A DNA stretch of 63,449 nucleotides, counting the filler, from Rhabdomonas costata (lineage: Eukaryota): NCBI GenBank assembly GCA_019059605.1. It is 57 parts of 57 records of this genome, joined end to end, with 100 filler letters (N's around TTAATTAATTAA, not from the genome) between each part and the next. Parts side by side here need not be neighbours in the genome. Positions count along the whole stretch, not along the records: positions 12,266 to 13,280 come from JAHMHO010033440.1; positions 13,381 to 14,395 come from JAHMHO010033441.1; 55 more parts are not named here. One strand, written 5' to 3'. The notes beneath the pieces were generated by a model. That model saw only the letters and a program-made list of their open reading frames with translations. It was not told where the DNA came from and did no database searches. Below are positions 1-63,449 of the stretch, in pieces (position 1 is the stretch's first letter; each line of letters opens with the position of its first letter). The position numbers and the translations under genes are program-made.

Positions 1-1015
1 TTGGCATTCGCTGCGTGCTGGGTTGCCACTGGGATGACGACGATGATGATGATGATAATGATGGCTCTGACAAAGTATCTTTTTACCAGATGTCAAGGGA
101 AGTCGAGGCGCGAGGTGTTATGCAGTGACCGTCCCCTGCCGTGTAAACGTTCATTTGCAAGATGAGCGAAATGTATAGAAAATCATAACTGATGAATCAT
201 AATTAGCATTCTCGCTTCCGTGTATTCCGTTTACTATTATCGGTCCCGATTCACGAAGGGACCCCATAACTTCGACCTTTTTAGGAAGGCTGAGTGGGCT
301 ATAAAAACAGCTTGCAATCTCTGTGCCTAAAGGAAACGCAATCCCACTGCAAGTGAACCCCAAACGAAGGCAGCAGAGCATCCAAGTAGCACCTCAAAAC
401 TGAACAAAGACAGTGCAGCAACATCGAAAACAACACAATAATGACAATCAGAGGTCAACAGCAAACAACGCAAAACAACACGCAAAAAGGTGAAAGTTTC
501 GGAAAGTTGTTCTTCCGCCAAGGCAGTCTCTGAATTGTCAGAATTGCTGAGGGCAGGTAGGGCCGAAGCAGACCCGGGGACTTTTCGTTTTGGCCTGTGG
601 GTCTCCCAGAACCGCTGAGTGGCCACAGCTTTCTCTCATTGAGCGAACACGGTTCAACGTAACCCGGCCGCCTTCTGGTGTTGCAGATCTCCGAGGAGTT
701 TGTGTGCCCTCTGGCGCAGGTCGCCGGCACTGAAAGGTTCGGGGGGTAGGGACGACTTCGCTCTGCGAAGAATCGAAGGGGTGACTGAGTTGTCGGAGAG
801 AAGCACAAATCTGACATTCATGGCATTGTAGTTATACCCCAAGCTCCCCCGAAGAAGACCCCACAAAGCGAACGCAGAGTTTGACTCACCAACCGACGAG
901 AAGGGCTGAGCCATGAACGCCGAGACAAACCCAGGCAGGCGCTCCTTCCAAAAAACCTCACGTCCTATTTCTAGGTTCCATACTTTTATAGTCTTATCAG
1001 CCCGGCCGCTGACAA

Positions 1016-1115
1016 NNNNNNNNNNNNNNNNNNNNNNNNNNNNNNNNNNNNNNNNNNNNTTAATTAATTAANNNNNNNNNNNNNNNNNNNNNNNNNNNNN
1101 NNNNNNNNNNNNNNN
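1016..1115. other. Artificial contig spacer (44N-TTAATTAATTAA-44N), first of ~56 spaced about every 1115 nt
   Basis: Identical N-run with a stop-codon linker recurs throughout the window; contigs between spacers are ~1005-1020 nt. Confidence 0.99.
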
Positions 1116-4100
1116 GGGTAGCAAATGCAGGGCTATAGGTCGAAGCTCCTGCCTTGAGGTGGCATGAGGAACAGCCGTGCCCTCCGCTCAGCAACAGTCC
1201 TTTTTCGCCGACACAACCACGGAAAAGCTATCCCGATAGCGGGCAGTAGAAGCAGCGCAACCAATTCTATGTAATCAGCGAAGAGGTACTCGCCCCCAAA
1301 GAGCAACCCCTCAACTCCTCCACCTCCACCGCACCAACCTTGCACCCGTCCAACGTCCAAGATTGCGCCTTCGCGAGGTCGTCGTGATTGAGATCCCTCG
1401 CGCAGGCCGCGAGCAGCCGCACAAACCGTTATCTTCCAACAATGGGTCGAGAACGGGACCCACCACCTTTCCGTCCTTGAATATCACGAAGGGCGGGTGT
1501 CTGCGAGTGCAGCGCTGAGTTCTCATTTGAGCGATGTTTCACCAATGAAAGGCTTCTGTGAGTTGGTAGAAGAGAATGGTGATGGAAAACATTTTAATGT
1601 GCATGGTTGAGTAACGAACCCATTCATCAGTGGCGAACGCTGCTCACGACTCAATAGCGAACTCTATTCATGCATAGCGAGATATGCAGAGCGTGAGTAG
1701 CGCCGCGAAAGTGAACAACGGGGGGTTGAGTCCCATGCCCAGTATTCTAGCATTCGACAGCGTCCAAAACTGCTTCCCGAGGCGTGGGAAGCTGGAACTC
1801 CTTCGTACCTCACTGCCCCCACCACCCTTACCTTGCCCTTTTTGGAAGTTTCACATTTTAGTAAACTTTCAACAGACATTTCGTCAATGATGGTATCTAT
1901 CCCTCTCGAAGCAAGGCCATTTTTTCTTTTTGAACCACGCATGTACTTTTTTCCCTTTCAATAGGCGGCAATCAACAACTTGAAGCAAAAGAAGCTGAGC
2001 AAGGCAAAGACTGAGGTCCAGTAGCTCCAGGGCACCGTGAGCCGACTCACGGTAGCACGCTGCTGTACAGTTCAGCCTTCCCCATTCTCTCCGCAAACGA
2101 TGTGCCACTCATTACAATGAAACCACAACANNNNNNNNNNNNNNNNNNNNNNNNNNNNNNNNNNNNNNNNNNNNTTAATTAATTAANNNNNNNNNNNNNN
2201 NNNNNNNNNNNNNNNNNNNNNNNNNNNNNNTCACAAAACCGACTTCGTCTAAAGTAGATCAATGTCAGTGTGCACACAATTATAAGATATGAGACGATGT
2301 CTTATAGGTCCACTCGAGAAAGGTTTCATTTTGAGACAGCTGATAACCGTTTGCAACTAACACCACCCCAGCCCCAGGCTCAGTTTCAGCATGCTGGACA
2401 ACCCTTACAAACGTTCCTCCCGCAAGTTTGGGTTTTTGGAGCTCAGTGCTGCTACGTAGATATTGGACATCAAACCTTTATGATTTCATGAACTTAAACG
2501 CGGATCTATGTTGCGTAATAGTTGGCCTGCTCATAATATGGAGAATCAAAACAAGCTTCATAGATGCAAAGCTCGGAGGTCAAAATCTGACGCATTTTTT
2601 GAAACGGAAGGAGCGAATGTAAGAGTCTAGCGAAGCCCATCTCTCTTGCAGCGCTGGATCAATCAAAACCCTGCTGAACCCTCATGTGGCAAGCACGCGA
2701 GGCGGTCGACGCAGTCCAAAGCAACCCATTCCAGCTCCTCAGAAGCCAAGTGCGCTGTCACTGAGATGGAAACACCTGCACCTAAAAGTGCCCACTTGTT
2801 GCAATTCGTTGAACACGCCCGCGAACACAACACAACAATTGAAAAAACCGTTTTTCGTAGTATCTTTCGGCAGAGCCGATGACGAACTCAAAACACGGGG
2901 AAATACGCAAAAAAAAACCAAGGGGGGGGGATACTCACCCAGATCCAGAAAGGAGCGGAACTGGAAGGAAAAGGGCGACACAACAATATGAGAAACCGTG
3001 GCTCCTCCTCACCCCTTTCACGTGCTTCATCCCTCCCCCCCCTCTCCCCTCGCGTTGAGGCAAAGCCACAAGCGGGGTCCGCAAGAGGGCGGGTAGGGAA
3101 CTCCATCGCGTAACTCCCTTCTTTTCTCCAAGGGTAGGGCTCCCATACTTCCCGACTTATCCGAAGTACCCATACCAACACAACACAAGCAAGGCCACCA
3201 CATTGCTCATTTCTCGCCCTGGCTCATGGCTGCACCCACACACNNNNNNNNNNNNNNNNNNNNNNNNNNNNNNNNNNNNNNNNNNNNTTAATTAATTAAN
3301 NNNNNNNNNNNNNNNNNNNNNNNNNNNNNNNNNNNNNNNNNNNGGGTGGTTGATGCTCGACATTGAGTTGTAAAAAGGGTCCCACCTTGACTGCCAGCTT
3401 GCACGCCTTCTCCAACGCTGCAGCGGCTATCGTACGATGGGTGAGGTGGGAGTCGGATTTTCGATTAAAGGGGACGTAACTTGTTTGCTCGATCAGCGCG
3501 CTGCTTTGATTCCCCCTTTGGGCAGTCGTTGGGAGCTCGTTTGGCTCACTGCGCTCCAAAGGCCAGCATGCCAGTATTGCTGGGCTTTGTCATTTAATTC
3601 AGATTGACGAGGGTACAATACATATAAGAAAGAGGTTCCCACACCAGCCCGGTCGCTCACCTCGGTAATCGTTGTCTTGACGAGGTTTTGCTGTTCTTAG
3701 CCAAAACTTCTCACATGGAACTGACCTTCGGAATTTCGACTCGGAATCGAACCAGCGCAGCCTGGTAAACGGTACAAACCGGTGCGGCCACCGCACTAAG
3801 AAGCCGGCGCCGCAGCTTCAAAACAGGATGTTGATTTCTTTCTAACAGGAATTTGGTAACAGTCCTTTTCTCCTCCATGGCGGGGCTTTCTTTGGGCGAG
3901 CTCCCACCCCGAGGCCATGCTGCAATTTGCCTCGTTTGTTTGCAAACTTCTCTGCTCTCACTTCTCCCAGAACGAGCCGGGAGCCTGGTGACAAGAACAA
4001 AATGCCCAGAGAGGATTTGCCATCTCAATGATAGGCACCAAGGCGTGACGAGACGAGAGACTCAGGACCTTTGCACGTGATTGGGTTTCTGCACGAAATT

Positions 4101-5638
4101 AATGGTAATGAGAAACTGAATCTAGCGAACCTGCCCGCTCACGTTTACGTACAAACAGGTGCGGTTCGTGGTGATGAGATATCTTAAATGACTTTTGGCT
4201 GCACACTGCTCAAGAAATATTTTCTCGATGTCTGGTAAGACAACAAGCAACACAAAAAGTGCCCCCCCCATCCATCGCTCAACTCACAACTGATAAAATT
4301 CCTTATACAGGCGTCCCAAATTTTCCGCACTGGGTCAAGGGAAAAGAGCAGGAAAAAANNNNNNNNNNNNNNNNNNNNNNNNNNNNNNNNNNNNNNNNNN
4401 NNTTAATTAATTAANNNNNNNNNNNNNNNNNNNNNNNNNNNNNNNNNNNNNNNNNNNNTAATCATCGAATGAGCGTTACGCGTTCGACCTGGAAATTCCG
4501 CCTCATGGCGTCAGCAAACATACCGCAACACTACCACCAACACCAGAGAGGCATGTTTACTAGTAATGCTAAGTCAAATGCGGCTGGTGTGTGTGTCAAA
4601 TATGTGAGTGCAACAAGTTAACCTCGAAAGCACATCCAAGCTGTGGCCCTGGGAAAGAGACGTGGGGAAGACTGGATGGAGCCAATTACGGAGATACGCA
4701 CTCACAAGGAGGTAACCATGTTCGGCACTCCCTCATCACAGCGAAGAGGGGGGCAGTTCTCTCTCCCCGCGAGGGGAAAAGAAGAAACACATTTTGGCGA
4801 CAGGCAAGCAAAACATACAAGAAAGAGGCACCCACCACACCACGTCTCTTCTCCACGACATTCCTTTCGTGGCAGGGGGGTGGCAGCAAAAGAGATTGAG
4901 AACCCATGGCTTGGGGCAAACCAGACCACAGGATTGGCGAATTCCTTGGAGAGTGCATGCGTTTCTAGTTGCCAGCAAGAAGCCTATGAAGGCTCGTCGA
5001 CTGGGGACAACTTGAACTGAACTTTTCTTGTATTTTTCTCTGGGCGGGGGAGGCGTTAATTGTTCAGCAGGTTGTCGGACTGTCACTGCTGGGTTTTAGC
5101 GGACAATTGGGATAATGGAGGCCCGACGCAGAGCCTCCGGAGCACGCTACTGATTGGGACGTTAGGACGTTCCATGAGGTAGGCGATGCTCCGTTTAGCG
5201 GAGCTCAAAGAAAATCAGTCGTTTTCTGAATGCACTTTTCCAGAGGAAAACTGATGCCGCATCGGAATTGGACACATCCAGCAATTCGCCTCCCCCTCCC
5301 CTCCTCCATCCAGTTTACATGTAATAGCCGAAGAAAAGAGCTCCAGCAAGGTTTTTCGCCCAATTCTGTTGAAGGTGTCAGGGCGGCTGTTTAACCTTGA
5401 TTTATTCTTCTCGCGCGACCGATCCAAATCACGAGTGCGCGCGATCGATGATGCAGAACGGAGGGTACCACAANNNNNNNNNNNNNNNNNNNNNNNNNNN
5501 NNNNNNNNNNNNNNNNNTTAATTAATTAANNNNNNNNNNNNNNNNNNNNNNNNNNNNNNNNNNNNNNNNNNNNGCTGCGTGAGGGTCCGACGCGTATACT
5601 AACAAAGGGGGCGAGCAAGGAATGGGGCACTAGCTTAG

Positions 5639-6560
5639 GAAGGAAAGCTCTCCGAGGAGATGCGGCGGAGGGTGGACGTGCTGCAGCGCGAGAAGGTTGA
5701 CCTGGAGGCCCAGCTGCGGCAGATGACGGTGACCCAGGCCGAGCGGCTGCGCTGCCTGGCCCGCACCCCCAGTCCCTCCACGGGGCTGCCCCGACCGACG
5801 AAGTCCAAGGCTTGTGGTGCTCTTTTGTGTGCCTTTGGGGTTTGACTTAGCTGGATCGACATGTCATCAACGCCCCCCCCCGATCCTTCAGCGAAACGGA
5901 AGTACTTGAAGTGTCGTGCGAGCTTTACTCAAAGTACGCAGTTCGTGCATCACGTTTCAAGCAGTTTTTCATTGCACGATCTCTAAGATTAAGCTTTCTT
6001 GTTGAGCTCTAAGTTATCACTTGATCACAAGTGCATAGACATAGCTGCTGTTTTGGTGGTCTCCTGATGGTTCGTTCGAGGTCTCACCACCTGATGTAGA
6101 TTGTGTCATGATAACGTTTCAAGACCGTTGTGGACAGTTTTGTCCAGCATTAAGTTCAGGACTGGTGCAAAGTGACAAGCGATGCAGACGCTGGGCGCTT
6201 CTCGGGCTACACTGGGTACCGCACCATAGTCCAGAACCAATGGGTGGTGGAATTAGTCTCTGTTGGAATTCGCATCAGATTGCAGAGGGCGTCGGAATTT
6301 TCTATTGCAGTGGACGTTTATTCTGCTAAATTGATTGTGGGCGCTCGTTCATGGCCGGTGCTTTTATGCTCGCTGCGTTTATCATGCCCTTCTGTCGGGA
6401 GATGACCTGCGTTGCACTTCCCGGTTTTCACGTGTTGCCTGACCTCCCTGCTTTTGTATTTAAGGAGCAAGAGCAGAAGCTGAAGCTTCTGGAGCAGCAG
6501 CACGAGAAATGCGGTGAGGAGAAGCATGCGCTGCGGTTGGAGATCGACAAGATCCGTGAG
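5639..6560 (+). CDS. Two probable exons (~5639-5809 and 6465-6560) of a coiled-coil protein
   Basis: GC3-rich EEMRRRVDVLQREKVDLEAQLRQM and EQEQKLKLLEQQHEKCGEEKHALRLEIDKIRE, bounded by AG acceptors and GC/GT donors. Confidence 0.5.
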
Positions 6561-6970
6561 GTTTGGGGGGCGCCCTGCCCACCCACACNNNNNNNNNNNN
6601 NNNNNNNNNNNNNNNNNNNNNNNNNNNNNNNNTTAATTAATTAANNNNNNNNNNNNNNNNNNNNNNNNNNNNNNNNNNNNNNNNNNNNGTGTTGGGTGTG
6701 GTTGGGTGGTTGGTGCGGATACTTTTTCTCGGTTACACTCGCTCGCGAAATCCTGTGGAAGCTTTTGGGGCATTGCTTTGCGCAAAAGGAAAGAGTGTAA
6801 AGGAGTGGGAATGGCGGTCGCTTCAAGCTCGGCAAGGGAATGATTGTACACTTCTAAAAAAAAATTCGATAGCTTTTACCTGTTGATACACTTTTGGTGA
6901 CCACTTAAGAAATTAGTTTACGTACGCCAATATCTTCTTTTTTTTTTTGATACTGGGACTTTTGTTTCAG

Positions 6971-7525
6971 GCCTTCGCCGTGCATGGCATCCCCTTCGAC
7001 CCCCACCCGGACTCCCTCACGGTGACTTTCAGCCAGTTCCGCACTGAGCTTCTTCAGGTACGTGTGCGTGCATTCATACAGTGACACAGTGGTTTAAAAA
7101 GACCTGTTCTAAGACTCAAGTGATATGTCACTCCAGCGTGTTGTGAAGCTGAGCTGATTGGGAAGCAAACATGTGTAAAACATGACAGTGTGTGGTCAGA
7201 TGAGTGTTAGTGGATTTGCGGATGCAGCGGCGGGATATCATTGTATTATCTCTCTTATCTCATATCTCATATCTCTTTCGACTTATTTCGAAGTCACCCG
7301 ATCCATGGGTCACAACCCAACTCAATGCAAAGCACTGACAACCCAGTATTGATGACTCTCCTTTGTGTGGACAGGAGTGGCGGCGAATCGAGGACTCCGT
7401 ACGGGGGTGCCGCACGCGCCGCGCCGTGCTGGCGTTCAAGGGAGGCACCATTGAGCTCACCGTGCTCAACGGCATCGGCATCCCCTCCTATGACATCGGC
7501 ATGACCGCCGGGATCTGTGGGCGAG
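6971..7525 (+). CDS. Two probable exons (6971-7057, 7375-7525) of an unidentified protein
   Basis: tttcag|GCC...CTTCAG|gtacgt and acag|GAG...GAG|gtcgc; GC3-rich open frame AFAVHGIPFDPHPDSLTVTFSQFRTELLQ / EWRRIEDSVRGCRTRRAVLAFKGGTIELTVLNG. Confidence 0.55.
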
Positions 7526-7883
7526 GTCGCAGCCCTCCCCCAAGTCCTTCCCCCGCTTCGCTCAGTCTCCTCATCAACCGCTGGTTCGTACTCTGGAATA
7601 TGCGGTGTTACTCAGCGGTGGCTCTGCCCTCCACCCCCACTTTAGTCGACCAAAGCACACTTGACGCTTGACTGTCTTAAAGAATGCTATTTTACACCAA
7701 CAACNNNNNNNNNNNNNNNNNNNNNNNNNNNNNNNNNNNNNNNNNNNNTTAATTAATTAANNNNNNNNNNNNNNNNNNNNNNNNNNNNNNNNNNNNNNNN
7801 NNNNTTTGTTGTTGCGGAAAAGGAAAGCTTCCCAAACATATGCGCGGTGTCTGGGAAAGTTGCCAATGTTGGAGGGTCAATCA

Positions 7884-8011
7884 CATTATGACCTCCTCTT
7901 GCATGTTAAACTCCTCCCTCCCATTATAACCTCCTCTTGCAGTGGTTGGGTTCAATGAGGAGGAGATGTGCAAGAGGAGGTTATAATGTGCAAGAGGAGG
8001 TTATAACGTGC
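7884..8011. repeat. 20-bp unit repeated in direct then inverted orientation (fold-back)
   Basis: cattataacctcctcttgca-like x3 (middle copy degenerate) at 7884-7941, then tgcaagaggaggttataatg-like x2 at 7969-8011. Confidence 0.8.
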
Positions 8012-8322
8012 AAAAGTCGATTTAAGGAGGTTGTGATGTAAAATACCCCAAATCCACGGCTGCCGAGAAAAGCCAAAGAAGTCAAATTTTCGGTGGTTTT
8101 GACCTGAAAGCCAATTTGCTCACATTCTTGCTTCAGACCCCCCCCCCCAAAGACATTATTCAAACAGAAATTCCAGAACTTTCTTTAACTGTCTTAGGAC
8201 CTTGCCACAATGGTCAACAATGTGCGTGGACACATTTCAGAGAGGGGCTGAGGAGGAGGAACTTGAGACAGTTTCGTGTGTGAAATACAGAAGGGGGGGG
8301 GGGTGTAAGATGCACTACGTGC

Positions 8323-8691
8323 CTGGTTCACCCAGTAACTGTTGAGCACCCGCAGGGAGGGGACTGCAGCACCCACGCGACACTCCGCGATCGCCTGCTT
8401 ACTCTTCCGAACCTTCAGCCCGGCAATACCGGAGGTCTTGGGCTTGCCATAGTGAATCCCTGGTGAGTGTATGAGAGGGCCACAAGAGCACACGTATCGA
8501 CACCAGTATATTCATTGTGTTGCAGGGTGACACTCCACAAGGCTGGGCCTCCCCTGCTGTAAGCAAACAAACCGTGGCGCAGGGGCTTCTTGCGGCCGCC
8601 GCGAAGAACGCCAACGCGGTAGATGACGAAGCCCTTCTTGGACTTGTATCCCATGCGGTGTGCCTTGTCAGGTCTTGACGGACGCGGTAGT
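8323..8691 (-). CDS. RPL15: 60S ribosomal protein L15 (eL15), two internal exons (8691-8573 and 8459-8323)
   Basis: Spliced translation [48 protein letters not shown]...[11 protein letters not shown] matches eL15 signatures; the GT-AG intron 8572-8460 joins in frame. Confidence 0.95.
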
Positions 8692-10034
8692 CTGGGCAAA
8701 GAAGAATGGTATTGACGAGTTTCTACAAAAGAAAACAGCTTTATAGCTTATAGCTTAGTGGGTTAGTGGGTTATGTGAAGGAATTCTTAATGAACTCAGC
8801 CCACAAAACCGGCAGGGCANNNNNNNNNNNNNNNNNNNNNNNNNNNNNNNNNNNNNNNNNNNNTTAATTAATTAANNNNNNNNNNNNNNNNNNNNNNNNN
8901 NNNNNNNNNNNNNNNNNNNGTGGTGGGTGTGGTTGGGGGTTTGGTGGCGCCAATGGTGGGGCGGTCGCCAGGCCCCGCCCGCTGGGCCTTCCCATCGGGG
9001 CCGATCTTCACAAGCTCGTGCGTCACAGGGCAGTAGTAGGTGGCCATTATGGGTGCACAAGAAAGTCAAAGGGACAGAGCAGAAGGAACGATGGGGTCAA
9101 GCTGCAAAATTACAGAAGGGATGAGAAAGACAATCGAATGGCGAGAAAAGAATTCCGACTAGAGCAAACTTTGTGATTTCACACCTCCGTGCAACTGACA
9201 AGAGTATTTCGGTGACTGTTTGCAATGCGTCGTTCATATTAATGTTGCAATTATTATGCAATGATCGCCTTGAAAGAGAGCCAGCGCTCGCATCCACACT
9301 AGTCCATCGCGGAGAAAAACGGTTTCTTATGGTTGACATTGGGGAAATTATGCTGAATGTGGTAATTCGTCAATGACACGCAGTAAACCGGTGAAGATGA
9401 CAGAACGCGTCCAAGCTCATGGCGGATCCAGAGCAGTCGCATGATGTTCGCCCGGACACAAATGAACCACAAAATACCCGAAAGAGTAGGGTGAGAAAAC
9501 GCGAATATAGGAAAGATATTGAGAGAGAACGCTGGGGCGCAAGTACTTCCAAAGATATTGAAACGGAATCTGCATCCACAACTGCTACTGCTACGACACC
9601 TACTACCACGATTACACTCTGCAGGTACGTGCAAAAAACACCGTGATGTGAGAGCAGGAGCAACCACAGTACACGGGACAGGGGGGGTCACAAGGTAGCA
9701 AGCGGGGTTTCCTGCACTTGGTCGCTAACAAACCAAATCAAGTGCACTAGGAACAAACCTCACACCCGCTCCAAGGAAGTTCCCCTTTCCACTTTTGAGT
9801 ATAGTGTGTGTAGCCGTTCCCTGTGGGTGGTACGGTACTGCACACGCACTGACACCTTTGAGAAAGTATCGTTTTGTGAGTATGTGTGCGCGGATATGTG
9901 TGTGCGGGTGTGTCGACGCGGAGAAAAGCATCCANNNNNNNNNNNNNNNNNNNNNNNNNNNNNNNNNNNNNNNNNNNNTTAATTAATTAANNNNNNNNNN
10001 NNNNNNNNNNNNNNNNNNNNNNNNNNNNNNNNNN

Positions 10035-11050
10035 GTCCACTCGTACTTCATCTTCTTTACTTGCAACCTCACCGGCTCTCTTCTTGCTCCGAGCCCTGGC
10101 TCTGGCGTCTCAGGCAAATCCCACCAAAACACTGGGTGATACCCATAGTTGAGGTAAAACGAACTGTACTCCGTGTTTGCAATCGGCGCACTGTTGATCG
10201 CAATCTCCACCAACACCACTGTATCTATGTCACTTACGATGCTTCTTGGAAGTCCATGGTAACGAACCACCTCCCACCAAAACAACTCCGCAATATCAAA
10301 CGCTGACATCTCGTTGTGACATGGAACCAACACTACCATCTACGCTGCTCTGTTCGCGACCATCAGAATCTCGTTCGTAGGAATCCCTTGGAACAACCAC
10401 TCGGTGTCAGGCATTGTTACGAAATCTATTGATACAGATTCCCATTTTCTCACCGGCACCTCCAACACCTGAGTATGACCTCTGGGCAAATGATGATCTG
10501 CTTTACACCTCTGACAAATGTCACAAGACCTCACGTACTCCTTGACCTTCCTATTTATGTTGTGAAAGATGTAAGTCCTCTTCAGCATCGCCGTAGTCCT
10601 TAACACTCCCCAATGTCCTGCTGCTGGAGAGTCGTGATACTTTACAATCACCTCCTGCTCTCTCCGAAGAGGTACAACAATCTTTCCAAGGTCCCATAAC
10701 CTACCATGATGCCACTTCGTGGGGTCTAACAACTCTGCCGTAGTCGCATTCAAATATTTCCTCCTGATTGCTGGATCCGTCCAATAGTCTGGCCACCAAT
10801 CATCCTCGCGATCTTCTGCGCTAACACTCATCGGCGCACAAAGAGGTCCATCAAAGAACAAGTTCACGACAAATCTCCAGTACACCTTGAAATTACCATT
10901 GCCAACAACTCTGATCCGCTGCTACATTCAGCCTTCCTTGCACATTCATGATCTTCAAAGTGTAGCGTTGTAACTTTTCCAACCACCTTACCTGCCTCGG
11001 CGAAGGTCTCGGATTTCTCTGCAGGTAGGTCAACGCTGAATTGTCAGTGT
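10035..11050 (-). mobile_element. Degenerate Ty3/gypsy LTR retrotransposon pol fragment (RNase H end + integrase)
   Basis: TDNSALTYLQ..RQVRWLEKLQRY..GRLNVAAD (RNase H C-terminus), H2C2 zinc motif HDSPAAGHWG..CDICQ, WESVSIDF, HGLPRSIVSD; RH-before-IN order; in-frame stop at 10340-10342 and an internal deletion in the catalytic core. Confidence 0.92.
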
Positions 11051-12265
11051 NNNNNNNNNNNNNNNNNNNNNNNNNNNNNNNNNNNNNNNNNNNNTTAATT
11101 AATTAANNNNNNNNNNNNNNNNNNNNNNNNNNNNNNNNNNNNNNNNNNNNTGTGGGGGTGTGGCCAAAAAGTGCGGCCCGCAACCTAGTAAAAATCTTGC
11201 CCATTCTTGATTTGCTCTCAGGTAAGAATAATCGCTTGTTGGGATTCCGTGGTACTCCTCGCATGTTGGAATGCAATTCAAGGTCCCAGAACTAGGACAG
11301 AGGAGACGCACGTCATTCATTGCTCTTTCAAGACAAAATTCTGAAACGAAAAACTGCCGCAACGAAATTGATCCGTGAAAGCCATTCACCCGATACAACA
11401 GGCGAAGTGAACACGTTCGCAACGAGGGATGCAACCAGGAGCAAGTAGTAATTTGTTCCACTGAAGTGACCAGAAGTCATCAGCAAGCATAGATGGTATG
11501 CCTGCTTCTCGGAAACCAAACTCTCTGCTGCGAGTTTTCCACAACACGAGGAACTTAACGAGCCCACTATCGAAAGCTCAACGTTCTTCGCAAAGAACCC
11601 CACGAAAGGAGTGCGGTGTCATTTTCAAGAAGCGGCACTGGTGGCTTCGAAGTGCCGTTTAACACTTTACTGCTGCGAAAGGGGCATGAAGCCTTCGGGA
11701 GGGACATATGCGGAGCTCTTCACCTTTCCTTCTGCGGAAGGGTTCACCAAGAGTTCACCACAAAGCCGCATTACTTCCATTCCATCCTTCTTCCGATATA
11801 TGCAAATAGAGGCACAAGTGTGTATGCGCCAGTGGAAAGCCGGGAACTGCACTCGTGGTCTTCGCTATTTCGGAGAGCAGAGGTGACCAAAAGGAAACTG
11901 AAAAGCACAACCGGCCATCACTAGCTGTTGGTGGTGCCAGTGATCAGTCTGAGCTTTCACAGCCTTTATCGCACTCCCACTGCTTCATCATCAATGTCAT
12001 GCGTGGTGACCTTATCAGGAGATTCAAATAAGGCAGAGCCACATGAAAACACGGTGAACTCGAAGACGCTCACAAACTGAGGCCAAACCCGTCGCACACA
12101 GACCGCTGGGTCACACCGGAAACCACCCTTATCAGCATGTAAAGTCCATGGGCGATACAAAAACANNNNNNNNNNNNNNNNNNNNNNNNNNNNNNNNNNN
12201 NNNNNNNNNTTAATTAATTAANNNNNNNNNNNNNNNNNNNNNNNNNNNNNNNNNNNNNNNNNNNN

Positions 12266-12545
12266 TGTTTTTTGTTACATCATATGATATTGATGATGTA
12301 TATATATATTTATCATTAATTTTCTTTTTTGTTCTAAAACAATACAATTTATCAGTTTCTGATATAGGATATATAAAACTACATATTATTTTCTTTATTT
12401 TTTTATCATCAGAATTAACACATGAAAAAATATCATTTACAACATCTTTTATTTGTGATTCTTCAAAAAATTCATTTTTGTAATTTTCATCAATTATCAA
12501 TTTTATTTCGTTTAATTGTGAATTTAAATTACTTTTTTTTGTCAT
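12266..12545 (-). CDS. AT-rich hypothetical protein, N-terminal part, truncated by contig end; probably viral
   Basis: ATG at 12545, open to the contig edge; K/N/I-rich with the same composition as the adjacent RPB7 gene. Confidence 0.7.
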
Positions 12546-12551
12546 TAATAT

Positions 12552-12619
12552 AAAAATATTTTAAATATTTAAGTATATTCAAAATATTTTGAATATTTAA
12601 GTATATTTAAAATATTTTT
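12552..12619 (-). terminator. Intergenic AT-rich palindrome, candidate mimivirus-type polyadenylation hairpin
   Basis: 17-bp perfect arms 12552-12568/12603-12619, a 6x6 internal loop and a perfect 22-bp core palindrome 12575-12596, starting ~10 nt after the RPB7 stop. Confidence 0.7.
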
Positions 12620-12628
12620 TATAAAATA

Positions 12629-13195
12629 TTATTCTGTAAAAAAATAATTCTTAACTTCAACATCAGTTGCCATACGTTCAAGAATACCAGTTGTTATAAT
12701 TGATGTATCTTTATGTGTAAATGTACGTGATTCTATTAATACAACAACATAATTTCCAGTTGTTAACATATTATTTTGACTTTTATTTTTTATGAAAATA
12801 TTTCCATCTCGATCTGTTGCAAAATTATTTTTATCAATTCTGTCATAAGTTACTATAACTAAAATTGGACCATTTATTAATCGTAATATAGCTCGATTAA
12901 TACGATCAACATAACATACAATCTGTTTATCAATAGTTGGGTAACAGATACTACATTTAAATTTAACATTAAATTTTGCACTACACATTGGATCTTCAGC
13001 AATAATTCGTATTTGTTTATAATCAACAATTTCAAATACTTCGATAATACAACCGATATCTTCGAAACATTTATTTTTAAACATTTTTACAAAATTATTT
13101 TTAAGATGTGTTAACAAATTATTATTCATTTGATTCGGGAAAAGTGACACATTTGATGATATATAATCTACTTTATACGGTTTTGATAGTGACAT
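12629..13195 (-). CDS. rpb7: DNA-directed RNA polymerase subunit RPB7/RpoE homologue, NCLDV (Mimiviridae-like) type, 188 aa, complete and intronless
   Basis: PY..V.L.PNQMNN..L..LKNN...KC...G.I..V..I....I.AED....A.F.V.F.C..C.P...I...V..IN....L.NGPI fits RPB7 (N-terminal RNP-like plus OB domain) as I recall it from mimivirid homologues; roughly 20% GC by eye. Confidence 0.8.
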   Translation of the reverse strand: MSLSKPYKVDYISSNVSLFPNQMNNNLLTHLKNNFVKMFKNKCFEDIGCIIEVFEIVDYKQIRIIAEDPMCSAKFNVKFKCSICYPTIDKQIVCYVDRINRAILRLINGPILVIVTYDRIDKNNFATDRDGNIFIKNKSQNNMLTTGNYVVVLIESRTFTHKDTSIITTGILERMATDVEVKNYFFTE

Positions 13196-13277
13196 ATTTA
13201 TTTATATTGATATTTTTTATTTTAAATGATTTAAAATAAAAAATATCAATATAAATAAATATGTCACTATCAAAACC
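13179..13277. repeat. Perfect 49-bp inverted repeat with 1-nt loop at contig end
   Basis: 13179-13227 is the exact reverse complement of 13229-13277; it includes the first 17 nt of the RPB7 CDS. Confidence 0.95.
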
Positions 13278-13705
13278 ACANNNNNNNNNNNNNNNNNNNN
13301 NNNNNNNNNNNNNNNNNNNNNNNNTTAATTAATTAANNNNNNNNNNNNNNNNNNNNNNNNNNNNNNNNNNNNNNNNNNNNTGTGGGTGGGGGCAAATGGG
13401 GTTTCGCACATAATGGGACTTTTTGGCTTGACAAAGCGAAAAAGTCAATTCTGCGGGAAAACGCCTATCGCTTCCCCAATGAAGTCTCTGTGGTACTGCA
13501 CGCGGATATATCAGCACTAAAAAGATCTGAACGCGCGCGCTTCTTCAGGTGATATTCCTTCATTTTCAGAGGTTGTTCTAACGAACCGCACCTGTTTTTT
13601 TTGTTCTGCTTTCGTCACCACTCTCCTTTTGTGATTTTTGTGAGGTTGAGATAGGGAAGGAAGGGAGTGTGGTGCCCAGCGGGACTGCCTTTTTTGTCTC
13701 TCACA

Positions 13706-14047
13706 ATGGACCTCAAGGGCTTCAAGTTCAACCGCGCCGCGATGCTGCCCAACTTGGGCTTCTGGGGCGGCCTAGTCGGGGGGATGCCCGTGGCTGTCCT
13801 GCTGCAGGTCAAGGTGCACAACGACTCCGTCTTCGCCACCGTCGCCCTGGCCTGCGCTGCCTCCATGGCGCTGCGGACCCGCAAGGTGGAGCTCTCGCAG
13901 CGGATGTTCCACGCGGGGCTGATCCAAGCCGCCAACGGGGTGGCCTTCGGGCACACCATGTGCTGGATCCTGGGAAAGTGGCACGACCGCAACAATCCTA
14001 CCCCCGCCTCTGACCCCAAAAGTCCAGCAAAGAGCGCGGGGAAGTGA
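13706..14047 (+). CDS. Small intronless membrane protein (113 aa), weakly HIG1-like
   Basis: Strong GC3 bias, ATG to TGA, hydrophobic segments, ALRTRKVELSQRMFHA motif. Confidence 0.6.
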   Translation: MDLKGFKFNRAAMLPNLGFWGGLVGGMPVAVLLQVKVHNDSVFATVALACAASMALRTRKVELSQRMFHAGLIQAANGVAFGHTMCWILGKWHDRNNPTPASDPKSPAKSAGK

Positions 14048-16863
14048 AAGTGACTTTGCGTGAGGGTGGGGTGCACTTAGTCACTATTCCCAAGGGGCGG
14101 AACGCGGTGTGTGTCTCGGTGCTGCAGTGTGCTGATATTCTTCTTTCGGATTCTTCAGAGTCAAGGGGCAGCATTGATTTTGTTTGCTCTTTGTTTGTTT
14201 TTAGTTGAGAAGTACCCCCACCCCTACCCGCATGACCCCAAGATGCCCCAGATATGGGTCCTATTCCGCACCGCTGCGCACCCACCCCTACGTACCCAGA
14301 GTGAGAGAGAGATGCCAGAACCCACCTGGCACCCCATGCATACCCGCATGCACCCTGAGATGCAAAATGCCCGCACCCTCCTGACCACCCCCAACNNNNN
14401 NNNNNNNNNNNNNNNNNNNNNNNNNNNNNNNNNNNNNNNTTAATTAATTAANNNNNNNNNNNNNNNNNNNNNNNNNNNNNNNNNNNNNNNNNNNNGTGGT
14501 GCTGGCCCATCAGCTTCAACTCACCCAACTTCCCCCCACTCGGCAACTTTCACATTCTGTGTTTGGAATCTTTGGATTTGTCAATTTCCTTTGTCCTCGT
14601 ACTCTTTTTGTCGTCGTTTGCCTTCTCTTTGTCTCGAACCCTCATTGTGTCCGAGGTGCTCCTCCCTTTTGTTTCGGTTTGGTTTCAGGCCGATGTTTAT
14701 ATCCCTCCTTGTTTCGTCATGGGGTCAGCAGCGATCTGTTCTTTTTTCTGCTGGACGCTAAGAACAGGAATGTCGCCAACGTCGGAGTGGCGGACGGGAT
14801 TCTTTTTTCGAACCTCCTCTTTGCTCTCGTTTTTCCGTGCAATTGGGGTGATTTCTCTTGAAAAGGTGCGGAGGAACGTTGTCCCTGTCACGGAGAACGT
14901 TTGGTTTTTCTTCTGACGAGATAACAGCTGCTGGCTTTTCAATTTCCAGGTTTGACTTTTCTAGAATAATTGAAGATGGGCAACTCTCCTGGGAGTGGCC
15001 TGCATAGCATCATAGAAGGCGGGGTGTAAACGCATAGTATAAATCTAATTTTAGCATCCCAAAGGTAGGGCGGGTCTGAGCAATAGTTTGGCGAGCATCG
15101 AGTACTATGGAATGGACGAGGATGAGTAACTGAGATTTCTCAAGAGGACATCGAAGATTCAGAGGCACCCCACCCCAGCCCGTAACGTCCCTGGTAGCTG
15201 CAGAGGCTCAGGCCCGAACCTTCAAACCTGGCTTCCCTGTCCTATCCTTCCTTCCGCATGGAAAGAAAACAACAAAACTCCATTTAAAAAGGGGCCATCA
15301 CTATGCAAAAATGGACAATAATTCACCCTCTCGCGTGCAGACGCTTTTTCGGGTCCTGTTTTCTCCCTATTGTGATTGGTTACCATGAAGCGTTGCAAAA
15401 AAAAAATACTCCACTTCCACCGACAAAGGCGCCTGACTCGTTTTTCGCGTGTTTTTGGCCCGCGATATATGTAAACAGTGACAAGGGGATGTGCCGGTTG
15501 ACAAAAACCCNNNNNNNNNNNNNNNNNNNNNNNNNNNNNNNNNNNNNNNNNNNNTTAATTAATTAANNNNNNNNNNNNNNNNNNNNNNNNNNNNNNNNNN
15601 NNNNNNNNNNGGTTTATTGGGTAAAATTCCGCGCTGAGTCCCGTTCCTTCTCTTGCAAAGGCCTTTACTCGGGGCCTTTTTGCTGCTTGTTTCTCCTCTG
15701 TGATCTGTGCTGCTCACATGGCGACGCAGTGATTCTTCGAAGGCTGCTCCCCAAATGGGGCAGGCTCTGGCCTCGGAGTCGTCGTGCTTCCACGGTGCTT
15801 GCTGCATTTCGCGTCCGCGCACTTCATCGGCACTCACTCCTCTCACGCTTGTTGCACATCCTTGTGTTGACTTGTAGCACAACAGTGGTTTGGTGTCCTT
15901 GAGTCAAGAGCACACACCCAGCACGAAAAAGAAATCTGGAAAAAAAAGGTGCAGTTGCATCAGCAACGCCCTAAAACACTACAATGGGGCAACTGGAGTG
16001 GGAAAGTGGAAAGATGGACAAAGACGACAAGAGCAAGTAATGGGTGGCCGGCTCACCAGAAAACAGAACAAGAACCTCCGCCTGCCCCACACGTGTCTTA
16101 AGGCTTTTCTGAGCGAAAGCAGCCTGGGGATGAATTGAATGGAATTTCTCTTCCCTGCAGTGGTGGCGTGCCCACAACTGACCCCTGCAAACTATGCCGA
16201 CGGCCACGGGTAATACCACACCTTATTTCAGAGCGTTGCTGATGAGGGCATCTGAGGCAAGGCGAGCAAGCTCCGCACCCAGGGACGGTACTGAGGGAAT
16301 TCAGAACCCAGCAGGCATTCATGTTTGATGGTGTTTTGCGCGGAACAGCTCTGAGGACATCGGCCCCCGTTCCTGTGTGAGCACGAGGTTGATGCACGTG
16401 CTGTGCACCCTCTCCGAAGAAGTTAGTTTGTTGCTATAATTTGTCGCCTCTTCTGACTTAGGGGGATATCTTTTGGTGATGGCCTTTATGGTGGCCACGT
16501 GGTGGCTTCCTGTAGTATCCTCCTCGGAGGCTCAGAACAACTCCACTCGGCTTTACCTGCGCTCTGCCGCGTTGCTGACCGAGTTCATGACAACTCTGGG
16601 AAGGGCTTGAGCTTGCTCCTTTCGGNNNNNNNNNNNNNNNNNNNNNNNNNNNNNNNNNNNNNNNNNNNNTTAATTAATTAANNNNNNNNNNNNNNNNNNN
16701 NNNNNNNNNNNNNNNNNNNNNNNNNTGTGGGTTGTTTCAGTTATCTGTGCCAATGCGCGATGGGTTCCCTTGGGTATTGGTTGCTTCACTCTCCATCAAT
16801 TGGGTGTTTTGGTCCTTGCTCCGCGTGGTTTGCCTGTGCTCCTTCCTTGTGCTTCTGTCCCAG

Positions 16864-17012
16864 GAGAGGCGAATTCGGGGTTACTGGGGACCTTCCAGCT
16901 GGCGCCTGTGATCCCAGCCAGAGAGCTGACCGCGAAGAAGGCCGCCACCCTGCACCTGCTGCAGTACGTCATGCAGCAGCGGTGCTTCGACCGGCTTCGC
17001 ACGGAAGAGCAG
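16864..17012 (+). CDS. Exon of M16A insulinase (IDE/pitrilysin-family) peptidase, C-terminal half
   Basis: EANSGL..FQ...LHLLQYVMQQRCFDRLRTEEQ matches the FxxLRTxEQLGY motif; cccag|...|gtaggc. Confidence 0.85.
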
Positions 17013-17501
17013 GTAGGCGCCCCATTTCTTTTGTATGATATGTATGGTTTATTAGTATGTATCGGATGTTAGATGTGTGTGTGATCATAGAAGAAAATTA
17101 TCGCCCCAGGTTTCTTCGCAAACCCGAAACAAATGGATCCGATGATGGTGATTTTGAGTTTTGTGTTTTGCTGTGCAATTGAAACTACCATGACGACCTG
17201 GAAGGCGGAGCTTCGGTATTGCCCCCCCCACCCGCCGCCTACGAACCCGCTGTAACCCGCACACGCATGTCCAACAAATGAAACCTGATTCTTCGATACG
17301 GACTTAATTATCTGTGTGAGCGCAGCAAACAGGTCTCGATCGACGCAGGAAAACGCGTCCATCCCACCACCTCTGAAGTCATGAAAAATCCTTGCACTAA
17401 ACACCACCACCACCACCACACTCACAGCGAAAAGATCGATCCAACGAATGCACACACACACACACACCGACGCACGCCGAAAAAGAAACAAAGAAACAAA
17501 C

Positions 17502-17649
17502 CAGCGTGTCGGACACCGCCAAGGAGAACAGGTCGGCCAGAGCATAGGAGGTGGCGTTGCGGGGCACCTCTGTGGAGTCCAGGGCGCACTCGAAGTATGC
17601 CTTGGGTTGCGCGAACTGCGCGCTGCGGCCGTACCACAGCGGTACCTCA
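17502..17649 (-). CDS. Exon of M16A insulinase peptidase, middle domain
   Basis: LWYGRSAQFAQPKAYFECALDS...ALADLFSLAVSDTL matches LWxKxDxxFxxPKA...LxxDxL; ttgcag|...|gtttgt. Confidence 0.8.
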
Positions 17650-18652
17650 CTGCAAGGTGCAGGAAACCACCCACCACGGCACCTCACTGAGAACAAAATA
17701 CCAAAATCGGCAAACCGGACCAGAGGCCCACCAACACCCCNNNNNNNNNNNNNNNNNNNNNNNNNNNNNNNNNNNNNNNNNNNNTTAATTAATTAANNNN
17801 NNNNNNNNNNNNNNNNNNNNNNNNNNNNNNNNNNNNNNNNTTGTTGGGTGACCTCTGGAAGTCGCAGTTGAACCTTAATTAAGGAGTTAACATCAATAAG
17901 GCATGCAGGTCGAGCATATCCTCCATAGCCTTCACGAAAAATGGGCATCTGAATTTTGCCCGCACAGGCCTCCAGACTTCCACCTAGGTTATGACAACAT
18001 GTTTTGTTGCGGCTGTTAGCAGCATTGGGCCTGGGGTAGAGAGATCGGAACGCAAAGTTCCAGTCCAAGATCAAGATCAAGATAGGGACGTTGTCTTCGC
18101 AATAGTTCCTTTTTATCCTGAACTTTGTGAATCAGGACCTTGCACTGTTACCCTTTACCACAAAAACAAGAATTTGCCGTAACATCTTCATCTTCGAATA
18201 ACTTTACAAGGAAAGTGACACCCTGAAACTCACAAGAACGTATGTGACCCATTTGAACCTGGTCTCCTCAGACCCCATATAAATATCATGGTCGCGAAAT
18301 AGTGATTGTGCCGTCAAATGATTTGGTCTAACATTTTTGTCTGCATTTTAACAATAAATAGAGGAACTGTTTTACTTAGCTTTCGCGCCCGAGGCGCGAG
18401 ATTGTTTTGCGCCCATAACCATGGTTCCAAGCGGTTATGCAAAGTTTTTGTTGTATGGTGGTCACAAGCGTTTCCCACAGAAAATATTCGTTGGGTTGCA
18501 CACCTCTGAGTTTACGATGTGTATTATAATAAGTAATCTTTCTTCAGATACCGGCAGAATTAACCCGGCTGTAACTCAAAGCGCGGCGTTGTGGTGGCCA
18601 AAAACACAAAGGACCTTAAGCAAAGCCAGTTTGGAGCAACTCCATCCATCAC

Positions 18653-18711
18653 CAACTACTAACTAATTAACTAACTAACTAACTAACTAACCAACTAACT
18701 AACTAACTAAC
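18653..18711. repeat. (TAAC)n microsatellite
   Basis: Near-perfect tetranucleotide run. Confidence 0.9.
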
Positions 18712-19317
18712 ATGGCTACCAAGGGCTTATGTCACAGATTAGAAGTCGACCCGACCGAACCCCAACCGTTGGATTTTTTCCCGGTGTTTCCAGGGGTTTT
18801 GGACAATACCTGAAATGTGTTGTCTTCTGCTGTCGATAGCTTTTTCACCCCCCCCNNNNNNNNNNNNNNNNNNNNNNNNNNNNNNNNNNNNNNNNNNNNT
18901 TAATTAATTAANNNNNNNNNNNNNNNNNNNNNNNNNNNNNNNNNNNNNNNNNNNNGTTTGTTGTGGAGGTATACTTCACCAGCCCTCCAAGCTGAACCCA
19001 AGTGATCACTTTCTGTAGAATTCTTGAAATACAGGGGACCGGCGTACCAGTCCTTACTCTACGGCATTGTGTTGCACCTCACCAGCCACCTCTTTCCATC
19101 CTTGAAATATTGCGTCCAGCCAGGGCCTCACCCGGCATACAGCAATGCTTTTGGTTTGTCTCTTTCTAGTAACTGTAGGGATAGTTTGCCCCATAGTTTG
19201 CGCTTGCTTGTTTCACTTCTGCTGGGCACAAAGATTGCGCAATTGGTTGTGCGGGAACGGGGGAACCCCACGACCACCACGCACCCACAACCGGTGATTG
19301 CACACCCTTCCAACGAG

Positions 19318-19722
19318 TGTATGAGGCATCCCAGCCAGCAGATTCCGAGGACGCACTCATGTTGCAGGGGGCAAGGGGCCACCAGGGAATGCAATCCGGT
19401 ATCATCCCACGCACGCTGTTCACTCGGATCCGCGTGCCAGGGTCGGTGCTCCTGAATAACCCCGCGCGGTGCGTCACGCCCATCGTGCCTTCCACACGGT
19501 CGCCAATGTGGAACCACACCACGGCGCTGAGGCTGGCCCCCGGGGTGCGAGCCCGGCAAGCACTGTTCAGTGTGTGGCACAGCCTGCAACCTCAACAGCA
19601 GCGGCATGACAGGGAGGCCTCCCCACCACAGACGGTCACGGGGCGACCGTCCCCAGCCCAGCTGCTGGGCACCGCCTCCGTGGACCTCAGCGCGCTGTGG
19701 TTTGGGCTGCCCAAGATTGAAG
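19318..19722 (+). CDS. Exon encoding a C2 domain, C2CD3-like; 5' boundary approximate
   Basis: TPIVPSTRSPMWNH..LFSVWH..LLGTASVDLSALWFGLPKIEG followed by a gtgagt donor. Confidence 0.65.
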
Positions 19723-20865
19723 GTGAGTTTGCTTGCTATGGGTCGGTAATGCCTATAGGTCCTCCAGGGAGTTTGGAGATTAAGTGTGGAACGTCGAAGG
19801 TCTCTCGTTCCCGGTTCTATCTGGAATCCATGGAAGGGAAATCATCTAACCCTGCTAAATCGAATTGCCGAATTCAGAAAAGGAGATTTTGTATACACTA
19901 GACCCTACCCAAATAAGTCCAAATGAGTCAATCGCAACCAATTTGAGCCAATTTCGGCAAACACCCCACANNNNNNNNNNNNNNNNNNNNNNNNNNNNNN
20001 NNNNNNNNNNNNNNTTAATTAATTAANNNNNNNNNNNNNNNNNNNNNNNNNNNNNNNNNNNNNNNNNNNNCTGGGCTTGGGTAGCATATGCTGTCTCTTG
20101 GTGAATATGCAAGGTTGTAAACTCTCGATTTACGGTGTAGCCTGCTACATCACAAAGAAACAGAACTAGACATGTCGTAGCCGAATTTTCTGGCGACAGC
20201 TGAATTTTTATGCCGTGAGTGGCGAGGAAGGGTTTGGCAAGGTTGGAGGAGTCAGTTTTTACTTCAGATTTCATGCTTCATGCTTCTCTGAATTTCTTTT
20301 TCGGAACCTTTGGTTGGGTTTGTTATTTGCGTGTCAACCTCAGACGGCAAAAAAAAAACCGTTGAAGGCAACTTGGCGAAAACCTTGTCCCCTGTGCCAA
20401 ATACCGTGGTGGAGCGCTGTAAGCATTTGCAGGACACACGCGCACATTTTTTCACAGTCTGCGTACATTCAATGTGGAGAAACGCAAAGAAACGCACCCA
20501 CCAACTCAGGGCTCTGTCGTGGTTAACAGTGAGACAGTGTACTAGAAACAAGCACACCTAGACACCACCAGCTGACTTAATCACTGGGGTGCGGTGATGT
20601 TTTTCCCGATATCTGTGCATCATTGATGAACGAAAGGGCTGGTTTGTCAAGCGTGGGCTCGAGCGGTATGCATTCAGATCCGTCCCTCCGTCCCTGAGGA
20701 TTTGGGTGGATGGCCGAAGCAATATAAATGCTTGTCGTGTCAATGTGTTTGTCTGGAGTAGTCTGTGTGATGAAACCTGAAACTTTTCCCCGAGGTCGTG
20801 CGTCGCCATCGGTTTTCTTAGCCCGTGCACCCACTGACATAGGACTGCGAGTAGATGCGCGGCAG

Positions 20866-21031
20866 TCTGGGAAGATCGCAGCTGGGCTGCGGCCTGGGGA
20901 GCTTTTCCAGGACTCGGAGTTCCCGCCCTGTGACGCCTCCTTGGGATATGAGGAAGGCAAGGGGTTCAGCTTCCGAGGAACCCCTTGGCGGAGGGCCACC
21001 GAGCTCTTCCCTTCAGTGGTGCTTTTCAATG
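20866..21031 (+). CDS. Exon of a calpain-like cysteine protease (start of CysPc domain)
   Basis: LFQDSEFPPCDASLG...WRRATELF...LF matches FxDxxFPPxxxSL...WxRxxE. Confidence 0.75.
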
Positions 21032-23013
21032 GCATGCGACAGTGTGATTTCTCTCCGCTCTTTGGTCGTGGGCGTGGGTTTGTGGNNNNNNNNNNNNNNN
21101 NNNNNNNNNNNNNNNNNNNNNNNNNNNNNTTAATTAATTAANNNNNNNNNNNNNNNNNNNNNNNNNNNNNNNNNNNNNNNNNNNNTGGTTTGATTGAATC
21201 AAACTTTTTTCGCTCTTTTTTTTGGGGGGGGGGATGCAGAGTGGACGAGTACCTCAAAGAGATCCCTCAGGAAGGCATTGCTTGCACAGCGGCACCGGTG
21301 GTGGACGCTTCTTCTGCACCCCAGAAGCCCGTCGGTGTGGACTAGTGGATTACCTTACCTTTGCCGAATCCGACAAGATGGCCCCACCTCCGCAGAACTG
21401 CCCAGCATCGCTGCTGCTCAGAACATTTTCCTGCAAAGCTGTGCAAGGAAAGTAGAGGCCGAAGGAAGAAATGGCTTTCTCAGAAAGCTGCTCTTCGGCT
21501 ACACTGGCACCGTGAAACGTGGAGCGCAAGTGGGGTGGGTCGGGAACGCAACTGGATGATGGGGCAGCTCTTTCCATCACTGAAAAGCCTGTGTTCCACC
21601 TGTGCGGGCGCCTTTGCCAGCACATCCACATGCTTTGAGCGCCCCAGTCCCATCGGTGACCTCCCCTCTCAGTTCACGTGTGTCGTAATACGGATCGACT
21701 TGAGACTTGTTGGCTCCCCGTTGTTTTTTTTGTGGTATTATAAATGTGATGTTATTCAACCCTGCTTCCCAGGTCTGCAAGGGGTTGGGAATGAGGGAGG
21801 GGACTGGATCTGGATGTCTGTTATTCAAATGTGTCCGGGAATCAAAACTCATGCCTTGGTTGGGTATAGATGGGGGAGTTAAGACTTCAGGCGAACGTCT
21901 GCGTTCCGGACTGCAGTGCTCCAAAGAAGCGAACACACTGTTCAAACCTGAACAGAGAAGTTTTTGGGGCGGCGAAATAATCCACTGCGAGAGAGAGGAA
22001 TGAGCGGCTCAGGCACCGACAGCCTCTCAAGTGTCGCTTTGGAACCGGAATGTGAATCGGTGCCAGTTCCTCTTTCAGCCTCTTTCAGCTTCATTTTATT
22101 TAAGTGATGACGATTGTCCGTCTTGCAACCGTGCGGGCTTCCGTGATGATTTGGCCACTTGGTTGTGAGTCGCCAGCCAGAGACCCTCCACCAACCCAAC
22201 NNNNNNNNNNNNNNNNNNNNNNNNNNNNNNNNNNNNNNNNNNNNTTAATTAATTAANNNNNNNNNNNNNNNNNNNNNNNNNNNNNNNNNNNNNNNNNNNN
22301 GAAGTCAATGAGAAGTCAATGAACACCAGATCTTCAACCATCGGAAATGAGCACACTGCGAAGAAAAGGCCGCTCTTTACTTGCCTTGTCGTGGTTGTGT
22401 GTTCAGTGTGATTGTCAATGGTTGAGAGACGAGTTGCCTTATGGTGAACGTGACGGAACGGTGGACGTGAGAGGAATACAATGGGGTGGACGGGCGACCT
22501 GTGCCCGTACAGATCTTTGTGTGGAACGGGTACAGAAACCAACGCTCCTGACGCACTTTACTGCTGTTGTCATGTTCAGAGTGGTTTCTCTGAAGACGTC
22601 CTCTTTGCTCTCCTGCACGCGCTTGATTGGAGACTCGAGAGTAACCACTACTCTAAAAAGGGTACAATTGTAGGTGGGCAAGGCGTTCCACGTCTAGCGG
22701 TGTTATTAAACGTTTTGGACTTTGTGGGTCGATTGGAACAGCATTAGTTTCGGGGCGGAGCCCAAACGTGAACAGCGTTAAACACCAAAGGTTATTTTTC
22801 GAGCACTGGAGGGTTAGGCAAAGTATGCGTAGGTACTGTTCTACTTTCCCCAAGACCGTTTACCGGCCTTTAGCGTCCAACGCCCCCTCCCTCCCAAAAA
22901 ATACAACAGCCCTCTAAAACGGCGCGAAAAAACGAAGGTCACCAACAGTCAATCAGACAACAGCGAGCGCGCAATGCGCCCAAGAAACACACACACACAT
23001 GCACATGAAACAG

Positions 23014-23249
23014 GCGAGGCATGTGGCTTTGGAGCTGGACAGGCTTCGCCGGGAGGTTGCCGGCGCGGAGTGGAAGGTCACTCCTAACATCGAGAAGTAT
23101 GGTGGGGGGCTCAACGAGAAGCAGGAGCCGGCCAAGCTGGACCCCGACCACCTGACCCCGGAGAAGGATATGAAGCAGTTCCTGCAGACCCTTAAGCTGC
23201 AGGACGAGAAGGGCCACTTCCTATGCATGTACTGCGGCAGAAGCACGAA
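23014..23249 (+). CDS. Exon of an unidentified protein ending in CxxC
   Basis: aaacag|GCG...|gtgcgt; GC3-rich frame ending GHFLCMYCGRST. Confidence 0.6.
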
Positions 23250-25665
23250 GTGCGTCTCCCTCATTCTCCTCGCGCCTATGCCTACTCCGGCTGCTTGGCA
23301 TTACCACCCACAACCNNNNNNNNNNNNNNNNNNNNNNNNNNNNNNNNNNNNNNNNNNNNTTAATTAATTAANNNNNNNNNNNNNNNNNNNNNNNNNNNNN
23401 NNNNNNNNNNNNNNNGGTGTGGTGTACTTGAGGAAACGGTTGCGAATCCAATTTCCAACAGAGCCATTATAATGTGGCCTGCAATACTCAAAATGTACTC
23501 TGGGCGTCCTGGTTGGCAGCACTTCTAACACGAACTTGTTCCCTGAAAGGGGTATTGGCCCATATTGGCCAGAATTGCACATATTTTCTTCCTGAAGAAA
23601 AATAAAAATGGCTCATTTTCTGTTATAAGGCGCAAGAAGCAGCAATTCCATTGTTGCGGTAATCAAGAGCGTCCATCGCGGTACTGCTGTGGACACCCTA
23701 TTCACTTTTTTGACGTAAGAGTTTAAGTGACACAATACCAACACTTTGTAAACCTCAGGGCAGGCTTTTGGGGAAAGCAGTTCCATTCCATTCCATTCCA
23801 TTCCACTCCACTCCATTGCATATCGGACAATATCAACAAGCTGGATGCAATTGACGCTGGTAGGGAAGGGGGGAGAATGACAATTTCCACGTTTGACTGC
23901 ACAGTGAATTTTGCAGTGAAAACATCGTATATTGTATAAAAAAGTCGTCGTCAATGGCACTCTCAGGCCACCTTCGTTCCCCTCGCCCCTGAACTAATGA
24001 TGTCCAACTTCTCCCAGCAACAGGCTAGTGCTAACCAGCATCAGTCTTGATGTACAAACCAAAAGCTAACCTCACCCCCACTAGCGCAACCTATTAGCAT
24101 CGGTTACCTAACCTTTTCGAGCTAAAAAAACCACAACAAATTTGGGCAAGGTTTCTGTCACGGTTGGTGTCCGTTACACCCTACCCCCACCCCCCAACCT
24201 ACGGCTGCGGTAAAACTTCTAAAACTTGACAACCCACACTTCCTCACCATTTCCAGAGCAGCCGCACGGACACATCGATGGTATATCCATGGTGATATTT
24301 CTGCAGTCGGGAAACAGAAACCAAACGCGCACACACCGGAGGTCGCTTCGAAGAACCGCCGCCCATTTTACAAAAACCACATTCAACAATGCAAGACTGT
24401 ACAAAAAAACAACCCAAACCCACCCACACANNNNNNNNNNNNNNNNNNNNNNNNNNNNNNNNNNNNNNNNNNNNTTAATTAATTAANNNNNNNNNNNNNN
24501 NNNNNNNNNNNNNNNNNNNNNNNNNNNNNNTAATATGCACAATGAGGAGAGTAGTAGCATTGTCAGGTGTGGCTATGCCAGGTGGGGGCTGCTTTAGTTT
24601 GCAATTGCCGACGCTGAATGGAGAATGTGTGGCCTGTCAAACCCCTCTACAATTAAGGATAACACAATACATCACAATACGCTCGGATAGCACTCTGGCC
24701 TAGGGGCCTCCGCATGTATCGGTCCGCGACCCTTGCTTTTTCCAGGTGGTTGACTTCTACCTCGCTGCTGCGGAATTCCAGGTTCCCAAGGTAGGCTCAC
24801 CCCTCACCCCACTCGCGAACGTGGTGTGTTCCCCTTCGCCGTAGTTCGCTGGAGTGGAAATAAAAATGTAGCCATGCTCCTTCAAGAATACTCACGGGAG
24901 TGCATCAAGAAGCGTAAAAACCTTCACACTGCCGAACTTGCAGAACAAGCCAAGCGCCTGAACCAATACGAAAGGTTACGGTGCATAGTTTGGATGAGCG
25001 GACACGGGCTATTATGACGCGTTGCTAGGACTAAGCAAATCTCAATTTCGGTGCTTAACATCTCTGGAAAGAAAGGGGGGGGGGGTCGAAAAATGAAAGG
25101 AAAACGAACTGAGATGGCCCTTTTTACCTTTACACCGTTCCCGCTTCGGTTTTCCTCATGTCTTCAACATTGGGTTTTTAAAATTCTCGCTTTAATTCTG
25201 TCCCATAATAATGGTGAGAATTTTAATGTCCGGGCCTCACGCCCACTTGAGGGATAGGGATAAGGAATGGGGGGGGGGGCGTTTGCCACTGGTCCCATTG
25301 CGTTCCACCAGGTACCCATTGCCAGAGTTCGGTGTTTGGGGCCTATTATCTAGCAGCATTCACCTACCTCTGACTTGCTTCTCTGTCGTTCTCTTGTTTC
25401 TCTTGTTTCTACCTCCCCTTCCTCCTTCGGCCCTATCCACCAAGCCCCCTCGCCAGGAAATGCGGCAGGGGGGTTCAGGAGAGGAGGGAGGGCCCAGCGG
25501 GCTTGGTGGATAGGGCCGAAGGAGGAAGGGGAGGTAAAAACACACNNNNNNNNNNNNNNNNNNNNNNNNNNNNNNNNNNNNNNNNNNNNTTAATTAATTA
25601 ANNNNNNNNNNNNNNNNNNNNNNNNNNNNNNNNNNNNNNNNNNNNTGTGGGGGGGGGTAGGGCGC

Positions 25666-25929
25666 CCATGTTCCCGGCGAGCACCACGGGGATCCTGCTG
25701 CCCACCCGGGCGTGCTGCTTCAGCGCGGTGCGGAACTGCGCGATGTTGGAGGTCTGCGCGCCGCCGAAGGAGCGCAGCTGGTCGTTGACCTGCAGCCCGG
25801 CCTGAGAGGCCGGGGCCCCGGGGTCCACACTGGCGATGTGCACGATGCTGGAGCCCGGGTTCTGCCGCACCACCATCCCAATGTAGGGCGCCGGGGTGCC
25901 CTGGGTGGCACCCCCTTCCCGTGGAGCAG
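25666..25929 (-). CDS. Exon encoding a PDZ domain; 3' end approximate
   Basis: PYIGMVV..IVHIASVDPGAPASQAGLQVNDQLRSFGG is a PDZ signature. Confidence 0.85.
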
Positions 25930-28900
25930 CTGTGGTTGCGTGTTTGAGGCGCACGTGTGAGCAGCAGAAGGATCAACAAAAGAAAAAGGAGAAGCGCAAA
26001 AATGAACAAACAGATGAGTTGGACACACAACAGGTTTTATGCACAAGATCAATCCGTTTTTGGTTTGTTGGCTTTAAATTATCCGCACATACAAGCTTGC
26101 ACATGCACACACAATCTATCAGTGATAAATACGTAACACCCTCCCAATTCCGGTTTGTGACAGGGACGTCCGCCCTGTGGCCTGTGGCGAGCTCAACCGA
26201 CAACCCCATAGACCCGCACTTCGTGGCACTTGGCATTTGAACAAGCACACTTTGTTCACTTACCTCACACCCCACACCGTTGTCGGCCTACGGTGCCTTG
26301 GGGCAAACACAAATCGATCTTTCCGCAGCTGATGTGAACGTGTCACAAGAAAACACCTCCTTAATGCCCTGGTCCTCTCTCCCCCTTCTGCCTCTTGGCC
26401 GCTGTTTTGCCCCTCTCACTCTCTCTTCATGACGTGGACCATAGCAAGTGCCCGGCTTTGCAGATAACAAGCCAGAGAGGGCGATTGCTTGAACATTGTA
26501 AGAATCCAGTGGGGAACCTGACCCCTCAGAAAAAATGCGCAATGTTTAGGTCACAGCCAGCTGGTAACCGTGGACTGAATGAGATGGACAGTCGAGTGCT
26601 AATTTTTCGGAGGTCGGCTGCGCTCTGCCCCGATATTCCAACCAACTAGCCCACACCACANNNNNNNNNNNNNNNNNNNNNNNNNNNNNNNNNNNNNNNN
26701 NNNNTTAATTAATTAANNNNNNNNNNNNNNNNNNNNNNNNNNNNNNNNNNNNNNNNNNNNGTGGTTTTTGACTGATTTCTTTTTACACGTGTGCCGGGAT
26801 GACTTTCGAGGCACACTGTGGAGAATCAGATGTCTGCTCGCGTTTTTCTTCTTGTGATGCACACAAAGTCGACTCAGAACTTCTTGCGTTGAATTGCCTT
26901 GTATTGCTTGTTTTGTGTCGGCTTTGTCAATGATTTTATTTTGCTTTATTTTGTTTCAGGATTTATGGTTCTGTTATGCATAGATTCTACAAGTGGTTCA
27001 AAGAAATGGTCCCAAGGGGACACACCGGAATGACATTCTGTCTGCGTGCTCTTCGAGATGGTCGGCCCCTGTTATCCTGTATGTTGGTTTTCGTGGTTGC
27101 ACTTGTTTTATACTCACACTGCGGTTGATCTGTGGCGTGTTTTTATCAAGCAGAATGAACCACTAAATCATCAAAATGGCGGTGCTGCTGAAATAGAACA
27201 ATCACTTCTGTCGAAAAGCTGAAAGAAGCGAGAGATACTGCCTTGAAGTTTGCGAAAACCCGTCATCATCTCTCCTATCTCCTGTTATAACTTGCACCCA
27301 CAAACAAAACTTGAAGTTCCTGACGGATGACGGCCATGTGTACACTACGTCCGATGACCACTATGCAACTGCCAGCTGACGTTGAACAGTTGTTGTCGTT
27401 TGTTTCTTTTTGAACCCAGCTTTCCGAACTTACGTGCTTTTGTAAAAGCACGTTAAGGTGCTTGCATTTTCTGTGCTTGTTTTTGCTTTTTCCGAAAGAT
27501 CTTAGTCAGAACGCGGCGTACCATTCTTCCTTTCTTGCTGCTCTGGGTCCTTTGGGCAGAACTGACCTAGTCTTACCACCATTGTGCGAGCATATTCTTG
27601 TTTAGTGGGACTTAAATTAAACTTTTTTAAATTAAACTTTTCCCACAACTAATGGCTCCACAGAGGCCCGACCGAACCGGAATGGGATCGGAAACGCACC
27701 CCTGACCTGGAAAGTAACAGCACGGTACACAAACCGCATCCTTGCGCCCCCACCACACCAATCACACCCAACTCANNNNNNNNNNNNNNNNNNNNNNNNN
27801 NNNNNNNNNNNNNNNNNNNTTAATTAATTAANNNNNNNNNNNNNNNNNNNNNNNNNNNNNNNNNNNNNNNNNNNNGGGTGTTGTGAATTTTGCTCGCGAT
27901 CGTCATTTTCTATATTGTCGTGGCTCTACCTATTTAGTATGTAGTAAATCATAGAAACAAGGGGTGTGAAATGGGGGGTGGGGCAACGAGTCCGACTTAG
28001 ACGCCCAGTCACATGGCTCCTATGAACCAACTCACTCTGTCCAGTGGTAGTGTGGGAATCGGCCCCCGCTCGCCCTGCTCAGCCCCCCAGGTTCATTTCC
28101 GCTGCATATGCACTCAGACGCCCACAGTGGGGTGGACGGGGGCGGCAATGAGTTTAGCAGGGGGGCAAAAACTACAAATAAAGCTCGCAGATTGATTAGG
28201 GGAGACGGACCCAAATGGGAAACAACGACATATCGCCCCCCTCCCTCCATAAAGGAGATCTGCAGTTAGTTCGGTTAGTGACGTTACAATAATGCCGTGG
28301 TTTCATTTCCCAGTGTCCAGTGGGGTTCGAAACAAGGCCAGAGCACATCCAATCATACAATCCCAGGTCTCCAACCCTGCAAAAGCAGACAGCGGCCCAA
28401 CAAGACCTCGGCCAGCCCAGTCACACGCCAGATCTATATACCAGCCCCCCGGTACCAACGCACACAACACCACGTGGGTTGGGAGCAGCGTGAAAAAAAG
28501 CCCCGTGACACACAAGAAGTCAGCGGGCATAACAAGCTGCGCACAAAAAGGCCACTCCTCCCAGGCGACCTCCCTCCTACGAAGGGAGGAAAAGACGAAG
28601 TACAACGGGCCCAAAAGAAACAAACGCACAAGCAAGTGCACAAGCGCTGGTAGCCGCGAGAGGACCGGAAAGAGGGGCTGGGAGTGGGGCGGGCGTGCGC
28701 TCAAAGGATGAACCAGTTGTCCCGGTTTGTGACACGAAGATGTGCGTCGCAAAATTTTTTCAAATTAGTCGAGAACGGCACCCATACCTGGGAGCTTCCC
28801 ACCACACAGTAGCTCAAAGAGACAGAAGGTCCAGAATGACGAGAGTAGGGGCGACGCCCGAGAAAGAAGAAGAACACCAGAAATAACCAANNNNNNNNNN

Positions 28901-30151
28901 NNNNNNNNNNNNNNNNNNNNNNNNNNNNNNNNNNTTAATTAATTAANNNNNNNNNNNNNNNNNNNNNNNNNNNNNNNNNNNNNNNNNNNNTGTTGGTATG
29001 TGTGTGTGCGTTGTGCTGTTGCCAGGTTGACTGGTTGCTTGGTTGTTGGTGACCACTGTGGACTGACTGGCGCACGCGCTGTTGGCCACGGGTGCTCGCG
29101 AGAGGTGCCGTTGGAGCGAACGGTGCCGTGGGGAACCGAAACCGGCTCACCGCCGAGCGTTCCACATCTGGTAACCTCCCTTCAGCCCCACGAGTCCCTG
29201 GCCTTTGTTGCGCAGCTGCTTTTTTCCAGTGGCTACCTGCATTGCTCCATTGCAGCTCAGGTCTGGTGATCTGTGTATGTGCGCGCGCGCGGGCCTGAGG
29301 AACGCAACTTCCTTTTTCTATTTCCTATTTCCTGTTTCCCGGCGGGAACCTCGCTTCCTTTGCCATGGTTTAAGTGTGTGCGTGTATGTGTGCAGGGCGC
29401 ATGGTGCGCCGACTGTTGTGGAATACCGCTTAACGCCCAACCCCCCCAACATTGTCCCCACAAAATAATGCTCACCTCTTCATCACATTGCCTCTTTGCC
29501 CCGATAAGAGACAATGCATTGAAGATGAGAAACCACAAGCGGTACCTCCCTCTGGACGCATTTCTCACACATGTCGAAGTCGCATCCGCTGCACCTCCAG
29601 CTCAGATCCGTGGGGCCATGGCTGGACCGGCAGACATCGCAGTACCACCCCGTGCATCCAATCGATGCTTTAGAAGGGCGAGACAGTGTATGGGAATGAT
29701 GGCGAGAGCGCCACTGATCCTGAACACGGGAAAAATCAGCGACCTCTCCATGTACGCAGCCGTTGTGAAATGATACGCTCGCGCGCTCACGGCGGTCATG
29801 AGTGGAATACCAACCCGACCCAACCTAACTTAGTCCAGAGAAACCCAAAGGCGGGAGTGCATTTACGGGCTCCCTGTATCAAGTGCATGATGCCCCCCCC
29901 GCCTGGTGTGCAGTATTTGTGAACTAGCGCTTTTATGGGTTGTTGCCAGTGGCACCCCGATGAAGAACGCAGGTGCTGCGCGTGTGGGTGAAGCCTTCAC
30001 AACCAANNNNNNNNNNNNNNNNNNNNNNNNNNNNNNNNNNNNNNNNNNNNTTAATTAATTAANNNNNNNNNNNNNNNNNNNNNNNNNNNNNNNNNNNNNN
30101 NNNNNNCGGGGTGTGGGCAGGAGTCACGCAGTGGTACAGTGGTACTGTTAC

Positions 30152-30353
30152 GCATGGAAAGCAAGGCGCACCGCAGTTGCTGTACTCGAAGGGGTCGCCG
30201 GGGGTGTAGCCGGAGGCCTGGAAGTGACACGTCGCCGATGGGGTCCAGTAGTCCGGGATGTTGAAGAACCCCGGGGCGCAAGAGATGGTCACCCCAGTGC
30301 AATCATTTCCCGCTGGGCAGTCCCCGATGTACCCCACGGGCGCCGGGGTGGCC
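30152..30353 (-). CDS. Exon of a cysteine-rich, probably extracellular protein
   Basis: GYIGDCPAGNDCTGVTISCAPGFF...CGAPCFPC; gtgcag|...|gtaaca. Confidence 0.6.
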
Positions 30354-32947
30354 CTGCACCGGATGTCTGTTGTGCAGCAAGCACACTACCACCAAAACTC
30401 GACTCAACGCAAAATGAACCGCGAACAGAGAGAGAGCCGAGAGGCGGTACAGAAAAAGCTCACGATGAGCCATAAAAATTCGATGCACCTGCTGGGGTGA
30501 AAGGGGTAAGCTTCTCCACAAGCGCAAATTCGCGGGCTAGCTGGTGGCCTGCAACATACAGAGTTTGGACTCCTTAATTTTTCTGTTCACGACTGGTAGC
30601 GCAGTGGTAGCGGCACACGCGTTCTCGGTTCACTTTTCAGAGAAGAGAAAGGTGATAGATGCGGGAAAGGGCAGACAAACGCGCACCCACATGGGGACGG
30701 GGGTGCTTGCACACTTTGTGTCAAATGGGAATGTCCACTGTCGCTGGGACCATTGTATTCAATGGGGAGGGGGTTAAACGTTATGCACTGCTACCCGTAC
30801 CGCGCAGCGGCAAGGCACTCCGCTGCGTAGCGCGCGGTTGAGTTGAAAAGCGCCTGGGGTGGGCTATACTCCGTTTGGCAGTGCTACACGACAGAAACGG
30901 TCACTGACGATACTACAAGGGGTTGGAAAAACTGTAAATGTAAAGGTAGGTAAGCCTCAAAATATAACTTTTACAAAATGGGGTTAGGAGAACCGTTTTC
31001 CTCCTACTAGACAGACAAGTCATTAGGAGTAACGCCCCCCCCTCAAGACGCACACAATGCATGCACAAGACATTGCTGTTGTGGAGGTCTATATGCCTCT
31101 TCCAGGCTTTGCAACAACACANNNNNNNNNNNNNNNNNNNNNNNNNNNNNNNNNNNNNNNNNNNNTTAATTAATTAANNNNNNNNNNNNNNNNNNNNNNN
31201 NNNNNNNNNNNNNNNNNNNNNAGGGCACCACTCAACCCACATGACAGGCAAATGGTTGAGGTGATTGGTTACCGGTGATGCCAACGTCACTCACACCCTG
31301 ACACCCGAACCATGCCCTCAATGTTGGTGGTTGTGGCGTCATAGTTACCGGTAGTGGTAGTGCATGCTGCCATTGCTCACACTCCGACACCAGAACCCTA
31401 ACACGATGGTTGCCTTGGTGGTTGCGTTGATGGTGGTTGTGTTGACCTAGTGCATCGTACGCTACGTCTCACCCTCCACACCCAACGCTACAACCCATGG
31501 TAGAGGTGATGTTGGTAGAGTGAGGTGAAGGGTTGGTGAAGGGCGTAGTGGCTGATGCTCACGCTACCTGCTGCTGTTGATGCTGCTACGACCAACACCC
31601 TCGTCACCACCACCACCATGCCAACACCCTCCCTACGAGTGTGGGTTAGAGTGAAGTTGATGCGTAAGGGCAACGCTCATGTAACGCTTACCCTACCATC
31701 AAAGCGTAACCTCCTACCATGTATCTTCACTCCGGCTACGCCCGGTCGGAACATGCACGTATGCACCTTAGGGTGGAGGAGTGCATGTGAAGAGACACGT
31801 ATAGAAGATGGTAGTTGAGGTGAGAGGACTGAGCGTACCACCTTATGGTGGGGAGCGAAGGACGTAAGGATGGCAAGATGGTCGTCACACTCGCTCCTTG
31901 CTGCGCAATGTCGCTCCTGTTCCTCCGACGTCACACTCGACTCTCACTTCGCTACGCTACGTTCGTGTCTCCTGTTACTCTAAGGGTATTATGTCTGTCG
32001 TCACTGCGTTCCTCCCTCCTAGTCGACATTCAACTCTCACTGCGTTCGTGTTTCATGTCTCCGGTTCGACTCTCACACTCGACTCTCGCGATGCTCGTGT
32101 CTCCTGTTCGTGTCTCCTAGGCTTCATCATGGTCGTTTCGTCAACCCCATCCACCCCATCCAACGAATACTATTCCCAACAAATACCTTTACCAAGTCAC
32201 CATCACCGAACCAGAGACCGATACCAAAACCAAAAANNNNNNNNNNNNNNNNNNNNNNNNNNNNNNNNNNNNNNNNNNNNTTAATTAATTAANNNNNNNN
32301 NNNNNNNNNNNNNNNNNNNNNNNNNNNNNNNNNNNNTTTGGTGATGCTTATACATCTTTAGTCATAAAACTGACTGTGCGTTTTGTTTGGGGGGGGGGGA
32401 GATTGGAAATGCTGGTGGGTGGATGTCTGCTCGCGGGCTGTCTTGCTTGTTTTGGGGCTCCTTTTGGGGTGTCAGAGTGCCGGCTGGAGCTCCTTGCGGG
32501 CTGCCTGGCCCACACCTCGGAGCACCTGAGCCTGGACCTCGGCCAGGATGCCGCCCACGCCGACGCCATTGTTGATCATGTGCAGGCCCTCTTGCTGCGG
32601 CTGGCGTCACAAAGTTAGTGGGGAGGGAGGAGCTTTTGCTCAGCTGTTTCACTGCGCCCCCCTTACGCATACTAAATGTACCATATGCCCTAAGAGGGTG
32701 ATGACATTTTAAGTCGCTGAGACTTGTCGCTTATGTGGTTTGGGAGTGAAAGTCGACAGTGGCGTGTGTGGGGGTGAGGGATATCTCTAGGGTGAGGGAC
32801 GCTAGGGTGAGCAGTCGAGTTTATTTGGCAGATTTATTGGGGCACTCCTTCAACAGATGGGCCCAAAATGGAAGTTATTTTAGGCGAAAGGGGTTAGGAT
32901 ACCTTGGCATGTGTGGGGGGGGGCGAACAGCAGGGAAGCTCAGGTCC

Positions 32948-33067
32948 GTCTCCACGCAGGGCATAGATGGCACCTGGGGACGCCTCAAAACCTTCTTGAG
33001 AGGACATGGCGGGGCCTCTGCTGACCATTTGGAAGCCTGTGCGAAAGAGTTCCAAATGGAAAACTAA
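32948..33067 (+). mobile_element. Merlin/IS1595 (ISXO2-like) DDE transposase C-terminal remnant
   Basis: VSTQGIDGTWGRLKTFLRGHGGASADHLEACAKEFQ resembles the family consensus VHTQxIExxWxxLK...HGxxxxHLxxYLxEF; no upstream catalytic motifs, so decayed. Confidence 0.65.
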
Positions 33068-36035
33068 CCACCCTGACAATGCTGACCCTTTCTTGGAACT
33101 TTTGCGCTGCATTCGTGACGGTTGTTTGGTGTAATTCCTCTGGGCCCATCTGCTAAAGGTGTGCCATTTATTAAATGTCAGCCTTTACAAGTGTGCCACA
33201 GTCTTCCATAGTCCTTTTTGTAAGCAAGCCTTGATTTGGACCACTTTTGTGATCCTGTATTACGCTGTTTTATCTCGCCGTATTTGTAGTGCAGAGCATT
33301 TGTTCTGGTCTTGGGCTGTTGGGCTGGAGCCTTCGCTCAATAACAACCAAGNNNNNNNNNNNNNNNNNNNNNNNNNNNNNNNNNNNNNNNNNNNNTTAAT
33401 TAATTAANNNNNNNNNNNNNNNNNNNNNNNNNNNNNNNNNNNNNNNNNNNNGGTTTTGTGTTCACTGTGCAACTGTTGCAGCTGCACGCCAGTGGTGACT
33501 TTCTACTTGTGTGCCACACCCGTTTTCTGCCCACAAGCTCTGTCTTGCTGTGTGGTCTGGGAACGACAAGTGAGTGCACGTTCCCACTCACCCAAGACCT
33601 CAGGTTATTGGAGCTCTCCTCTGATCGTATCCTTTGTATCTTAAGTTGTTGGTTAGTTTTTTTTTTGTGTTTGTCGCGAATTGTGTTTCGTGTGCCGAGG
33701 AGTGTGGAAATGCTTCCGTTGTCTCCGACCTCCGACTCCGTTATTCGAATTCTGAACAGAAATGATGTTCAACATGTTAAGCTACAGATTAAAGGAGCCA
33801 TTTTCTAAGCGCTTGCAGAACAAGCGATTTGATAACGTTTAACCCAACGTGCAACTGAAATTCGCATCATTGCTGATGCATAACCAGTGGGAAACTGTTT
33901 GCTTAGGACGCTTAACAGCGTCAGTCAAAAATGTGCGTGTATGTGTGTGTAAGTGTCAGGCCGCTTAACTGGAACGACATCGGCTTAGTCCCTGGTTGCG
34001 GATGTATGCGGAAGAATTCGGTTTCCTACTATTTTGTTGCTGTGTTGTTCTGCGCGCTGTTAGTGTCTATCTCTTGGGTGACCTTCAGCGCGATCATGTG
34101 TATCGCTCTTGTGATACCCCCCTTGCCGGTGCTTTCCACCTGAACGCCTCCCCTGGAGGTTGCTGGTGGCTTTCATAATATCGTACAGATCCTTTCCTCA
34201 ACTGGTTCTCTCTTTTTGTGTGTTCCTGCAGCCTTTTACTCCGCGTTTGGAGTGCGCGGCGAGAAGGCGGCAAGCGTTTTTTTGCTCGGGCATCGCCTGC
34301 TTTGTTGTGAAGGTTGTGTTTCGGTGAGGGAATGCGTATGTGTGGCTGTAATTGTAAAACTGCCGTTTGCTGGCAAGTCTGTAAAATATTGTCTCGAAAG
34401 TTCCCCCTCGCAAAGGGTCACTTCCTTTCCTGTACATTGCTTCATTGCCAGAACTCCCACACCCACNNNNNNNNNNNNNNNNNNNNNNNNNNNNNNNNNN
34501 NNNNNNNNNNTTAATTAATTAANNNNNNNNNNNNNNNNNNNNNNNNNNNNNNNNNNNNNNNNNNNNGTGTTGGAATTTTTCATCCTCCAGTGTGGTGCGT
34601 CAGTAGCAACCCAGCTAATTGAAAATTTCCAATGCCTCACCATTAAAATTGTTTTTGCATGTTTGCGTTCAAATTTTTTAGCCATGTTTTTTATGATAAT
34701 TTCCGCACAGCAAACTCCTGTCACTCAACGCGATTGCTACAACGTTGTTTTGTACCTTGGTTGGTGGTTTTTACACTAATTGATTTTGTAAAGAAAACGA
34801 TTCACATCCGTACTTTATTTTTGAGCAATTGCTCTTTTTCTGTGGTGTTTGCTTTTTTGTCTCACAGGAAACAAAGAGCAAAAGGGGGCGTATTTAGTAG
34901 AAACAAAACCTGCACATGATAAAAGCAGCATTGTGTGTCATGAACAGCTGGTTTTTGTCCCATGTCCACACACAAGAACTGTACAAATAGTTTCACGACT
35001 TTCCACGACAGTATCGTATCCTGCTCACATCCACCGCCTCAAGGCGTGGGCTCGAGACATTCACTGTCCCGCCTTCGCAGCTGCCCATGGCTGGTCTGTA
35101 ACACAGCTCGCATATCATTTGGCAAGAAGCCCATTGGCGCGCCATGCCTAATGAGCTCGCACCCAAAGGCGCTGTGCGTCTGGTAGCCATGCTTTTGAAG
35201 AAATCTCAGAGCCTGGAGGATGGAGTCCGGAAGGCCTCCAACACCACCTTCCAATTACCGCAGCAACTTCGACGCCCACTTTTACATTGCTCTGTCAGAC
35301 CCGACGGCGATGCGCAATGCTCTTGCCTGATGATGATGATGGTGGTGGTGGTGGTGGTGGTGGTGATAATGATGAGAATGAGGACGAAGATGGTTACTTT
35401 TTCTTGCAACTCACAACTTCGCACCAGTTGAGGATGGACAGAACCAAATCTGCCCGTGTCTTCGCGCAGGTTGTGCACCTGAAGAGTTCAACTTGTGTTG
35501 CTTCCCTTCATTTAGTGCCCGGAAACCAAGAAGGGAGAAGGGTGAGCACCAGGCTTTGCCCTGCCCGGCTCTTCCGGAGGTNNNNNNNNNNNNNNNNNNN
35601 NNNNNNNNNNNNNNNNNNNNNNNNNTTAATTAATTAANNNNNNNNNNNNNNNNNNNNNNNNNNNNNNNNNNNNNNNNNNNNGGGTGGTGGGGCGAAGCCA
35701 AGCCTCGGGTTTATTTTGTCTGCCTTCATCAAAAAATGCGCTGCGCCCTAAACGGACTTACCAGCACATTGGTTGTGCTTGCTTTTGGAACTGCTCTTTG
35801 GCCTTCTATCCCCTCACCCCTTCCACCCACACACCTTCCATTTGATGAGACACAGACAACATTCGGGGCGAAGACGGCTGAGGGGGGCGAAGGAGCAACG
35901 TGTGGGGGTTTCAATGGCTTCCGCACTGTTAATTCCAGGCTCCTATCCTTTTTCGGGAACAATTCATGCGAAAGTTGGGCGATTACGCCAACAAAGAAGC
36001 CAACAAAGAACGTTCGCGAGCACACTTTGCTCCAG

Positions 36036-36157
36036 AGGGTTGCTAGCGGCCGAAGAGGATGAGGTCGCGCTATGTGGTACCTGAGATGGTGACGGCCACA
36101 CAGAATGCACTGTGTGTGATACCCTGATGAAGGTGGAAGCTGATGCTCGTCGACACG
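36036..36157 (+). other. Exon-like segment encoding a CxxC zinc-finger motif interrupted by TGA
   Basis: ctccag|A...CACG|gtgagc; frame reads ALCGT*DGDGHTECTVCDTL. Confidence 0.45.
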
Positions 36158-36996
36158 GTGAGCACGTGTGAGTCAGTGCACTGGATTCAAATCGAAGCGT
36201 TGTGGGGGAAAGGAAGCGGGGATAGGGCTGCCCGCTCTCTTGAATTTCCATACTTTAAGCTGTGGACTGGCACCACACACAGCCTTGGGATACCCAGGGC
36301 GAGCCTTTTTTTCAGCACTTTAAGTTTTAGTAATTTTTATCGCAACTTTTTTGTGCAAAAACCAGAGGGTAGTTTCTTTTTGCAATTTGCAATTGCAAAA
36401 AAGACCCTCCATGACCCTACACTGAAGACGCACGCGAACCTCGACTTTATTTGCTGGCAGCCTTTTTCCATTGGCCATAGCGAGGCAGCGATACGCTGAG
36501 GTGTTGCGCGTGTGTATCTTCGTCACGTTTGCTGAACGCATTCTACATTTGCCACGCGTTTGATAGATGAGGGATCCTCGACCTTCCTCAAACCCTCTCC
36601 AGGTTCCCATGTGGCTGTTGATCGCAGTGCCTCGGGAGCTTTCTTATTGGTGGTTAACCTGGCTGGCAGGGTGAGGGCAGGAGAAATCAACTGTNNNNNN
36701 NNNNNNNNNNNNNNNNNNNNNNNNNNNNNNNNNNNNNNTTAATTAATTAANNNNNNNNNNNNNNNNNNNNNNNNNNNNNNNNNNNNNNNNNNNNGTTGTA
36801 GATTTCCACACAGATCGTTCGGAGGGAAGCAGCAATCCCTCCACCTATTCGTGGATCATCTCTGCTACCTGACTGTCCCCTTCCGCCTGTGTGCCACTGA
36901 TTGGGGCCTGGTTTTGTTAAACCTGCGACCAGCAGCCACCTGGCCTCCATCACCCCTGCTTGCTCAGTGCGTATACAAGACTCCTCTCCCTCGCAG

Positions 36997-48108: not shown

Positions 48109-51100
48109 TTGAGACCAGCGTGTCAGACCGTGAATTAGAATCCCCTGACAGTTTTCGTGCCAGTGTTTACCCTTTACACCCAACTCTGTGTGTTTCCTTT
48201 CCGTCTCTTCATGGCACTTAAAAACACAAACGTGATCAAATAGACATTTCCTTTGGTGTTCGTTTTCGCTCCTTTAGGCCACGAAGAAGGCGGCGAAGAA
48301 GTGAAGAATTGTTCTGTAAATTTCTTTGGCGTTGTACATATGGTGTGACGTGTTTGTTTCATCGTGGCCAGTTGACCTCTTTATTGCTCATTACGTGTTG
48401 ACCAATCTGTTTATGTTGCAATGGCTCAGTTCTGAAAATAGCCACGACTGTGTGGACCAGCCGTTGTGTTCAGTAGATTCTTCTTTTTCTGAGATCGCCA
48501 TTGCGGGTCTTCGGACAGAAAAGATAGTGTACGCATAACGCCCACCCAAATCCAGAAGAGAGGTGTTGACTTGCCGCGTGTTGACGAAATGGTAAAAAGT
48601 AAGTTGAGGTATCGTGTGCCAGGTCTTTGGTTCCAGCCACAAGCTGAAATCCAGTTCTGTGTAGCGGAAGGGACGCAGCAAGGCCAGAAGTACCCGGCGC
48701 AGGCGTTGGTGCGCCAGCGTTGTCAAACCCCGCGGTGGGGTTCACCAAGGTCCGGCTGAAGGCTTTGGTTTGGACCAGCCCTTTAAGTACAGGTCGCGTT
48801 TGCCCCGCAAGTAAGGAAACGCAAAGACTGACACCATTCATGATTCTCCTCCGGTGCCGCTTGGCCACACCTAAAATAGGGTTATTTGCATTGTATTTGA
48901 GTTTAGAAACTCCACCGCCGGACCCACTTCCCGGTTTGGTTCCCGTTTGCCNNNNNNNNNNNNNNNNNNNNNNNNNNNNNNNNNNNNNNNNNNNNTTAAT
49001 TAATTAANNNNNNNNNNNNNNNNNNNNNNNNNNNNNNNNNNNNNNNNNNNNGTGGTGGGTGTGTTTGGTGGTTGGGTGTCTTCCGCCTTCCCGGATCCCG
49101 GATCGCTTCTAAAAGAAACGGAAAAAATAGATTGTCTTTGCTTGAGTTCCCAAAAATGACCTTCCCAAATTCACCTAGTCATAGGGAGAACAGGAAGATA
49201 AAGAGGAACAAGACAAACGACGCACGCCCCACCCAGAGCTTCACCCCAATGGGTACGTTGGTGAAAAGGCGTAAAAACAAAAGTGCGTAGGTTAGCGTTG
49301 GTTGAGGTTGGTTAGGGTGATGCAAGCAGTAGGAGGGCACCCCCGGATGGCTGGGTCTTCCTACCTATTGGATTTCGGAAGACCTTCTGAAGCAAAGTTT
49401 TTTCAGAATATCTCAGAAACACGGAGGTTTGTTGTCAAGTGACCGAATCCAGTTCGGCTTCATCTCACTTCACCTGCCCCAGCTGAGTCCCGCGGTTAGA
49501 AGGCGTACTTCTCCCTCTCTGCCTTCTCGCCCTCGAGTCGCGCTTGAGCGCCCAAAATTTTCAAGCTGGTTCAAAGACATTTTTGCTGCATAGGGGTCTC
49601 CCTGCATTGGCTTTCGTGCTGCGACGTGTGTTCTTTGGTGTTCGAGGTTAGTAGAATCTGGGAATACTCTCTAAGGATGTGATCCGGGATCGAGAGTTTG
49701 CCCTCCTTTTCCGCCTTTTTTGTACAGTAATGCCCTCACGTACTGATCGTTGTATACTCACACATTGCAGCTCGGTGACGGCTGTTGATGCACACCGTCC
49801 TTGTCACCGTACCAGTAGCTCCAATTTATTACCCTTTCTTGGGCGGAAAAATCCGTTTGGCGAGCGAGCCTTGGACATTTTGCCGATGAGTGGGCCAGCG
49901 CGAGTGTGGGGCCATGGGGCGATGCGATATGCCTTAGCATCCTCCGGATTACATTTCTGGGAGATTACATTTCTGAGAGGGGCGTCTGCTGCCGAGAGGG
50001 GAGCGGAACTTTGAAGAAAGCAGGGCGAGCGTCACTGAGTGCACTTTGCCCAAACACACCCAACANNNNNNNNNNNNNNNNNNNNNNNNNNNNNNNNNNN
50101 NNNNNNNNNTTAATTAATTAANNNNNNNNNNNNNNNNNNNNNNNNNNNNNNNNNNNNNNNNNNNNCAGCTCGCTGCCCAGCGTATCCCCATATAGATGGA
50201 GAGAATCGTGGTATACCTGATTATGAGGGAAGGGCATGGGCCATGGCAACCAAAGATACACACGGTCTGAGAGCTGGGTAAGCAAGGACAGTTTGTCTTT
50301 GGTCCTGTTACCAAGAACGCTGTAATGGGTGGAGGTGGTGTGACGGAGAGATACCCATCGAAATCGTGAGCATCAGCAGGGGCATGAGAATGGGAAGAGG
50401 ATCGATCCTTAGAACGACTCCGGTCCACGATCTCCGCGTACCTAAAACATAGCGGTTTAAGGGGAAATGAAGCCAGCAAGCTAATCTCATCGCAGGTGAA
50501 ATGGAATAAAAGGAGAAAAACTGCAGCCCATTTGAAACAGCCCATGATGGACCTTTGCATGTGTTTGTGTGGGGTTCTCTGGAAGCAACCTGTGGGTCGG
50601 GAAGAGTCCCTCTCGGGCGGTAGAAGACGGACCCGCGGTGCTGGCAGGGGCGCCGTGGCTGAGCTCCAGCAGCCGCTGCGCGTTCCGGCGGTCATCAACA
50701 ATGATCAGGACACGGGGAAGGTGGCTGAGGTCACCCCCGCTGCCCGTGGACAGCAGACCAGGACCTGCGGGCCGAAGGTCGTGCTCTCCGGAGAGGGAAT
50801 ACCTGGGCACCATCAAACGAAGAATTGAGATACTTGAATCAGGGGTCTTTTCCATATTCAACTTTTCCTTTCAACTCACCTGACAAACGCAGTTAAATGC
50901 ACAAGGAATCAATTGTCAGCAATTGTCCATAGAACTCTCCATATTTTTCTCCCCCGCCTCCGGCCGTCTCCCCATCAAGATACTTTTTTCCAAGACTTTG
51001 AGATCAACCTCACTGAATTACATCTTTCTCTCGAACTCTTTGTGCACTCCACAATACGCTTCCACCCGTCTCTGCAGGGAATTTAGGTAAGGGGGGCAAT

Positions 51101-51116
51101 GAACTGCTGGGCATAC

Positions 51117-51177
<61 letters not shown>

Positions 51178-52744
51178 CAAAAACCNNNNNNNNNNNNNNN
51201 NNNNNNNNNNNNNNNNNNNNNNNNNNNNNTTAATTAATTAANNNNNNNNNNNNNNNNNNNNNNNNNNNNNNNNNNNNNNNNNNNNTGTTTTTTGTAGTAA
51301 AAATGTAGTAAAAAAATGTAGTAAACCGTGTGCCTCTCCATGGCAATACCCCGCGCACAAAGAGAGCTCATATGCTCAAAGCCCTAAGGTGTGCCCAGAT
51401 GATCGGTGGGCCCAATCACGCCCAATCATCATGACTGTTGGCAAGAATTGCAATTGTTTCATTTTGCAACAATCCCAGCGTCATCAACGTCGATGGATAA
51501 AGTTGTCCCTGATCAGTTCTACCCTTCTGGTATAGTTTATCAAGTCCCGACCGCCAAGGCTGATCAACAATTTTAAAGTCATTGTCCTTCTAATACCGCG
51601 GGGCGGCCATGCGTGCAAGAGCGGGTCCCATGGACGATTGATTTAAAATCCAAAGTGGGAAAAAATCTCAATAAAATCAACCCTACAAGACATCGACTTA
51701 CCGGGAGGCGCTGGAGTGCCAGAATCTTGGTTTGATCCGAGTTTCGAAGGCCGCGTACATAGGCCTAACTGCTGATGTCTTTAAAGCATCTCAGTAACCT
51801 TGCCGATATACATGCTGCCCGCGCCCCGGTGTGCGCGCGTCCGGCCACGGCGCGAGCTGGTTCAGCACACTTCTGCTTAACCTTTTTCCCTGCGGTACAA
51901 AAGAAGTACAATGACATTATGCAGATCAGCTTGCACCTGTTCCTTAACAGTCCGTCCCCTCCCCAAAAAAAAGTGCGGGCGCCGGCAAAGCACCGACGTG
52001 AATAGGTGGGAAACCCCGGACCTCAGACGAATTTCGAGTAACAAAATGGGCGATAAGGGCGCGGAATATGGTGCATGATGGCAGCAAGGAAAGGGACATC
52101 AACGAAAAATTGCGCAGTAAATGAACAATACCACTTGAAAATTGTACAGCCTCAGAAAACAACCGGAAGCCCCACGTGCATCAGCTTTCCGGCCTAGCAC
52201 GTAAATTCGTCCATGCCCAAAAAAACTCAAAATTGATACGAGGATGCAGAAGAAACCTCGCGGTATTATAGGCCACAGCCAATCCAACGGACCCACAACC
52301 NNNNNNNNNNNNNNNNNNNNNNNNNNNNNNNNNNNNNNNNNNNNTTAATTAATTAANNNNNNNNNNNNNNNNNNNNNNNNNNNNNNNNNNNNNNNNNNNN
52401 TTTTTTTGGGGGCATTTTGGAGGCATCCTCCCCCGTCATTGACACATGTACGCATGTCTAACAGTTTCTGCATGCATAAATTGTCGAAGCTTATCTTCCG
52501 GGGATTATAGGTGAACTATACTTTATTGCTGTTTTATTGGGTGCAATTGTGAGTGTGGTCACTTTATTTTTGTCTCGAGCAGTAGACTTTGTACACGCTG
52601 GGGGTACACTTAATTCTTTTCGTATGTACTGATACTTGCCTTCTCGGTCGCACTTTTGAAATTGGTATGTTCCACCCACCTTGATCCCCTGGGGGGAGCT
52701 GCTTACAGCTGGCTCTCTTTGTTCCCTTGCATCTCCCCCTGCAG

Positions 52745-53048
52745 AGCTCGTTCATGAAGATCCTTTCCGGCCGGATTAAGGAGGGCCGCACCAACCTCAT
52801 CAGCGGGACGATCACCTACAACGGGATTCCTCGCAGCAAGGTCCTGCTCACCAAGGTCACCGCGTACGTCTCCCAGCGCGACGAGCACCTCGCCTTTCTG
52901 ACGGTGCGAGAGACGGTGGATTTCGCTCTGAAGACGGTTTTCGGGCTGCACAAAATGAAGGCGCCTACCGAGAGCGGCGATGTGTCATACGAGCAGCTGA
53001 TGAAAGTGTGGTCGCTGATGGTGGACATCCAGCTCACTCTTCTGGGTA
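52745..53048 (+). CDS. Exon of an ABCG/PDR-family transporter nucleotide-binding domain; 3' end approximate
   Basis: SSFMKILSGR..SGTITYNG..AYVSQRDEHLAFLTVRETVDFA..LTLLGI. Confidence 0.9.
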
Positions 53049-53523
53049 TCGGAGCGTTCTTTGCCAAACAGTCCGCAAGCCAAGTGAAGGATAAATGATT
53101 TCAAGCAACTCACGAACCTTGCCAAATGAAGAATCTCGTGCTGACTTAAAAAGTACCAGGTGTGTGTCGAATTTGCTCCTCCACCAAATTAATGGGTGGT
53201 CGCTCGTGGGCTTTTGGGTGTGATAACATTTCATAAGAAGCCCGTACGAGACTCGGTGGGTAAATCATCTACGAAACTCACGAGCGAGCTTTAAATGAGT
53301 TTTAAATGGATGGGGGGTGGAATCGTGGAATAGATGTTTTGTACTGTTTTTTCATGCGTATTCTCACCTGTACTTTTCTGGGTGGCGCCGACTGTACGCT
53401 CCTTGCCACAAAAAANNNNNNNNNNNNNNNNNNNNNNNNNNNNNNNNNNNNNNNNNNNNTTAATTAATTAANNNNNNNNNNNNNNNNNNNNNNNNNNNNN
53501 NNNNNNNNNNNNNNNTGTGTTGG

Positions 53524-53925
53524 GGCAGACCAGCAGCGAGAGTATGATGCCGTGCTGACCTTTGGGTCAACCATTTTCCGCGACCCTTCACTCAACATTC
53601 ATATGCACATCCCGCTCAACCTCTCTTCTCAAGTTAGCGGGAAGGCAGTTAGTTATGTTCTTGTTTTACTTGTGCTCAAAACGGATCACTCCATCCCAGT
53701 GATGCCCGGGCCTTTCCGTGCGGCACAGGCCCAGCAGCAGCGCCGTGGGGCCGTCCTCCGGGACGGCTTGGGCGGCCCTCTGGAAAGCTCCTTCCGCGGG
53801 GATCATACTTCCGGCGACGAAGTGCCGCATTCCCTATTTTGCAGGCCAACGACGAAGTTAAGGAATCGCGGAAAATGGTTGACCCAAAGGTCAGCACGGC
53901 ATCATACTCTCGCTGCTGGTCTGCC
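53524..53925. repeat. Perfect 60-bp inverted repeat (53524-53583 / 53866-53925)
   Basis: Exact reverse complements; the left copy sits at the contig start. Confidence 0.95.
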
Positions 53926-55280
53926 GCAACACTCCGACCGAAACAGAGCGAATAACATGTCAAAATCAACGAAGTGCAAAATCACAGCTTCATTCGGCAA
54001 GTAGAGAGATTGATGAGGCTAGCGATGAGGAAACCCAGAGAAGCGGACAATTGGAAAAAGGACCCAACGCTGAAGAAACTCAACGGTAAGCCTGGCAGGA
54101 GGCACAGACACACGGCACGCCCGCACTCAGGTTCCAGTCCCCATTTCGCTCAACTTGGAAAATGCATGCAGAGACAGGCTAAAGCCACCCCTGAAGAGCC
54201 CCTCTTCCTCGGATGTATTCTGGTCTGACCTTCATTAGAGTATCTCTGTCTCTTAAGAACGTTTCACAATTGTGCTGCCAAAAATGCCAACCCGAAGGGT
54301 CTTTCCCCACCAGAGACTCGTCTATCCAACACCATATATTTTCATTTCTTTTCATTGGCAGCAATTACAGCACTTCCAAGCACTCCCTGCAACCCGTTCA
54401 GGAACTCGTGGGGGCGCGAATGCCGGTGCCTGCCGTGGGGATGCTCTGAGTCTATCCTGCACACATAACCACTTCATTTGTTCCACTTGAGCCTCAGGGG
54501 AATTCGATCGCTACGAGAATCCCAAAACCCNNNNNNNNNNNNNNNNNNNNNNNNNNNNNNNNNNNNNNNNNNNNTTAATTAATTAANNNNNNNNNNNNNN
54601 NNNNNNNNNNNNNNNNNNNNNNNNNNNNNNGGGTTTGTTTTGACTCATGAATACGTGAGCTTTCCCTGTAGCCTGTTTTCCTGTGGGCGTGAGCCCCCTC
54701 CTTCCTTACCATGCTATGCTTTTCGTTTTACAGATGCAGCTGCTTCCGCAGATTTCCGACTCGATTGACAGCCGCTTGTCGCGGTGCGCCTTTGCATTCT
54801 CACCTGCGCGCCCTGTCATTGCGGATGTGTCATGATCCTCTATATTCTCTCCTTTCGCGCACTTGTCAAGTGAGAAGCAGCCCTTTTTTCTGGCTGTTGT
54901 TGAGTTTAAAGTATGCCGCTGTGCTGCGCAAGGAGCCAAGATTTCAATGTGACGGGTGGACAAAGGGTGGACCAGTCGCCGGTTTTTTAAGCCGCTCCGG
55001 GTAGGGCTTCTCTGACTGTGATGCAAATTCGCAGATTTTCTCACGAGGATTCCTCCGAGTTTTTTTTTACCTTCATTCTTACTTTACCGTGGTTGCCACA
55101 GGTTAATTATTGCTCTCAGGGCTTTTTCTGGCTTCGTCTTTTCCGCTAGCAGGAGACCTTCTCTACGCGGGGCCCAATGTAAGCCATGCCTTTATCATTC
55201 ACACACACATACACACCGTTGGGAGCTGATGCATTGCACACCTTCGAGCCCTTCTCATAGCGCTTTTCTCTGCATCCCAG

Positions 55281-55488
55281 GGCACAGACCTTGGTGCAGT
55301 TCAACAAGGAGCTGTTCCGCACGGGGTACTACACCCTGGACCCCCAGTCCTACCTTCCCGCCTTCCACTCGCTGCTGTCCAACTGCAAGTTCACCAGCAC
55401 GGTGTTCCTGACCACAGCCACAGGGGGCCTGTACGGGCACTTCCGGCACCCTGAGGGCGCGTACACCTCCATGTGGCTATACGACGAG
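55281..55488 (+). CDS. Probable exon, unidentified (possibly an extracellular sensor domain)
   Basis: atcccag|...GAG|gtctgt; GC3-rich VQFNKELFRTGYYTLDPQSYLPAF..VFLTTATGGLYG. Confidence 0.55.
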
Positions 55489-55770
55489 GTCTGTGCTTAC
55501 TGGCCTTTGTGCGTCTTCGTGTGAATATTTGAGCTCCTTGAGTTTTGATCCAACTCGGTCTTAAGGGGCAGTCAGATGGGAAATGAGAGGCATGTCTTTG
55601 CCTGCAACGGCAAACTCTGCCCCAGTTCTAGGTCCACCACACCCCNNNNNNNNNNNNNNNNNNNNNNNNNNNNNNNNNNNNNNNNNNNNTTAATTAATTA
55701 ANNNNNNNNNNNNNNNNNNNNNNNNNNNNNNNNNNNNNNNNNNNNTGGGGGTCACACTTTTCCACCACAG

Positions 55771-56086
55771 GCCGATTGCGGAGAGCTCTTCGTTGAGGGA
55801 AGAGCAGCCCAACCTGGGTCCTCACACGGAGCCTGCCGTGGGGGCGACCGGCCCTCTGCTTACCTCACGGCAAGGGCCTGCCTCGCCCAAGGGGTTCGCG
55901 TACGTCTCCATTATAAGCAACAACAAATACGTCGACGGGGCCCTGGTGCTAGCGTTTGCGCTGCGGCGGCGCTCGGAGCTGGTGCGCACTGGGGCGGGGT
56001 GCCGGCTGGTACTACTGATCAGCCCCGCGGTGAGCGTGGGGAACCGGGCTCGGCTCCGGGCCTCGGGCTGGGATGAGGTGCAAGGA
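55771..56086 (+). CDS. Exon of a GT8 (glycogenin-like) glycosyltransferase, N-terminal part; 3' end approximate
   Basis: FAYVSIISNNKYVDGALVLAFALRR..LVLLISPAVS..RARLRASGW. Confidence 0.85.
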
Positions 56087-56435
56087 GTCAGGGAGCTTCA
56101 CAGCGAAGACTTTGTCGGGGTTGTGCAGTGGCAGCACATCCACCTACGTGCGCAAAAAGCCCAGGCATCTGCAAGCGTTTTCGGTCAATATAGTCCACGA
56201 CTGATTTTAACAGAGCGAATACAACAATAAAAAGCGAGGCACATCAGTCAGTCCTTTCCCCCAAGCTGTTTTAGAAAATCTCTCTATACGAGTTTACGTT
56301 TTCTTCACATCCGTTCTGACTTCCACAGAATCCCCAGAATGCGGGGTGCACAAAAAGAATCGTTGCCTCGCAAAAACCATCTGAGCACTACCCCGCCATA
56401 AAAAGCACGCTTCCAGAAGAACGCATGCCGCATAC

Positions 56436-56537
56436 GTCATAAAAAGCAATCCGCTGGTATGCAGTCAAGTTGAACATGTAGAGCTTGTTGAAGGTATCCT
56501 TCAAGGCGGAGTGGGGTGCATAACGTCCCAGATCCTC
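56436..56537 (-). CDS. Following exon of a GT8 glycosyltransferase, on the opposite strand
   Basis: EDLGRYAPHSALKDTFNKLYMFNLTAYQRIAFYD (TFxKL..LTxYxRIxFxD, just before DxD); ttgcag|...|gtatgc, 34 codons. Confidence 0.85.
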
Positions 56538-57020
56538 CTGCAATACAAAAGGGAAGACAAATGTGAGGCCACACTGCTCTACTGCTCTGCCTATCCAACT
56601 CACCCTTGGTTCCCCCGATAGGGACATCAGGAATGGGAGATGTATCGAACATCATGCACACACCCGCAAACCTTCCGCCCGCCGTACCCGCTATTAGATT
56701 GTCCTGGAACTTCGAACATTTTTTCTGCGTTTGCACACCCCCCCCAAACACACCACCACANNNNNNNNNNNNNNNNNNNNNNNNNNNNNNNNNNNNNNNN
56801 NNNNTTAATTAATTAANNNNNNNNNNNNNNNNNNNNNNNNNNNNNNNNNNNNNNNNNNNNGTTGGTGTCCCATTTTCAAAACGTGAATATTGTGAACCCT
56901 GTAAAAGGTTGTCTCCTCCGCGCTGTGGTCCTTCTTGTATAAAAAGAAATCTGTTCGGTTTGTATGTCTGAGATTGATGGCCCTCAGCAGCGCCACCATG
57001 AGCCGCTTAGCCGTCCACAG

Positions 57021-57329
57021 GCGTGCCCTTTCAAGAGCCCTATGCCGTGATCGCCGCCCGGCTGGCCACCGCCGACCCGATCCCTCCGGGGCAAAGCATG
57101 GGCCACTACCCAGTGATGCACAGCCCCAGCTCCTGCTGGCTGACCTCGCTGCGGGGCTGCCGTGGCGCAGCTGACGTGGTGTCGTTTGCGAGGATGGTGG
57201 TGGCTCGACCCCTTGAATCTCGGGTGCTGGCACGGGCCCAGGACAGCTCTGAGGAGGGGGTGCAGGAGGAGGTGGCGCGTTTCTCGCGACACAGCTCCGT
57301 GCGTGATGACGGAAAGGAGGAGGAGGCAG
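57021..57329 (+). CDS. Probable exon, unidentified protein
   Basis: ccacag|...GCAG|gtaagg with a GC3-rich open frame. Confidence 0.45.
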
Positions 57330-59999
57330 GTAAGGTTGTTTCAACGGCCGCGGATGCGGCCATTGAGGACCGCTTCACCGGCCTGAAGGTTTGATGCGGG
57401 ACTGCATCCATAGCCCCCTTCCTCACCCACTTTACTGCTCTTAACATATCTTAATGAGAGTGCAATAGAAGGATTTTCCCATCGCATTATCCTCCAGGGC
57501 AGAACACACGCACGCACGCATGCACACACACACACACACAGTATGAATGTCGTGGCACCAGTGGAGTGTTTTGGAGATTTTGTGTACCTGAGAGAGCGTG
57601 CCATCATCGTGCGAGAATGAGTTGTCACTGCGAGCCTCTGCGTCCACAAGGTCTGTTTTTCCAGAAACACTCTAAGTTCTCCCTCCCGTCCTCATGATTC
57701 CAGCTCCCTATGGGTGAATCATCTTGGAAAACGGGCGGGTTAAGGTGTGTTTTAAAGTCCGAGGCTGTTGTGTGGGGAGGGGCATTGCCACAGTATGCCA
57801 ACCCCATTTCATCAAAACAGCATCGTGTAGCGGGTGCAGACACACTTCACTAATCCTCGTACTCGAAAAAAAACCNNNNNNNNNNNNNNNNNNNNNNNNN
57901 NNNNNNNNNNNNNNNNNNNTTAATTAATTAANNNNNNNNNNNNNNNNNNNNNNNNNNNNNNNNNNNNNNNNNNNNGTGTTGGGGTGTTTGGGGGGGGGGG
58001 TGCGAGAGCTGGATCCAAACTAAACCAAAGAATAGACCTGCAATTAAAGCAGAAGACGACAAAAGGGGTGCGAACACCGTGCATTACGAAAGGGTGCTTC
58101 GGGAACGGGAACACATGGACACACACTTAGCCCCGCCCAGCAGGGCTGCTTTTGAACGCCCAGTCACTGAGATTCATATTTCCATACTCCCAGTGGCGGT
58201 CAGCATTTGCGCAACCAATGATCGCGTTCTAGGAGCCATAAAAAGCAAGCGAAATAAATTTCAGGCCAGAGACCAGAATCCGCACTGAATTAGAGGTTAT
58301 CGGATTAGTTGCGTCGACACGTGGCACATTTTCTGCATATCTACTGGCAGTGACAAAAAAGCAACAAGAGACCGCGCTCTTGCTCATACTGACTTGACCG
58401 GTGATGGGCCATTGTCCAACGCGATACAATCGCATTACCTAACAGACACTTTCGTGAGATGAGGGAAAGTTCCCGGGAGTGAATTTCCGCAATTGCCGTT
58501 CCCAACCCGACCACAGAACTACAACATTCCACCCCAATACGCACGATGCAGTGAGTAATAGGCAAATCTTACAAAACCACAGAAGGCTAAGAAGATTCCG
58601 AGAGCACTACGAGGGAAGCATAGAACGGCCTGGGAATCCGAACCGCTCCCCTCCTCACATCTCTGCGCCTTTTTCCACGTTCATGCACATGCAAAGACAG
58701 ACACATACACAAGAAGAACTCCGCCTCTGAGTTTCGAGCACTGCCTAAGAGATGAGGATTCGAGCCACCAGGGCGCCGGCAGAACCGGGATGCAGCTGCA
58801 AAAAATGAAGGTACGAGAGAGAAACACAGAGCTGGGGAGTGGCGAAAAAGCCAGGGATACATTTTCCATTTCTTTGTACAGTCACTGACTCCTGGCTGCG
58901 CTTCAAGTCCAGGCAATACGGCAAAACCATAACGGTGCAGCGATAGTCACGATGGCCACCGTAACATACCCACCGGAACCCACCACCCCNNNNNNNNNNN
59001 NNNNNNNNNNNNNNNNNNNNNNNNNNNNNNNNNTTAATTAATTAANNNNNNNNNNNNNNNNNNNNNNNNNNNNNNNNNNNNNNNNNNNNTTGTTTGTTCG
59101 TGATTGTGCAATGACAAGCCAAAGCAGGCTGAGCAAAACACAGCACAGTATATAGGACGACCAAAAAGCATGCCCAGAGCAATATACCTTAACGGGTAAC
59201 CAAGAGGAAGGCCGAGAAAACGAGGATTGGTGCCTCACAGTCCGCTCCTTGCTCACGGAGAAACCCCTCAAAAGGTGTTGGGATCTGAGAAAGGGCTGCG
59301 ATGGATTGTACAGGCAAAAACGCGGCACACAAGAAACGACCGACTCGGCTCAAGGCAGCATCAGAGGAGGCGGCTGAAAACTGGGAGAGGTCACAACTTC
59401 AGTGCCTAGGGAGGCACCGAATGTCCCAACTCATACCCATATCCATACCACGCCCCCACCACCCTTCCCATTCGTTCCTCCCAACACTCATCCCACAGAA
59501 CACAGAGCTTAGAGAACGTACGTGGAGTGTAAAACATCCACAACTTACAAAGTAGATTATCTATTGCACAGGGAGATAAGAGAGCTCCCTGGCCCTGAAC
59601 CTCAACAAAATCCAGAAATGAATCTATCGAAGCGAAAGAAGGAAATACACCTCGCAATGGCTTGTTAATTAGACAGAGCCCTCGAGGGGAGGAATGCAGA
59701 TGGAATGAATGCAGATGCAACGGAACCTTGCTACGTTACGGCCAGGTTCCTGACCACAGGGGCAACGTAGGCTCTGGGCTCAGACGGGCGCTGAAGGCAC
59801 GAGAACAGCCGCTGCAGCAATGTTTTGGGTTGGCCCTTTGGGGAAGCCTGACTTGGTCCAGGGCGGGCGACGTGAAAGGATCCCGAGTGAAGTGGGTTGA
59901 GGAGCGATGCAAGTCGGTTCCTGCATAAAAAAACAAGTCGAAGAAACAAGCATGTATTTTCAACACACATTGCGCGTGCTTTCTTTCTATGCAAACAAG

Positions 60000-60040
<41 letters not shown>

Positions 60041-62598
60041 TGCACAACCGACACAGCCCAGGAAAGAAGGAAACAGGAAGCAAAGAAAAAAGAAGCACAC
60101 CAAACCNNNNNNNNNNNNNNNNNNNNNNNNNNNNNNNNNNNNNNNNNNNNTTAATTAATTAANNNNNNNNNNNNNNNNNNNNNNNNNNNNNNNNNNNNNN
60201 NNNNNNTTTTTTGTGGGAGTGAGACAAGAAAATTCAGACCAAAAAAGGACACCCTTGCGACCAGCGCAACGCCGCAAACTTTAACAAAAACGACGGACGG
60301 CACCGTTTCCAAAATCATGCAGAAGCAGTGCTATATTGTGTTTCACGAACCATGCTCGACGCTTTCCTCTTCGCATTCGCACGGGTTCGTAATCTCTCCT
60401 GCGCCTTTCCGCCGCCCCCCCCCCTCCCTGGTGATAGTGAGATCGAAAAGACGATGGTGTTTACTATCACCTTTTATAAGACGACAGGAAACACTATAGT
60501 CTTTTGCGCGTTGCTATCATCGTTCAAAAAGACGATCGCGTTTACTTATCGTCTTTTTTGACTTACGATCGATTGTGAAAGACGATGGCTGCAAAAATGT
60601 TGATAGTGTTTGCTAGTGCGTGTTTTCTGATAGTGTTTGCCATCGTCTTTTTCCTGGCATCCCAAATTGAACACTTTGTTTGTAACATTAATAAAATGTT
60701 AATAAAATGTTGACATCCAAAAACCACCCCTCCTTGAGCAATTTTGCCTTGAGCAATTTTGCCAGGCTGTAGCCCCCACAGTTGTCTGAAAACGCTTTCG
60801 TGCGCAGAAAGGAAGCTGCTCGTTAATGGGTACAATGGGAAAGGGGAGTTTATCCCTTTTAGGGGAGATTTTTTGCGTTGGACTGTGCTGTACAATGCGC
60901 AGATGGAGTGTTGCATGGTGTCAAAGTTCTTTCTCTCCAATACTGCAAAAAAAACAAACCGAACGCAGGAGAAGGGAAATCAGAGTACACTGCACTGTAA
61001 GCACTAGCTAGGAAGCTGTTGCTTTCGCTATTTTAGGGGATCAGCACAAAATATACTCAAATGGAGGCCGAATTTCCTTCGGTTGGTACAAATTGTGCAG
61101 TAACATTTGTTTCCACAAAGAAAACATGTATATTTACTATTTCCAGGCATTTTTCAAAATACTCTGCAGAGTGTTTTTAGTTGAGAGAGTGGCGTGTCTG
61201 CGGTTGGTCTGGAAAGTAGCGNNNNNNNNNNNNNNNNNNNNNNNNNNNNNNNNNNNNNNNNNNNNTTAATTAATTAANNNNNNNNNNNNNNNNNNNNNNN
61301 NNNNNNNNNNNNNNNNNNNNNGGTTTTGTTGCAGTAGCGGGTTTCGACCAGCGGGTATGAAACCGATCCCTCCCCGGACCCTCCCCCGGTATGAGCATAG
61401 CCACCTAAACCCGCGCATTTCTTCGACTTGCATGTCCCTAAACCCTGCCATTTCTTCTGCTATAATTTCTAAATAGAAAGCACAACTCCCTTAAGGGGAA
61501 GGGTCTCGTTTTTGTCGCAAATCCGGAATTCCGGGTTTAATAATCCGGGTTTCAGATTACCCCCCCCCCCTTCCACGGGGGGGGGGGGCCGAGGGACAAT
61601 GCATGTGACGTGTGGAGGAGCTTGACAACTAGAAAGAAGGCAGTGGAGACAGAAGGCGGGAAGTCCCGTGGGAGAGGCGCACGGTCTTGAGGAGGGGTTT
61701 CAGTTTCCCGCCCAGTCTGCTGACGCGCGCAGTGATCGCTCTGCGCTTTTGAGTGAAGCAAGCGCCAATCAGTATCATGGCTGCTGACCAGAAGCCTGTG
61801 TGAGGTAGAGTCCCATGTGCCACACCCCAAGCTTGTCGCTACCTTTCTTAAGCCGGGAAAGTTGAATCCCTCGGCTAAGGTGTTGCTTAGTTGTTCATCT
61901 GCCAACGACGTTTATGTTTAAAGCTTACCCGAAACCCCCCGGTGTTTGAGATTCTATGCCATACTACTCAACAAATTCGAACCATGGGCACACAGCAGAT
62001 CTCATGCATTTGCGTTCTCGAACGTACACCAATAGAAACCGAAGAAGGGGCAAGGTGAGGGAGAAAAGTGTTGTTGTGACCGTAGAGGTAGCAGTGGAGC
62101 ATAGCTCTGGGCTCTCCGTGGCACAGCTCTTGTCCATACTGGCCGGAACGGCGGAGGTTTTCGAACCCTAGCAAAAACAAAGGCACTGTACATTAATGCA
62201 ACACACGTAAAGTGAGCAGGTACGCCGACACAAAACTTTACGAAAACTAGATTCCCGGAATTCCCTAACCCTGACCCAGGCGGCTGAAAGATGTTTCCCA
62301 AAGCATCGCAGCAATTTAAACACAACGCAAGGAAANNNNNNNNNNNNNNNNNNNNNNNNNNNNNNNNNNNNNNNNNNNNTTAATTAATTAANNNNNNNNN
62401 NNNNNNNNNNNNNNNNNNNNNNNNNNNNNNNNNNNGTGTGTTGTTCTCTTACAGATTTTTGTCACTCGACTGGAAGTTGATGTCGTTTTGTAAGTTGAAT
62501 TGACTTTTTATTGAAGCCCTGGTCCTCCGTGCCATTCGTTTTCGAGAATGCACGTCAGCTTTCCACCCAGGTTTTGCACCCAGTCGTTTTCCACCCAG

Positions 62599-62781
62599 GG
62601 TTTGCTGCGGATGTCGCTGCTGAGGAGCTTGTGGTTTGGGTGGACCCGCTGGACGGGACTTACGAGTACAGCGTGGGAAACCTTACGGCCGTGACTACCC
62701 TGATTGGAGTCAGCCGAGGAGGCACGGCCTTCGCTGGAGTTGCTCACCAGCCTTTTGCTGATCCTCCGCAAACGCTTTGGG
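62599..62781 (+). CDS. Exon of an inositol monophosphatase superfamily enzyme (3'(2'),5'-bisphosphate nucleotidase BPNT1/IMPAD1-like)
   Basis: LVVWVDPLDGTYEY..VTTLIGV..G..FAGVAHQPF signature; cacccag|...|gtaccc. Confidence 0.9.
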
Positions 62782-63449
62782 GTACCCGCCCCACCCCCCA
62801 TTCACACTCACACTCACAGTCTGAGCCTGAGCTGTCCCTTTCTCTCTCTCTCTCTCTCTCTGGAGTAGCGCGTGTATTGAGTGATGGTTTGGAAAAAAAA
62901 CAATTCACTGAACTGCGGTGACGCAGTACTGTTTTCTGCAAAGGATGGTTTGGATGGAATATTTCGACTTCGCTTTTAGAGAGAATTTCTGGGATTGTCT
63001 CTATTTTTTCCAGTGTGATTATTCATCATCAGATAAACGTGAACCCATATATGAATTTATGGGTTTCACAGAGAAACACACCACAATACATAGTTTCCCG
63101 TGCGTAACGGTGACGTTATCACCGTATAACAATTCTGTCATAACCAACATGTGAAACGCCTTTGGAACGAGAGCTGTGGAAAATCGATCAATTTTCTGTA
63201 TACGGTGACCAAGTCTGAATTCGCATGCCGCTGAAAGGCTCTTGTATTTGTCTTGGAAAGCTTTCAGCCCCCCTGCTGGGGCACTTGTTGTTTGATCACC
63301 GAGAGCTTCAGGCTGTGCATCCTCCCCCGCCGCAACCACAATGAAAAAAACAGCTGGGGTTGGTTCTGCCCTCACCACAGGCGTAGTGGGGCTTGGCACC
63401 TTTGCGGCTTCGGAGCGGTGTGCACCACACCACCAAACACACCCACCAC

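What the first reader, a model, noticed from the sequence alone, without database searches (positions are those of the whole stretch)
12266..13280. Giant-virus (Mimiviridae-like) contig with RPB7 inside a euglenozoan-like assembly
Seen: this single contig is roughly 20% GC among ~50% GC neighbours, is intronless and gene-dense (two co-oriented ORFs 83 nt apart), and carries a complete 188-aa RPB7-like ORF. Known: Mimiviridae encode their own multi-subunit RNA polymerase including RPB7, many have very AT-rich genomes, and Bodo saltans virus infects a euglenozoan. Inference: this is DNA of a possibly undescribed giant virus that infects, is integrated in, or was co-sampled with this protist. Intact ORFs and no host-like junction favour a free or recent virus, but 1 kb cannot settle this.
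Basis: partly seen in the sequence, partly recalled or inferred. Interest (0 to 1): 0.85.

Follow-up and report, generated by a model that had tools for sequence, protein, structure and literature searches.

The report
Giant-virus RPB7 gene fragment
A 1-kb, very AT-rich contig in this amplified protist assembly is a real piece of a Mimivirus-type giant virus carrying its own RNA polymerase subunit RPB7, which is a familiar kind of find and too short to say how the virus relates to the cell.

Summary
The window is 57 unrelated contigs of about 1015 bp joined by N spacers. Only 12266-13280 is AT-rich (19.9% GC against 43.6-56.6%). It carries a complete 188-aa ORF (12629-13195, minus strand), and 83 nt downstream a co-oriented partial ORF.

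The ORF is an RPB7-type RNA polymerase stalk subunit: Pfam SHS2_Rpb7-N above cut-off and an AF2 model at pLDDT 94.

Its best named matches are Mimiviridae proteins: Catovirus 39% identity (TM 0.92), Mimivirus LCMiAC01 36%, Bodo saltans virus 31%. Cellular and archaeal RPB7 reach only 11-21% identity. It has 382 relatives in a 1.8-billion-protein library, the best at 50% identity. All 17 fetched relatives' loci are 17-25% GC and gene-dense. One is labelled a giant-virus MAG.

So the viral reading is supported: a new member of a known kind.

Infection, ingestion, co-sampling and integration cannot be told apart, because no whole assembly or reads were available.

New points: contig ends carry whole-genome-amplification primer remnants. 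The last 52 nt are a fold-back, probably an amplification chimera. The usual RPB7-NUDIX gene order is absent here.

Interest is modest.

The parts
12266..13280 (.). Single 1015-bp contig, 19.9% GC, bounded by N spacers: a fragment of an Imitervirales-type giant-virus genome, probably one amplification product
12629..13195 (-). Complete 188-aa RPB7 gene (RNA polymerase stalk subunit): N-terminal SHS2 domain followed by a C-terminal beta-barrel
   Evidence: Pfam PF03876, E 3.5e-7, 30.7 bits against a cut-off of 24.8. AF2 pLDDT 94.3. Catovirus protein 39% identity, TM 0.92. Pol II RPB7 chains TM 0.66-0.75. 382 relatives at E<=1e-3.
12552..12619 (-). Imperfect AT-rich palindrome in the 83-nt spacer, directly after the RPB7 stop codon. 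It is a candidate 3'-end (termination/polyadenylation) hairpin of the kind described for Mimivirus transcripts.
   Evidence: 34-nt arms, 82% complementary. RNA fold -18.5 kcal/mol, z -4.65, 0 of 200 shuffles as stable; repeated (z -5.0). Hairpin motifs are listed as a family trait in PMC6163669.
12266..12545 (-). ORF2: the N-terminal 93 aa of a co-oriented gene that runs off the contig. It has no detectable relatives (ORFan). Its last 3-4 codons may be primer-derived.
   Evidence: Chance of an open frame of this length is about 5%.
13196..13228 (-). The only trustworthy upstream (promoter) sequence of the RPB7 gene, 33 nt. It contains no AAAATTGA motif.
13229..13280 (.). Fold-back: a perfect reverse-complement copy of 13179-13227 plus 3 unmatched bases. 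Probably a snap-back amplification or assembly chimera, not virus genome structure.
   Evidence: Arms 49 nt, 100% complementary, 1 nt between them. Seen in only 1 of 57 contigs. The contig end is an A/C-only primer-type run.

Best explanation
The contig is a fragment of the genome of a giant virus of the order Imitervirales (Mimiviridae in the broad sense). It was present in the low-input sample from which this protist DNA was amplified and assembled.

What the gene does. It carries the virus's own RPB7 gene. RPB7 is the stalk subunit of a Pol II-like multi-subunit RNA polymerase. It has an N-terminal SHS2 domain that anchors it on the polymerase core, and a C-terminal OB-type barrel that in cellular and archaeal enzymes contacts the emerging RNA. 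In Mimiviridae this subunit belongs to the virus-encoded transcription machinery, which works in the cytoplasmic virus factory independently of the host nucleus.

Other features. The AT-rich palindrome just after the stop codon would form the 3'-end hairpin that marks termination/polyadenylation sites in this virus family. A second gene without relatives follows it.

Shown here:
- RPB7 identity and fold.
- Nearest kinship with Mimiviridae and giant-virus MAG proteins.
- Composition and gene density typical of such viruses.
- The stability of the hairpin.

Inferred, not shown:
- That the protein is assembled into a viral polymerase.
- That the hairpin acts in 3'-end formation.
- That the DNA was a free or replicating virus rather than an insertion.

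The protein is at most 50% identical to anything in the libraries searched, and sits in a small clade of its own. The virus itself is therefore unsampled.
For: RPB7 identity:
- Pfam SHS2_Rpb7-N above the curated cut-off; 38 of 41 family members scanned also match it.
- A profile of the family hits Pol II RPB7 best (E 1e-17), then archaeal Rpo7 (1e-10), Pol III RPC8 (1e-6) and ASFV D339L (2e-6).
- AF2 model pLDDT 94.3, pTM 0.85.

Viral kinship:
- The five best BFVD matches are Catovirus CTV1 (39% identity, TMq 0.92), an unnamed entry (27%), Megaviridae environmental sample (30%), Bodo saltans virus Rpb7 (31%) and Mimivirus LCMiAC01 (36%).
- Listed PDB chains (cellular, archaeal, poxvirus, ASFV) are 11-21% identical, TMq at most 0.75.
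- Yeast Rpb7 scores only 20 bits by phmmer, against 80-178 bits for the 150 listed family members.

Context of relatives:
- 17 loci were fetched (two pairs are near-duplicates). All are 17.4-24.9% GC and gene-dense.
- They carry Erv1/Alr, NUDIX, SNF2-type helicases with inteins, ankyrin-repeat proteins and translation factors.
- One contig is 381,857 bp. One is named GVMAG.

Literature:
- RPB7 is listed among genes shared across the expanded Mimiviridae (PMC3620924, passage).
- Mimivirus encodes Rpb7/E as L376 (PMC3058096, passage).

Other:
- Hairpin after the stop codon: z -4.65. Such hairpins are listed as a trait for recognising partial Mimiviridae sequences (PMC6163669, passage).
- No relative was found in one genome each of 185,579 prokaryote species. 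This is a weak negative because it is a pattern-based scan.
Against: - No other NCLDV hallmark (capsid, PolB, A32, VLTF3) could be sought. The assembly is not held, and the window has no second low-GC contig.
- The one relative's record that could be searched whole (85,772 bp; completeness estimated at 7%) has no capsid match.
- No formal tree with cellular outgroups was built, because no cellular RPB7 sequences could be brought in as stored proteins. The separation from cellular RPB7 rests on scores, identities and fold matches.
- The Mimivirus early-promoter motif AAAATTGA is absent from both upstream regions. Its single hit in the contig lies inside ORF2. Only 33 and 83 nt of upstream sequence exist.
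- The RPB7-NUDIX gene order, found in 12 of 17 relatives' loci, is not present here.
- The post-RPB7 hairpin is clearly significant in only 2 of the 12 relatives' loci tested (L012, L013).
- The library proteins and most contigs bear no organism names. The viral nature of the closest clade (P0002, P0198, P0003, P0027) is therefore inferred from the wider family.
Confidence: 0.88

Rival explanations
1. The fragment is part of a giant-virus insertion (endogenous viral element) in the protist's own chromosome, not of a free or replicating virus.
For: Nothing specific was found here. It simply cannot be excluded: only 1 kb is available, both ends are primer-bounded, and neither reads nor the whole assembly could be examined. 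That giant-virus insertions exist in protist and algal genomes is my recollection, not checked here.
Against: The contig is uniformly 5-25% GC by part, with no step toward the 44-57% of the other contigs. Both ORFs are intact. The RPB7 CDS has a third-position GC of 10.6%, so it shows no drift toward host composition.
Confidence: 0.07
2. The gene is the cellular RPB7 (or RpoE/Rpo7) of an AT-rich eukaryote or archaeon that was co-sampled, eaten or symbiotic.
For: The family profile matches Pol II RPB7 best among solved structures (E 1e-17). [quoted passage not shown]
Against: Identity to the listed solved chains, cellular and archaeal RPB7 homologues included, is 11-21%, against 27-39% to named Mimiviridae proteins and up to 50% to family members. 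Relatives sit in contigs with viral gene sets, 7 of the 17 loci in IMG/VR records, one named GVMAG. The pattern scan of prokaryote genomes found none. The two genes lie 83 nt apart with no intron.
Confidence: 0.03
3. The contig is a chimeric amplification product, so the RPB7-ORF2 adjacency (and perhaps ORF2 itself) does not reflect the virus genome.
For: The material was amplified with degenerate K-primers. This very contig ends in a perfect 49-nt fold-back, which shows that rearranged molecules entered the assembly. The expected NUDIX neighbour is missing. ORF2 has no relatives.
Against: The spacer between the two genes is an imperfect palindrome (82% complementary) and not a perfect one, as expected of natural sequence. 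Composition is continuous across it. 5 of 17 relatives' loci also show no NUDIX match after RPB7; in 2 of these (L011, L014) RPB7 lies near the contig end. This rival concerns only the gene order, not the viral origin.
Confidence: 0.15

Closest known systems
RPB7 subunits of Mimiviridae/Imitervirales: Catovirus CTV1 A0A1V0SC25, Bodo saltans virus Rpb7 A0A2H4UV02, Mimivirus LCMiAC01 A0A481YZS9, Mimivirus L376
   Same: Same two-domain fold (TMq 0.80-0.92 for the full-length named matches). Identity is 31-39%. Very AT-rich, gene-dense genomic setting. A hairpin follows the stop codon. RPB7 is part of the shared gene set of the family.
   Different: At most 50% identical to any library protein. 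It falls in a small clade of five with long branches (SH-aLRT 97; terminal branch 0.72). At 188 aa it is among the shortest family members, with no C-terminal tail. The downstream Zn-knuckle/NUDIX gene usual in relatives is replaced by an ORFan.
Eukaryotic Pol II RPB7 (e.g. PDB 2c35_B, 1wcm_G, 9mu7_G) and archaeal Rpo7/RpoE (1go3_E)
   Same: Homologous SHS2 plus OB-barrel stalk subunit. Foldseek E 1e-9 to 6e-11, TMq 0.62-0.75. The family profile reaches E 1e-17 for RPB7 and 1e-10 for Rpo7.
   Different: Only 12-21% identity. C81 and C84, which are nearly invariant in the viral family, have no cysteine counterpart in yeast Rpb7 in the printed alignment. No RPB4/RpoF partner gene is in view.
RPB7 homologues of other NCLDV: vaccinia Rpo18 (6rfl_G), ASFV D339L (8q3b_D), iridovirus homologues
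   Same: Same fold and the same role as a virus-encoded stalk subunit.
   Different: Much more distant: 8-18% identity, TMq 0.5-0.66. ASFV D339L is about 339 aa with a large C-terminal extension.

Membership tests
RPB7 / Rpo7 / RPC25 family of RNA polymerase stalk subunits | N-terminal SHS2 domain (Pfam PF03876) | tested here: met
   E 3.5e-7, 30.7 bits against a cut-off of 24.8; residues 15-69 cover profile positions 3-57 of 57.
RPB7 / Rpo7 / RPC25 family of RNA polymerase stalk subunits | C-terminal OB/S1-like beta-barrel following the SHS2 domain | tested here: met
   No Pfam S1 hit. However, the AF2 model (pLDDT 94) has strands from residues 91-175, and fold alignments to RPB7/Rpo7 chains span 165-188 columns, so both domains are covered. 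This rests on a predicted structure only.
RPB7 / Rpo7 / RPC25 family of RNA polymerase stalk subunits | Assembly into a multi-subunit RNA polymerase (with or without an RPB4-like partner) | not testable with these tools
   No other polymerase subunit lies on the 1-kb contig, and the assembly is not held.
Imitervirales / Mimiviridae (giant viruses) | Marker protein groups with the family's orthologues and not with cellular ones | tested here: met
   The five best BFVD matches are Mimiviridae or unnamed entries at 27-39% identity; listed PDB chains are 11-21%. The protein is nested among proteins from IMG/VR and GVMAG contigs in the family tree. There is no cellular outgroup in that tree.
Imitervirales / Mimiviridae (giant viruses) | NCLDV hallmark genes (major capsid protein, PolB, A32 ATPase, VLTF3) in the same genome | not testable with these tools
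   No whole assembly. This is the only low-GC contig among 57.
Imitervirales / Mimiviridae (giant viruses) | Hairpin-forming motif at the 3' end of genes | tested here: met
   12552-12619: -18.5 kcal/mol, z -4.65, 0 of 200 shuffles. The trait is listed in PMC6163669. Only one gene end could be tested. In relatives, 2 of 12 spacers were as clear.
Imitervirales / Mimiviridae (giant viruses) | Early promoter motif AAAATTGA upstream of genes | tested here: not met
   0 hits in 13196-13228 or 12546-12628. The one hit in the contig (12497-12504) lies inside ORF2. The motif marks only early genes, and PMC3058096 states that the Mimivirus transcription genes are expressed late. This is therefore weak evidence.
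Imitervirales / Mimiviridae (giant viruses) | Conserved local gene order: SNF2-type helicase, RPB7, Zn-knuckle NUDIX hydrolase | tested here: not met
   NUDIX lies downstream of RPB7 in 12 of 17 relatives' loci (alignment). ORF2 here shows no similarity to it. The upstream side is cut off by the fold-back.

The most novel reading that the evidence does not exclude
The contig is the only visible trace of a so far unsampled Imitervirales lineage. Its RPB7 is at most 50% identical to anything among about 15 billion proteins, it forms its own five-member clade, and its local gene order is rearranged. On this reading the virus was replicating in the single protist cell (or few cells) whose DNA was amplified. 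That would give a direct virus-host link for an uncultured protist.
Probability: 0.3. Interest if true: 0.5.

Novelty: new member of a known kind. Interest (0 to 1): 0.3.

Why it matters
Giant viruses of the Mimivirus type are abundant in water, but most have no known host. A viral fragment inside an amplified, low-input protist assembly is a candidate virus-host association. If the rest of the low-GC fraction of that assembly holds more of the same virus, it could yield a partial genome of a new lineage together with its host.

For users of this assembly the practical message is curation:
- This contig is not host DNA.
- Its last 52 nt are an artefact.
- Many contigs still carry amplification-primer bases at their ends.

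By itself, a 188-aa RPB7 adds little to what is known about viral transcription.

Tried and rejected
- Whole-assembly binning: not possible, because no genome is held.
- INPHARED phage records (tblastn, E<=1): no match.
- IMG/VR scans with the query alone and with a two-sequence alignment: no relative found. The scans succeeded only when relatives were used as queries.
- The 41-sequence alignment was too divergent for a pattern scan.
- Capsid search in the record behind L001: no match, and the control genomes did not ring either, so it is uninformative.
- Searches of the record behind L005 (capsid, A32, VLTF3): the record is not held.
- Organism names for library relatives: none came back, only generic product names. 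Named anchors therefore come from BFVD alone.
- ORF2: no Pfam family. It is not the NUDIX neighbour. No tblastn hit in the 17 loci. No Atlas hit. It does not resemble the Cys-rich membrane protein that sits between RPB7 and NUDIX in L010, L012 and L013, by eye only.
- Host identity: Rfam gave 0 matches at gathering threshold. Five ORFs of 204-313 aa gave 0 Pfam families. Atlas gave only weak FAST/RESC6-like eukaryotic leads below the recognition level. 'Euglenozoan-like' is neither supported nor refuted.
- A transcriptome origin for the window was considered and rejected. The median longest open frame per contig is 132 codons, against 107 in shuffles, which fits sparsely coding genomic DNA.
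- Earlier findings of this scan: nothing on this genome or sequence.
Full report
**What the window is.** The 63,449-base window is not one stretch of chromosome. It is 57 contigs of 1006-1020 bp, joined by spacers of N with TTAATTAATTAA in the middle. They appear to be sorted by length, so 'neighbours' are neighbours in a file only. Fifty-six contigs have 43.6-56.6% GC. The contig at 12266-13280 has 19.9%.

**The observation.** On the minus strand the contig has a complete ORF of 188 aa (12629-13195). After an 83-nt spacer, a second co-oriented ORF starts at 12545 and runs off the contig, giving 93 aa. In 2000 Markov simulations of the contig:
- 1 produced an open frame of at least 188 codons.
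- 96 produced one of at least 93 codons.
- 1 produced two frames of at least 93 codons.

GC is 24.5% in the first ORF (10.6% at third codon positions), 17.5% in the second and 4.8% in the spacer.

**What the 188-aa protein is.**
- Pfam finds the SHS2_Rpb7-N domain above its curated cut-off (E 3.5e-7).
- A phmmer search of PDB sequences gives yeast Rpb7 as best hit, but weakly (E 0.0026, 20 bits).
- An exhaustive phmmer search of 1.84 billion representative proteins gives 382 relatives at E<=1e-3 and 260 at E<=1e-10. The best are 50%, 45% and 46% identical.
- With 40 of these as an alignment, AlphaFold2 gives a confident two-domain model (pLDDT 94.3).
- Against solved structures the model matches the stalk subunits: Pol II RPB7, archaeal Rpo7/RpoE, Pol III C25, vaccinia Rpo18 and ASFV D339L. 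TMq is 0.50-0.75, with only 11-21% identity.
- A profile of the family scores Pol II RPB7 best (E 1e-17), then archaeal Rpo7 (1e-10), RPC8 (1e-6) and ASFV D339L (2e-6).
- 38 of 41 aligned family members carry the Pfam domain.

**Whose RPB7 it is.** Against predicted structures of viral proteins (BFVD), the five best matches are:

| Entry | Identity | TMq |
|---|---|---|
| Catovirus CTV1 | 39% | 0.92 |
| unnamed entry | 27% | 0.90 |
| 'Megaviridae environmental sample' | 30% | 0.88 |
| Bodo saltans virus Rpb7 | 31% | 0.80 |
| Mimivirus LCMiAC01 | 36% | 0.61 (shorter target) |

More distant Imitervirales (Tetraselmis virus 1, Pyramimonas orientalis virus, ChoanoV1) and pox-, asfar- and iridovirus homologues follow at 8-18% identity. 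So the protein is two to three times closer in identity to Mimiviridae RPB7 than to any solved cellular one.

The library relatives carry no organism names. I therefore looked at their genomic settings and fetched 17 loci: 7 from IMG/VR and 10 from metagenome contigs, with L001/L002 and L013/L017 being near-duplicates or duplicates.
- All are 17.4-24.9% GC and densely packed with ORFs.
- Around RPB7 they carry an SNF2-type helicase (twice with an intein), a Zn-knuckle NUDIX hydrolase, ankyrin-repeat proteins, an Erv1/Alr thiol oxidase, DEAD-box helicases and translation factors.
- One contig is 381,857 bp. One is named as a giant-virus MAG, GVMAG.

The literature agrees. RPB7 is listed among the genes shared across the expanded Mimiviridae (PMC3620924, passage seen). 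Mimivirus encodes Rpb7/E as L376 (PMC3058096, passage seen). A pattern scan of one genome for each of 185,579 prokaryote species found no relative.

**Position within the family.** I built a quick maximum-likelihood tree of 112 rows: the query, 5 locus-encoded proteins and 106 library proteins of at least 150 aa, taken from P0001-P0070 and P0166-P0203. The root is a midpoint root only, and there is no cellular outgroup. The query falls in a clade of five with P0002, P0198, P0003 and P0027 (SH-aLRT 97). Its terminal branch is 0.72 changes per site. None of these four has a long fetched contig. The virus is therefore unsampled at better than 50% identity for this gene. A single 188-aa marker cannot fix its rank.

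**The spacer hairpin.** The 83-nt spacer holds an imperfect palindrome (12552-12619; 34-nt arms, 82% complementary). As RNA it folds at -18.5 kcal/mol, against -7.5 +/- 2.4 for shuffles (z -4.65; 0 of 200 as stable). A review lists hairpin-forming termination motifs at gene 3' ends, and the AAAATTGA early promoter, as traits that help to recognise even partially sequenced Mimiviridae (PMC6163669, passages seen). The primary papers (Byrne 2009, Suhre 2005) I saw only in its reference list.

The hairpin trait is met for the one gene end available. By the same crude test, only 2 of 12 relatives' post-RPB7 spacers were as clear.

The promoter motif is not present upstream of either gene. The one hit in the contig lies inside ORF2. 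Only 33 and 83 nt of upstream sequence exist, and PMC3058096 says that the Mimivirus transcription genes follow a late pattern.

**Gene order.** In 12 of 17 relatives' loci a homologue of the Zn-knuckle NUDIX gene lies downstream of RPB7 on the same strand. It is directly adjacent in L001-L006 and L008 and begins shortly after RPB7 in the short L007. One Cys-rich membrane-protein gene lies between them in L010, L012 and L013/L017.

The window's ORF2 is not that gene (BLASTP E 0.37; hhalign probability 0.2%). It has no detectable relative anywhere I could look. Either this lineage has a different local order, or the contig is chimeric.

- 41 of 57 contigs begin with a run of at least 6 G/T-only bases, and 40 of 57 end with a run of at least 6 A/C-only bases.
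- For the opposite base classes the counts are 0 and 2 of 57. The rate at internal positions is 3.6%.
- The longest runs read like ...GGGTGTGTTTGG followed by ten G/T bases.
- This is the universal primer TGTGTTGGGTGTGTTTGG-K10-NN, described for single-cell whole-genome amplification (PMC10781638 and PMC6961581, passages seen).

So the assembly comes from primer-amplified, low-input DNA with incompletely trimmed primers. The viral contig has such runs at both ends: 11 and 10 nt.

Its right end is also a perfect 49-nt inverted repeat with one base between the arms (13179-13227 and 13229-13277). It contains the first 17 nt of the RPB7 coding sequence. No other contig of the 57 has anything like it; the longest terminal palindrome arm elsewhere is 8 nt.

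A perfect fold-back ending in a primer-type run is best explained as a snap-back amplification chimera. I could not test this with reads.

The other contigs look like sparsely coding genomic DNA, not transcripts. The median longest open frame is 132 codons, against 107 in shuffles.

**What remains open.**
- I could not confirm that the host is euglenozoan-like.
- I could not look for other viral contigs, coverage or junctions.

Infection, ingestion, co-sampling and integration therefore stay unresolved. The uniform low GC and intact genes argue mildly against an old insertion.

**Verdict.** This is a real fragment of an Imitervirales (Mimiviridae-like) giant virus carrying a complete RPB7 gene. 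It is a new member of a known kind. It is of practical value as a contaminant/association flag and as a lead to mine the rest of the assembly, but it is not surprising in itself.

Noticed in passing
all 57 contigs of the window, e.g. 6689, 8920, 39016, 49052 (starts) and 24430, 56760, 63449 (ends): Contig ends keep whole-genome-amplification primer bases. 41 of 57 contigs start with a G/T-only run of at least 6 nt, and 40 of 57 end with an A/C-only run of at least 6 nt (controls 0 and 2 of 57). The longest runs match the published single-cell WGA primer core plus K10NN. The assembly was not fully primer-trimmed, and its roughly 1-kb contigs may be single amplicons.
   Followed up: yes
window 13179-13280: A perfect 49-nt fold-back at the end of the viral contig includes the first 17 nt of the RPB7 coding sequence. 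It is unique among the 57 contigs. It is probably a snap-back amplification chimera; this was not checked with reads.
   Followed up: partly
L001:5395-7113 (+): A 572-aa ORF in a 20.5% GC giant-virus-type IMG/VR contig matches the bacterial DNA polymerase III alpha NTPase and finger domains (E 9.6e-42 and 2.4e-14). This is an unusual gene for such a virus.
   Followed up: no
L001:11620-16086 (-); L005:4940-8917 (+): The SNF2-type helicase genes next to RPB7 carry intein splicing domains (E 5.4e-17; E 4e-8, below the Pfam cut-off).
   Followed up: no
L013:7403-8302, L010:10676-11539, L012:753-1580: In one sub-lineage of relatives, a conserved ORF of about 275-299 aa lies between RPB7 and the NUDIX gene. 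It has a hydrophobic N-terminal stretch and many invariant cysteines. The L013 copy has no Pfam family.
   Followed up: partly
window 12629-13195 (protein residues C43, C81, C84): Three cysteines are at least 90% conserved across 41 family members, and C71 as well in the closest clade. C81 and C84 have no cysteine counterpart in yeast Rpb7 in the printed alignment. They may form a metal site or disulfide specific to the viral subunit. The geometry was not examined.
   Followed up: no
window 40204-41144 (+): The longest open frame among the host-type contigs (313 codons, stop to contig end) has no Pfam family. It gives only weak Atlas leads to FAST-kinase-like/RESC6 domain proteins of eukaryotes, below the tool's recognition level.
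   Followed up: partly
L001-L008, L010, L012, L013, L017: A block with an SNF2-type helicase, RPB7 and a Zn-knuckle NUDIX hydrolase recurs in relatives (helicase matched in 11 of 17 loci, NUDIX in 12 of 17). Ankyrin-repeat, Erv1 and DEAD-helicase genes follow in the three loci scanned by Pfam (L001, L005, L008). I recall, without a check here, that Mimivirus has the Nudix gene L375 next to the Rpb7 gene L376.
   Followed up: partly
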